From assembly GCA_041664385.1 (NCBI GenBank), contig JBAYKY010000002.1:1-50010 (forward strand): 50,010 nt of DNA, in the 5' to 3' direction. This stretch comes from Minisyncoccota bacterium (lineage in GTDB: Bacteria; Patescibacteriota; Minisyncoccia; UBA6257; GWB1-50-10). Positions 1-50,010 of this stretch are shown here, piece after piece. Within the stretch, counting starts at the first letter, position 1. Each line of letters opens with the position of its first letter. The notes under the pieces are model-generated. The model saw nothing but the letters and a program-made list of their open reading frames with translations, made no database searches and had not been told where the DNA came from. The translations under genes and the position numbers were made by a program.

Positions 1-1137
1 AATTGGGAGGTTCCTGGTATTACCGTAGAATTTAATGAGTATGGAACGGGGGATGATAAATATCGAATGGCGTATGATATCCGTGGCGAACAATTTAGAC
101 TTCATTTTTGTCGCGGTCAGCGCCCATTGTCTGGTGGTAGATTAAATGATATTGCGGCAGTAACCGAGCTTATCACGCCGTATGGCCAGATCAATGTGCA
201 TGAAGATGAATCGGGACCTACTTTCTATCTTTATACGGGAGGAAATTGGGAGCGCGATCGAGAACACTTTATGCATAGTACAAAGGTGAACAGCAGACTT
301 CGCAATGAACCAAAGATGTATCTTCAGTACAGCGGAAGTGCGAGTATTGATGGTGGCTATACCTATAGTGGTCAGCGATCAAAATACCTTGTACATACAA
401 ATGATATAGGACGGCAGTATGATCCTGATGAATTTGAACCGAAATGGTTTTATACCGCAGATACGATGAAAGATTTTCAACTATATTTTGAAAATGTTTT
501 GTCGGGCATTCTTTTGGAGCCGATTCCTAAAGAGAGGATTGATAAATTTATTCCTCCTCCCTTTGTGGCATTTCCTGAATCTATTGGACCACTTTTCTGT
601 TTTGGCGAATATGATGACGCAAAGCGAATCATACAAGGCAAGAAAGATCCAAGCGAGCTCGAACCTTCGGAGCGATATGGACTCATTGGAAATGGATATC
701 GACTTGTACCGCTCGGCGTTCCAAACAAAGGAACATTTCCTGAGATTGCCTACGAGGGATTTCTTTGGTGCGGTATTGGAAAGGTTATCCATGATACTGC
801 AATTGACTCACTTATGGTTCCAGGACACTCGCGCTACTCGGATCGAGAGCAATTTGTAGTGTGTGTAACTCCAAAGAGTGCGGAAGGTATTTATATTGCC
901 GACCACGCCGTATGGGAAAAACGACGAAAAGAAATAATTGAGGCAACTACAAATGAACGCGACCGTTTTACGAATGATGAGGTCTCTGATTTCACTCGTG
1001 CGCGTGGTGCCACTATTATTCCAATTGCTGAATATAAAGGAGGTTATGAACAGCCGATTGTGCTTGTGCATCGTGAACTCTCATTTAATGAGGTGGCAAT
1101 AGTAAGCGGTCCTCACAAGGATAGGTTTGGAAGATAA
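1..1137 (+). CDS. hypothetical protein, 5' end upstream of window
   Basis: Frame 1 is open from nt 1 (NWEVPGITVEF...) into the listed 67..1137 ORF. A hairpin plus T-run follows 12 nt downstream. No family recognised. Confidence 0.6.
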   Translation, partial: NWEVPGITVEFNEYGTGDDKYRMAYDIRGEQFRLHFCRGQRPLSGGRLNDIAAVTELITPYGQINVHEDESGPTFYLYTGGNWERDREHFMHSTKVNSRLRNEPKMYLQYSGSASIDGGYTYSGQRSKYLVHTNDIGRQYDPDEFEPKWFYTADTMKDFQLYFENVLSGILLEPIPKERIDKFIPPPFVAFPESIGPLFCFGEYDDAKRIIQGKKDPSELEPSERYGLIGNGYRLVPLGVPNKGTFPEIAYEGFLWCGIGKVIHDTAIDSLMVPGHSRYSDREQFVVCVTPKSAEGIYIADHAVWEKRRKEIIEATTNERDRFTNDEVSDFTRARGATIIPIAEYKGGYEQPIVLVHRELSFNEVAIVSGPHKDRFGR

Positions 1138-1149
1138 GATATAAAAATG

Positions 1150-1180
1150 CCCCGATACGAATGTGTCGGGGTTTTTGTTT
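1150..1180 (+). terminator. rho-independent terminator
   Basis: CCCCGA(1150-55)/TCGGGG(1166-71) stem followed by TTTTT. Confidence 0.7.
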
Positions 1181-1188
1181 GGTACAAT
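1180..1188 (+). promoter_or_regulatory. extended -10 box TGgTACAAT, 6 nt before ATG 1195
   Basis: TG-n-TACAAT at 1180-88, spacer agagag, ATG at 1195. Confidence 0.45.
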
Positions 1189-1194
1189 AGAGAG

Positions 1195-1506
1195 ATGTTT
1201 AAGGGAGCTACAGGAATAAGTTTCAAAAAAGGAATTTACATTTTTCTCACCGTTCTTCTTGTGGAAATGTGCGGTTTTATTATTCACGAACTGGTCTCTA
1301 TGGAGGTTCTTGCAATGCTTATAAAAAATGGAATGACGGTTCCTTATTTCCATATTGCGGGATTTTTCTATAGCCCCCTTCCTCCCTATGTTTTCTTGAT
1401 ACTTTTTCTTATCGGTATTTTTGGAGGAATTTTCCTTGCATTGCATTGGTGGAGAATGGTGTATATTGAGCATCGCCATTGGTTGAATTGGTATAGGCAT
1501 TATTAG
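1195..1506 (+). CDS. small hydrophobic membrane protein (hypothetical)
   Basis: Internal ATG of ORF 1147..1506; the listed start lies inside the upstream terminator hairpin. Two hydrophobic segments (IYIFLTVLLVEMCGFII, VFLILFLIGIFGGIFLAL). Confidence 0.35.
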   Translation: MFKGATGISFKKGIYIFLTVLLVEMCGFIIHELVSMEVLAMLIKNGMTVPYFHIAGFFYSPLPPYVFLILFLIGIFGGIFLALHWWRMVYIEHRHWLNWYRHY

Positions 1507-1628
1507 GTTTCCAAAAAGAACCACTAGTTAGTGGAGCGTTTAAGAGATAGGTAAAAATCTTGCTCTCGTGCACAAAGTATGTCATGCTCTTTCCAGCACA
1601 TTTAAGACTGTGCTAGAAAGGCTTTATT

Positions 1629-2648
1629 ATGAACACAAAACCAACTCGGCAGTCGCTTATGAAGAAATATTTTACTCCGGAAGTAGAAACTCTTCTTGCG
1701 GACGTGAGAGCACCAAATGGATTTACTGTTTTTGATGCGGTACGTTCTGGTGTAGAAAATCCTGATTCAAGTGTGGGAGTATATGCGGGTAATGAGGAGT
1801 CATATTCATTGTTTGCTCCGCTTTTTAATCCTGTTATCACGGAATATCATAAGTATGATATTGCGGGACTTCACAAGACCGACCTTAATCCAAAACACCT
1901 CGTTGCTGACGCGCTCGACCCCGAAGGTAAGTATATTGTCTCGACACGCATTCGCGTGGGACGGAATCTTAAAGGGTATGCATTTGCGCCTGCAATTTCA
2001 CAACAAGATAGACTTGAAGTAGAGTCGAAAATTGTTGAGGCGTTGAAGTGTCTCGAAGGTGATTTAAGTGGAGTATATTATCCTCTTGCGACTATGGATG
2101 AGGAGACGCGACTTCAGCTTGTGAGCGATCATTTTCTTTTTAAGAAGGGAGATCGATTTCTTGAATCTGCGGGAGCAAACCGAAATTGGCCTGAAGCGCG
2201 TGGCATTTTTCATTCTGCGGACAAGCGATTTCTCGTTTGGGTAAACGAAGAAGATCAACTTCGTATCATCTCAATGCAACCAGGTGGTGGTCTTCAGGAA
2301 GTGTTTACACGTCTTGCGCGCGCAATTACTTCTCTTGAGAAGAAACTTACCTTCGCATCTACGGAGCATCTTGGGTATCTTTCAAGTTGTCCTACTAACC
2401 TTGGAACTGCGATGCGGGCGAGTGTTCACATTAAGCTTCCAAAACTTGCCGAGAATGAAGATGCGCTTAAGGAGGTATGTGCACCACTGAATCTTTCGGT
2501 ACGAGGTGTTGATGGCGAACATTCTGAATCAAAAGGCGGAATATATGATATTTCAAATAAACAACGTCTCGGTCTTTCAGAAGTCGATGCGGTTAATATT
2601 CTTGCACAAGGTGTGCGTGAATTAATTGCACGAGAAGAGAACGCATAA
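1629..2648 (+). CDS. arginine kinase-type phosphagen kinase (ATP:guanidino phosphotransferase, with N-terminal domain)
   Basis: Collinear with metazoan arginine kinases: SGVENPDSSVGVYAG, YYPLATM, DHFLFKKGDRFL, FLVWVNEEDQLRIISMQ, active-site CPTNLGTAMRASVHIKLP, ISNKQRLGLSE. Confidence 0.9.
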   Translation: MNTKPTRQSLMKKYFTPEVETLLADVRAPNGFTVFDAVRSGVENPDSSVGVYAGNEESYSLFAPLFNPVITEYHKYDIAGLHKTDLNPKHLVADALDPEGKYIVSTRIRVGRNLKGYAFAPAISQQDRLEVESKIVEALKCLEGDLSGVYYPLATMDEETRLQLVSDHFLFKKGDRFLESAGANRNWPEARGIFHSADKRFLVWVNEEDQLRIISMQPGGGLQEVFTRLARAITSLEKKLTFASTEHLGYLSSCPTNLGTAMRASVHIKLPKLAENEDALKEVCAPLNLSVRGVDGEHSESKGGIYDISNKQRLGLSEVDAVNILAQGVRELIAREENA

Positions 2649-2660
2649 ATTCCATTTTAT

Positions 2661-2695
2661 AAATCCACAGGCTTTATGTCTGTGGATTTTTTATT
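2661..2695 (+). terminator. rho-independent terminator
   Basis: AAATCCACAG(2661-70)/CTGTGGATTT(2680-89) then T-run. Confidence 0.8.
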
Positions 2696-2726
2696 TGTGC
2701 ATATTGCTCTCTATTGAAAAAAATAT

Positions 2727-2735
2727 TGTTATAAT
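2727..2735 (+). promoter_or_regulatory. extended -10 box TGtTATAAT, 6 nt before ATG 2742
   Basis: TG-n-TATAAT at 2727-35, spacer aactat, ATG at 2742. Confidence 0.45.
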
Positions 2736-2741
2736 AACTAT

Positions 2742-3068
2742 ATGGAATCGATTGTTCAAAAGAGATGCCTAAAGTGCAATACTGAGGTTTCCGACGATGC
2801 TTATTTTTGCCTTCATTGCGGAGAATCTTTAAGAGATAAAGAAATAGATACTTCTGTACTAAAACAGGTCCGCATTTATTTAGTGAGTTTTTTTCTTGCT
2901 CCTTTTGGTATTGGGTACGCAATTAAATATTTAAAACAACGAGAAGAAAAACCAAAGATAATAGGAGTTGTTGCATTACTTCTTACTATTCTCGCTATTC
3001 TGACGGTGGTATATATTACTCAAAAGGTTTTTGAACAATATAGCCAACTTGATTTAATAGGCCTCTAA
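2742..3068 (+). CDS. zinc-ribbon domain membrane protein
   Basis: CLKC..x13..CLHC zinc ribbon at the N-terminus, followed by two hydrophobic helices. Confidence 0.6.
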   Translation: MESIVQKRCLKCNTEVSDDAYFCLHCGESLRDKEIDTSVLKQVRIYLVSFFLAPFGIGYAIKYLKQREEKPKIIGVVALLLTILAILTVVYITQKVFEQYSQLDLIGL

Positions 3069-3231
3069 AAGCCCTTATCAGGCATCAAAAAGTGGTACTT
3101 GACAAATTAGTTTTTATATGCGAGTATAGATGTGTAAGTTGGTTCTCTAATAAAAATTTCGTCGAGCTTATTTTAGGAAGCCAGGCTTTAGGATTAAACC
3201 TTAAAACACACAAAAAATTAACTTTATCACC

Positions 3232-3429
3232 ATGGAAGGAACAATTAAGAATCTTACAGACAAAGGATTCGGATTTATTACTATCGAAGGGGAAGCGAAG
3301 GATTTATTTTTTCACAGCAATGAACTCGTAGGCGTAGCCTTCGAAGATCTCAAGCGCGGTGACAAGGTAACTTTCGAAAAGGAGGAATCTCCGAAAGGAC
3401 CTAACGCAGTAAAAGTATCCCGAGTTTAA
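3232..3429 (+). CDS. csp: cold-shock domain protein
   Basis: 65 aa with the RNP motifs KGFGFI and LFFHSN typical of the CspA family. Confidence 0.95.
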   Translation: MEGTIKNLTDKGFGFITIEGEAKDLFFHSNELVGVAFEDLKRGDKVTFEKEESPKGPNAVKVSRV

Positions 3430-3440
3430 GACTAGGATAT

Positions 3441-3475
3441 AAAATACCCTCGCATGATACGAGGGTATTTTATTT
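3441..3475 (+). terminator. rho-independent terminator
   Basis: AAAATACCCTCG/CGAGGGTATTTT stem then T-run. Confidence 0.8.
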
Positions 3476-3507
3476 GGATAAAAGCGATGACTATTTATGC
3501 AGGGTAG

Positions 3508-3541
3508 GAAAAAATAAAAACAGTCGCAGATAGCGCGACTG
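3508..3541 (-). terminator. rho-independent terminator for the minus-strand nuclease gene
   Basis: CAGTCGC(3521-27)/GCGACTG(3535-41). The A-run at 3511-20 is a T-run on the minus strand. Confidence 0.65.
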
Positions 3542-3546
3542 TCGTG

Positions 3547-4101
3547 TTATTTTCCAGCATCACCCGATATTTTCTTGATCTCATCTCGAAGTGCCGCAGC
3601 TTTTTCATACTCCTCTTTTTCAATAGCATTTTTCAAGTCTTTCTGAAGACGCTCAAGAGGACTCAATGTCTCACCTGGTGAGGTGTCTTCTTTTTCATCG
3701 GCGAGAGAATCAGGATCTTCTACAAGAATCTTTTCTGAAGCAAACATAGGAACTTGGAAATAAAGAGCTAGAAAAATAGCATCACTTGGGCGGGCGCGAA
3801 TTTTTCCACGATTAGTAAGAATAGATGCAGAAAGTATATCGCCCTCTTTCCAGGGTGTGATTGTTATTTCTTTTACTTTTCCTCCAAAACGGATCATGAG
3901 TGTTGCGGCAAGTTCATGAATAAAAAGATGCTCAGACCTCGTTCTTGAAAGAAGGGTTTTGATTGCAAAAATTCCATACGAATCCGTCATGATACAGAGA
4001 AATCGATCCCCGAAACGTTCTCCTAAGATAATCATACCTTCTTTTTCAGGAGACTCCTCGTTTATCGCCAACTCTGAAAGAACCACTTCTATTTTTTTCA
4101 T
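3547..4101 (-). CDS. bifunctional nuclease (DUF151/BFN) family protein with C-terminal UVR motif
   Basis: BFN-like core, C-terminal EKEEYEKAAALRDEIKKI (UvrB/C-type UVR), AAGGAG Shine-Dalgarno upstream. Confidence 0.75.
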   Translation of the reverse strand: MKKIEVVLSELAINEESPEKEGMIILGERFGDRFLCIMTDSYGIFAIKTLLSRTRSEHLFIHELAATLMIRFGGKVKEITITPWKEGDILSASILTNRGKIRARPSDAIFLALYFQVPMFASEKILVEDPDSLADEKEDTSPGETLSPLERLQKDLKNAIEKEEYEKAAALRDEIKKISGDAGK

Positions 4102-4187
4102 AGAGGCACTCCTTTCTTGTGAGAATTATTAGTGTTCTAGAATTACAATAAGCTGGAATAAGAGGCGCGTCAACAGCGCACTTTTTA

Positions 4188-4196
4188 TGGTACTAT
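4188..4196 (+). promoter_or_regulatory. extended -10 box TGgTACTAT, 6 nt before ATG 4203
   Basis: TG-n-TACTAT at 4188-96, spacer cattgt, ATG at 4203. Confidence 0.45.
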
Positions 4197-4202
4197 CATT
4201 GT

Positions 4203-4985
4203 ATGAAACTCGTGTGTCTTAATGCATGGGAAGGAAAACGATTTGACGCTCTTGCTCAGTTTATTAGTAAAATGTCTCAAGAAACAGACTTTTTTTGTTT
4301 TCAGGAGGTTTCACGAGCAGGCTACATTAAGCAGGAAAATCCTCATTTTCGTTTGAATCTTTTAGATGACTTTTCTAGACTCCTTCCGGAGTTCCATTTT
4401 TCATTCGCTCCTATGCTCTCCGCAAATAATTTTGCAAAGGGTTTTGCAACTAATGTTTCAATAGGGAATGCTATTTTTTCAAAAAAGAAATTCGAAGTTA
4501 TTGATGAGGGAAATTTTTATCCATTCGGTTTTTCATACGAATTTCTTGAAAAAGACCCGCATAAGGTAAGTATGTTGCAACACATGAAGCTACGCATTGC
4601 GGATAAAATGCTTACACTTGTAAACGTGCATGGCATTGCGCGGTGGCCCAAGATTGATACCCCTGAACGCATGGAACAATTGAGGAGTATTGAGCACTTT
4701 CTTTTAAAAGCAAGCGCCCCCGTAATTCTTTGTGGTGATCTCAATCTTTTTTCAAATACTGAAAGCATCAAAGCCCTTGGAAAAAATATGAAGAATCTTA
4801 CTGAAGAGTTTTCTATTTTGACTACAAGGAGTGCTATCGCGCGTGAACAGTTTAGTGCGCAAATTGATAAAGATACTATTTCTGATTATGTATTTATGTC
4901 GCCTGATATCAAAGTTCAATCGTTTATTGTTCCAGAAATGGAAATTTCGGACCACCTGCCTCTTGTTGCCACTTTTTCTTTATAG
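4203..4985 (+). CDS. endonuclease/exonuclease/phosphatase (EEP) family protein
   Basis: N-terminal CLNAWEG..FCFQEV, GDLN, and the C-terminal SDHLPLVATF motif typical of the EEP fold. Confidence 0.8.
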   Translation: MKLVCLNAWEGKRFDALAQFISKMSQETDFFCFQEVSRAGYIKQENPHFRLNLLDDFSRLLPEFHFSFAPMLSANNFAKGFATNVSIGNAIFSKKKFEVIDEGNFYPFGFSYEFLEKDPHKVSMLQHMKLRIADKMLTLVNVHGIARWPKIDTPERMEQLRSIEHFLLKASAPVILCGDLNLFSNTESIKALGKNMKNLTEEFSILTTRSAIAREQFSAQIDKDTISDYVFMSPDIKVQSFIVPEMEISDHLPLVATFSL

Positions 4986-5031
4986 AAGAAAAGGGCAGTT
5001 GAGTAAGACGCTTTTGCATTTGTCTTGTTCT

Positions 5032-5040
5032 TGATACAAT
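5032..5040 (+). promoter_or_regulatory. extended -10 box TGaTACAAT, 6 nt before ATG 5047
   Basis: TG-n-TACAAT at 5032-40, spacer gagcga, ATG at 5047. Confidence 0.45.
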
Positions 5041-5046
5041 GAGCGA

Positions 5047-5460
5047 ATGAAACTATCACAATCTAATCTTCTCCATATCGGACTCGGTGTTATTCGTATT
5101 GCGGTTGGTGCGGTATTTCTCTATCATGGCGTTATAAAGGCTCTTATGATGAGTCAGACCGTTGGTTTTATGGGGAGCCTTGGAATTTCTGCTTTTCTTA
5201 CATATTGTGTGGCCGGAAGTGAGATTATTGGTGGTCTCTTGCTTGTAATGGGACTTTTTGAGCGATATGCGGCGGGCGCACTTTCGGTTGTTATGGTGGG
5301 GGCAATGTTTCTTGTGACAAGGCAAGGTTTTCCCGAATACGAATTTATACTTTTTATAATACTTCTTGGACTTATTATTTCGGGGGCAGGACAATATCGT
5401 ATTTCATGCAGGTGTGGTATGTGCAGCCACTGTAAGGGAAAGGAGGGAGAGATAAAATAA
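5047..5460 (+). CDS. DoxX family membrane protein
   Basis: GLGVIRIAVGAVFLYHGVIK and a four-helix hydrophobic pattern typical of DoxX. Confidence 0.7.
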   Translation: MKLSQSNLLHIGLGVIRIAVGAVFLYHGVIKALMMSQTVGFMGSLGISAFLTYCVAGSEIIGGLLLVMGLFERYAAGALSVVMVGAMFLVTRQGFPEYEFILFIILLGLIISGAGQYRISCRCGMCSHCKGKEGEIK

Positions 5461-5476
5461 TTAATTTAAGATAGAA

Positions 5477-5506
5477 AACAGCTCCGCATTGTGCGGAGTT
5501 GTTTGT
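5477..5506 (+). terminator. rho-independent terminator
   Basis: CTCCGCA(5482-88)/TGCGGAG(5492-98) then a T-rich run. Confidence 0.7.
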
Positions 5507-5601
5507 AGCGGGGAGTGTTTATGAAAGAAAAGTGCACGTCCCACGTATTATAAATAGACAGACAACAGAAAAGGTCGAATAAGGAATAGAAATAGATATC
5601 T

Positions 5602-6012
5602 ATGAAAAAAATCATTATTTCGGCGGTTCTTTCCTCAATTGCACTTACGGGAGTTGCGTTTGCACAAACAACTCCGGTACAGCCTACTGAGGTAATCGCC
5701 CCAGGGACAAGCGTATCATCTGTAGAAATGCAGGTTAAGGCGCTTCGTACTGAAATGGAGTCAAAAATTAAAGCGATTCGTGATGAGTATGGACAGAAAA
5801 TAGCCGCACTTCGTGGCGCGGCAAAGACTGCCGAGCAAGCAGCGCTTGCACAAAAGAAACAAGAGCGCGCTCAAGCAGCAAAGGAGTTGAAAGCAAAGAA
5901 AGAAGCTGACCGCACCGCTCTTCAGGAGAAAAGGAAACAGGAACGCGCGGCCGCACAAGAAAAGAGAAAAACTCGAACCTCTGCGACAAGTACTCCTGTA
6001 GTAAATCCTTAA
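5602..6012 (+). CDS. secreted Ala/Lys/Glu-rich coiled-coil protein (hypothetical)
   Basis: Signal peptide MKKIIISAVLSSIALTGVAFA, then low-complexity AKE-rich sequence. Confidence 0.6.
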   Translation: MKKIIISAVLSSIALTGVAFAQTTPVQPTEVIAPGTSVSSVEMQVKALRTEMESKIKAIRDEYGQKIAALRGAAKTAEQAALAQKKQERAQAAKELKAKKEADRTALQEKRKQERAAAQEKRKTRTSATSTPVVNP

Positions 6013-6020
6013 TTATGAAA

Positions 6021-6061
6021 ACATATACAAAGTCGGCCTTTATGGCCGATTTTGTATATGT
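6021..6061. terminator. long hairpin, probable terminator
   Basis: ACATATACAAAGTCGGCC...GGCCGATTTTGTATATGT inverted repeat. Confidence 0.6.
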
Positions 6062-6087
6062 AGGAAATAATAACTTCTAATGATAAA

Positions 6088-6789
6088 ATGAAATTGATGA
6101 AAAAAGTCGCAATATTCGATATTGACGGAACCATCTTTCGTTCAAGTTTACTTATTGAAGTTACGGAAGCACTTATTCAGGCGGGTATTTTTCCATCACA
6201 CGCAAAGAAGTTATATCACGATGCGTATCGAAATTGGCTTGATCGTAAGGATACCTATCATAAATATATCTGGGGTGTTATTGAAGCATTTGATACGCAT
6301 ATACAAGGAGTAGATCATGATATATTCCAAAAAATTGCCGAAGATGTAGTTTCATTTCATCAAAATCGTGTATATCGATATACACGAGATCTCGTGAAGG
6401 AGCTTAGAAAAAAGAACTATCATATTATTGCAATTTCAAATTCACCAAAAGAACTTGTTGATGCATTTTGTCGCGCCTATGGATTCGACAAATCATACGG
6501 ACGCATCTATGAGGTGAATAAGAAAGGGAAATTCACCGGTGGGGTTCTTCATCTCGATCTGGTGAGTGATAAAGCAAAGCTTTTGAGACACGCAGCCACA
6601 CGAGAAGGCTTTTCTTTAAAGGGTTCAGTGGGAGTAGGTGATTCAGAAGCTGATATTCCATTTCTCAAACTAGTAGAAAGACCTATTTGTTTTAATCCAA
6701 ATGGGAAATTATATCGGTATGCGCGACGCGTGCGATGGGAAGTAGCGGTGGAGCGAAAAGATGTTATTTATCATCTCCATCAAGCGTAG
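6088..6789 (+). CDS. HAD-IB family hydrolase (phosphoserine phosphatase-like)
   Basis: DIDGTIF motif I, ISNSP, GVGDSEADIP. The true start may be ATG 6097 (MKKVAIFDIDG), 7 nt after TGaTAAAAT at 6081-89. Confidence 0.8.
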   Translation: MKLMKKVAIFDIDGTIFRSSLLIEVTEALIQAGIFPSHAKKLYHDAYRNWLDRKDTYHKYIWGVIEAFDTHIQGVDHDIFQKIAEDVVSFHQNRVYRYTRDLVKELRKKNYHIIAISNSPKELVDAFCRAYGFDKSYGRIYEVNKKGKFTGGVLHLDLVSDKAKLLRHAATREGFSLKGSVGVGDSEADIPFLKLVERPICFNPNGKLYRYARRVRWEVAVERKDVIYHLHQA

Positions 6790-6849
6790 AAAAGAGGAAA
6801 AACTTATGCACTGTTGCGAATATTCGCAACTCCTATACTAAAAGTATAG

Positions 6850-7512
6850 ATGGCACAGAGCTTTTACATAGACCGAGAAGACGCCGCTACGAAGCTTATC
6901 CCATTTCTTGAAAAGTATTATGGCGATCACACCACTGTTGTATTGGGGTTACCAAGAGGTGGTGTAGTATTAGCTTCAACAATTGCAAAGGTGCTTGCGC
7001 TTCCACTTGATACAGTGATAGTAAAAAAAATAAATGCTCCTGCAAACGAAGAATTTGCTATCGGGGCAGTAACTGAAGACAATGAAGAATTTTTTGACTG
7101 GACTGCCACAGAAGATATTTGTGGTTCTGAAAAATATATACGTGACAGCACTGAACAGAAATACAAAGAAGCAAGAGCACTCGCACTTCAGTATCGCGGG
7201 ATTCGTTCGGTAGAAAATTTAAGTAATAAGGTAGCTATTCTTGTTGATGATGGCATTTCAACCGGCTCGACAATGCGCGCTGCCATCCGTTCTACAAAAA
7301 AAAGAGGTGCAAAAAAGGTAGTTGTTGCAGTTCCTGTAGCACCCACAGAGGCTTTATTACATATTCGTAATGAGGTTGATGAAGTTGTTTGTCCTCATAC
7401 CCTTGGTTTTTTTCTTTCTGAAGAGAATTTTTATGAGTATTTTCCTCGGGTTGAGGATAAGGAAGTATCTATTCTACTCGCGCGAGCTAATGTCACTGAA
7501 CAACGTTTATAA
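6850..7512 (+). CDS. phosphoribosyltransferase family protein
   Basis: PRPP-binding loop AILVDDGISTGSTMRAA. Confidence 0.8.
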   Translation: MAQSFYIDREDAATKLIPFLEKYYGDHTTVVLGLPRGGVVLASTIAKVLALPLDTVIVKKINAPANEEFAIGAVTEDNEEFFDWTATEDICGSEKYIRDSTEQKYKEARALALQYRGIRSVENLSNKVAILVDDGISTGSTMRAAIRSTKKRGAKKVVVAVPVAPTEALLHIRNEVDEVVCPHTLGFFLSEENFYEYFPRVEDKEVSILLARANVTEQRL

Positions 7513-7525
7513 TATATAATTTTGT

Positions 7526-9385
7526 TTAAGTGTTGTGCGATGTTTTGAAGAGGCGCATCGAGTTTATGATGGGGAAAAAATCAGTTGCAAAATTGTATGC
7601 GGAAGCCCCCTCGGGACCAAGTATTCGTAAAGAAACGAGAATAATACCCACAATGTTTACTGTTCCCCAAATGAAGAAATTTTGATATACCACGCGTAGT
7701 GTGGAGCGGCCAAGGTCTATCATTTCTGGGATTTTTGAAAAATCATCTTTCATAAGTGCGATATCCGCTGCTTCTATTGCAGCATCTGATCCAATTGCTC
7801 CCATTGCAATACCAACATCAGCAAGGGCGAGCGCAGCGGCATCATTGATACCATCTCCGACCATAAGTACTGTTTTGTGAGGACCTACACAGGATTTAAC
7901 AAATTGAAGTTTCTGTTCTGGAAGCATGTTTGCGTGATATTCAGTGATACCTACGCGGGCAGCAATTCGTGCAGCAACGCTCTCATTATCACCCGTGAGC
8001 ATAATTATCGTTGCCACACCAAGCTTCTTGATGTGTTCTATTGCATTTTTAATTTCGGGACGGACTTCGTCCGCGCATGCAAGTGTTCCTATTACCTCGT
8101 TTTCAGCTGCAATAACATTAATATTTAATCCATGTGTTTCTGCATCTGTGATAATTTCCTGCATTTTTGGTGTGAGAGGAATTCCCGCATCTCCTATAAA
8201 ACGAACACTTCCAGAGAGAATTCTCTTTTTGAAAAAAAGTGCCTCAAGCCCTTTCCCGGGAATTTCATGAATGTGGTCTGGTTTTTCAAATCGTGCTTTT
8301 TGTTCTCGTAAATATTCCACAATGGCTTTTGAAATAGGATGTTGAGAGTACATTGCAGTCATGCCCGCATAGGAGAGTAATTCCTCGCGAGTATGGGTTC
8401 CAAAAGGAGTAATTTCTTGGACTACAAATTTTCCAAGGGTAAGTGTTCCTGTTTTATCTACAATGATTGTGGTGGTCTTTGCTAGTCCTTCAAGAAAATT
8501 ACTTCCTTTTATAATGACACCACGTCGTGCTGCTTGTCCGATTGAGGCAAGAAATCCCATGGGAATAGCAATTGCAATATCATCCGCGCATGCGACAAGA
8601 AGAAATGAGAGGAGAAGAGGAAGGTCTTGAAAAAGACCGTAAATTACAAATGATCCCAAAAAAATAATAATGATGTACCATGTTGCAAATCGATCAGCAA
8701 TGGTGCGTATTTCTGCTTTCCCTTCCTCCGCACGTTCTACGAGTGCAATTGTTTTCTCGAGTGTGGTGTCTTTCCCGACCTTCTGCGTTTTTATCACAAG
8801 AGAGCCAGATGCAAGCAAAGTTCCACTCCATACATTGTTATTTATTGTTTTAATAACGGGTGCCGATTCTCCCGTAAGTGATGATTGGTCTATAGTTCCA
8901 TCTCCTTCTTCAACTGTGCCATCTACTGCAATACGTTCTCCTGATTTTACAATAAGGAGGTCTCCTACGCGCACAAGAGAGGAGGAGATGTCTTCTATGG
9001 TATCGCCGCGTTTCACGTGTACAGTGAGAGGACGAAGTTTGAGAATATGTTGAATCGCGGAATGAGCCTTTGCTTCTGTGTATGCTCCAAAAATGCGCGC
9101 GGCAGTAAGCATAAGGTTGATAAAAGCAGCCGACGACCATTCTCCACCCAGAAAGGCCGCAAGCAGCGCCGCACTTGCCAAGAGGTCAACAGACACCCTC
9201 TTTTTCATGAGTGATTGAAATGCACTCATGGCAACGGGAATGAGGCCCATACACGAAGCAATAACAAGGAGTGTATTACTGAAAGAGACGAGATGAAGGC
9301 GGTCAATAATAAGAAAAATAAAAAGAAGCACCGCAAATGAACCATCAAAAATCAATTCTTGGAAGTACTGAGAAAAAGATTTCAT
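7526..9385 (-). CDS. P1B-like heavy-metal P-type ATPase without an N-terminal metal-binding domain
   Basis: TGES, DKTGTLT, SQHP (HP motif), MLTGDN, GDGINDAAALA. The transmembrane CPC position reads CAD. Confidence 0.9.
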   Translation of the reverse strand: MKSFSQYFQELIFDGSFAVLLFIFLIIDRLHLVSFSNTLLVIASCMGLIPVAMSAFQSLMKKRVSVDLLASAALLAAFLGGEWSSAAFINLMLTAARIFGAYTEAKAHSAIQHILKLRPLTVHVKRGDTIEDISSSLVRVGDLLIVKSGERIAVDGTVEEGDGTIDQSSLTGESAPVIKTINNNVWSGTLLASGSLVIKTQKVGKDTTLEKTIALVERAEEGKAEIRTIADRFATWYIIIIFLGSFVIYGLFQDLPLLLSFLLVACADDIAIAIPMGFLASIGQAARRGVIIKGSNFLEGLAKTTTIIVDKTGTLTLGKFVVQEITPFGTHTREELLSYAGMTAMYSQHPISKAIVEYLREQKARFEKPDHIHEIPGKGLEALFFKKRILSGSVRFIGDAGIPLTPKMQEIITDAETHGLNINVIAAENEVIGTLACADEVRPEIKNAIEHIKKLGVATIIMLTGDNESVAARIAARVGITEYHANMLPEQKLQFVKSCVGPHKTVLMVGDGINDAAALALADVGIAMGAIGSDAAIEAADIALMKDDFSKIPEMIDLGRSTLRVVYQNFFIWGTVNIVGIILVSLRILGPEGASAYNFATDFFPIINSMRLFKTSHNT

Positions 9386-9456
9386 AAAAGAGGGGGCTTT
9401 CTATCCATTGTACCACTCACGTTGATTTCTTTTCTCCTCGTTCTATAATGAAACGG

Positions 9457-9771
9457 ATGTTACATATTCATAATATTGAGTCATTGAATGGGGATGATAT
9501 TGGAAGGGTTGATGATTACGGATTTGTATTTGATATCCACGGAAAGAAAGTAGGGAGGGTTATGATGGGCGAGGGTACTGTATTTGATGCGGTAGGAAAT
9601 AAAGTGGGTAAGCTTATGAATAATGGGGAGGTATTTAATGAGAAGATGAGACATATCGGTACCATACAAGAAGATGGATTTGTGTATGATATAAATCAAC
9701 ACAGGATAGGAAAGGTGAAGCCGCCCCATCGAGAGTTTGCGGGTGCTGCATTCCTTCTTTTGTTTCGATAG
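9457..9771 (+). CDS. hypothetical protein with four to five tandem ~17-aa G-x-V-(F/Y)-D-x-x-G-x-K-(V/I)-G repeats
   Basis: Internal repeats visible in the translation. The listed ATG 9448 overlaps TATAAT (9444-49); the in-frame ATG 9457 lies 7 nt after it. Confidence 0.5.
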   Translation: MLHIHNIESLNGDDIGRVDDYGFVFDIHGKKVGRVMMGEGTVFDAVGNKVGKLMNNGEVFNEKMRHIGTIQEDGFVYDINQHRIGKVKPPHREFAGAAFLLLFR

Positions 9772-9777
9772 CGTACA

Positions 9778-9803
9778 AAAAGTCGCCTTTAGGCGATTTT
9801 TTA
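9778..9803 (+). terminator. rho-independent terminator
   Basis: AAGTCGCC/GGCGATTT stem with T-run. Confidence 0.6.
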
Positions 9804-9832
9804 GTTCGACGAAGGGTGGTACTATAGGAACA

Positions 9833-12811
9833 ATGCACGACACAGAGTTCAAAAAGCGATATACACAATTAAATGCCGCACAGCGTGAGGCAGTCGATGC
9901 GGTAGAAGGTCCCGTGATGGTAGTAGCAGGTCCCGGCACAGGAAAGACACAAATTCTTACGCTGCGCATCGCAAATATTCTTACAAAGACCGATACTAAC
10001 CCAGAAAATATTTTGGCACTTACTTTTACTGAGGCTGGCACCGCAACGATGCGTCGACGGCTTATGGAAATTGTAGGTGCGCCCGCGTATTCAGTGACCA
10101 TTAGTACATTTCACGCATTTTGTAATGGCATTATTAAAGAATACCCAGAGGAATTTCCTTATATTATTGGTTCAGAAAGTATTACTGAAGTTGATCAAAT
10201 TACCTTACTCGAGAATATTGTGCGTACAACTCCGCTTACTATTTTGAAGCCGTTCGGAGACCCACTATATTATGTACGGGATATATTAAAAGCGATTAAT
10301 GATTTGAAACGAGAGGGTGTAGATCCTTCCCAATTCGTGACTCTTGTGGAAAAGGAGCAAGAGCGATTCGATGCATCACCCGATCTTTATCATGAGAAAG
10401 GCGCTCATAAGGGAGAAATGAAAGGAGACTACAAGAAAGAATTAAAAATAATTGAGAAGAATAGGGAATTGGCGAGAGTGTATATCGCATATGTGACGAG
10501 TCTTCAGGAAAACAAACTCTACGATTATAGCGATATGATTATGGAGGTATTCCGTGCGCTTCAAACAAATAAGAATCTTCTTCTTATCTTGCAGGAACAA
10601 TATCAGTATGTGTTAGTAGATGAACACCAAGATACAAATAAAGCACAAAATAATATTTTAGAGCTTCTTTGTAATTTTCATGCACAACCAAATATATTCG
10701 TGGTAGGTGATGAGAAACAGGCCATCTTTCGCTTTCAAGGCGCTTCACTAGAAAATTTTCTTTATTTTAAAAAATTGTATCCTGAGGCAAAACTTATTTT
10801 CCTTGAAGAAAATTATCGCTCTACACAAACAATTCTAGATTCAGCACATCGCGTGATTCCAAGTCCAAAAGGATTACATGCACAACCTTCTTCCGAAAAT
10901 AAAGGAGTAAACCTTTTCGCATTCACGAAACCTATCATTGAACAGTATTTTCTCGCAAAAAGCATAAAGGCGAAAATTGATGCGGGTGTGGCACCTGGCG
11001 AGATCGCAGTCCTTTATCGTGATAATCGTGATGTCACCGCGCTTTTGCCTATGGTTGAGCGAATGGGAATTCCTTTTGTAGTTGAGTCCGATGAAAATGT
11101 GATGAATGACCATGACATTAAAAAAATTATTCGTTTGCTTCGTGCTGCGGATACATTTGGTTCTGATGAACACATTGCAGAGGCGATGCACATTGATTTT
11201 CTTGGACTCCACCCACTCGATGTCTATCGCGTGCTTCACGAAACGGATATAAAAAAATGCTCTCTTTATGATGTATTAAAGTCAGATGTGATGATGAGAA
11301 ACCTTCGATTAGAAGATGGAGTAAAAATCCGCAGATGGTATGGAAAACTGACCGAATGGGCAATCGCCGCAAAAAATAAGAGCCTTGAGGAGTGTGCAAG
11401 CCTTGTGATTAATGAGTCGGGATTTCTTGCTTATCTTTTAGGGAAGCCCGATGCAGTGGAGAAGATGGAAAAACTTAATGGTTTTTTTGATGAATTACAA
11501 AGTCTTGTTGAAAAACACAAAGATACAGGACTTCACGAATTTCTTCTCTATCTTGATACTATTGAGACTCACAACCTCCTTATACGAAAGAGCTCATTTG
11601 GTGGTTCTTTGCGGCGCGTGCATTTTATGACCGCACATAAGTCGAAGGGGCAGGAATTTGAGCATGTGTATATAGTGAATGCGTTCAATGGCCATTGGGG
11701 AAATAAGAAGCGAGGAAATGCACTTCCGCTTCCTTCTTCTGTATTTTCACTGTTTGGCGAATCGTCTCTAGCACATGACCCACTAGATGATGAGCGAAGA
11801 CTTTTTTATGTTGCTCTCACTCGCGCAAAAAAAACTGTGACTATTTCTTATGCAAAAGAAAGCACTACGGGACGCGAACAATTGCCGTGCCAATTTATTG
11901 AGGAGATGAAATCAGAACTTGTAGAAGAAATAAATACGAATGAGATAGAAAAAGAATTTGAGGTGAATAAGCAGATTATTGTTGCACCACCACAACTTCC
12001 TGGTGCGCGTATGGAGGATAAAGAATTTATTCGTTCACTTTTTCTTGAGCGAGGAATTTCTGCAACCGCACTCAATAATTATCTTAAGTGTCCTTGGCGC
12101 TACTTTTATCAGAATCTTCTTCGCATTCCTGCGGCAAAACAACCTCATCAATTATATGGCACCGCAATTCATGCGGCGCTTCAGGATCTTTTTAATGCAG
12201 CGAAGAATAATAAGCATTCACGTACTTTTCTTCTTGAGCGATTCTCATATCATTTTGATGCACAGCCTTTTCAAGCGCGCGAACAAATTGAATGGAAGGA
12301 GCGGGGAGTGCGAGCGCTTGGTGGTTACTATGACACGTACCATGCCTCGTGGCGTACCAATATTTTAAACGAAGTACCTGTGCGAGGAATTCTTCTTACT
12401 CCCGAGATAAAACTTACAGGGAAAATCGATAAGTTAGAAATTATAAATGAGCGCAATGAAGTACAGGTGACAGACTATAAAACAGGAAAACCAAGGACAC
12501 GAGGTGAGATAGAGGGGTCTACTCAAAACTCGAATGGTGATATAAAACGACAACTCGTATTTTATAATGTTCTTCTTAATCGGTATGAGAACCATCGATT
12601 CACTATGGTCTCTGCTGATGTTGATTTTGTAGAACCGGACGAGAAAGGGAGGTATAAGAGAGAATCATTTGTGATAAGTCCTAAAGAAGTTGAGGAACTT
12701 GAAGGGCTTATTAAAAAGACTGCGGAAGATATTTGCACTCTTTCTTTTTGGGATACTCGTTGTGATGATGCAACTTGTCAATTTTGCGCACTTCGTGGAA
12801 TGATGGAATAA
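9833..12811 (+). CDS. UvrD/PcrA-type superfamily 1 helicase fused to a C-terminal PD-(D/E)XK nuclease with four Cys (AddA/AddB-like)
   Basis: AGPGTGKT, VDEHQDTN, VGDEKQAIFRFQGA, YRS. C-terminal CPWRYFY..DKLEI..VTDYKTGK..QLVFY..CDDATCQFC. Start moved to ATG 9833, downstream of the terminator. Confidence 0.85.
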   Translation: MHDTEFKKRYTQLNAAQREAVDAVEGPVMVVAGPGTGKTQILTLRIANILTKTDTNPENILALTFTEAGTATMRRRLMEIVGAPAYSVTISTFHAFCNGIIKEYPEEFPYIIGSESITEVDQITLLENIVRTTPLTILKPFGDPLYYVRDILKAINDLKREGVDPSQFVTLVEKEQERFDASPDLYHEKGAHKGEMKGDYKKELKIIEKNRELARVYIAYVTSLQENKLYDYSDMIMEVFRALQTNKNLLLILQEQYQYVLVDEHQDTNKAQNNILELLCNFHAQPNIFVVGDEKQAIFRFQGASLENFLYFKKLYPEAKLIFLEENYRSTQTILDSAHRVIPSPKGLHAQPSSENKGVNLFAFTKPIIEQYFLAKSIKAKIDAGVAPGEIAVLYRDNRDVTALLPMVERMGIPFVVESDENVMNDHDIKKIIRLLRAADTFGSDEHIAEAMHIDFLGLHPLDVYRVLHETDIKKCSLYDVLKSDVMMRNLRLEDGVKIRRWYGKLTEWAIAAKNKSLEECASLVINESGFLAYLLGKPDAVEKMEKLNGFFDELQSLVEKHKDTGLHEFLLYLDTIETHNLLIRKSSFGGSLRRVHFMTAHKSKGQEFEHVYIVNAFNGHWGNKKRGNALPLPSSVFSLFGESSLAHDPLDDERRLFYVALTRAKKTVTISYAKESTTGREQLPCQFIEEMKSELVEEINTNEIEKEFEVNKQIIVAPPQLPGARMEDKEFIRSLFLERGISATALNNYLKCPWRYFYQNLLRIPAAKQPHQLYGTAIHAALQDLFNAAKNNKHSRTFLLERFSYHFDAQPFQAREQIEWKERGVRALGGYYDTYHASWRTNILNEVPVRGILLTPEIKLTGKIDKLEIINERNEVQVTDYKTGKPRTRGEIEGSTQNSNGDIKRQLVFYNVLLNRYENHRFTMVSADVDFVEPDEKGRYKRESFVISPKEVEELEGLIKKTAEDICTLSFWDTRCDDATCQFCALRGMME

Positions 12812-12818
12812 TAAGAGC

Positions 12819-13031
12819 ATGAGCGAACACATGAAAAGACTTTATAGAAGCAACCAAAACAAAGTGGTGTGTGGACTTCTCGGCGGTCTCGGAGAATATT
12901 TTGAGGTAGATCCAGTACTCCTCCGTCTCTTTTTTGTTTTTCTTACTATGTGTACGGGTATTGTGCCTGGCATTCTTGCTTACTTTTTAGGAGTAGCAAT
13001 CGTGCCCAAGTCACGAGCGGAAATAAAGTAA
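12819..13031 (+). CDS. PspC domain-containing membrane protein
   Basis: LYRSNQNKVVCGLLGGLGEYFEVDPVLLRLFFV. Confidence 0.8.
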   Translation: MSEHMKRLYRSNQNKVVCGLLGGLGEYFEVDPVLLRLFFVFLTMCTGIVPGILAYFLGVAIVPKSRAEIK

Positions 13032-13037
13032 TTCTGT

Positions 13038-13796
13038 ATGGAACGAAAAAACACATCATGGGGCGTTGCGGCAGATTGGTATCACGAACATCTTGAAAAA
13101 GAAGGGACCTACCAAAAAGAAGTGGTACTTCCTAATCTTTTGCGTATTCTTGCATTAAAGAAAGGCATGCGTATTTTAGATCTTGCGTGTGGTTCTGGAT
13201 TTTTTTCGCGCGCATTTGCTGAGACAGGTGCTGAGGTGATTGGTTCTGATGTGGCTACCCGCCTCATTCTTATTGCGCGAAAAGAGTCGCCAAAAAATAT
13301 CGCGTTTCATATCGCTCCTGCACATAAGCTCGATTTTCTTCCTTCAAAAAGCGTTGATCTTATTACAATTATTTTTGCGGCTCAAAATATTGAAAATATT
13401 GATAAGGTGTTTGCTGAATGTGCGCGTGTCTTGAAGCCACGAGGATCACTTGTAATAGTGATGAACCATCCCGCGTTCCGTGTTCCTAAACGTTCGGGTT
13501 GGGGATGGGACGAAGAGAAAAAGACACAATACCGACGCATCGATGGCTATATGTCTGAATCGATGGAAAAGATTCAGATGCATCCTGGCGATAGACCAGA
13601 TGAATATACCCTTTCATTCCATCGGCCACTTCAGGTGTATTTCAAAAGTTTGCGTAAGAATGGATTTGCGGTTGGTTCTCTTGAAGAATGGATTTCTCAT
13701 AAGAAGAGCGAACCAGGTACTCGCGCCGCTGCAGAAAATGAAATACGAAAAGAAATTCCTCTTTTCCTCATGCTACAAGCAGTGCGCATGGAATAG
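13038..13796 (+). CDS. class I SAM-dependent methyltransferase
   Basis: Motif I ILDLACGSGFFS and motif LKPRGSLVIV. Confidence 0.8.
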   Translation: MERKNTSWGVAADWYHEHLEKEGTYQKEVVLPNLLRILALKKGMRILDLACGSGFFSRAFAETGAEVIGSDVATRLILIARKESPKNIAFHIAPAHKLDFLPSKSVDLITIIFAAQNIENIDKVFAECARVLKPRGSLVIVMNHPAFRVPKRSGWGWDEEKKTQYRRIDGYMSESMEKIQMHPGDRPDEYTLSFHRPLQVYFKSLRKNGFAVGSLEEWISHKKSEPGTRAAAENEIRKEIPLFLMLQAVRME

Positions 13797-13812
13797 GGGA
13801 CGGTAGTGTGTC

Positions 13813-13821
13813 TGGTATACT
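13813..13821 (+). promoter_or_regulatory. extended -10 box TGgTATACT, 6 nt before ATG 13828
   Basis: TG-n-TATACT at 13813-21, spacer ttttat, ATG at 13828. Confidence 0.45.
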
Positions 13822-13827
13822 TTTTAT

Positions 13828-15447
13828 ATGCAGAGAACACTGAAAATAGTAGGGTGGCTTATAGGTATTCCTCTTGTTATTACATTTCTTGTGGCTACAT
13901 TAGGTTTTCTTGCGGTTCGTTATAATTTTTGGCCGCCGAATTGCGATATTCTTCCAATCCCACAAGCAAAACGTGTGTGTGAGTTTTCAAAACGGGAAAA
14001 AGTAAAAATGGGAACTCCTACCGTAGTTCAATTTTGGGTGGGTATTCCTGAGAGCACCTCTCCTTCTGATATAGTTTATTTTGTGCCAGAAGGAAAGAGC
14101 CAACTTGCAATGAAAAAAGTAGGCGATACAAGTTATGAAGTAGATATACCCGCAATGATTGGAGAGGAATTTTCATATCGCTATCGTCGCGATGAACAAG
14201 AATCATTCTCAGATATAAAAAATATAAAAATAGGCATTCTTGGTGAGGACGTATTTGATGCAGTATCTGCATGGAGCGATGATAAAAAAATATCACGTAT
14301 TGCGACAAGCACGCGTATCATCGTGAATACTATGGATACGTGGACCATTAATTATAATTTTAATTTTTTTGAAGATACTCGCAACAACATAGAAAGTACA
14401 ATGGTACGTGCGAAAGCACTTGGTGCAAATGAATTGGGGGTCTTTTCGTTTATTGAAGTACTTGGAAATAAAGATTCATTTACACTCCAAGGTGTAGATA
14501 CGCCATTTAAATATATGAGAGATGCTGCAATTTCAGCAGGAGATATGAAGAAACTTGCAAAATTAGGAAAAGAATATGGTCTTGATATAGTAATTCATTA
14601 CAATACAGAAGCGGACTATACAAAATATTTCAATGTAAAAGACTTCAGAATTATTGGTGCAGGTGTGGGTGGTGCCGCCGCACATGGAAGGGCTGCGAAG
14701 GAACTTGGTATTGATGAGCCAAAATCGAAAGAGTGGATAGATATGTGGTTTGATGGTCTTGAGCCCGTACTTCTTATGTGGGCAAAAAATGCTGAGGTCG
14801 CGGGTATTTATGGTATCGATATTACACCACAATATATGGTTCCAAAATTTGCACCTCAAGAAGCATATGCGGATACAAGGTACAAAGAGATTATTGGAGA
14901 AATGAGAAAGGTCTATAAAGGGAAGATAGTCGCAAGTTCTTTTGGGTGGTTTGGAGGAATTACTGATAGAAATAAGGCGACGTATATTAATGATGTTGAT
15001 GCGCTTTATGTACCACTTCCTCCTCTTAAGGTGCGTGAGGGAGCGTCGCTCGCTGAAATGCGCGCAATCTACACAAAAAATGTCATAGCACTTCAGAGCG
15101 AATTTAACGCATATCCAAAAGGAATAAATCTTATTATTGCACAGGCAAGTTATAAGGGTGCAATCAATGGTGTCCCTTCTTTTGAATATAATGATTTTGC
15201 AGAAGCGCGCGCCAAGGGACATGTTGCTGATTGGCAGGCTCAGGCAGATAGTTATGATGCGGCGCTTAGCGTTTTAAGCCGCTCTACTTTTTTTAAAGGA
15301 ATTGGTACCTCAGGATATTGGTTTGATGATTTTATGGACCCCAACTACGCAGATCCTCTTATTAGTATGCATCCTTCAATCCGTAATAAACCCGCAGAAG
15401 CAGTGTGGAAAAAATGGGTGAATCCAGTTGAACCAGTACATATATAA
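13828..15447 (+). CDS. membrane-anchored hypothetical protein (possibly a glycoside-hydrolase-like TIM barrel)
   Basis: N-terminal TM helix and a long ORF. The functional guess is weak and based on overall pattern only. Confidence 0.55.
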   Translation: MQRTLKIVGWLIGIPLVITFLVATLGFLAVRYNFWPPNCDILPIPQAKRVCEFSKREKVKMGTPTVVQFWVGIPESTSPSDIVYFVPEGKSQLAMKKVGDTSYEVDIPAMIGEEFSYRYRRDEQESFSDIKNIKIGILGEDVFDAVSAWSDDKKISRIATSTRIIVNTMDTWTINYNFNFFEDTRNNIESTMVRAKALGANELGVFSFIEVLGNKDSFTLQGVDTPFKYMRDAAISAGDMKKLAKLGKEYGLDIVIHYNTEADYTKYFNVKDFRIIGAGVGGAAAHGRAAKELGIDEPKSKEWIDMWFDGLEPVLLMWAKNAEVAGIYGIDITPQYMVPKFAPQEAYADTRYKEIIGEMRKVYKGKIVASSFGWFGGITDRNKATYINDVDALYVPLPPLKVREGASLAEMRAIYTKNVIALQSEFNAYPKGINLIIAQASYKGAINGVPSFEYNDFAEARAKGHVADWQAQADSYDAALSVLSRSTFFKGIGTSGYWFDDFMDPNYADPLISMHPSIRNKPAEAVWKKWVNPVEPVHI

Positions 15448-15881
15448 TGGCTCCAAAAAAGAATAACAAATCATGGAATGATATATCGGAGAATATTACG
15501 GAATGGATTGGGTCCATGCCCTCACTTGTGATTCACACCCTCCTCTTCGTTGGGGCTCTTCTTTTCATATTTCTTGGGATTAAGACCGATACCGTGCTTC
15601 TCGCACTTACAACTGTGGTCTCTTTGGAGGCAATTTATCTTTCTATTTTCATTCAGATGACAGTAAATCGTCATGCGGAGAGCCTTGAGGATGTAGAGGA
15701 GGATATTGAAGAAATACATGAAGATGTGCGAGAATTGGGGGAGGATATTGAGGATATTTCTGAGGATATCGAGGAAATTCAAGAAGAGGAGGGGGGCGAG
15801 ACGGCGATAACGCTCGAAAATATTGAAGAAGTGCTTCAAAAAGCGCTTGCAGATATAGAGAAATTTAAGAAACAACAATAA
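15447..15881 (+). CDS. two-TM membrane protein (DUF1003-like) with acidic repeat tail
   Basis: TAATG overlap with the upstream gene, SLEAIYLSIFIQMTVNR, tail EDVEEDIEEIHEDVRELGEDIEDISEDIEEIQEEE. Confidence 0.55.
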   Translation: MAPKKNNKSWNDISENITEWIGSMPSLVIHTLLFVGALLFIFLGIKTDTVLLALTTVVSLEAIYLSIFIQMTVNRHAESLEDVEEDIEEIHEDVRELGEDIEDISEDIEEIQEEEGGETAITLENIEEVLQKALADIEKFKKQQ

Positions 15882-15883
15882 TT

Positions 15884-16432
15884 ATGATCTCACGTTTTGT
15901 GAATCCATTTATACTATGGACTTTTATCGTGCTCGGAGGAGCGGCAATTTTTTTTGGATTTGATGCAAATGTAGTATTATTGCGCACAAGTCTTTCGTGT
16001 GGAGTTTTTATGCTCACTCTTATGTATTGGCTTTTATTGGTAATTAGAGCAGTGCGCGGAAATGTGAATGTAGTGCGGAGTGTTGCGGGTGTAAAATCAC
16101 TCGTGAAGACGGGTATATACACACGAGTAAGACACCCTATCTATTCAGCCGACATCGTTCTTGTGTGGGGAATATTCTTTATAACTTCCTCATTTCCGAT
16201 GTTCCTTACCGCATTGTGGGTTACCTTAGTTATGATTCTTTGGGCGCGTCTTGAAGAGGAATATCTTATGAAGCGATTTAAAGCGGCATATGTGGGTTAT
16301 TGCGCGCAGACTCCTATGTTAATTCCTCGAGTATGTGGTGTAAAAAAAGTACGCGCACCAAAGAAGAGAAAGCCGAAGGCAAAAGTAAAAAAAGTTTCAG
16401 AAAGTCTTGCGGATGAGATACCTCAAATCTAA
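15884..16432 (+). CDS. isoprenylcysteine carboxyl / phospholipid methyltransferase family membrane protein
   Basis: GIYTRVRHPIYSADIVL..LEEEYLMKRFKAAYVGYCAQTPMLIP. Confidence 0.8.
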   Translation: MISRFVNPFILWTFIVLGGAAIFFGFDANVVLLRTSLSCGVFMLTLMYWLLLVIRAVRGNVNVVRSVAGVKSLVKTGIYTRVRHPIYSADIVLVWGIFFITSSFPMFLTALWVTLVMILWARLEEEYLMKRFKAAYVGYCAQTPMLIPRVCGVKKVRAPKKRKPKAKVKKVSESLADEIPQI

Positions 16433-16514
16433 TAATTTGTTTTTGTTTCGAATTTAGCAACTAAGTTTAGTCTTATGTATTTCGACATACATACAAAGAC
16501 GTGTCAATAATTTA

Positions 16515-16544
16515 TTGACAAAAGCAAGTATTACGCGGTATTCT
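16515..16544 (+). promoter_or_regulatory. sigma70-like promoter TTGACA-18-TATTCT
   Basis: TTGACA at 16515-20, TATTCT at 16539-44, 28 nt upstream of the typA ATG. Confidence 0.5.
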
Positions 16545-16572
16545 GAGAGGCGCCTCAAAAGAGGCATTTTCT

Positions 16573-18417
16573 ATGGATACAATACGAACCGACATACGGA
16601 ATATCGCAATCATTGCACACGTAGACCACGGGAAGACAACTCTTGTGGATGCGCTTTTAAAACAATCAGAAAATTTTCGTCTTAAGGCTGATGACGATAA
16701 GGATCTCATCATGGATTCTAACGAACTCGAGAGAGAGCGCGGGATTACTATTTTTTCAAAAAATGCGACCATCCACTATAAGGGTGTAAAGATTAATATT
16801 GTGGATACGCCTGGTCACGCTGATTTTGGTGGTGAGGTGGAACGTATCATGCGTATGGTAGACGGTGTGTTATTGCTCGTGGATGCAAAAGAGGGTCCAA
16901 TGCCCCAGACAAAATTTGTATTACGTAAGGCTATTCAGGCGGGACACAAGGTAATTGTGGTAGTAAATAAAATCGATAAGTCAGGTGCGCGTCCTTTATG
17001 GGCACTTGATCAGACATTTGATCTTTTCATCGAGCTCGGCGCTTCTGATGAACAGGCTAATTTTCCTGTGATTTATGCCGCAGGCGTGCAAGGAAAAGCA
17101 GGCGTGGTGCCAGAATTGGATTCAATGACAGATGTCATTCCTCTTTTTGATGCAATTGTAAAACATATTCCAGGCCCAAAGATTTCAGAAACGAACCCAC
17201 TTCAAATGCTTACGGTCAGCCTCTTCTATGATAATTACAAGGGGAAGATTGCAATTGGACGATTATATTCAGGAGTTTTGAAAAAAGGTATGCAGGTATT
17301 GCACGTGAACCGAAATGGAGTTTCGAAGAAGGCAGAAATTTCCGCGGTACTTGGTTTTGAGGGAATGAAGCGCATAGAGGTGGATTCGGTAGGGGCGGGA
17401 GATATTCTTGCTATTTCAGGAATTGCCGACATTTCTATTGGTGAGACTATTACCGACATTGAAAACCCCATGCCGTTGCCGCCTATTAAAATTGACGAAC
17501 CAACAATCAAGATGATGTTTGGTGTAAATACCTCTCCTTTTATGGGTAGAGAGGGAAGTTATTCAACCTCTCGCAATCTTCGCGAAAGGCTTTTTCATGA
17601 ATTGGAAACAGATGTTGCTCTTTCAGTGGCCGCAACCGACTCTCCTGATAGGTGGGTAGTCGCGGGACGCGGAGAACTTCATCTTTCTATTATCGTTGAA
17701 AAGATGCGTCGAGAAGGATTTGAACTTGAGGTCTCAAAGCCACAGGTCATTTTTCATGAAGAGGGAGGAAAGAAGCAGGAACCAATCGAACTTGTTTCGT
17801 TTGAAGTGCCTGAAGAATTTGGAGGTACGGTAATTGAAATGATGGGGAAGCGTCTCGGGGTAATGAAAGATATGCGCGTGGATCGTGGCATTACACATAT
17901 GGATTTTGTGGTGCCGACTCGCGGCCTTATTGGTATTCGGAATTTATTTCTTACCAGTACCAAAGGTATGGGTATTATGAATACAATCTTCTTGGGATAT
18001 GAGAATTACAAAGGAGATTTGCCATCCGATCCACACGGGTCTCTCGTAGTGTCTGAAGCAGGAACTTCGAATAGTTATGGGCTTATTATTGCGCAGGGAC
18101 GTGGCCAACTTTTTATCGGACCCTCCGTTGAAGTGTATGAAGGAATGGTAATTGGGCAAAATGCGAAAGCGGGCGATATCTTCACTAATATTTGTAAGTC
18201 AAAAGAACTTACCAACTTCCGTACTAAAAACTTTGGTATTCAAGAGACGCTTGATGTACCTCATATTATGGGACTTGAAGATGCGCTTGATTATATTGGT
18301 GACGATGAACTTGTAGAAGTAACGCCAAAAAATATCCGTATTAGAAAGTTGTTTTTGAAGGAGAATGATCGCAAGAAGTCTGAGAGGGATGCAAAGAATG
18401 CGGAGAAAGGAAATTAA
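16573..18417 (+). CDS. typA: translational GTPase TypA/BipA
   Basis: [40 protein letters not shown], full-length collinearity. Confidence 0.95.
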
Positions 18418-18434
18418 CCCCATTTTATCTATTT

Positions 18435-19451
18435 ATGAGAACAAAAATTATCGCTACGATAGGGCCGACTTCGGAGTCTGAAGGCGTGTTGAGAAAATTC
18501 ATTGCAGAGGGTATGGATATTGCTCGGATGAATTTTTCTCATTGTTCGCACGCAGAATATCGTGCACGCAAAGAAAAAATTATTCGGATAGCAAAAAAAC
18601 TTAAGAAAAACGTAAAAATTTTACAGGATTTGAAGGGTCCTCGTATTCGCGTGGGCACATTGCCTGAAAGTGGTGTGGTTTTGAACGACGGAGACGTTGT
18701 TCTTTTTTCGACCGCAAAAAAAGTACCAAGGAACGCTATTTTTATTGATGATATGCACGTACATAAAGATGTAAAAGTAGGACATCCTATTTTTCTAGCA
18801 AACGGTATCATGGAACTCATTGTTACTAAAGTATCTGGTACCACTATTACTACGAAAGTAATACGCGGGGGTACGCTTTATTCTAGAAAAGCAGTCAATT
18901 TACCCCACACGATGCTCACTACCTCAGGACTTACCGAAAAGGATATTGAGGATGTAAAATTTGGAATGAAAGAAGGAGTTGATTATATCGCACTCTCCTT
19001 TGTGCAATCAGAAAAAGATATTATGAATCTCCGTGCAATTGTTGGTACAAAGGTAAAAATCGTTGCAAAAATTGAGAGTGCAATAGCGTTGAATCATATT
19101 GATCGTATTATTATGGCATCAGATGCTATTATGGTGGCGCGCGGTGATCTTGGTGTGGAAATTCCTATGGAAAAAGTACCATTTATTCAGAAGAACTTGA
19201 TTCGTCATGCAACATGGCATGGGAAGCCCGCTATTGTAGCGACACAAATGCTTTCTTCAATGATTGATCACGCACATCCAACGCGTGCAGAAGTATCTGA
19301 TATTGCAAATGCAGTATGGGATGGTGCTGATGCGGTTATGCTCTCTGATGAAACGGCATCTGGGCAGTATCCGATAGAATCCGTGGTTTCAATGAAAAAA
19401 ATAGTTGCTGAGGCGGAACATTCTCACTTTGATAGAGAGAACATTCTTTAG
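18435..19451 (+). CDS. pyk: pyruvate kinase (A and B domains only, no C-terminal domain)
   Basis: [42 protein letters not shown]. Ends about 20 aa after the last A-domain motif. Confidence 0.9.
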
Positions 19452-19465
19452 TACAATAGAACTCT

Positions 19466-20164
19466 ATGGCGCTCAAAATTCCTAACCACCTTGCAATCAT
19501 TCCCGATGGTAATCGTAGGTGGGCCGCCTCACAAAAGAAAAAAGTATTTACGGGGCATTCAGAGGGATCTCATACGACCGAACGCATTTTGGAAGCAGCT
19601 TTTGATGCGGGAGTAAATTATTTTACTATTTGGGGCGCATCAGAAGACAATCTTACTAAAAGAGATTCTTTAGAAATAAAGACACTTTCTCAAGTGTTTA
19701 TTCAAGCACTTGCCAAGCTTTCAAAATCACAGGAGCTAAAAAAATATAATGTGAGGGTGTATGTGCGTGGCAGGTTTAAAGAGCTTCTCAAAAATAAAAA
19801 GCTAAATGATATTGCAAAATCGATTGAGACTTCTACAAATAATAACACTGGAAAGGTGCTCACCGTACTTCTGGGGTACGATGGGAAGAATGAAATGATA
19901 CATGCAATGCAGTCGTTGCAGAAAGCAGATAAAATAATTAATGACGAAACGGTGCGCTCCGCGCTTTTTACCGATACATTGCCTCCCGTTGATCTTGTAA
20001 TCCGTACGGGTGGGGAGCCTCATTGGTCTGCTGGATTTATGATGTGGCTTACTGCAAATAGTGAGTTCTATTTTACAGGTACATTGTGGCCCGCATTCAC
20101 TAGTAAAGAACTACAAAAAGCATTTCAAGAATTTTCAAAACGCAGAAGAATGCTTGGAAAATAA
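19466..20164 (+). CDS. uppS: undecaprenyl diphosphate synthase (cis-prenyltransferase)
   Basis: HLAIIPDGNRRWA, DLVIRTGGE. Confidence 0.9.
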   Translation: MALKIPNHLAIIPDGNRRWAASQKKKVFTGHSEGSHTTERILEAAFDAGVNYFTIWGASEDNLTKRDSLEIKTLSQVFIQALAKLSKSQELKKYNVRVYVRGRFKELLKNKKLNDIAKSIETSTNNNTGKVLTVLLGYDGKNEMIHAMQSLQKADKIINDETVRSALFTDTLPPVDLVIRTGGEPHWSAGFMMWLTANSEFYFTGTLWPAFTSKELQKAFQEFSKRRRMLGK

Positions 20165-20237
20165 GGAAAGCTTGTAGGCGAAATAATTTAGGCTTTGTAA
20201 GGACGAACTACAGGTAGTGAACCTGTATTTTTTATCG

Positions 20238-20243
20238 TATAAT
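20238..20243 (+). promoter_or_regulatory. -10 box (CG)TATAAT, 6 nt before ATG 20250
   Basis: TATAAT at 20238-43, spacer agagat, ATG at 20250. Confidence 0.4.
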
Positions 20244-20249
20244 AGAGAT

Positions 20250-20594
20250 ATGAAAATAGATATTGTAGGGAATAGAATTGAATTAACTCCCGCACTCTCC
20301 TCTTTTATTGAGAAAAAAATGAGCTCGTGTGCAAATTTAGTAAAGAGGTTTGATATCGATGGGAGTCTTATTATCTTCTTTTCTATCGGAAACACCACAA
20401 AACATCACAAACATGGTGAAGTATTTATTGCTGAAGCAATGGTGCATTTGCCAGGAAAATCGATCAAAGTTGAGTGTACAAATACAGATGTGTATGCAGC
20501 AATTGATGAGGTAAAGGACGGATTAAAAATAGAACTCGGAAAGTACAAGGAAAAAAGTAGTTCACGCGCAGACCGTCCAAATAAGTTTAAATAA
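20250..20594 (+). CDS. hpf: ribosome hibernation promoting factor / RaiA family (short form)
   Basis: MKIDIVGNRIELTPALSSFIEKK.. fits the S30AE family. Internal ATG of ORF 20217..20594. Confidence 0.8.
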   Translation: MKIDIVGNRIELTPALSSFIEKKMSSCANLVKRFDIDGSLIIFFSIGNTTKHHKHGEVFIAEAMVHLPGKSIKVECTNTDVYAAIDEVKDGLKIELGKYKEKSSSRADRPNKFK

Positions 20595-20596
20595 TA

Positions 20597-22195
20597 ATGC
20601 ATCCTATGCCACATACACTACAATCACATTCTTTGCATCCAAGAAAACAAAAAAAGAATTTTCTTATTTGGATTATCATCTCAGTACTTTGCGTGGGAGC
20701 GGTATTCTTTTTTACCACAAAGAAAAAAACTCAATATGAAATGGTAACCGTTATTCGCGGTGATATTGTTGAAGAAGTTTCAGTTACGGGACGCGTAAAG
20801 TCCGCAGACAGTGTGAGTCTCGCATTTGAAAAAGGGGGTAAGGTTAAGAATGTAAGTGTACAAGTAGGCGATAGGGTGAGTCCTGGACAGGCATTAGTAC
20901 ATCTTGATACTGCGGAAGTCGACGCACAACTACTGCAGGCACACGCAAGCGTGGATGCACAAGTTGCAAAACTCAATGAATTAAAAAGAGGCACGCGCGT
21001 TGAGGAGGTACAAGTAAAAGAAACCGAACTTAAAAAAGCAGAACAAGATCTTTCAAATGCATATGGCAGCGTTCTTGATACTGCAAATGATGCATTTTCA
21101 AAAGCAGACGACGCGGTACGCTCGAAGACTGATCAAATATTTTTAAATGATGACACAGACTCTCCTCAGCTCACTTTTTTTGTAAGTGACGCACAGGCAC
21201 AGATTGATACTATTGACTTGCGTCGTCTTGCTACAGCTGAGTTGGGTGTGTGGAAAAATCAATTGCGCATTGCATCAGGAACTTCGACTGTCTCACTCGA
21301 TACCCTCCTTATTCAGAGTCAAAAACATCTCGCACTTATTCGAGATTTTCTTGTCCGTACACTTGATACGGTGGATAAAGCAATAGGAGTTTCTGCTTCA
21401 ACTATTGATACGTACAAAACAAATATCGGTATAGGTCGTGCAAATGTAAGCACCGCTATCTCGAATCTTACTACACAGGAGCAGACAATTTCTACTCAAA
21501 AGGTAGTTATCGAGCGCATCATGAATGAACTTGCACTTATTAATGCGGGATCGACATCCGAGGTTATTGCGGGTCAGGAGGCACAAGTAAAACAAGCAGA
21601 GGCAAATGTTGCTGCAATTCAAGCGCAGGCTTCAAAAATGATATTGTACGCACCTATTGGGGGCATTATTACAAAGCAGGACGCAAAGCAGGGAGAAATT
21701 GCTTCAATTAACACAATACTTATTTCAATTATGGGAAATCAAAGTCTTGAAATTGAAGCAAATGTTCCAGAAATTGATGTGGGTCGCATTGCGATTGGGA
21801 ATCCCGTTCTTATTAAGCTCGATGCATTCCCCGGAGAGATATTCAATGGAAAAGTGAAATATATTGATCCTGCTGAAAACGTTGTTGATGGAGTAGTAAA
21901 TTTTAAAGTAACAATTGTGTTTGATGCTGCGGATAAAAGAATTCGCAGTGGTCTTACTGCAAATTTGGAAATTGAGAGTAGAAAAAAAGAGGGGGTACTT
22001 CTCCTTCCTGAATTTGCAATTGTAGAAAATGATAAAGGTACGTTTGTGCGTGTTCTTTCTTCGGATGGTATAACCACGGAAGATGTAGTCGTGGTGAGAG
22101 GCATTCGTGGTAATAATGGATTTGTAGAAATAGAACAAGGAATTACTGAGGGGGAACAAGTGATTAATATCGGACTTAAAGCGGTTGTAAAATAA
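20597..22195 (+). CDS. efflux transporter periplasmic adaptor (HlyD/MacA family)
   Basis: N-terminal TM helix, lipoyl-like segments flanking a long coiled coil, C-terminal beta-barrel; placed ahead of the ABC pair. Confidence 0.8.
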   Translation: MHPMPHTLQSHSLHPRKQKKNFLIWIIISVLCVGAVFFFTTKKKTQYEMVTVIRGDIVEEVSVTGRVKSADSVSLAFEKGGKVKNVSVQVGDRVSPGQALVHLDTAEVDAQLLQAHASVDAQVAKLNELKRGTRVEEVQVKETELKKAEQDLSNAYGSVLDTANDAFSKADDAVRSKTDQIFLNDDTDSPQLTFFVSDAQAQIDTIDLRRLATAELGVWKNQLRIASGTSTVSLDTLLIQSQKHLALIRDFLVRTLDTVDKAIGVSASTIDTYKTNIGIGRANVSTAISNLTTQEQTISTQKVVIERIMNELALINAGSTSEVIAGQEAQVKQAEANVAAIQAQASKMILYAPIGGIITKQDAKQGEIASINTILISIMGNQSLEIEANVPEIDVGRIAIGNPVLIKLDAFPGEIFNGKVKYIDPAENVVDGVVNFKVTIVFDAADKRIRSGLTANLEIESRKKEGVLLLPEFAIVENDKGTFVRVLSSDGITTEDVVVVRGIRGNNGFVEIEQGITEGEQVINIGLKAVVK

Positions 22196-22196
22196 A

Positions 22197-22913
22197 ATGC
22201 TTATTTCTGTCCGCAATCTTGAAAAAACATATCACGACGAAGGTGAAGTAACGCGTGCACTTGCGGGCGTTTCGTTTGATATCCAAAAAGGAGAATTTGT
22301 AGCAATTATGGGTCCTTCCGGTTCTGGTAAATCAACCCTTCTTCATATTCTTAGTTTTCTTGATAGGCCAACGAACGGCAGTTATATTTTTAATGGGAAA
22401 CACATGAACGAACTTTCTGATATAGAACTTGCCCATATTAGAAACAGTGAGATGGGTTTTATTTTTCAGTCATTTAATCTTCTTTCTCGTCTCTCGGTAT
22501 TTGAGAATGTATCTATTCCTCTGGTGTATTCGCATGATGTACCTCTCGAACACAGGAAACGGATTGTAGAACACGCGATTCAAAGTGTTGGATTGGATGA
22601 AAAAATGCATATGGAGGCAGGAAAACTTTCGGGAGGTCAGAAACAGCGCGTGGCAATTGCACGGGCACTTGTGAACAAACCAGATGTTATTTTTGCTGAT
22701 GAGCCTACGGGGAACCTTGACTCAAAATCAGGTGCGCAGGTTATGGATATTTTACACGAGCTCCATAAGGCGGGGAATACGATTATTCTTGTAACTCATG
22801 AAACCTATACTGCTGAATTTGCAAATCGTCTTATTCATATCAAAGACGGGCTTCTTAGTTCTGATGAACCTATTTTAAAGTCGCGCACAAAGAAAACAGA
22901 TTTTTTCAAATAA
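22197..22913 (+). CDS. ABC transporter ATP-binding protein (MacB/LolD type)
   Basis: GPSGSGKSTLL, LSGGQKQRVAIARAL, IFADEPTGNLD. Confidence 0.9.
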   Translation: MLISVRNLEKTYHDEGEVTRALAGVSFDIQKGEFVAIMGPSGSGKSTLLHILSFLDRPTNGSYIFNGKHMNELSDIELAHIRNSEMGFIFQSFNLLSRLSVFENVSIPLVYSHDVPLEHRKRIVEHAIQSVGLDEKMHMEAGKLSGGQKQRVAIARALVNKPDVIFADEPTGNLDSKSGAQVMDILHELHKAGNTIILVTHETYTAEFANRLIHIKDGLLSSDEPILKSRTKKTDFFK

Positions 22914-22915
22914 CT

Positions 22916-24160
22916 ATGCGTCTTCGCGATTCTATAAAAACAGCTACCTCAAATGTGCTTCATTCACGAATGCGTTCTTTCTTGACCATGCTTGGTATTG
23001 TGATTGGTATTTCTTCGGTAATTTTACTTATGTCGATTGGAAACTCTGCTCAAGCGCTTATTGTAAATCAAGTAAAGGGTATTGGCTCAAATCTTATTTT
23101 CATTATCCCTGGTGCCACAAAGAGTGGAAGGTTTTCTGCGCCCGCATCATCACAGGGGATTGTTATTAAGACGCTTGTGAAAGATGATGTAGATGCGCTT
23201 GAGCGTAGCGCATCTATTGTGGGAGCAACACCAGAAGTTCGAGGACAGGCAAAAATTGTGTATGGAAACAATGATACTACCGTTACCTTTCTTGGTGTAG
23301 GAGGAGATTTTTTTGTGCTTCGCAGTTATAACGTGGCACAAGGGTATCCGTTTACCAATCGCGATGTTGAATCTTATGAGCATGTAATTGTGCTTGGCTC
23401 AGAAACCGCAAAAACACTTTTTGGTAATTTTGATCCATTGGGCAAATCAGTGCGTCTTAAAGATGTTTCGTTTCGTGTGGTGGGTATTCTCGAAAAAAAG
23501 GGAGTGGGTGCATTTGGCATTGATCAAGATAATATTGCGGTCATCCCGCTTCCTGTTGCGCAAAAGCAAATGCTCGGCATCGATTATTATAATGCAATTA
23601 CTGTTCAAGCGAGTGATGCGTATGCACCAGAATTTGTAAAGCAGCGTGTTATTTCTATTATTCGTGAAAGTCATCGTATTACTGACCCCGATAAAGATGA
23701 TTTTACAGTGCGTACTCAGGAAGATGCGCTTTCACTTTTGGGTGATATCACTTCCACACTCACTCTTTTCCTTACTTCTATCGCTTTTATTTCATTGGTA
23801 GTGGGAGGTATTGGTATTATGAATATTATGTTAGTTTCTGTTATTGAGCGCACTCGTGAGATAGGGCTCCGAAAAGCGGTGGGGGCCACAAACGGGGACA
23901 TTATGCAACAATTTCTTTGGGAATCAATTATACTCACTTTTTTGGGGGGAATTGCAGGAATTTTATTGGGTTCCCTTCTTACTTTTGGACTCTATTATAT
24001 TCTCGTAAATATTGTAAAGATGGATTGGGTTTTTGTATTACCTCCTTCTGCTATTTTGCTCGCAGTTGGCGTTTCCACCTTTACTGGTGTCATTTTCGGG
24101 CTCTATCCATCACGCCAAGCCGCCAAAAAGAACCCAATTGAGGCACTTCGGTATGAGTAA
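22916..24160 (+). CDS. ABC transporter permease (MacB/FtsX-like)
   Basis: MacB periplasmic domain plus FtsX-type C-terminal helices; ERTREIGLRKAVGA motif. Confidence 0.9.
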   Translation: MRLRDSIKTATSNVLHSRMRSFLTMLGIVIGISSVILLMSIGNSAQALIVNQVKGIGSNLIFIIPGATKSGRFSAPASSQGIVIKTLVKDDVDALERSASIVGATPEVRGQAKIVYGNNDTTVTFLGVGGDFFVLRSYNVAQGYPFTNRDVESYEHVIVLGSETAKTLFGNFDPLGKSVRLKDVSFRVVGILEKKGVGAFGIDQDNIAVIPLPVAQKQMLGIDYYNAITVQASDAYAPEFVKQRVISIIRESHRITDPDKDDFTVRTQEDALSLLGDITSTLTLFLTSIAFISLVVGGIGIMNIMLVSVIERTREIGLRKAVGATNGDIMQQFLWESIILTFLGGIAGILLGSLLTFGLYYILVNIVKMDWVFVLPPSAILLAVGVSTFTGVIFGLYPSRQAAKKNPIEALRYE

Positions 24161-24162
24161 TC

Positions 24163-24191
24163 TTTACAAAAGAATAAGAAAAGAGTATAAT
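24163..24191 (+). promoter_or_regulatory. near-consensus promoter TTTACA-17-TATAAT
   Basis: TTTACA at 24163-68, 17-nt spacer, TATAAT at 24186-91. Confidence 0.55.
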
Positions 24192-24239
24192 GTATTCAAT
24201 CGTGGTCGAAACACACGTACGCTTAAAAAATAAAAATTC

Positions 24240-24323
24240 ATGAAATCAGCGGAATTCTGGATTTTTCTTGTGGTGGGATTTTTTCTTGCATATGCAGGAT
24301 ATGTAACCCACGCAATGCAATAA
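24240..24323 (+). CDS. 27-aa hydrophobic micro-protein (MKSAEFWIFLVVGFFLAYAGYVTHAMQ), not in the ORF track
   Basis: ATG..TAA ORF read by hand, sitting between a consensus promoter and a terminator. One TM-length hydrophobic stretch and no Shine-Dalgarno. Confidence 0.4.
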   Translation: MKSAEFWIFLVVGFFLAYAGYVTHAMQ

Positions 24324-24340
24324 AATCCATAGAAGAAGGG

Positions 24341-24368
24341 AACCTCGTTCATTGCGAGGTTTTTTCTT
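24341..24368 (+). terminator. rho-independent terminator
   Basis: AACCTCG(24341-47)/CGAGGTT(24355-61) then TTTTT. Confidence 0.75.
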
Positions 24369-24394
24369 TTATCTGATGGTATGATGAAGAAAAT

Positions 24395-25042
24395 ATGAAG
24401 AACGTTTCGTTGCAGGAACAAGCAATTCGTAAGAAAAAAGTACGTAAAATAGTTTTTGTTCTTAAAAAACTATATCCAAACGTTGCCCCATTTCTTCGCT
24501 TTAATACGCCGTGGGAACTTTTGGTTGCCGTAGTTTTGTCTGCTCAATGTACTGATAAGAAAGTGAACGAGGTAACCTCAATATTGTTTAAAAAATACAA
24601 AACACTCGACGACTATCTCCACGCCACTCAGAAGGAATTTGAAAAAGATATTTATTCCACTGGATTTTATAGAGCAAAAGCAAAGAATATTCTCGCTGCA
24701 GCACGCGTACTCCATAATCAATTTCATGGTAAGGTACCTCGCACTATGGAGGAACTTCTTGAAATTCCTGGTGTAGGACGAAAGTCGGCAAATGTAATTC
24801 TTGAAAATGCATTCGATATTGTTTCGGGTATCGCAGTTGATACTCACGTAAAGCGTTTAGCCCGCGTATGGGGCCTTTCATACGAATCTAATCCCGACAA
24901 AATTGAGAAGGACCTCACCTCAATTCTTCCTCAACATCAGTGGCCTGGATTTACCCATCGTCTTATTAGTTATGGCCGGGAATATTGTCCCTCACGACGT
25001 CACGCACACGAAAGATGCCCTATTACAAAACTCGGCGTATAA
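24395..25042 (+). CDS. nth: endonuclease III family HhH-GPD DNA glycosylase
   Basis: LVAVVLSAQCTDKKVN, HhH LLEIPGVGRKSANVIL, VDTHVKRL. The C-terminus has only two Cys. Confidence 0.9.
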   Translation: MKNVSLQEQAIRKKKVRKIVFVLKKLYPNVAPFLRFNTPWELLVAVVLSAQCTDKKVNEVTSILFKKYKTLDDYLHATQKEFEKDIYSTGFYRAKAKNILAAARVLHNQFHGKVPRTMEELLEIPGVGRKSANVILENAFDIVSGIAVDTHVKRLARVWGLSYESNPDKIEKDLTSILPQHQWPGFTHRLISYGREYCPSRRHAHERCPITKLGV

Positions 25043-25043
25043 T
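25038..25043 (+). promoter_or_regulatory. -10 box (CG)TATAAT, 6 nt before ATG 25050
   Basis: TATAAT at 25038-43, spacer gaatat, ATG at 25050. Confidence 0.4.
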
Positions 25044-25049
25044 GAATAT

Positions 25050-25937
25050 ATGAAGACTCATATTGTGGTATTGGGAATGGGGGAGATTGGCTCCGCAATT
25101 TCCTCCCTGCTTCTGAAGAAAAAATATCATGTGGATTCGTGGGACGTTGCTTCTGGGAAGGTGCACAATCAAAAAACATTATTTGAAATTATTCCTCATG
25201 CGAATATTCTTTTTCTTTGCGTGCCATCATGGTGCTTACCACAAGTTATGAAATCTATTCAGCCCTTTGTACACGTTGAGACGCTCGTGGTTGGAGTGTC
25301 AAAAGGGTTGCAGCGGGAGAAAAATGAGACTACCTATGATTTTCTTATGCACACGCTTCATCCTGGACAACCAATAGTGCTTCTTGGAGGCGCGATGCTT
25401 GCTGAGGAACTTCAAAAAGGAATGCCGGGTATGGGGGTAGTGGCGGGGAAGAGTAAAAAATCATGTGAAATAATTTGTGAGCTTTTTAAAGGAAGCGCAC
25501 TTACACTTGTTTCTTCAACTGATGTATGTGGCGTAGCATATGCAAGTGTTCTTAAAAACATATATGCACTCGGTCTTGGTATTGCAGAAGGTATTCGTTG
25601 GGGGGGGAATGCAAGAGCGTGGTTCGCTTATGAATCTTTTTCTGAAATGGAAAAAATAGTGAAATTACTTGGAGGAAAAAAAGAATCTTTTTGGGGTCCT
25701 GCAGGCATCGTTGATTTTATCGCTACGGGGTTTAGTTCGTATTCAAAAAATGCAGAAGAGGGGAAGCTTATTGCTGCAGGGAGGGGTGAAGCATCACAGA
25801 GTGAGGGGTTAGTATCACTTGAGCCCATGGCGAAACTATTAAGAGGGAAAAATGACTTTCCTCTTTTTCAGACAGTTTTTCGTATCGCAGTGAAGAAAGA
25901 AAATGCTGAAGGGGCGTTTCGGAAACTTTTAAAATAA
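25050..25937 (+). CDS. gpsA: NAD(P)H-dependent glycerol-3-phosphate dehydrogenase-like protein
   Basis: VLGMGEIGSA Rossmann motif and SVLKNIYALGLGIAEG. Internal ATG of ORF 24903..25937, which overlaps nth. Confidence 0.75.
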   Translation: MKTHIVVLGMGEIGSAISSLLLKKKYHVDSWDVASGKVHNQKTLFEIIPHANILFLCVPSWCLPQVMKSIQPFVHVETLVVGVSKGLQREKNETTYDFLMHTLHPGQPIVLLGGAMLAEELQKGMPGMGVVAGKSKKSCEIICELFKGSALTLVSSTDVCGVAYASVLKNIYALGLGIAEGIRWGGNARAWFAYESFSEMEKIVKLLGGKKESFWGPAGIVDFIATGFSSYSKNAEEGKLIAAGRGEASQSEGLVSLEPMAKLLRGKNDFPLFQTVFRIAVKKENAEGAFRKLLK

Positions 25938-25938
25938 T

Positions 25939-27012
25939 ATGCGCATTATTGCTCATCTTGATATGGATGCTTTTTTTGCGTCGATCGAGGAGCGGGATAA
26001 TCCTCGTTTTCATAATCTCCCTCTTGTGGTGGGCTCAGATCCTCTTGGGGGAAAAGGAAGGGGTGTGGTTTCAACCGCAAATTATAGAGCAAGAGAATAT
26101 GGTATTCGTTCCGCACTTCCTATTAGTAAGGCGTGGGAATATGCGGAGCAAGCACGACGCGAAGGGAAACTACCTGTTGTTTTTTTAGGTGTTGATATGG
26201 AAAAATATGCGCGCGTATCGGAGCATATACGAACACTCGTACTCCAACTTACTCCAACTATTGAGCAGGCAAGTATTGATGAGATGTATTGTGATATCAG
26301 CGAGTGTGGAAGTTTTGAACAAGCAGAAAAGCTATGTCGAACATTGCAGAAGAAAATACAACATGAAGAGCATCTTTCTTGTTCATTTGGTATTGGACCT
26401 AATAAGTTTATAGCAAAAATTGCTTCTGATTTTAAAAAACCCTTAGGACTTACCGCAGTTCGTCTAAATGAGGTGTTGGCGTTTCTTGCACCACTTTCAG
26501 TGCGTAAGATGCCGGGAGTAGGACCTAAGATGGAAGAAGTATTACGCGTAAAAAACGTACTTACTATAGAAGACGTAAGAAAATACTCTCTTGAAGAAAT
26601 GAAGGAAGAGTTTGGGAAATGGGGTGAGGCACTTTTTTTTCACGCACGGGGGAGCGATGATACGCCAGTGACAGAAGATTATGAGACAAAATCGATTGGG
26701 GAACAAGAAACATTTCTTCGTGATACGTCTGACGCAAATGAAGTAACCAGTACGATAAAAAAACTAAGTAGCTCGGTATTTCGACATTTTAAGGAAAGCG
26801 GATTAGTCTCTTTTCGGAGAATCGTAGTGACAATACGATTTGATGATTTTAAAACCGTATCGCGGTCCCATACTCTTGGTAAAATGCCACAGAATGAGAA
26901 AGAGTTTATTTTTGAGGCAATAAAAATTCTTCTTCCTTTTTTTGATGTACGGGAAAATCCAAAGAAAAAGAAATTTCGTCTTCTTGGTGTTCGTGTTGAG
27001 CAGTTTAAATAA
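25939..27012 (+). CDS. dinB: DNA polymerase IV (Y-family)
   Basis: IIAHLDMDAFFASIEERDNP, SIDEMYCDIS, FGIGPNKFIAKIASD. Confidence 0.9.
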   Translation: MRIIAHLDMDAFFASIEERDNPRFHNLPLVVGSDPLGGKGRGVVSTANYRAREYGIRSALPISKAWEYAEQARREGKLPVVFLGVDMEKYARVSEHIRTLVLQLTPTIEQASIDEMYCDISECGSFEQAEKLCRTLQKKIQHEEHLSCSFGIGPNKFIAKIASDFKKPLGLTAVRLNEVLAFLAPLSVRKMPGVGPKMEEVLRVKNVLTIEDVRKYSLEEMKEEFGKWGEALFFHARGSDDTPVTEDYETKSIGEQETFLRDTSDANEVTSTIKKLSSSVFRHFKESGLVSFRRIVVTIRFDDFKTVSRSHTLGKMPQNEKEFIFEAIKILLPFFDVRENPKKKKFRLLGVRVEQFK

Positions 27013-27046
27013 AAACCCCTGCATTATGCAGGGGTTTGTTTTTTCT
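27011..27046. terminator. bidirectional hairpin terminator
   Basis: AAACCCCTGCA/TGCAGGGGTTT with A- and T-runs on either side; contains the palindrome CCTGCATTATGCAGG (27018-32). Confidence 0.75.
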
Positions 27047-27416
27047 TTGGGCCTATGCGTCTGTGTTCTCCGGGACGTCCCGATATTTGGATGAGGCCGC
27101 ATCCCATAGGGTCGATAGTCAGGCGAGCGCACGAGCATGTAGTGATATTCGGTACATCTATCGCAATAAATTCACTGCATGTTCCGCATTGGTAATAAGC
27201 GTTTTCCGGTTTCGGATTGCATTTTTCACAAGGACGCGCGCCGTAGGCAATCGCATCTTTGTATGTGTGTACGAAAATCTTGTCCTTCGCGTCGTTGTGT
27301 AGGGGACAGTCGAGCCGTCCGAAGACGCCTTGCAAGCCCGCGATTACGAAGCATCCAGGTACTCGCGACTTCATAAATCGTCCTTGTTTCCAAATACGAT
27401 ATCGTTTCGTATTCAT
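27024..27416 (-). CDS. Cys-rich protein with an Ada-type zinc-binding-like N-terminal domain
   Basis: GRLDCPLH..x20..GARPCEKCNP resembles the Ada N-terminal Zn site (..FRPCKRCQP). Second Cys cluster CGTC..CSC..CG. GGAGG Shine-Dalgarno 5 nt upstream. GC-rich relative to neighbours. Confidence 0.6.
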   Translation of the reverse strand: MNTKRYRIWKQGRFMKSRVPGCFVIAGLQGVFGRLDCPLHNDAKDKIFVHTYKDAIAYGARPCEKCNPKPENAYYQCGTCSEFIAIDVPNITTCSCARLTIDPMGCGLIQISGRPGEHRRIGPKKKQTPA

Positions 27417-27497
27417 TTCTACCTCCGTAATGAATGAAGATTACTATCGTCAGGATATGTCTTTTATGCAAAATTGCAAGTATATCAATTAGTGTTG

Positions 27498-27531
27498 AAA
27501 ATAAAACTCCTGCATGATGCAGGAGTTATTT
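27498..27531 (-). terminator. hairpin terminator
   Basis: AACTCCTGCA/TGCAGGAGTT; contains the palindrome CCTGCATGATGCAGG (27509-23). Confidence 0.7.
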
Positions 27532-27813
27532 TAGGACATGATATTTATATCCTCTTTCGCGAATGATTTCGCGTAGTGCACATTTGTATTGTTGGACGAG
27601 CGGAGCAAGAGGTGTTGATCGTAGTTGTGTACTTCGTTTCCACCAATTTTTGATAAGTGCGTGGATTGCGGTCGAATCATAGTAGCCACAACGACAATAA
27701 TGACAAAGGAGGTAAGGAAGGTCGAGCCTCGTCCATTCGCGTTCGTCGAAGTGGGAGGATATCGCAATATCCGTTTCTTTCTTGCAGTGGGAACAGAGAT
27801 AATGAGTTTTCAT
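27526..27813 (-). CDS. small zinc-ribbon-like protein (hypothetical)
   Basis: CSHC ... CHYCRC cysteine pairs; a terminator follows directly downstream. Confidence 0.5.
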   Translation of the reverse strand: MKTHYLCSHCKKETDIAISSHFDEREWTRLDLPYLLCHYCRCGYYDSTAIHALIKNWWKRSTQLRSTPLAPLVQQYKCALREIIRERGYKYHVLK

Positions 27814-27965
27814 GTGCTACCCCATTTTCATGAAAATACTATTGTGCATCTTACACCCGCGAGAAAAGATTGCAATAAAGGCAACCTGATTTTGGCAGAG
27901 TTGTTAAAAAAAGACACAGCGAGTAGGATGGAAATAGATACTTTTCAATAATGGTGGAGTAAGTC

Positions 27966-28220
27966 ATGAAACATATTTTTATTTTGGATACATGTGTATG
28001 TACTCCAAAGGATAAAGTCACGCTTAAAGGTCTTGTCTTTCGCCATCAAAAAGAGGATTCCATCTATTTCACCGAAATATGTTGTAGTTGCAGTCGAGAG
28101 ACACGCATTCGGCAATTACAAGAGAATATGGATGAAATCTGGAAGATGGAGCAGGAGTGTAATGAATATCTTGAGGCGGAAAAAAGCGCATGGCTTCTTC
28201 GATATATCGATAAAAAATAA
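27966..28220 (+). CDS. small Cys-containing hypothetical protein
   Basis: GGTGGAG Shine-Dalgarno upstream and a terminator directly after the stop; CVC..CCSC. Confidence 0.5.
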   Translation: MKHIFILDTCVCTPKDKVTLKGLVFRHQKEDSIYFTEICCSCSRETRIRQLQENMDEIWKMEQECNEYLEAEKSAWLLRYIDKK

Positions 28221-28250
28221 CCCCGCGTATGTATCAGCGGGGTTTTTGTT
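28219..28250 (+). terminator. rho-independent terminator
   Basis: CCCCGC(28221-26)/GCGGGG(28237-42) then TTTTT. Confidence 0.75.
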
Positions 28251-28278
28251 TCTTGGGAACGTTGTATACTTAACACAT

Positions 28279-28701
28279 ATGTGGATGGTGTATGCTTTTC
28301 TTTCTGCAATTACCGCAGCACTTGTTGCAATTTTTGGTAAGCTCGGACTCAAAGGGATTGATTCCACACTTGCAACTACTATCCGCTCTTTTATTATGGC
28401 GGGATTCCTTTTGCTTACGAGTGTATTCCTCAATAAATGGAAGGGATTTTCGTTTGGTATATTGAGTGGAAGAGATTGGATACTCATTGTTCTTTCTGGG
28501 GTCGCAGGGGCACTTTCGTGGCTTTTCTACTTTTTTGCTTTGAAGTCAGGAGAGGCGGGGAAGGTGGTTGCTATTGATCGCTTAAGTATTGTATTTGTGG
28601 TTGTGCTCGCGGCACTTTTTCTTGGCGAATCATTTGGTTGGAAGACGGTTGGAGGCGCACTTCTTATGCTTGGAGGCGCACTTCTTATTACTCTTAAATA
28701 A
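28279..28701 (+). CDS. EamA/DMT-type small transporter (single EamA domain)
   Basis: Hydrophobic five-helix pattern; AGALSWLFYFFALKSGEAGKVVAIDRLSIVF. Start moved past the terminator to ATG 28279, 8 nt after TATACT. Confidence 0.7.
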   Translation: MWMVYAFLSAITAALVAIFGKLGLKGIDSTLATTIRSFIMAGFLLLTSVFLNKWKGFSFGILSGRDWILIVLSGVAGALSWLFYFFALKSGEAGKVVAIDRLSIVFVVVLAALFLGESFGWKTVGGALLMLGGALLITLK

Positions 28702-28708
28702 AATAATT

Positions 28709-28737
28709 AAAAACCGCGCATAATGCGCGGTTTTTTT
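28709..28737. terminator. bidirectional terminator between convergent genes
   Basis: AAAAACCGCGCA/TGCGCGGTTTTT. Confidence 0.8.
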
Positions 28738-28739
28738 GA

Positions 28740-29762
28740 TTACCAACCCGCTTCTTCGAGAAACTTCAGCGTTTTTTCATTGCTAAGCATTTCTTCTATA
28801 TAATTTCGAAATGCTTCTGAGTCGGTATTGGGATAATGTGCTTGTGCGTGTTGGAGTTCTTTTTCAATTTCTTTTTCATCCGCTTTGATGCCTTCTTTTC
28901 TTGCGATAGCCTTGAGGATGAACTTCATCTTTAGTTGACGTTCAATCATCTCTTTCTTTTCTTTCATATATTCCTCTTCTGTTTTTTTTATAATCTTGAA
29001 ATATTCTTCTTCACCCATTTTCCGTTTCTCAAGTTCTTGATGGAGTCGGCGGTGTGCGGTGTGAAGTTCATCCTCAATCATAAGAGAAGGGAGAATGAGT
29101 TTTGTTTCTTTCACGAGCTCCTGAGCGATTTGCTCATAACTTAAGCGTTGTGATTCAACCTCTTTTTCCTTTGTGATATTTTCCCGCATCTTGATCTTAA
29201 AGTCGGCAACATTTTCAAAAGGACCAAATGTTTTTACAAGTTCATCGGTAAGTTCTGGTACTTTTCCTTTCTCATCAATACGCATAGTAAGGATCTCTTT
29301 GATGATATCGTCCACATCCTTATCCGTTGCTTTTTCTACTACTTTTTTCTCTTTGATTGCTTTCGCAATTTTTTTGTAGTTAGGAAGTGAGATTTCTGGC
29401 TCAATGGCAACTGATATTTTAAATTCGAGTGCAGACCCTTCTGCAAGTTTTACAAAAGTAATGCGCGGAGAGCTTAATGGCTCAACATTGTTGTCGTGGA
29501 GGATATGTGGATAGGCGACATTGAGCGCCTCTTCAGCAGCATCTTCGAGGATGTGATTCATATTTACCTGCTTTAACACAATAGCTTCGGGTACATTTCC
29601 CTTGCGAAATCCCTGGACCTCAATTTCTTGGGATATTTCACGAAGTATCTCTTTGCGATGCAATTCCATAGTAGGCGCAGGAATTTCTCCCTCAATCTCA
29701 ACTACCGAATCTTTTGGTTTCCCCACTTTTATATTGGTATACAATAATTTGGTTTCTTCCAT
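28740..29762 (-). CDS. tig: trigger factor lacking the PPIase domain
   Basis: Ribosome-binding signature GFRKGNVP in the N-terminal domain, and a C-terminal arm domain. 340 aa. Confidence 0.8.
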   Translation of the reverse strand: MEETKLLYTNIKVGKPKDSVVEIEGEIPAPTMELHRKEILREISQEIEVQGFRKGNVPEAIVLKQVNMNHILEDAAEEALNVAYPHILHDNNVEPLSSPRITFVKLAEGSALEFKISVAIEPEISLPNYKKIAKAIKEKKVVEKATDKDVDDIIKEILTMRIDEKGKVPELTDELVKTFGPFENVADFKIKMRENITKEKEVESQRLSYEQIAQELVKETKLILPSLMIEDELHTAHRRLHQELEKRKMGEEEYFKIIKKTEEEYMKEKKEMIERQLKMKFILKAIARKEGIKADEKEIEKELQHAQAHYPNTDSEAFRNYIEEMLSNEKTLKFLEEAGW

Positions 29763-29849
29763 AGTGTTGCTACTTTACTATATGGTTTTTTACTTCGCAA
29801 GCATTATATATTTTATCGTTCTTCGCTATAATAGACATAGTTATTGCAT

Positions 29850-31049
29850 ATGCTTATTGAACGAACCCAATTTCATTTTTTTGGAAAAACAGAACTAAAC
29901 GCCCTTTATGCGACACTTGGGCTTATCTATTTTGGCGAGAGTTTAGTAAGTGTGTTTGTGCCTGTTTATTTATGGAAACTCGAATTTCCTCTATGGCAGA
30001 TTCTTTTCTTTTACTTCCTTAATTCCTTATTTTTTGTACTCCTCACTTTTCTTGCGTTGCCTTGGCTTCGAAAGTTGAGTGATAAGATGATGATGTTTCT
30101 TAGTATTCCATTTCTTGTTGTTTATTTTCTTGTATTAAAGCTGATTTCTGATGTGCCAATTATGTTCTATGTGGCCCCGTTTCTTCTTGCGTGCAGTGGT
30201 TTGTTATTTAATGTGGGGTACAACCTCGATTTTTCAAAGGCAACCGATGACAAGAAGCTAGGACGCGAGGTAGGGACGCGTTATACCGTTGGAGCATTAA
30301 CTCAATTTGCGGCCCCATTTCTCGGCGGCGTTCTTATTGCTTTTATTGGATTTTCTGGCACTTTTTTTGTGGCAGCGGTTGTTCTTTTTATTGCGGTATT
30401 TCCTCTTTTCTTTTTCCCTCATCATCATCTTCCTCTCAATCTTGAGAGAAAGGCCCTTGTTTCATTTCTTGAACATCCAAAACTTCTTACACTTAATTTG
30501 GCATGTGCCGGATATGCTATGGAAACGACGGTAGGACGAGTAATTTGGCCTTTCTTTATTTTTATTACTATAGGAGGCGTTGAAAATCTCGGTGGGGTGG
30601 TGTCGGCTGGACTCTTAGCGTCTGCGCTTGCCACCTATTTTGTAGGTTTTCTTTCTGATGGGGGCAGACGAAGAAAAGCACTTGCGTGGACTACAAGTCT
30701 TTTTTCGCTTGTATGGGTTTTGCGCCTTTTTTTTAAAAGTGTGCCGGCAGTGGTAGGGAGCAATGTTGGAGGGAATGTCATAAATGCGGCACTTATGGTG
30801 GCGTTTTCAAGTCAGTTGTATAAGATTACCCGTCTTGCTCCAAACCCAAGCCTTTTTATATTGAGTCGTGAGGTGCTCTATCAACTTGCGCGCGTGTTTT
30901 TCTTGCCGGTGCTTATGCTTCTTGCGTTTGTGCTTCCTATGGATATTTTCTTTTTGATAAGTTTTGGAATGGCTGCTATTCTCGCGCTTTCTTTTCTTTT
31001 TGCAAATAAATTTCATTCTCATATGATTGAAGAAACACGCATGCTATGA
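29850..31049 (+). CDS. MFS-type transporter
   Basis: About 12 hydrophobic helices. The listed start 29844 is TTG; the ATG at 29850 is preferred. Confidence 0.7.
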   Translation: MLIERTQFHFFGKTELNALYATLGLIYFGESLVSVFVPVYLWKLEFPLWQILFFYFLNSLFFVLLTFLALPWLRKLSDKMMMFLSIPFLVVYFLVLKLISDVPIMFYVAPFLLACSGLLFNVGYNLDFSKATDDKKLGREVGTRYTVGALTQFAAPFLGGVLIAFIGFSGTFFVAAVVLFIAVFPLFFFPHHHLPLNLERKALVSFLEHPKLLTLNLACAGYAMETTVGRVIWPFFIFITIGGVENLGGVVSAGLLASALATYFVGFLSDGGRRRKALAWTTSLFSLVWVLRLFFKSVPAVVGSNVGGNVINAALMVAFSSQLYKITRLAPNPSLFILSREVLYQLARVFFLPVLMLLAFVLPMDIFFLISFGMAAILALSFLFANKFHSHMIEETRML

Positions 31050-32215
31050 ATAAGAAAAAAAACGAACAAACACTTTTCGAGGAGAAGCCACTTACGGTTT
31101 CTGAGTATATTGAACTTCTAAATACCGCACTCGCACGTGAGGAGGTGCGTCTGGTGGGTGAGGCGGCGGAGATAAAATCATATCCTTCAGGCCATGTTTA
31201 TTTTTCTCTCAAAGATGAAAAAGCAAACGCAGTTATGAATTGTGTTATATGGAAAGGAAATTATGCGCGCTGTGGTGTGGTAATTGAAGCGGGGATGCGA
31301 GTCGTGCTTACGGGAATACCGAGTGTGTATGCACCAACAGGAAGGTTTTCATTTGTAGCAAGTATGGTGGAATTGCAGGGAGAGGGTGCTCTTAAAAAGG
31401 CATATGATGAATTAAAGAAAAAACTTGAGAGTGAGGGGCTTTTTGCAGTAGAGCGAAAGCGAGCACTTCCAGAATTACCGCATCGTATAGGGGTCGTGAC
31501 TTCTCGCGAAGGCGCAGTGATTCACGATTTTATTAATAATCTTGGTCACTTCGGATTTGAGGTAAGTTTGGTAGATTCACGCGTGGAGGGACAGCAGGCA
31601 GTAACGCCACTCCTTCAAGCAATTCGCACGTTAAAGAAAAAAGACATCGAAGCGCTTGTAGTTATTCGTGGTGGAGGCTCATTTGAATCGCTTCAAGCGT
31701 TTAATAATGAGATGCTAGTACGAGAACTCGTCAATTTTCCTGTTCCTGTGATCGCGGGTATTGGGCACGATAAAGATGTACCACTTGCGGCGCTTGTTGC
31801 TGATTATATGGTTTCCACACCGACCGCAGCGGCACACCTTTTAAACGAATCGTGGGAAGGGGCATATGCAAAGATTCATCAAGTGCCTCATCTTCTTGCG
31901 CGTATTAAGCGCGAATTTGAAAGGATTCAAACAGATTTTAAAGTGGCCGAAGATGCCATGTTTGCGCACATTGAGGGAGGAATAGAATCGTTGCGACAAG
32001 TGTTGCACAATGCAGAGCAAGTAATTGCGCTGAATGATCCGGTGCGACAGCTGCGGCTAGGGTATGCGATTGTACGCAAAGAGGGAAAGATTGCAAAAAC
32101 AATAAGAGATTTTTCAATTACAGAACGGGCGAGTATTCAAGTGAGTGACGGTATACTGCTTGCGCGCGTGGAAGAAAAAAGCGAATATAAGAATCATGGC
32201 AACAAAGGAAAATAA
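31046..32215 (+). CDS. xseA: exodeoxyribonuclease VII large subunit
   Basis: OB-fold N-terminus (GHVYFSLKD) and catalytic core GVVTSREGAVIHDF..IRGGGS; followed by xseB. Confidence 0.9.
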   Translation: MNKKKNEQTLFEEKPLTVSEYIELLNTALAREEVRLVGEAAEIKSYPSGHVYFSLKDEKANAVMNCVIWKGNYARCGVVIEAGMRVVLTGIPSVYAPTGRFSFVASMVELQGEGALKKAYDELKKKLESEGLFAVERKRALPELPHRIGVVTSREGAVIHDFINNLGHFGFEVSLVDSRVEGQQAVTPLLQAIRTLKKKDIEALVVIRGGGSFESLQAFNNEMLVRELVNFPVPVIAGIGHDKDVPLAALVADYMVSTPTAAAHLLNESWEGAYAKIHQVPHLLARIKREFERIQTDFKVAEDAMFAHIEGGIESLRQVLHNAEQVIALNDPVRQLRLGYAIVRKEGKIAKTIRDFSITERASIQVSDGILLARVEEKSEYKNHGNKGK

Positions 32216-32402
32216 AAGTTTTAAACAGCAAATGGAGGAATTGAGCAAAATTCTTGCTTGGTTTGACGCAAGCGAAGAGCTTGACGTAGAAGCAGCCCTT
32301 AAAAAAGTGAAGCAGGCGGCTGACCTTATTCAGGCAAGTAAAAAGCGTCTTGCAGAAGTTGAGAACGAGTTTAAGGAGATAAAGAAGGAAATTGAAGAGT
32401 AG
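32196..32402 (+). CDS. xseB: exodeoxyribonuclease VII small subunit
   Basis: MATKENKSFKQQMEELSKILAWFD.. helical hairpin. Internal ATG; overlaps xseA by 20 nt. Confidence 0.85.
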   Translation: MATKENKSFKQQMEELSKILAWFDASEELDVEAALKKVKQAADLIQASKKRLAEVENEFKEIKKEIEE

Positions 32403-32593
32403 GGTGATGTGGCCGCTATTGCTTTTTTTATTTGATATGGTATAGTAGGCGCGTAAGTAGGTTTCTCAGTTGGTGTTTCCCTTAGCCTGTATAGTGTTTA
32501 AGGATGTATTACGAAGAGCGAAAGAGCACTTCGGAGTACGAGCCAAGGTGAGTGGTCGCCCTACAAGCAAGAAACACACATACACAAACGTAC

Positions 32594-32902
32594 ATGGCAA
32601 AGAGATTATATGTGGGAGGATTGCCGTATTCAACCACGGATGCCGAATTGAAAGAGGCTTTCGAAAAGGTGATACCGGTTCAATCTGCTTCAATCATCAT
32701 CGACAAAATGTCGGGACGATCACGCGGATTCGGTTTCGTAGAGGTAGTAAACGACAATGATGTCGAGAAAGCTATCGAAACGATGAATGGCAAGGAATTC
32801 GGCGGACGCACACTCACGGTAAACGAGGCGCGCCCAATGGAATCCAGAGATTCCCGACCTCGTGGAGGTTCAGGTTTTGGCGGAGGAAGGAGAGATTACT
32901 AA
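32594..32902 (+). CDS. RRM-type RNA-binding protein with Gly/Arg tail
   Basis: RNP2 LYVGGL, RNP1 RGFGFVEV, C-terminal RGGSGFGGGRR. Confidence 0.9.
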   Translation: MAKRLYVGGLPYSTTDAELKEAFEKVIPVQSASIIIDKMSGRSRGFGFVEVVNDNDVEKAIETMNGKEFGGRTLTVNEARPMESRDSRPRGGSGFGGGRRDY

Positions 32903-32916
32903 TTCCCCAAACTACA

Positions 32917-32950
32917 AAAAATCCCGTCGAAAGGCGGGGTTTTTGTTTTG
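32917..32950 (+). terminator. rho-independent terminator
   Basis: CCCGTC/GGCGGG stem then TTTTTGTTTT. Confidence 0.7.
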
Positions 32951-32978
32951 CAGAACGATGCTACAATAGAGAAGAAAT

Positions 32979-33737
32979 ATGGGAAAATTCTATCGTGGCA
33001 CAAGGGTGCGTAATGTGTTCAATCCAAACTCAAAAGAACCATTTCGTATTAGTCGCTCAAAGATTGATGATTTTTTGAATTGCCCTCGTTGTTTTTATCT
33101 TGATAGGCGTCTTGGTGTAGGAAAACCGCCTTCGTTTCCCTTTAATTTAAATAATGCAGTTGATACACTTTTAAAAAAAGAATTTGATATTCATCGCGCA
33201 AAACAGACTGCGCATCCGCTTATGAAGGCGTATGGCATTGATGCGGTTCCTTATGAACATGAAAAAATAGAGGAATGGAGAGATGCTCTTCGACGTGGGG
33301 TGCAATGTCTTCATGCGCCAACCAATCTTTTAATTACCGGAGGGGTAGATGACGTGTGGGTGAATCCGAAGGGCGAGCTTATCATCGCGGACTATAAAGC
33401 GACTTCAAAAGAAACAGAAGTGAACCTTGATGCTGAGTGGCAGATTGGATACAAGCGGCAGATGGAGGTGTATCAATGGCTTTTTAGACAAAACGGATTC
33501 AATGTCCAAAATGTAGGATATTTTGTGTATTGCAATGGTACCACCGACAGAGAAGCTTTTGATGGAAAACTTGAATTTGATATAACTCTTTTGCCGTACA
33601 AAGGAAATGATACGTGGGTAGAACCCACCCTCTTTCGTATTCATGAATGTCTTATGAGTGATGAGATGCCATTCTCAGGACCTGAGTGTGATCTATGTGA
33701 ATATCGAATTGCGGCACGTGATGCAGAAGAGAAATAG
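32979..33737 (+). CDS. stand-alone PD-(D/E)XK nuclease of the Cas4/RecB-like type with four Cys
   Basis: CPRCFY near the N-terminus, GGVDDV..IIADYK (D..D/E-x-K), QMEVYQWLF (QxxxY), C-terminal CDLC. Confidence 0.7.
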   Translation: MGKFYRGTRVRNVFNPNSKEPFRISRSKIDDFLNCPRCFYLDRRLGVGKPPSFPFNLNNAVDTLLKKEFDIHRAKQTAHPLMKAYGIDAVPYEHEKIEEWRDALRRGVQCLHAPTNLLITGGVDDVWVNPKGELIIADYKATSKETEVNLDAEWQIGYKRQMEVYQWLFRQNGFNVQNVGYFVYCNGTTDREAFDGKLEFDITLLPYKGNDTWVEPTLFRIHECLMSDEMPFSGPECDLCEYRIAARDAEEK

Positions 33738-33742
33738 CAAAT

Positions 33743-34459
33743 ATGGATATTTTGGATTTAGAAAAAAATACGCTCGCATTTGATTATTTTTGGTATAAAG
33801 CGAGGAGGAATTTAATTAGTGTTATTTTTTCGAAATACGACATAAAAAATATGTCGATTTTGGAGGTTGGTTGTGGAGCGGGGAGTCAATTAGAAAGTTT
33901 GTCTAGGAATAATAATAACGTCGTTGGTTCTGATATTAATCACAAAGCGTTAGCCGAGGAAGAAAAGAGAGGATTTTCTGTGTTTTATCAGGATATAGAA
34001 GAGCGAGTAACGAAGGGTGAACAATATGATGTGGTGTGTGCATTTGATGTTCTTGAACATATCAAAAATGACGAGGTAGCGATTCAAAATATATATGCAC
34101 TATTGAAACCGAATGGTCTTTTTGTTTTTACCGTTCCCACATTTCAGTTTTTATTTAGTGGTCATGACAATTATTTGCAACACTATCGAAGATATGCAAA
34201 AAGAGAAATAGTGCAAAAACTTTTAAAGAATGATTTTGAAATAGTAGAGCTCAATTATTGGAATTTCATTTTGTTTCCTCTTATGGCAGTGAAAAGACTA
34301 CTTTCTAAGCATAAATATCCCAAGTCCGATGTGGATAATCTTCCAAAGCCGCTTAATCAATTGTTATATGGCATTTTGCTATTTGAAAACAAACTTATTG
34401 AAAAAGGTGTACAACTTCCTTTTGGGTTGAGTGTAATAGGCGTTGCAAAAAAGAGATAG
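33743..34459 (+). CDS. class I SAM-dependent methyltransferase
   Basis: ILEVGCGAGSQL and FDVLEHI. Confidence 0.8.
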   Translation: MDILDLEKNTLAFDYFWYKARRNLISVIFSKYDIKNMSILEVGCGAGSQLESLSRNNNNVVGSDINHKALAEEEKRGFSVFYQDIEERVTKGEQYDVVCAFDVLEHIKNDEVAIQNIYALLKPNGLFVFTVPTFQFLFSGHDNYLQHYRRYAKREIVQKLLKNDFEIVELNYWNFILFPLMAVKRLLSKHKYPKSDVDNLPKPLNQLLYGILLFENKLIEKGVQLPFGLSVIGVAKKR

Positions 34460-34477
34460 GATTTTATTAAGGAAATT

Positions 34478-34486
34478 TGGTATTCT
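34478..34486 (+). promoter_or_regulatory. extended -10 box TGgTATTCT, 6 nt before ATG 34493
   Basis: TG-n-TATTCT at 34478-86, spacer atatgt, ATG at 34493. Confidence 0.4.
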
Positions 34487-34492
34487 ATATGT

Positions 34493-34732
34493 ATGACGAA
34501 TCAATTAGTGTTTAGTCCTTCGCAGTGGGCGCTTTTGGGGATTGCACTTGCGTGGACATTTGCTTGGAAAGGGTTCGCACTTTGGAAAGCCGCAAGAAAA
34601 AGTGATAAGTGGTGGTTCATTGCGATGATATTACCAATTAATACACTCGGTATTCTCGAAATTTTTTACATTTTCTTTTTTAGCGAGAAAAAAAATATAA
34701 AGAAGGGCCCAAAGGAGGAAGTGAAAGAGTAA
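34493..34732 (+). CDS. small two-TM membrane protein (DUF5652-like)
   Basis: WKGFALWKAARKSDKWWFIAMILPINTLGILEIFYIFFF. Confidence 0.65.
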   Translation: MTNQLVFSPSQWALLGIALAWTFAWKGFALWKAARKSDKWWFIAMILPINTLGILEIFYIFFFSEKKNIKKGPKEEVKE

Positions 34733-34911
34733 AAAAATATATTTTTCTTTTTTCTGTTGAGTTTTCCACAGGCACTGTCCATTGCAACAGTGTATACTAA
34801 GTACAGATGAGCAATTGTGAAATCCGGAAATCACAATGCGTGAGAGCGTGAAAGAAAATACGCTCCATATTCTCGAAAGGTCGAATACTAAAAAGAATTT
34901 TTATTCTCTCT

Positions 34912-35004
34912 ATGGCAAAAAAAGTAAAAAAGGCAGCAAAGAAAGCAAAGCCGAAGTCAAAACCGAAAGCAAAGAAAGCTGCTAAGAAAGGAAAGAGAAA
35001 GTAA
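34912..35004 (+). CDS. 30-aa lysine-rich micro-protein (MAKKVKKAAKKAKPKSKPKAKKAAKKGKRK), not in the ORF track
   Basis: ATG..TAA read by hand. The stop lies 5 nt before a strong terminator. No Shine-Dalgarno, so translation is unproven. Confidence 0.35.
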   Translation: MAKKVKKAAKKAKPKSKPKAKKAAKKGKRK

Positions 35005-35009
35005 TCACT

Positions 35010-35044
35010 AAAATTCCCCCGCGTACGCGAGGGAATTTTTATTT
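35010..35044 (+). terminator. rho-independent terminator
   Basis: AAATTCCC..CGCG-TA-CGCG..GGGAATTT then TTT. Confidence 0.8.
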
Positions 35045-35132
35045 GCCCTGTAAGTCATGCCTTTTTGACTCATAAAAATGAGGAGGTAATGAATTTGCTT
35101 GAACTCTTGATTTTCTGGTACAATCGGCTCAT

Positions 35133-35651
35133 ATGAAAGAAGAAACAAAGAGCGGTGCAATGGGTATGGTATGTAGCCAAAAAAAGGTCGTGGTATATTC
35201 TCTTGTTTCATTACTTGTGGGCCTTCTTGTGGGTTGGATTATTTTCAGTCCTGCACGGCCAGCAACAGAAACAGGAGAAAATGAGGTGTCAGCAACACCC
35301 TTAGTATTGAGTGGAAAGAACGTTGTTTCGGTGGATGACCAACTTCCTGGCACTACCGTGACAATACAATCGGTGACTCTCGAAAATGCGGGGTGGGTAG
35401 CAATTCATGAGGATCGCGATGGAAAGCCGGGTAATATCCTTGGTGCTTCATGGTTTCCTGCAGGAACAAACTCAGGTTCGGTTGAGTTGTTAAGGACAAC
35501 AACCGATGGAGGAACCTATTATGCGATGATGCATAACGATGACGGGAATAAGTTGTTTGATTACAAAGTCGATATGCCGCTTACTGATGAGTCTGGAAAT
35601 CCGCTTATGGTGAAATTTATGACGACTGCAACGCCTGCAGCACAGCAATAA
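35133..35651 (+). CDS. membrane-anchored or secreted hypothetical protein
   Basis: N-terminal TM (VVVYSLVSLLVGLLVGWIIF) and a beta-rich ectodomain. TGgTACAAT at 35116-24 lies 8 nt upstream of the ATG. Confidence 0.6.
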   Translation: MKEETKSGAMGMVCSQKKVVVYSLVSLLVGLLVGWIIFSPARPATETGENEVSATPLVLSGKNVVSVDDQLPGTTVTIQSVTLENAGWVAIHEDRDGKPGNILGASWFPAGTNSGSVELLRTTTDGGTYYAMMHNDDGNKLFDYKVDMPLTDESGNPLMVKFMTTATPAAQQ

Positions 35652-35664
35652 TCATCTATACGCA

Positions 35665-35700
35665 AAATACTCCCTTCATAACGAAGGGAGTATTTATTTA
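35665..35700 (+). terminator. rho-independent terminator
   Basis: AAATACTCCCTTC/GAAGGGAGTATTT. Confidence 0.8.
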
Positions 35701-35718
35701 TAGAGAAGTCCAGGTACA

Positions 35719-36552
35719 ATGAAGAAAACTATGAATGCGCGCGTAGAAGTATTAACAAAAAAAGTATATGCGTATTATCGTGCACACGGGCGGCATGCGA
35801 TGCAGTGGCGACGAGCGCGTACGCCTTATCGCATAGTTATCTCAGAGGTAATGCTTCAGCAAACGCAGGTTTCTCGCGTAGAGAAAAAGTATCCAGAATT
35901 TATAAAACGATTTCCTACATTTCAATCACTTGCTGATGCGCGTACCACGGATGTATTAAAGGTATGGCAGGGGATGGGGTACAATCGGCGCGCACTTAAT
36001 TTGAAGCGCGCCGCAGAAATAGTAGCAACTACCTATAAGGGGAAGTTGCCTCATAGTCCCAGTATTCTTGAAACACTTCCGGGAATTGGAAAAGCAACTG
36101 CGGGTTCTATCGCAGCATTCGCATTTAATAGACCCGTACCATTCATTGAAACAAATATTCGACGCGTCTTTATTCATTTTTTATTTTCACGAAAGAAAAA
36201 AGTGAGCGACGAAGAAATTATGAAGTATGTGGTAGGTACAATTGATACAAAAAATCCCCGTGAATGGTATTACGCACTTATGGATTATGGAGCAATGCTT
36301 GCAACGCAGAAAAAAGAAAATCCGAATCGAAAAAGTAACACGTACCGAACGCAATCGCGCTTTTCTGGTTCGCGCCGCGAGCTACGAGGAAAGATTCTCT
36401 CTCTTCTTCTTGCTCAAAAAACAGTTTTGAAAAAGGAAATACAACACGCTGTCAAGAGATCAAAAGAGGAAGTAGAGAGTATTCTTTCAGTGCTTGAAAA
36501 GGAGGGCTTCGTTACTCATCAGGGGGCGAAGTACACTGTGAAGGAGAAATAA
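35719..36552 (+). CDS. MutY-like HhH-GPD adenine glycosylase homolog, cysteine-free, with a C-terminal winged-helix-like domain
   Basis: SEVMLQQTQVSRV and LPGIGKATAGSIAAFAF (HhH). No Cys anywhere in the protein. Alternative start at ATG 35731. Confidence 0.75.
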   Translation: MKKTMNARVEVLTKKVYAYYRAHGRHAMQWRRARTPYRIVISEVMLQQTQVSRVEKKYPEFIKRFPTFQSLADARTTDVLKVWQGMGYNRRALNLKRAAEIVATTYKGKLPHSPSILETLPGIGKATAGSIAAFAFNRPVPFIETNIRRVFIHFLFSRKKKVSDEEIMKYVVGTIDTKNPREWYYALMDYGAMLATQKKENPNRKSNTYRTQSRFSGSRRELRGKILSLLLAQKTVLKKEIQHAVKRSKEEVESILSVLEKEGFVTHQGAKYTVKEK

Positions 36553-36658
36553 AAGAATCCACAGGGGGTATTGATGAAGGGTGCCTTAATTTGATATGAT
36601 TATTCTCAGAAATGAGATTCCGCTCTGTGAGGGAGTGAAATCGATTTTTTTAACGATG

Positions 36659-36686
36659 AACCCGCAAAGTAATTTGCGGGTTTTTC
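36659..36686 (+). terminator. rho-independent terminator
   Basis: AACCCGCAAA/TTTGCGGGTT then TTT. Confidence 0.75.
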
Positions 36687-36797
36687 GTTTCCTATTTTCT
36701 CAAAGAACCTATTGTGATACGATAACAAAGAAGAACAACTAGAGTGAGACAACTTCGGATGAAGGTGTATTTTCTATCGTTTATCATTATTTAATTT

Positions 36798-37304
36798 ATG
36801 GAAGATCAAGAGCAAACAACTGTAGGACAAGGAACAAAATCAAAGTATTGGAAATTTGTTGCAGGATTTCTCGTTATTATTATTCTTTCTATTGTGGCGC
36901 TTTTTGGCCTCTCAAAATATGAGCGGTATTTGAGTAGTAGAGAAGTAGATAAGATGGCGAGCGCATTAAATCAGCTTGAGAAGCAGGATTATGATGCTGC
37001 GATGGCGGATACCGTTGGTGGAAAGACGCCTCAGGAGACTCTCTCAATGTATATTGCTGCTGTTGAGAAAGGAGACTATGTCCTTGCAAGCAAGTATTTC
37101 ATTGGGAGTAAGCAGGAGCAAGAGTTGAAGAGTTTTGAGGGAGCACCTCAAGCAAACATAGACAAGGTTATTGCCCTTCTTAAGAGCTCAACAAAGGATA
37201 GCGGAGTTTATGATGTTGATAAGAAGTATTTTAGTATTAGTAATCCTATCTCAGTTCGCATGAAGTTGTACCCCAACGGTACTTGGAAGATTATAGAAAT
37301 TTAA
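36798..37304 (+). CDS. membrane-anchored hypothetical protein
   Basis: Single N-terminal TM (FVAGFLVIIILSIVALFGL); lies immediately upstream of the giant protein gene. Confidence 0.6.
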   Translation: MEDQEQTTVGQGTKSKYWKFVAGFLVIIILSIVALFGLSKYERYLSSREVDKMASALNQLEKQDYDAAMADTVGGKTPQETLSMYIAAVEKGDYVLASKYFIGSKQEQELKSFEGAPQANIDKVIALLKSSTKDSGVYDVDKKYFSISNPISVRMKLYPNGTWKIIEI

Positions 37305-37324
37305 TATTAATAAAATAAATTATT

Positions 37325-40300
37325 ATGACCAAGAAAGTTGTTTCTTGTGTTTTCGTTTTATTTTGTGCGTTCGCAAGTTTCGAATATGCGCATGCATATG
37401 ATGATGAGACAACACACCCCGCACTCACAAGTGAGGTTATTAGCTTTTATAATTCAACTCATCCTGATAAATTATTTACAGAAGAGCAACGGAATTGGAT
37501 TGTAGAGGGGAGCAAGCTTGAAGATGTGGCTCCGCGTTGGATAAATCATTTTTATGACCCCATCTTAAAAGAAGGATGGACTGGAGAGAAAACTGGGAGT
37601 ATTGCCCCGCTTGCAGTACGTATGGTTGCAGAATTTGGCCTAGCCCAAGGGAAGCCACTTTCTGCGGTTGAGTGGGTAAATAATGATTTACGACAGGGAG
37701 ATTATATTTGGTACGAAGGAAATAAGACATGGAAGAAAGCTCTTGATGAGTATGCGTCAGGAAATGAGAGAGAAGCATATATTGCACTCGGGCACGTGCT
37801 CCATCTTTTAGAAGACATGTCGGTGCCTGATCATACGCGCAATGATACGCATGCTCCACTTGGCGACCTAGTGGGAGATGAGGGTTCTCCTTTTGAAACC
37901 TATCTTGCAAAGTCAGAAACAAAACTTAATATTGCAAATGCACTTACAAGGTTAGATAAACAAGAAATACAAGAGTCATCTATTGAAGATCATCTTGCTG
38001 CTCTTGCTGTATATTCAAATAAATATTTCTTTTCAAAAGACACTATAAATGATCCAAAATATAGATTTCCGAAAATTTTAAAAGAAGACGTAGGATTCGG
38101 ATACGGCCAAGATGAAGATGGACATTTTTTTCCACTTGTGAAAAGTGTAGTGCAAAAAAATATTGAATTTCAAACAAAAATAAATCATTTAATTGAGGAA
38201 ACAGACAAGGATATTTTCAATGCGTACTTTTCCAGACTTTCAAAACAAGTAGTATTACATGGCGCAGGAGTGATAGATCTTTTTTATAAACAAGCGGAAG
38301 ATGCAAAAATTAATAAGGAATTTCCTACACATATTGTGCAGTTTGATAAAGCATGGGGAAGGCTACCTATATTTTCTTTTGTGGGAGAGATTGTGAAGTT
38401 GAAAATTTCAATAAGTAATAGAATAAATTCAATTCGTTTATTTACGAATAAGGTATTAGGATATGAAAAACTTTTAAACAAAATGCAGAAAAAAGAGGTG
38501 ATAACAAATTTAGAAGAAGAAGAAGCTACGGATTTTCCAAAAGAAGAAAGTGAAACTCCCATTATTGATATAGATGAGGGTGTTGCCAATAAAGTTGTTG
38601 AGTCGGTTCTTCTGGATACAGACGCATTGGAAAATGCTCAAAAGGACGAAGAGGTAGCGAATAATAATGTTTCAGAAGAAAATATAGCGAGTACAAATAG
38701 TAATAAGGTTAAAAACGAAATTAAATATACATCTTCTGGCGGTGGTAGTCCTTCAAATAATAGTGATTCGAACACTGAGTGGCTCTCGGCTGAAGTAAGG
38801 ATTGTTGAGATTATGTACGATTTACCAGGAACTGATGAGAAAAGAGAGTGGATTGAGATTCTGAATGAAGGAAATTCGGGTGTTGTAGTTGAAAATATGA
38901 AATTCGTCGAGAAGGGAATAAATCATACTCTTTCACTTGTGCGTGGTACAAGTACCCTTCCTTCGAATGCATATGCGATTATTGCAAGTGATGCAGAACA
39001 ATTTCTTATTGATCATCCCTCATTTCAAGGAACACTTCTTGACAGCACATTTTCATTGAGCAATGAGGGAGAGACGATTGCGCTTAAGGGAGGCACCCGC
39101 ATTTTGAATGAAATTACATATGCCACAAGTACTGGTGCGCACGGGGATGGTAATTCTTTGCAATTAGTAGAAGGCGTGTGGCGCGCATTATCTCCTACGC
39201 CTGGAGAGAAAAATATATACACCCCTCCCCCAATGAATCAAGCACCAAATGTAGTGTTTCGTTATACTCCTCTTGATCCGCAGGTTGGAGATATTGTTCA
39301 GTTCGATGCCGCATCATCGACAGACACAGATGGCTCCATTATTTTCTATCAATGGAATTTTGGTGATAGCACCACTGCAAGTTCTTCATATGCTACTACT
39401 ACTCACACATTTTCGGGTGCTGGGACATACATTTCAACACTTACTTTATATGATAATGAAAATTCATCATCAAGTCGTTCTGTATCTATAGCAGTTGCTC
39501 CGCGTGGGTCGCGTGGAGTTAATCATGTGATAATAAGCGAAATACAAGTTGGGGGCGTTGATGCGGGAGAGGAATTTATTGAGCTCTATAATCCCTCTGC
39601 TCAAGCCTTGGATCTTTCTCTGTGGTCCTTACAGTATGCGAGTGGAAGTGCAGAAAGCGTTTCGTCCTCGACAGTTTTTAAAAAGAATTTTTCTACAACA
39701 TCAGTAATAAACCCAAATAAATTTTTTCTTATAGCACGCACAAAAAATGGAGAGGGGAAAGACGGATATACTGGTTTACAGATTCCTGATCTTTCTCATA
39801 GATCTTTTAGTCTCTCAGGTGCGGCAGCAGGAGGAAAGATTTTTCTGGTACGCAATCAGGACGAAATAGAAAGTGAAAGCGATCCCGATATTGTGGATAT
39901 GGTCGATTATGCAGCTCAAGTGCCAGTAGAGGGTATGAGTATTGAACGGAAGGCGTGGGTATCAAATGCATGTGTATCATCACTCGCAGGAGGAGTAGGA
40001 GAATTTTTGGGTCATGGATGTGATAGTGATGAAATCATTGATTTTGAGGTACGAGCAAATCCGAACCCTCAAAATAGTACAAGTCTTTTAGAGCCACGAA
40101 CGGCGCCTACGACTCCTATGGGTATCGATGGCACAACAACTAGTATTGTATCGTATAGCTCAAGCTCTCTTACTCTTTCTTTTCATTGGCAACCCTCAAT
40201 AGATTTTGAAGGGGCTACATCATCTCTTTTTTATAAGTTATATGAGGTGAGTGGTTCTTCAACGTTAATTACTACGACTACAGAGCCCTCATATTCGATG

Positions 40301-41779
40301 AGTATTAAAGAAATTGGGCGCGTATACGCATTTGAACTCATTGCAGAAGATAGGGAGGGATTTCATTCCGCAACAAGTACTTTTAATATTGAAGTACCAA
40401 GTTTTTTTACTAGTCTCTATTTTTATCAGGATCCGACTAACGGGTCTCCTCAATATCTCACAAAAGCTTTTTTTGATGCATATCCATTCGTATCACAAAA
40501 ATATATAGAGGGAGACGCTTCGAAGATGGTGGTCTTTTATGCGAATACAGACGCGGCTAAAAAAGAGATGATTACTCCTACGGATGCAGGTGCATTTAGT
40601 GATGTGCCGGGTGTGATTGGAATAACTACAAAAAGGTGTGGCGGCTCTATTTGGGAGAGTAGCTATTTGGTTTTGAGAGATGGAAACGATAATTGTGCAT
40701 GGGGACCAACAGTAACGAGTGATGTAAGTCCTTCTCAACCACAGATTGAACCGACTCGGTTTTTGTTTTCTTTGGGAATGCCGAGCGGAGTTACTTATAG
40801 TTCATCAGATTATTTTACTGTTGCGTTCTATGATGCGTGGCCCTATGTTGGCCCTTGGGGGAGCCGCGCATATGAACTTGTGGCTGTAGACAAGAAGCAT
40901 TATCAATTTGGCGTTGAGCCGCGCGTTGCGGCGCCGCATCTTCCTGATTCCGTTCGTGTTGATTACGATCGAACGAATTCAAAAATTACAGTGAATTGGG
41001 ATAAGGCAACAGATGTCGATTCAATGGATTCAGAATTGTTGTATGAAATAAATATTTCACCGCGCGGAGGTCTTGATGAATCGAAGTGGCAGGCACAAGG
41101 AACAAAATTGAGTTATGTGCAAGAGGTAAATATAGAAGAAGCATTTTTGATTGCGGTGCGCGTAAAAGATGAATTTGGGAATGTGTCGGAGACACGTACA
41201 ATTGAATGGCAGACACCATTAATTACTATGCATTTTTCACAAGGAGAAGTAAGTGGGTGGAGTGATAGATGGGGGACACTTAATCAGTATTCTTCTGATC
41301 CTACACGTGCAAGTTTTCAACGTATCGTGCCGCAGGAAGATTTTGCATTTAATACTGCCGCGGTGCGCCTTTCAATTGAAGGAGCTGGAGATCCAAGAAT
41401 TGTTCGTCTCTCAGTATTTCCTGAGGATGGTTCTCATCAGATTGATTTTACAAATCCCCTCGCGCGTTCTTCAATAAATAATTTATCTACGACAAACAAA
41501 GAGAGTGATTCTATTTTTCCATTTGATTCTCCGGTCGTATTCACGAGCAGCACTCCATATTGGTTTGTGTTTGATGCTGCAGAATCTTCGAATTTGATTG
41601 GATTTTATCGAACCTCATTACAAAATGGTGTGGCGGTAGGAAATGTATATGGTGATGGGTATGCAGGATGGGGATATGCGCAGGGGCCAGATGCGGTGTG
41701 CTCTGCATCGTGCAGATTTGTAGCAGGAAATTCAGTAGGTGATAGCGATTGGTATTTGAAGCTCGGGATGAGGGAGTAG
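37325..41779 (+). CDS. giant secreted multidomain protein: PLC/P1-nuclease-like Zn-hydrolase domain, lamin-tail domain, PKD domain, second lamin-tail domain, large beta-rich C-terminal region
   Basis: Signal peptide. LGHVLHLLEDMSVPDHTRND (nt 37787-37850). LTD-like VRIVEIMYDLPGTDEKREWIEILN..SLSNEGETIAL (about 38792-39213). PKD YQWNFGDS (about 39245-39501). Second LTD VIISEIQVGG..EEFIELYN (about 39526-40078). Confidence 0.85.
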   Translation: MTKKVVSCVFVLFCAFASFEYAHAYDDETTHPALTSEVISFYNSTHPDKLFTEEQRNWIVEGSKLEDVAPRWINHFYDPILKEGWTGEKTGSIAPLAVRMVAEFGLAQGKPLSAVEWVNNDLRQGDYIWYEGNKTWKKALDEYASGNEREAYIALGHVLHLLEDMSVPDHTRNDTHAPLGDLVGDEGSPFETYLAKSETKLNIANALTRLDKQEIQESSIEDHLAALAVYSNKYFFSKDTINDPKYRFPKILKEDVGFGYGQDEDGHFFPLVKSVVQKNIEFQTKINHLIEETDKDIFNAYFSRLSKQVVLHGAGVIDLFYKQAEDAKINKEFPTHIVQFDKAWGRLPIFSFVGEIVKLKISISNRINSIRLFTNKVLGYEKLLNKMQKKEVITNLEEEEATDFPKEESETPIIDIDEGVANKVVESVLLDTDALENAQKDEEVANNNVSEENIASTNSNKVKNEIKYTSSGGGSPSNNSDSNTEWLSAEVRIVEIMYDLPGTDEKREWIEILNEGNSGVVVENMKFVEKGINHTLSLVRGTSTLPSNAYAIIASDAEQFLIDHPSFQGTLLDSTFSLSNEGETIALKGGTRILNEITYATSTGAHGDGNSLQLVEGVWRALSPTPGEKNIYTPPPMNQAPNVVFRYTPLDPQVGDIVQFDAASSTDTDGSIIFYQWNFGDSTTASSSYATTTHTFSGAGTYISTLTLYDNENSSSSRSVSIAVAPRGSRGVNHVIISEIQVGGVDAGEEFIELYNPSAQALDLSLWSLQYASGSAESVSSSTVFKKNFSTTSVINPNKFFLIARTKNGEGKDGYTGLQIPDLSHRSFSLSGAAAGGKIFLVRNQDEIESESDPDIVDMVDYAAQVPVEGMSIERKAWVSNACVSSLAGGVGEFLGHGCDSDEIIDFEVRANPNPQNSTSLLEPRTAPTTPMGIDGTTTSIVSYSSSSLTLSFHWQPSIDFEGATSSLFYKLYEVSGSSTLITTTTEPSYSMSIKEIGRVYAFELIAEDREGFHSATSTFNIEVPSFFTSLYFYQDPTNGSPQYLTKAFFDAYPFVSQKYIEGDASKMVVFYANTDAAKKEMITPTDAGAFSDVPGVIGITTKRCGGSIWESSYLVLRDGNDNCAWGPTVTSDVSPSQPQIEPTRFLFSLGMPSGVTYSSSDYFTVAFYDAWPYVGPWGSRAYELVAVDKKHYQFGVEPRVAAPHLPDSVRVDYDRTNSKITVNWDKATDVDSMDSELLYEINISPRGGLDESKWQAQGTKLSYVQEVNIEEAFLIAVRVKDEFGNVSETRTIEWQTPLITMHFSQGEVSGWSDRWGTLNQYSSDPTRASFQRIVPQEDFAFNTAAVRLSIEGAGDPRIVRLSVFPEDGSHQIDFTNPLARSSINNLSTTNKESDSIFPFDSPVVFTSSTPYWFVFDAAESSNLIGFYRTSLQNGVAVGNVYGDGYAGWGYAQGPDAVCSASCRFVAGNSVGDSDWYLKLGMRE

Positions 41780-41782
41780 GCA

Positions 41783-41812
41783 TTGACAAAAATAGACATA
41801 TTGTATTATAAT
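41783..41812 (+). promoter_or_regulatory. consensus sigma70-like promoter TTGACA-18-TATAAT
   Basis: TTGACA at 41783-88 and TATAAT at 41807-12. The downstream gene has a GGAGG Shine-Dalgarno. Confidence 0.65.
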
Positions 41813-41881
41813 ACTTTGCAGTTATTCCTGTGCGGAATTTTTACAACTCACTCACTTAATCACTAACAATGGAGGTTCATT

Positions 41882-42217
41882 ATGTTCGATTTTCTTCGAG
41901 TTCTGCATCCGCAGATACTCAGTGTTGTTGTTTTTCTTCTCGTCCTCTGGATAGCAATTATTGTATCCCTGAAGATTGATAAGAGAAAAGATGTACAGAG
42001 AGTTTTGCCGAAAATTGGCCGATGGATTACCGGTCTTACGGTGTTAGGCTTTCTTATTTATGCACTTCAATTTGCAAGCGTGAATGAAACGCCACGTGCG
42101 GTCATTGATCGTTCTGCAACTGAAGAAGGAAAAAAGAATTTTGAGAAACGCATGCAAGAAGAAGCCAACAAACCAAAAATCACTGATTCCACCACCACAC
42201 AGAAGGAAGTAAAATAA
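41882..42217 (+). CDS. two-TM membrane protein (hypothetical)
   Basis: Two hydrophobic helices; TAATG overlap with the next gene. Confidence 0.6.
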   Translation: MFDFLRVLHPQILSVVVFLLVLWIAIIVSLKIDKRKDVQRVLPKIGRWITGLTVLGFLIYALQFASVNETPRAVIDRSATEEGKKNFEKRMQEEANKPKITDSTTTQKEVK

Positions 42218-43065
42218 TGAAAAAGTCACTCTTCGTTTCGTTCATTGCTATTTTCACTGCAATTCTTTTCATCGGCTGCAGTTCGGATGTGAAAAATATT
42301 CCTCCGGGCTATATTGCCAAGATTCTCACCCCCACGGGATGGGAAAAAGATGTAAGGGAAGCGGGACAGGTTGATATCGGTACTCTCGACAACGAGAAGC
42401 GTGGCAACACCCTTGTGCTCATGGAAGCAACATCTGTGACCATCAAAGAGCAATTCATGGAAGCAAATTCTCCCGAAAATCAAGACAAACAGGATCATCG
42501 CGTGATGCTTAAGGGGGGGACGCCGGTCGTTGTGGATATTTACGCCCAGGTGAGCGTGCCGGTCGATCCCGAGCTTCGGAATGCTGCGTTTGCGCAGATA
42601 ACACCGAAATCGAGCGACAAAGATGAGCGCGTGAAGGTCATCAACCTCGGAGATATCTATGACCGATTCGCGAAGATGAGTATTCGCAGTTATACGCGAA
42701 GTATCTTTGCAAAATATCAGGACTACAATGAGGTGTTGCAAAATTATACCAAGATAAATGCTGAGATTTCCACCATGGTGATGAAAGTGTTCAAAGAGAA
42801 CAAAGTTCCTCTTGAACTCATATCAGCAAGTCTTTCGAATGTGAAACCCGATCAGGCTATTTGGGAGGCGAGCAATAAGCAGTCTGCTGCCGCTTCGGAA
42901 GTTGCTGCCATCAATATGGTAGGAGATGCAATGAGAAAGAATCCCGGGTATCTGCAATTCAAGCAATGGGAAACCATTGAGAAAATTGCAGGCAAGGGTG
43001 TCAACCTTACTCTTATCGTTGGCGGTTCCGATAAACCCGTATATACAATACCGGTCGGAAAATGA
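42217..43065 (+). CDS. lipoprotein with an SPFH/Band-7-like domain (tentative)
   Basis: Signal peptide plus lipobox LFIGC. The overall pattern resembles prohibitin/stomatin-type SPFH domains. Confidence 0.55.
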   Translation: MKKSLFVSFIAIFTAILFIGCSSDVKNIPPGYIAKILTPTGWEKDVREAGQVDIGTLDNEKRGNTLVLMEATSVTIKEQFMEANSPENQDKQDHRVMLKGGTPVVVDIYAQVSVPVDPELRNAAFAQITPKSSDKDERVKVINLGDIYDRFAKMSIRSYTRSIFAKYQDYNEVLQNYTKINAEISTMVMKVFKENKVPLELISASLSNVKPDQAIWEASNKQSAAASEVAAINMVGDAMRKNPGYLQFKQWETIEKIAGKGVNLTLIVGGSDKPVYTIPVGK

Positions 43066-43087
43066 TTGAGTAGAAGGTAATATCAAC

Positions 43088-43128
43088 AATAGCCGTGCGC
43101 GAGCAATCGCCACGGCTATTATTTTTTT
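43088..43128 (+). terminator. rho-independent terminator
   Basis: AATAGCCGTG/CACGGCTATT 10-bp stem then TTTTTTT. Confidence 0.85.
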
Positions 43129-43216
43129 GTTGGTATTGACGACCGGAGTAATATATGAGAATGTGGGGGCAGTATGAGGTCTATTAACAATTCAATATAT
43201 ATGAAAGGAGTATGCA

Positions 43217-43912
43217 ATGACCAATATACGGTATGTGGACACACTTATCATTTCCGATGTGCACCTTGGCTCGGAGGTAAGCCGCTCAGCCGCACTTCTT
43301 GAACTTCTCAAGAGATTCCATTTCAAACGATTAGTTCTCTTGGGTGATATCTTTGATGACCTTAATTTCAAGCGAATCAATCGTGAACAGTGGAATCTTA
43401 TCTCTCACATTCGTCTCCTTTCAAATCCAAAAAGGGAAGTGGAAGTGGTGTGGATTATAGGGAACCATGACGAAATGCTCGTTGATGTAATGAGCAGTCT
43501 TGTGGGTATTGATACAAGAGAAGAATATACATGGACATACCAGGGAAAAGTTTATTTCGCTATACATGGTCATCAATTTGACAGCTTTCTAAAAAATAAT
43601 TGGTTGATTAGCGAAGTGGCAACAATTTTTTATAATTTTCTTCAGAAGCTTGATAAAAAGACACATCGTTTTAGTCGCTATGTGAAAAAGATGAGCAAGC
43701 AGTGGCTCAGAGTTTCTCGGCAGATTGCCGAAGGAGCAGTTCATTACAGCAAGCGGTATGGTGCGCACTATGTATTTTGTGGCCATACTCATCAAGAGCT
43801 TCACTGGACAATCGACAATGTTGAATATTTCAATTCCGGTTGTTGGACAAGTATACCTTCCGGATATATTACTATCGATGAAAACGGTACCGCAATAAAT
43901 CAGGAGAACTAA
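43217..43912 (+). CDS. calcineurin-like metallophosphoesterase (LpxH-like family)
   Basis: ISDVHLG, LLGDIFDD, GNHD, HGHQFD, GHTH. AAGGAG Shine-Dalgarno upstream. Confidence 0.85.
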   Translation: MTNIRYVDTLIISDVHLGSEVSRSAALLELLKRFHFKRLVLLGDIFDDLNFKRINREQWNLISHIRLLSNPKREVEVVWIIGNHDEMLVDVMSSLVGIDTREEYTWTYQGKVYFAIHGHQFDSFLKNNWLISEVATIFYNFLQKLDKKTHRFSRYVKKMSKQWLRVSRQIAEGAVHYSKRYGAHYVFCGHTHQELHWTIDNVEYFNSGCWTSIPSGYITIDENGTAINQEN

Positions 43913-43914
43913 AC

Positions 43915-43942
43915 AATCCCGCCAAATGGCGGGGTTTTTATT
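43915..43942 (+). terminator. rho-independent terminator
   Basis: CCCGCC/GGCGGG then TTTTT. Confidence 0.8.
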
Positions 43943-44025
43943 ATATGGCTGATATTTGACAGAGCGGCAGGGGTGGCACTACTCTAATAAAAGTTTCTTT
44001 TAATTGAGAGAAGAAAGGGAGTCGT

Positions 44026-44307
44026 ATGGGAATTATCGGAATGATTTTTTGCGCGTGTGGTGTACACAAATGGGAGAAGATGCCTTCAGAAAAAGAAATT
44101 GTGAAAGGTACTGGAGTACACTTTATTTTTCTAAGTGAAGGGATACAGAAAGCAACACAACACTGCGTTCGGAAGGAATGCGCGGGTAAGCGAAGAGTGT
44201 ATCGACAAGGGTGGGTAGGTTCTGGTGTGAAGGAACCAAAATGGGAAAGACTTTCCAAATCAAAGGAAGAATATATTGATTCTCTTCCTAATGTGTTTCA
44301 AGCATAG
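44026..44307 (+). CDS. hypothetical protein
   Basis: AGGGAG Shine-Dalgarno upstream and a terminator right after the stop; no family recognised. Confidence 0.5.
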   Translation: MGIIGMIFCACGVHKWEKMPSEKEIVKGTGVHFIFLSEGIQKATQHCVRKECAGKRRVYRQGWVGSGVKEPKWERLSKSKEEYIDSLPNVFQA

Positions 44308-44310
44308 TGT

Positions 44311-44340
44311 GACCGCAGGACAATTCCTGCGGTTTTTATT
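44311..44340 (+). terminator. rho-independent terminator
   Basis: ACCGCAGGA/TCCTGCGGT then TTTTT. Confidence 0.8.
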
Positions 44341-44347
44341 TGTAATA

Positions 44348-44376
44348 TTGACGCTCCGACTTTGGTGGAATAGACT
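44348..44376 (+). promoter_or_regulatory. sigma70-like promoter TTGACG-17-TAGACT
   Basis: TTGACG at 44348-53 and TAGACT at 44371-76. Confidence 0.5.
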
Positions 44377-44420
44377 CACCGTAGTAGCTTTTACTACGAA
44401 TAAGAAAGGAAGCGTGAACT

Positions 44421-44933
44421 ATGGGCGGTATTATTACTCCTCCCGGAATGGTGAAATTCACCGATGAATCAGAACATCTTATTCTTTTAGATGGACCCAT
44501 CAAGGGTGCGCGTCATTGGCAGCGTACGGCGGCAAATGATATTTATCATGCAAACCCTGAATTATGGGTCGCATCTCCACGGCAAATGGCGCATGACACA
44601 GGTGATCGCGTGGGTATCTCAGAAGATGATCAAATAGATTGGACACACACGCATTTAACATTGGCAGGGGAACGTGGAGCGATACTTTTTTGGTTTCCAC
44701 GGGAATATGTGCATACGTGTGAACAGGCGTACGCACAAACATCTCGCTTTGAGATAGGAGAGCATCTTGTGCTTAGTATTTATAAAAAATATAAAGTGGT
44801 GGTGGGTATTGAGCCTGGATTTTCTGGAGAACATTATCTTCGGCGCACGATTGCGAAGAAATATCCGCACATTCTTGTGCTTGATACGCTTCATGATACG
44901 TGTTGGTACGCAGCTCATATGCTGTATGAATAG
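44421..44933 (+). CDS. hypothetical protein (weak resemblance to the nucleoside 2-deoxyribosyltransferase-like Rossmann fold)
   Basis: Has its own promoter and terminator. LILLDGPIKGARHWQ and SRFEIGEHLV are only suggestive. Confidence 0.55.
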   Translation: MGGIITPPGMVKFTDESEHLILLDGPIKGARHWQRTAANDIYHANPELWVASPRQMAHDTGDRVGISEDDQIDWTHTHLTLAGERGAILFWFPREYVHTCEQAYAQTSRFEIGEHLVLSIYKKYKVVVGIEPGFSGEHYLRRTIAKKYPHILVLDTLHDTCWYAAHMLYE

Positions 44934-44937
44934 TATT

Positions 44938-44967
44938 ATTTCCCTCGCAGTGATGCGGGGGATTTTT
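44938..44967 (+). terminator. rho-independent terminator
   Basis: TCCCTCGCA/TGCGGGGGA then TTTTT. Confidence 0.75.
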
Positions 44968-44968
44968 A

Positions 44969-44997
44969 TTGACACATAAGATTGCTCGTATTATATT
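44969..44997 (+). promoter_or_regulatory. sigma70-like promoter TTGACA-17-TATATT driving the RNA operon
   Basis: TTGACA at 44969-74 and TATATT at 44992-97, about 24 nt upstream of the first tRNA-like gene. Confidence 0.6.
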
Positions 44998-45020
44998 GAG
45001 CACTCAAGCACCTTTACAAA

Positions 45021-45131
45021 GGGCCATTAGTTCAGCGGCGACGCCTGTGACATACGGACGTATGTTGCTTTCGGGCGGAGAACGCCTCATTGCTCGTGAG
45101 GAGGCCGAAGGTTCGAATCCTTCATGGTCCG
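45021..45131 (+). tRNA. non-canonical tRNA-like gene: 46-nt D-loop carrying a hairpin insertion, G3:U70, anticodon loop TTGCTCG (GCU)
   Basis: Acceptor GGGCCAT/ATGGTCC, D-stem GTTC/GAAC, anticodon arm CCTCA-TTGCTCG-TGAGG, variable loop AGGCC, T-arm GAAGG-TTCGAAT-CCTTC. No encoded CCA. Confidence 0.6.
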
Positions 45132-45136
45132 CGATT

Positions 45137-45212
45137 GGAGCAGTAGCTCAGTTGGTGAGAGCGTCCCCGCTGTCCGCGGGGAAGGTCGGAGGTTCGATGC
45201 CTCCCTGCCCCA
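45137..45212 (+). tRNA. non-canonical tRNA-like gene, anticodon GUC (Asp-like), with a 6-bp anticodon stem and an A3.C70 mismatch
   Basis: GGAGCAG-TA-GCTC-AGTTGGTGA-GAGC-G-TCCCCG-CTGTCCG-CGGGGA-AGGTC-GGAGG-TTCGATG-CCTCC-CTGCCCC-A. Confidence 0.6.
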
Positions 45213-45444
45213 CGACGTGGAAGTATTTTCGCTTCCACTATCCCACACATGGTTCTTTGGGAATCATGCGGAGATAGCCCGCTTATTCTAATTATGGAAA
45301 GTACCTTAAATGGGGAAAAAGTTGAGATTAGAGCTGAGGTGAAAGTCCTCGAGTGGGCAAATTGTTACGAGTCAGATATCCGACGTGAACGTGAGTGCGC
45401 GTTGCGCACAATACCGGGTTTCCGGATAATCTGCTTCGTTGTTC
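45213..45444 (+). ncRNA. candidate structured RNA of unknown class, co-transcribed with the tRNA-like genes
   Basis: Lies between the tRNAs and a terminator. Hairpins at 45217-38, 45238-77, 45395-409 and 45414-25. Appears more GC-rich than its surroundings. The only ORF reads through the terminator. Confidence 0.4.
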
Positions 45445-45476
45445 CACCCTCGCCACAATCGGCGGGGGTTTTTATT
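45445..45476 (+). terminator. rho-independent terminator ending the RNA operon
   Basis: CCCTCGCC(45447-54)/GGCGGGGG(45461-68) then TTTTT. Confidence 0.75.
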
Positions 45477-45491
45477 TATATTTTAGTTCCG

Positions 45492-45500
45492 TGATAGTAT
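45492..45500 (+). promoter_or_regulatory. extended -10 box TGaTAGTAT, 6 nt before ATG 45507
   Basis: TG-n-TAGTAT at 45492-500, spacer aagcag, ATG at 45507. Confidence 0.45.
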
Positions 45501-45506
45501 AAGCAG

Positions 45507-45986
45507 ATGAAAGGAGAGATTATCGCAGTACTTCATAATATTCGGAGTATTCATAATGTAGGTTCAATATTTAGAACTGCTGATGCGGCAAGAGTTTCAA
45601 AACTTTATTTATGCGGTATTACCCCCGCGCCTTTAGATCGGTTTGGAAAAACCCGACAGGATTTTGCAAAAGTTTCTCTTGGTGCAGAAAAAACAGTCGC
45701 CTATGAATCTGTGCGTTCGATTTTGCCACTTCTCACTAAACTTAAAAAAGAAGGGTATGTTATTGTTGCGGTCGAGCTCGTAAAAGGAGCGGTACCTTAT
45801 TATTCATTGCGGCGCACCCTTAACAATAAAAAAATAGTATTGGTACTAGGGAATGAAGTTGATGGGCTTTCAAAGAGCATTCTTACACGCACCGATATAA
45901 TTACAGAAATTCCTATGCAAGGAAAAAAAGAGTCATTGAACGTAAGTGTTGCGTTTGGTATTGTTGCCTACGGTATTCAGTATTAG
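45507..45986 (+). CDS. SpoU/TrmH family RNA 2'-O-methyltransferase (minimal, 159 aa)
   Basis: SIHNVGSIFRTADA, LVLGNEVDGLS, IPMQGKKESLNVSVAFGI (SPOUT motifs 1-3). Confidence 0.85.
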   Translation: MKGEIIAVLHNIRSIHNVGSIFRTADAARVSKLYLCGITPAPLDRFGKTRQDFAKVSLGAEKTVAYESVRSILPLLTKLKKEGYVIVAVELVKGAVPYYSLRRTLNNKKIVLVLGNEVDGLSKSILTRTDIITEIPMQGKKESLNVSVAFGIVAYGIQY

Positions 45987-46007
45987 GATTCGCTATAATA
46001 GAAAGAT

Positions 46008-46499
46008 ATGGGAAACGCACTTGCAAAAACATTTCTTCTTTTCTTTGGTCTCCTCATCGGAGGGAGTATTTTTTTGGTTTCATTTTTAAATAAGGTAAAT
46101 GTGGTAAAAAATAAGGCAGAGGTAAAAATTGGAACTCAAACGATTATTGCGGATGTTGCAAAAAATGATGCGGACAGGGAGAAAGGACTTGGAGGACGAG
46201 AATCTATTGGAATGAATGAAGGAATGCTTTTTATATTTGACAATGAGGATGAGTATCCTTTTTGGATGAAGGATATGAAATTTCCTATTGATGTAATTTG
46301 GATTCGTAATAATTATATTGTGGGATTTGCAGAAAATGTAGACCCAAAGATAGGTTCACAGCCCAGTGAAACGGTATTTAGCCCCCCTCAATCAATTGAC
46401 CGCGCTCTCGAACTTCACGCGGGACGCGTGAAACTTTTACGTGTCCAGGTGGGTGATCAAGTGAAGTCGCGACCACTCGTTGATATAAGCGGTTCATGA
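46008..46499 (+). CDS. DUF192 domain protein with N-terminal TM anchor
   Basis: ADVAKNDADREKGLGGRESIGMNEGMLFIFD..FWMKDMKFPIDVIWI. Confidence 0.75.
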   Translation: MGNALAKTFLLFFGLLIGGSIFLVSFLNKVNVVKNKAEVKIGTQTIIADVAKNDADREKGLGGRESIGMNEGMLFIFDNEDEYPFWMKDMKFPIDVIWIRNNYIVGFAENVDPKIGSQPSETVFSPPQSIDRALELHAGRVKLLRVQVGDQVKSRPLVDISGS

Positions 46500-47680
46500 A
46501 CGAGCCCAAACCTATTTTAGGCCTTCCACGAAATATTTTTTTTCTTGGATTGGTTAGTATGTTTAATGATTTTTCGACTGAGATGGTGCAGTCGATTATG
46601 CCTATTTTTATTACTGTCGTACTTGGAGCACCTATTATTGCGGTAGGACTTATCGAGGGATTTGCGGATGCATTAGCGAGCATACTCAAGATTTTTTTTG
46701 GGTGGCTTTCTGATAAATTAAATCAACGAAAATCATTTGCGGTATATGGCTATCTTCTTTCGGTGAGTACGCGTCCCTTTTATGCACTTGCAACAACCTA
46801 CGGACACGTATTTGGGTTACGTGCACTTGATCGGGTGGGAAAGGGTATGCGTGATGCGCCGCGTGATGCACTTATTTCTGAATCAACAACACCAGAAACA
46901 ATTAGTCGTTCGTTTGGATATCATCGGATGATGGATAAATTTGGTGGTATATTGGGACCTCTGGCTGCATTTCTTATTCTTCCTCTTGTCTTTAATTCAT
47001 ACCATTTTATTTTTCTTATTGCGTTTGGAGTGGGTACGCTCTCAATCCTCAGTTTTCTTCTCGTAAAAGAAATTAAGCATCCTGAGAGTGAGAAAGCCCC
47101 AAAATTTGATTTGAAACTTTTACGTTCAAATCGACGTTTCGTTGTTTTTCTTATTTCAGTATTTGTATTTGGATTAGGGGCACTTCCTCTTCCTCTTCTT
47201 TTACTTCGCTCACCAGAAGTCGGCCTTGGAAATAGTTCGGTGCCGTTCTTTTATTTTGTTTCTAATTTTGCATTTGTATTAGCTTCAATTCCGTTTGGTC
47301 GTTTTGCAGATAGTTTTGGAAAGAGGAAGATTGTAAGTCTCGGATTTCTTGCCGCATTTCTCGCATATGTAGGACTTATTTTTGCTCACAGTTTTATTGC
47401 CCTTTTTATAATATTTATACTTTTTGGATTCTATGATGCCGCGACTGATGGAATTCAGCGCGCAATGGTGGCGCGTCTTGTGGATCCGCAAATTCGTGCT
47501 ACCGGGCAGGGATTTCTCAATGCCGCAATTGGTATTTCCGCACTTCTTGCGGGTGGTATTGGTGGTGGTCTTTGGACCTATATAAGTGCTGAGGCTGCAT
47601 TCGTGTATGCGGCTACAATGTCACTTGCAGGACTTACTCTTTTTCTTATTTTGATGAATGTGCGATTTAGGGAGCAGTAA
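46496..47680 (+). CDS. MFS transporter
   Basis: About 12 helices; LSDKLNQRK and GKGMRDAPRDA loops; ATGA overlap with the upstream gene. Confidence 0.8.
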   Translation: MNEPKPILGLPRNIFFLGLVSMFNDFSTEMVQSIMPIFITVVLGAPIIAVGLIEGFADALASILKIFFGWLSDKLNQRKSFAVYGYLLSVSTRPFYALATTYGHVFGLRALDRVGKGMRDAPRDALISESTTPETISRSFGYHRMMDKFGGILGPLAAFLILPLVFNSYHFIFLIAFGVGTLSILSFLLVKEIKHPESEKAPKFDLKLLRSNRRFVVFLISVFVFGLGALPLPLLLLRSPEVGLGNSSVPFFYFVSNFAFVLASIPFGRFADSFGKRKIVSLGFLAAFLAYVGLIFAHSFIALFIIFILFGFYDAATDGIQRAMVARLVDPQIRATGQGFLNAAIGISALLAGGIGGGLWTYISAEAAFVYAATMSLAGLTLFLILMNVRFREQ

Positions 47681-47690
47681 TTCTAATTTT

Positions 47691-47801
47691 GCACTCGACA
47701 ACAACCTCACCGGGGTGACGAAGCGTCAGATGCGGCATCGGATTAATTATCGCACTCGACAGCAACCCTCGACAGGGTGATGCAGCATCAGATGAATTAT
47801 C
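47691..47801 (+). repeat. imperfect tandem direct repeat (61 + 50 nt) containing GATGCNGCATC palindromes, upstream of gap
   Basis: R1 47691-47751 and R2 47752-47801 both start GCACTCGACA and end AATTATC. Palindromes at 47729-39 and 47779-89, with a degenerate copy at 47717-27. Confidence 0.7.
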
Positions 47802-47802
47802 G

Positions 47803-47808
47803 TATAAT
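47803..47808 (+). promoter_or_regulatory. -10 box (CG)TATAAT, 6 nt before ATG 47815
   Basis: TATAAT at 47803-08, spacer aaatat, ATG at 47815. Confidence 0.45.
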
Positions 47809-47814
47809 AAATAT

Positions 47815-48834
47815 ATGGCAAATATTGCAATAAATGGATTTGGACGAATTGGGAGACTTTTTTTACAACACGCACTTCGGGAAGAAGGCATTAACGTAGT
47901 GGCAATCAATGATTTGGGAGACATTGAAAATCTCGCATACTTATTAAAATATGACACAGTATACGGCCGCTTTGCGGGCGAGGTGTCTCTTGTGGATAAG
48001 TTCCTTGTGATAAATGGCAAAAAGATTTTGTTTCTTCAGGAAAAAGACCCCACTAAACTTCCTTGGAAAGAATTTAATGTGGATATTGTGGTGGAATCTA
48101 CGGGGGCTTTTGAATCATATGAAAAAGCAAAAGTGCATTTAGATGCGGGCGCAAAACGGACAATTATTACTGCTCCCGCGAAAGATGCAGATGGCACCTT
48201 TGGAGGGAAAACGATGCTTATTGGTGTGAATGAAAATGATGCAAAGGGAGTTACCCTTACTTCGAATGCATCGTGTACTACTAATGCGGTTTCTCCCGTA
48301 ATTCAGGTTATGATGGAAAATCCTGGCATTGAAAAAGCAATTTTGAATACGGTGCACGCATATACCGGAACACAAAGTATTGTGGACAGTCCCACAAAAG
48401 GAAAAGATTATAGGAGGGGACGTGCTGCCGCACAAAATATTTCTCCTTCAACCACAGGGGCCGCGATTGCAGTGACTCGGGTCATTAAAGAACTTGAAGG
48501 AAAATTTGATGGTATTGCGATTCGTGTGCCGGTGCCGACGGGGTCGCTTGCAGATATCACGTTTGTAGCTAAGAGGAATACTTCAGTCGAGGAAATTAAT
48601 TCAATTTTCAAAAAAGCCGCTGAAGACCCTCGATGGAAATCAATTCTTAAGGTAAGCGAGGAGCAGTTAGTATCTTCCGATATTATTAATGAGCCGTACG
48701 CGTCTATTGTAGACCTCGGATTTACTAAGGTAGTAGGTGGCAATCTTGTAAAAGTACTTGCGTGGTATGACAACGAGGCGGGGTATGTATCAACTCTTGT
48801 GAAACACGTGCTTCGTGTGGCAAGTTTCTTATAA
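47815..48834 (+). CDS. gap: type I glyceraldehyde-3-phosphate dehydrogenase
   Basis: INGFGRIGR, SNASCTTNA, WYDNEAGY. Confidence 0.95.
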   Translation: MANIAINGFGRIGRLFLQHALREEGINVVAINDLGDIENLAYLLKYDTVYGRFAGEVSLVDKFLVINGKKILFLQEKDPTKLPWKEFNVDIVVESTGAFESYEKAKVHLDAGAKRTIITAPAKDADGTFGGKTMLIGVNENDAKGVTLTSNASCTTNAVSPVIQVMMENPGIEKAILNTVHAYTGTQSIVDSPTKGKDYRRGRAAAQNISPSTTGAAIAVTRVIKELEGKFDGIAIRVPVPTGSLADITFVAKRNTSVEEINSIFKKAAEDPRWKSILKVSEEQLVSSDIINEPYASIVDLGFTKVVGGNLVKVLAWYDNEAGYVSTLVKHVLRVASFL

Positions 48835-48858
48835 ATTAGATTACGAGGGAAGTACGTT

Positions 48859-49899
48859 ATGCAAAAAATTTATTTTATTCTCTACGCGCTTCTTCTTATA
48901 GCGGTGCTCGGTGTTTTTCGTTTTTCATCAGTATTGTATGCTGAACTTTCTCGTGCCACTATCTCTTCCGCACTCGCGGATGTACTTGCTTCGCAGTATC
49001 AAAAAACAATGAGTGCAAAGATCGCGATTCTTGAGGAGGAGCAAAAAAACACCACATTGCTTTTTACGGGAGATGTAATGCTCTCACGAAGTGTAGGAAA
49101 AAAAATAAATGAGATGAATGACGTAACATTTCCGTTTCTTTTGATTGCGAGCACCACTCGCGCCGCCGATATGCTTATTGGTAATCTCGAAGGTCCCATT
49201 TCTTTACGAGGAAGGAATCAAGGAAGTATCTATTCGTTTCGCGCAAATCCTCAAACCATACAGGGGCTCACATTTGCGGGGTTTCGTGTTATGTCGCTTG
49301 CAAATAATCACATATGGGATTGGGGACGCGACGCACTCTCTGACTCCGTTTCTCTTTTAAGAGAGAGCGGAATTTTGACTGTGGGAGCAGGAAGGAATGA
49401 AGAGGAGGCAAATGCGCCTCTTGTGGTCGAAGTAAAAAAGAATCGCATTGGATTGCTCTCCTATACCAATCTTTATCCGAAGAGTTTAAATGCCGAAGGA
49501 AATACTCCAGGGATAAGCGCTTTTAACGAGGAACGTGTGCGCGAAGCAATAAAAAATCTTAAACAATCAGCTGACATTGCGGTAGTCCTTATACATTGGG
49601 GCGATGAATATAAGACAAAATCAAACAATGAACAGCAGAGACTCGCACACGCATTTATTGATGCCGGAGCAGACCTCGTGGTAGGAACTCATCCACATGT
49701 ATCTGAAGAGGTGGAACAATACCATAACGGATGGATTGCCTATAGTCTCGGCAACTTTGTCTTTGACCAGACATTTTCTGAAGAAACGCGTCGTGGCACA
49801 ATGTTTGCCGCCACCGTGAAAGATGCAAAGCTTGTGAATGTGGTTTCAATTCCCATCCGCATTAATGACAATTTTCAGCCGGAAGGTGTTCCGCTATAA
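48859..49899 (+). CDS. CapA family (PGA_cap metallophosphatase-like) protein with N-terminal TM
   Basis: LLFTGDVMLSR, SLANNHIWDWG, HWGDEY, GTHPHV. Confidence 0.8.
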   Translation: MQKIYFILYALLLIAVLGVFRFSSVLYAELSRATISSALADVLASQYQKTMSAKIAILEEEQKNTTLLFTGDVMLSRSVGKKINEMNDVTFPFLLIASTTRAADMLIGNLEGPISLRGRNQGSIYSFRANPQTIQGLTFAGFRVMSLANNHIWDWGRDALSDSVSLLRESGILTVGAGRNEEEANAPLVVEVKKNRIGLLSYTNLYPKSLNAEGNTPGISAFNEERVREAIKNLKQSADIAVVLIHWGDEYKTKSNNEQQRLAHAFIDAGADLVVGTHPHVSEEVEQYHNGWIAYSLGNFVFDQTFSEETRRGTMFAATVKDAKLVNVVSIPIRINDNFQPEGVPL

Positions 49900-49907
49900 T
49901 AAAAGGA

Positions 49908-50010
49908 ATGGTTATTTACATCGGCGCAGATCATCGTGGATTTAAACTGAAAGAATTTTTAAGCAGCTTATTAAAATATGGTGGTTATCCTGTCGTGGAT
50001 GTAGGAAATG
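49908..50010 (+). CDS. rpiB: ribose-5-phosphate isomerase B (RpiB/LacAB family), 3' end outside window
   Basis: MVIYIGADHRGFKLKEFLSSLLKYGGYPVVDVGN read by hand. Confidence 0.75.
   Translation, partial: MVIYIGADHRGFKLKEFLSSLLKYGGYPVVDVGN

Follow-up and report, generated by a model that had tools for sequence, protein, structure and literature searches.

We identified a non-canonical tRNA gene (plus strand, positions 45021 to 45131) that carries a hairpin within its D-loop in the window, the whole 50,010-nt stretch of DNA that was analyzed. The gene is a genuine member of the tRNA family, kept by selection and, to judge by its signals, expressed, in an uncultured, ultra-small Paceibacteria (CPR) bacterium, and it is almost certainly a functional RNA gene; its orthologue in a second species is identical at 108 of 111 positions. 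We tentatively propose that its product is an accessory tRNA in which the hairpin persists as an additional arm for recognition by a protein. Apart from the hairpin, the combination of a GCU anticodon, G3·U70 and C37 with the lack of a long variable arm fits no standard tRNA type. To our knowledge, all described bacterial tRNAs are built on four arms, to which a variable arm may be added, and we could not find a description of a D-loop-hairpin architecture for any bacterium.

Architecture of the tRNA gene

The gene has a complete class-I cloverleaf. Its acceptor stem GGGCCAT/ATGGTCC (45021-27/45124-30) includes the G3·U70 pair (45023/45128) and is followed by U8 and A9 and by the D-stem GTTC/GAAC (45030-33/45080-83). 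The anticodon arm (45085-45101) has the loop TTGCTCG, with U33, the anticodon GCT (45092-94) and C37 (45095); both G3·U70 and C37 are kept in the orthologue. The variable loop AGGCC is 5 nt long, of class-I type, and leads into the T-arm GAAGG-TTCGAAT-CCTTC. The discriminator is G73 (45131), and CCA is not encoded. The nucleotides that make tertiary contacts, as read from the sequence, are all kept (U8-A14, G15-C48, G18 G19, A21, G26, G46, T54-A58 and G53-C61), and all stem pairs of the tRNA body are standard, with G·U at 3:70 only. An earlier note on this DNA had described these tRNA elements together with a 46-nt D-loop, G3·U70, GCU, C37 and a short variable loop, and each of its coordinates was confirmed.

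The gene thus has the 7-bp acceptor stem, the 5-bp T-stem with a TTCRANY loop, the 5-bp anticodon stem and the 7-nt anticodon loop of a canonical class-I tRNA. It departs from that type in the D-loop and at position 37. The D-stem and the conserved nucleotides of the D-arm are present, but the loop has 46 nt instead of the canonical 7-11 nt, and C stands at position 37, where the base is a purine as a rule (PMC5699536). A scan for a T-arm combined with a 7-bp acceptor stem and U8 gave one match in the window, against 0.025 on average across 200 dinucleotide-shuffled sequences. The cloverleaf with the hairpin folds at -38.8 kcal/mol, compared with -42.4 kcal/mol for the minimum free energy structure. 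A tRNA reading of the minus strand was rejected, as U33 is missing.

The D-loop insert (45039-45078, plus strand) is 40 nt long and has GCGG on either side, which leaves its borders ambiguous by 4 nt; the insert thus measures 36-40 nt and lies between G19 and A21. The imperfect direct repeat noticed earlier (45035-46/45075-87) is real, and its core is the GCGG at each border. The structured part of the insert is a 36-nt hairpin (45042-45077) of 14 bp with a bulge, consisting of a 5-bp outer stem (45042-46/45073-77), a UUUC bulge on the 3' strand (45069-72), an uninterrupted 9-bp inner stem (45047-55/45060-68) and a GGAC loop. Folded alone, it reaches -17.0 kcal/mol (z = -3.3), which bears out the hairpin claimed in the earlier note. 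D-loop length is tightly constant in bacterial tRNAs because the loop builds the elbow, which T-boxes, RNase P, the L1 stalk of the ribosome and numerous other enzymes recognise. The hairpin lies in the one stretch of the loop whose length varies naturally, the region of positions 20-20b, after G18 G19 and before A21.

No further copy of the insert was found in the window at up to three mismatches. The GCGG flanks could also represent a 4-bp target-site duplication, as in a MITE-like insertion. A K-turn in the hairpin was considered and rejected by eye, since the bulge is followed by GG and not by GA.

Detection by tRNA finders

ARAGORN at default settings made no call at 45021-45131. The Rfam tRNA model (RF00005) scored 23.2 bits, below its gathering score of 29, and misplaced the 5' half. 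When the 36-40 nt were removed in silico, ARAGORN at default settings called a class-I tRNA of 72-76 nt with the anticodon gct, whose D-arm, GTTC-AGCGGA-GAAC, has the textbook form. In line with the earlier note, no canonical fold takes up the extra nucleotides, given that Rfam misaligns them and ARAGORN by default needs the insert deleted. At lowered thresholds ARAGORN offered a 'tRNA-Arg(tcg)', with a 19-nt intron in the anticodon loop and a long variable arm, and a 'tRNA-Pro(cgg)'; both models were rejected, since each contains mismatches in the D or anticodon stem and leaves the conserved tertiary nucleotides out of account. Regarding isotype, BLAST gave weak similarity of the 3' half to tRNA-Asn only.

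The gene thus marks a blind spot of annotation, since neither ARAGORN at default settings nor, at its gathering threshold, the Rfam tRNA model finds it. Inventories of CPR tRNAs may accordingly be incomplete, as may inferences on missing tRNAs or altered codes that are drawn from them.

Conservation and host

The earlier note had asked for a search of related genomes, and this search yielded an orthologue at the collinear locus of a second related species, the Candidatus Paceibacterota MAG SO_2016_GW1_48. The neighbouring proteins of the two genomes are 85% identical, and fourfold-degenerate sites are 55% identical (n = 653). The insert, by contrast, is identical at 39 of 40 positions; at the neutral rate of 0.45, the probability of at most one change in 40 is 1.5e-9, and for the three differences in the 111 nt of the gene it is 2e-24. 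The sole change in the insert, C45068T, turns a G-C pair into G·U and keeps the pair. Together with a second tRNA immediately downstream, the gene has three stem substitutions, all three from Watson-Crick to G·U; the fourth substitution in the two tRNAs falls at loop position 38. The loop and the bulge of the hairpin are conserved to the same degree as the tRNA body, which points to a function in the RNA itself. Nearby, the trailer hairpin, terminators and flanking spacers are only 67-79% identical, and the high identity of the gene therefore reflects constraint and not recent transfer.

These data bear on the possibility that a small insertion disrupted a tRNA gene here, or that the locus is a product of assembly or chimerism. 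Such an origin would fit a gene that standard tRNA finders overlook and an insert bordered by direct repeats, but we consider it very improbable. The decaying pseudogene that the earlier note had envisaged is rejected by the 3/111 and 1/40 differences, as against 45% at neutral sites (97% identity of the gene versus 55% at fourfold sites), by stem changes that keep pairing and by a promoter that is intact and conserved. An assembly artefact at the insert can be dismissed as well, because the same insert recurs in independent assemblies of the two species, from JGI, ENA and NCBI, and the window holds no second copy.

The gene is known from two related genomes, in two sequence versions, on the basis of exact-pattern scans, which missed even the contig of the window itself. 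Among genome contigs, one of 14 pattern matches was true; among metagenome contigs, a looser pattern gave one true match of 11, in the same MAG SO_2016_GW1_48, and scans of viral contigs gave no relevant match. The operon was not kept beside homologues of the upstream 170-aa protein or of SpoU in more distant relatives, a six-frame pseudo-protein query of the tRNA region gave no match, and no further tRNA appeared when contigs were extended by 10 kb.

The host DNA is a chromosome of Paceibacteria: the SpoU homologues come from Paceibacteria/Patescibacteria, and Pfam identified the housekeeping genes BipA, pyruvate kinase, GAPDH, trigger factor and ExoVII in the window. A phage origin, for which PHROG hits, co-oriented genes and an elongation-factor-like hit were considered, was rejected; the genes are housekeeping genes, and no phage DNA matched.

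Transcription unit and neighbouring RNAs

The terminator of the upstream gene (44941-44962) directly precedes a sigma-70-type promoter, TTGACA-17-TATATT (44969-44997, plus strand), that matches the consensus at 11 of 12 positions and the orthologue at 27 of 29. The promoter argument for expression made in the earlier note therefore holds. Between promoter and gene lie the transcription start and a 5' leader (44998-45020, plus strand; 22/23 identical in the orthologue), which RNase P would remove from the pre-tRNA.

Five nucleotides downstream of the gene begins a second tRNA with the anticodon GTC (45137-45213, plus strand; 50.2 bits in Rfam, 76/77 identical in the orthologue). It has A73, lacks an encoded CCA and shows oddities of its own, namely an A3·C70 mismatch, C37 and a 6-bp anticodon stem (or a 9-nt loop). 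A trailer hairpin with compensatory changes (45217-45238, plus strand) follows; the segment around it (45214-45248) is 67% identical to the orthologue and serves as a local yardstick of weak constraint. Next comes a conserved structured RNA of about 200 nt (45239-45445, plus strand; z = -4.7, 89% identity to the orthologue), which is unclassified, matching no Rfam family. An ORF at 45249-45494 is broken by three 1-nt indels between the two species. An intrinsic terminator (45446-45478, plus strand), a 9-bp stem followed by a T-tract, closes the unit. As judged from the sequence, the two odd tRNAs and the structured RNA form a three-RNA unit under one promoter and one terminator. The CPR host, the aberrant neighbouring tRNA and the unit shared with the structured RNA were not part of the earlier note.

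This arrangement raises the possibility of a tRNA-like RNA that has no role in aminoacylation and serves instead as a set of RNase P/Z processing signals, as a scaffold for the downstream RNA of about 200 nt, or as a decoy or regulator. We judge this doubtful. In its favor, the gene shares one unit with an unclassified structured RNA, and both tRNAs bear defects relevant to decoding (C37 in both, A3·C70 and the 6-bp anticodon stem in the second). However, processing signals need only the acceptor/T-arm minihelix, and the anticodon arm, U33, D-arm and insert are equally conserved; furthermore, all tertiary-contact nucleotides are kept, and, like tRNAs that can be charged, the RNA has an open acceptor end and a discriminator base. 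The gene resembles YrlA, the bacterial Y RNA module (RF02553), in joining a tRNA-like fold to an additional helix, but YrlA closes the acceptor end and its topology differs. The RF02553 match, which spans the two tRNAs, scored 19.5 bits, where the gathering score is 69, and no Ro/Rsr gene was found among the window ORFs scanned.

Retention or removal of the hairpin

The hairpin is rather likely to be retained in the mature RNA. Under the opposing explanation, the insert is a mini-intron or intervening sequence, a hairpin of 36-40 nt that is cut out to leave an ordinary-sized class-I tRNA(GCU), either through an endonuclease and an RtcB-type ligase or as nicked halves that the acceptor and D stems keep joined. 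We regard this as unlikely, albeit less so than a tRNA-like RNA outside aminoacylation. Archaea splice tRNA introns at D-loop positions, removal of the insert gives a textbook D-arm, and the GCGG repeat stands at each border. Like the non-canonical tRNA introns of Thermoproteales and other archaea, the insert is a short ORF-less hairpin outside the anticodon loop whose deletion gives a canonical cloverleaf; unlike them, it belongs to a bacterial host, lacks a bulge-helix-bulge motif and is conserved in sequence throughout. The bulge-helix-bulge motif bears the splice sites and consists of two 3-nt bulges on opposite strands with a 4-bp helix between them, whereas the only bulge of the insert comprises 4 nt of one strand. 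The likeness to archaeal introns drawn in the earlier note is thus not supported at this motif. We know of no splicing endonuclease in bacteria and of no bacterial enzyme system for such splicing; among the ORFs scanned (about 70 kb of the two genomes), neither a splicing endonuclease (EndA) nor a ligase was seen.

Like the group I introns of bacterial tRNAs, the insert interrupts a bacterial tRNA gene. Those introns lie in the anticodon loop and contain a catalytic core, with a length of at least about 200 nt; the 40-nt D-loop insert is far below group I/II size and matches neither a group I core nor any other Rfam intron or ribozyme family. The insertions of CPR rRNA genes offer a parallel within the same radiation, likewise in core translation RNA genes. 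CPR rRNA genes are unusually rich in insertions according to a passage of PMC9297842 that cites Brown et al. (2015), which makes excision plausible; these insertions affect 16S/23S rRNA, and long introns are frequent among them. No report of a CPR-type insertion in a tRNA was found in the literature searched. Moreover, constraint on the junctions alone would predict drift or covariation in the hairpin, as in the trailer hairpin, but the distal stem, loop and bulge are kept at 39 of 40 positions, and the spliced product would still be odd, with C37, G3·U70 and GCU on a class-I body. A protein-dependent bacterial pathway that splices a D-loop mini-intron would be as novel as the relocated SerRS-binding arm considered below.

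Decoding and aminoacylation

AGY makes up 2.0% of codons and behaves as Ser. An invariant Ser column of SpoU carries AGY, and AGY-to-TCN correspondences outnumber AGY-to-GCN ones by six to one. A Codetta-style test on the helicase gave 0.14 for S and 0.07 for A, with AGY columns at variable sites that are weakly informative. The earlier note had raised the decoding of AGY as Ala; as a genome-wide code this is rejected by the codon data. Low-level misdecoding of AGY by an Ala-charged tRNA may occur.

The identity elements of the gene are mixed. It has the GCU anticodon and G73 of tRNA-Ser but not the long variable arm of class II, which is the main SerRS determinant; it has the G3·U70 of tRNA-Ala but neither A73 nor an NGC anticodon, and G73 is suboptimal for AlaRS compared with A73. 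AlaRS is the most probable charging enzyme, by the anticodon-independent G3·U70 rule; alternatively, SerRS would charge the RNA by way of the hairpin. Recognition by AlaRS depends chiefly on G3·U70 (Hou & Schimmel 1988; McClain & Foss 1988, as given in a passage of PMC7609411). The RNA is possibly, though not quite probably, used by the ribosome at AGY codons. With G3·U70 and a serine anticodon in one molecule, it presents a testable natural case of dual or conflicting identity.

The alternative in which SerRS reads the hairpin can be put more boldly: the gene would be the housekeeping tRNA-Ser(GCU), the AGY-decoding tRNA-Ser of these CPR bacteria having lost its class-II arm, and SerRS would grip a helix from D-loop position 20/21 in place of the long variable arm. 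If true, a D-loop helix read by SerRS would define a third architectural class of tRNA, but we hold this to be improbable. The use of AGY as Ser and the GCU anticodon with G73, which suit a bacterial tRNA-Ser, agree with it, and the hairpin would emerge beside the start of the class-II arm; as a lead, in the T. thermophilus tRNA-Ser/SerRS complex of Biou et al. 1994, D-loop nucleotide 20b reportedly stacks on the foot of the variable arm. No other GCU tRNA was seen in the roughly 70 kb covered from the two genomes, but this is less than 10% of a genome, so that the absence of the canonical gene there means little. The gene was found in only two related genomes, which makes a recent swap of an essential class-II tRNA improbable. 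C37 is ill-suited to codons starting with A, which normally need t6A37, G3·U70 would invite mischarging with Ala, and the C11-G24 pair and 3-bp D-stem typical of tRNA-Ser are lacking. Like the class-II arm of Ser, Leu and bacterial Tyr tRNAs, the hairpin is an extra helix that leaves the tRNA core; unlike it, the hairpin sits at D-loop position 20/21 instead of 44-48 and has 14 bp and a bulge instead of 3-7 bp.

A proposed accessory tRNA with a fifth arm

Because its known copies all belong to one small lineage and the gene has C37, G3·U70 with GCU, and no long variable arm, we favor an accessory, specialised tRNA over a housekeeping AGY decoder; the accessory status is suggested by the narrow distribution. 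In this model, a strong promoter of its own would drive transcription of the RNA, which heads the three-RNA unit. RNase P and RNase Z would probably free the RNA, CCA would then be added, and it would fold as a normal class-I L-shape with the bulged hairpin in its D-loop. In the mature RNA the hairpin would form a fifth arm, projecting from the elbow or core, and may provide a sequence-specific handle for a protein partner. A bulky helix by the G19:C56 face of the elbow could, however, hinder RNase P, the L1 stalk and ribosomal sites. If the arm is retained, the elbow region tolerates far more than has been assumed and offers a new attachment place for engineered tRNA handles.

The gene can be compared with allo-tRNAs and further tRNAs from metagenomes that have non-canonical cloverleaves and mixed identity. 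Allo-tRNAs combine an 8/4 or 9/3 acceptor/T geometry with a long variable arm (Mukai et al. 2017, PMC5389517; reviewed in PMC7609411). In some tRNAs of this group G3:U70 occurs beside an anticodon other than that for Ala, and in E. coli these receive Ala and/or Ser (PMC7609411). Like them, the gene described here is a rare bacterial tRNA of unusual architecture and mixed identity that is known from (meta)genomes alone; unlike allo-tRNAs, it follows the standard 7/5 geometry, its variable loop is short, and its D-loop carries a hairpin, a feature absent from the non-canonical natural tRNAs listed in that review.

A further observation concerns the GGAC loop of the hairpin. Here AUACGGACGUA resembles WCANGGANGUW, the form of a CsrA-type site with GGA in the loop, and it serves as a lead only.

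A tRNA gene with a hairpin in its D-loop

We read the sequence of 44800-45400 and recovered each element and coordinate that the earlier note had assigned to the tRNA-like gene at 45021-45131 (+). The gene comprises an acceptor stem with a G3·U70 pair (45021-27/45124-30), U8 and A9, a D-stem (45030-33/45080-83), an anticodon arm (45085-45101) with the loop TTGCTCG (U33, anticodon GCT, C37), a 5-nt variable loop, a perfect T-arm and a G discriminator; CCA is not encoded. The nucleotides of the L-shape are complete (U8-A14, G15-C48, G18 G19, A21, G26, G46, T54-A58 and G53-C61), and the core can form this shape. The D-loop of 46 nt consists of AGCGGCGA, a hairpin (45042-45077) and GA. In the hairpin, an outer stem of 5 bp leads through a UUUC bulge on the 3' strand to an inner stem of 9 bp capped by the loop GGAC; the structure folds at -17.0 kcal/mol (z = -3.3). 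This rigid, conserved helix sits exactly between G19 and A21, a stretch of the D-loop that is length-variable and outward-facing in natural tRNAs. The cloverleaf with the hairpin reaches -38.8 kcal/mol versus -42.4 for the minimum free energy fold, which gives up the D-stem; such a gap is common for tRNAs, and folding leaves tertiary contacts unmodelled.

At default settings, ARAGORN did not call the native gene and reported only the neighbouring tRNA, and its intron and low-threshold modes yielded poor Arg/Pro models. The Rfam tRNA model reached 23.2 bits where its gathering score is 29, with the 5' acceptor strand pushed into the insert; no run placed the extra nucleotides canonically. Upon removal of 36-40 nt in silico, ARAGORN at default settings called a class-I tRNA of 72-76 nt with the anticodon gct. 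A scan for a T-arm, a 7-bp acceptor stem and U8 found one site in the window, the odd tRNA, versus 0.025 per dinucleotide shuffle. The odd tRNA is real and non-trivial, and its central oddity withstood all checks run.

A compact RNA operon

The odd tRNA is the first gene of a promoter-driven, terminator-bounded RNA operon. The terminator of the upstream gene precedes the promoter TTGACA-17-TATATT (44969-97), whose 11/12 consensus positions bear out the initial reading. Next come a leader of 23 nt, the odd tRNA and, after a spacer of 5 nt, a second tRNA (tRNA-2; 45137-45213, +, 50 bits), a trailer hairpin and a ~200-nt structured RNA (45239-45445, +, z = -4.7); an intrinsic terminator (45446-45478, +) closes the operon. 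The ~200-nt RNA matched no Rfam family, and 1-nt indels in its copy at L004, the collinear locus of a second species, exclude an ORF at 45249-45494. tRNA-2 is itself aberrant: its anticodon is GUC, its acceptor stem has an A3·C70 mismatch, its anticodon arm has either a 6-bp stem or a 9-nt loop, C37 and G38 follow the anticodon, the discriminator is A73 and CCA is not encoded.

Directly downstream lies a gene for a minimal SpoU/TrmH-family 2'-O-methyltransferase of 159 aa (45507-45986, +). Its best matches are in Paceibacteria, Jorgensenbacteria and other Patescibacteria metagenome-assembled genomes (MAGs), and it scored under every NCBIfam equivalog cut-off (RlmB, TrmH, TrmL, TrmJ). TrmH-type enzymes methylate G18 of the D-loop, which here adjoins the insert. 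In the more distant relatives examined, this adjacency is not conserved (L006, L037), and the operon was found beside neither the SpoU gene nor a 170-aa neighbour. At L004, an extra module (3751-3920; a promoter-like TTGACA, a ~150-nt RNA and a terminator), missing from the window, separates the operon terminator from the SpoU gene.

Conservation in a second species

The same operon occurs at the collinear locus of Candidatus Paceibacterota MAG SO_2016_GW1_48, taken from ENA, NCBI and JGI assemblies (L004/L040, L016, L031). Between the two species, identity is 85% for orthologous proteins and just 55% at fourfold-degenerate sites (n = 653). By contrast, the tRNA gene is identical to L004 at 108/111 positions, the insert at 39/40 and tRNA-2 at 76/77; identity is 89% in the ~200-nt RNA, 79% in the terminators and 67% in the trailer hairpin segment. 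If all 40 insert sites were neutral, one change or none would be expected with a probability of 1.5e-9. The sole insert change, C45068T, converts the G45047-C45068 pair to G·U, and T-stem changes in both tRNAs likewise give G·U; the fourth substitution replaces G with A at loop position 38. All oddities of tRNA-2 are kept, and its one substitution preserves pairing. Judging by this comparison, the sequence of the hairpin is under constraint, in the loop and bulge as well. Recent transfer is disfavoured as the cause of the identity, because spacers within the same operon are divergent. The near-identity against the low fourfold identity, the pairing-preserving changes and the presence of the insert in assemblies of two species dispose of a decaying pseudogene or an assembly artefact, both of which had been entertained earlier.

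A scan of 185,579 species-representative genomes for the anticodon loop and T-loop at class-I spacing gave 14 exact-pattern matches, one of them true. In the metagenome collection, a looser pattern that called for an insert in the D-loop produced 11 matches, of which the one true match was again SO_2016_GW1_48; the viral collection gave none. As far as searched, the gene is not widespread: one other species was found, making two near-identical versions in all. Because the scans demand exact matches and the metagenome scan missed even the window's own contig, this narrow distribution is a lower bound. The loose pattern also matched two metagenome contigs, L026:1696-1786 and L027:3944-4034 (-), which carry a tRNA-like D-arm and T-arm with an unusually long AT-rich stretch between them and share no sequence relation with the odd tRNA gene.

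Nature and fate of the insert

An archaeal-like intron, as first proposed, failed the splice-motif test: the insert has one 4-nt bulge on a single strand and an unbroken inner helix rather than a bulge-helix-bulge. At 40 nt and with no Rfam match, it is neither a group I intron nor a known ribozyme, and no further copy was found within the window. A disguised class-II tRNA was rejected: if the anticodon arm is taken for a variable arm, neither an acceptable D-stem nor an acceptable anticodon stem remains. A YrlA-like Y RNA was rejected too (19.5 bits versus an Rfam gathering score of 69).

Bacteria are not known to possess a system that cuts out an insert of this kind. This, the failed splice-motif test and the conservation of the distal hairpin, which resembles that of the tRNA body and not that of the trailer hairpin, favour retention, and the helix is probably kept in the mature RNA. 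The transcript would be released from its precursor by RNase P/RNase Z and receive CCA, and the helix would form a fifth arm read sequence-specifically by a protein. Alternatively, but less probably, a bacterial splicing pathway for D-loop mini-introns may exist.

Three known systems come closest. Archaeal non-canonical introns share the position class but have another motif and belong to another domain of life; the class-II variable arm is likewise an extra arm, but located elsewhere; allo-tRNAs are also rare, metagenomic and of mixed Ala/Ser identity, but differ in geometry. Full-text search of the literature for insertions in CPR or bacterial tRNAs retrieved no D-loop hairpin, and the natural non-canonical tRNAs reviewed in PMC7609411 include nothing resembling one. 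With no described counterpart in the literature searched, the odd tRNA appears to be a novel variant form.

Codon meaning and charging

AGT and AGC (AGY) make up 2.0% of 13,348 codons. In the SpoU gene, an AGT codon encodes a Ser invariant in 118/118 homologues, and two further AGY codons fall in Ser-majority columns. Against orthologues at L006, from a more distant CPR genome, AGY aligned with TCN serine in six cases and with GCN alanine in one; as AGY and TCN differ at at least two nucleotide positions, selection for serine best explains the former. AGY columns were variable across 150 helicase homologues (Ser 0.14, Ala 0.07). These comparisons reject the earlier suggestion of Ala at AGY if taken as a genome-wide code; a minor tRNA may still insert Ala occasionally.

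An accessory, specialised role is favoured over housekeeping decoding by the narrow distribution, by C37 in both operon tRNAs, where position 37 is a purine as a rule (PMC5699536), and by G3·U70, which is at odds with the serine anticodon and with a tRNA body without the SerRS arm. As G3·U70 is the anticodon-independent AlaRS determinant (cited in PMC7609411), charging by AlaRS is predicted as most probable. SerRS acting through the hairpin, as a relocated SerRS arm, is an alternative that we consider quite unlikely. uL1, the L1-stalk protein contacting the tRNA elbow, is missing in some Parcubacteria (PMC9297842), and its loss might loosen elbow constraints.

Genomic setting

The window's contig corresponds to JGI 3300037810 Ga0376277_0001148 (114.9 kb). 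A phage origin was rejected on Pfam assignments to BipA/TypA, pyruvate kinase, GAPDH, trigger factor, ExoVII, UppS and MFS transporters. The window also encodes an ATP:guanido phosphotransferase of the phosphagen/arginine-kinase type with N-terminal and catalytic domains (1629-2648, +), unusual in a reduced-genome bacterium. Another gene (37325-41779, +) codes for a protein of 1484 aa that contains LTD and PKD domains and matched no PHROG; the sister species lacks it in the collinear region and carries dCache/HAMP and PAS sensor genes there.
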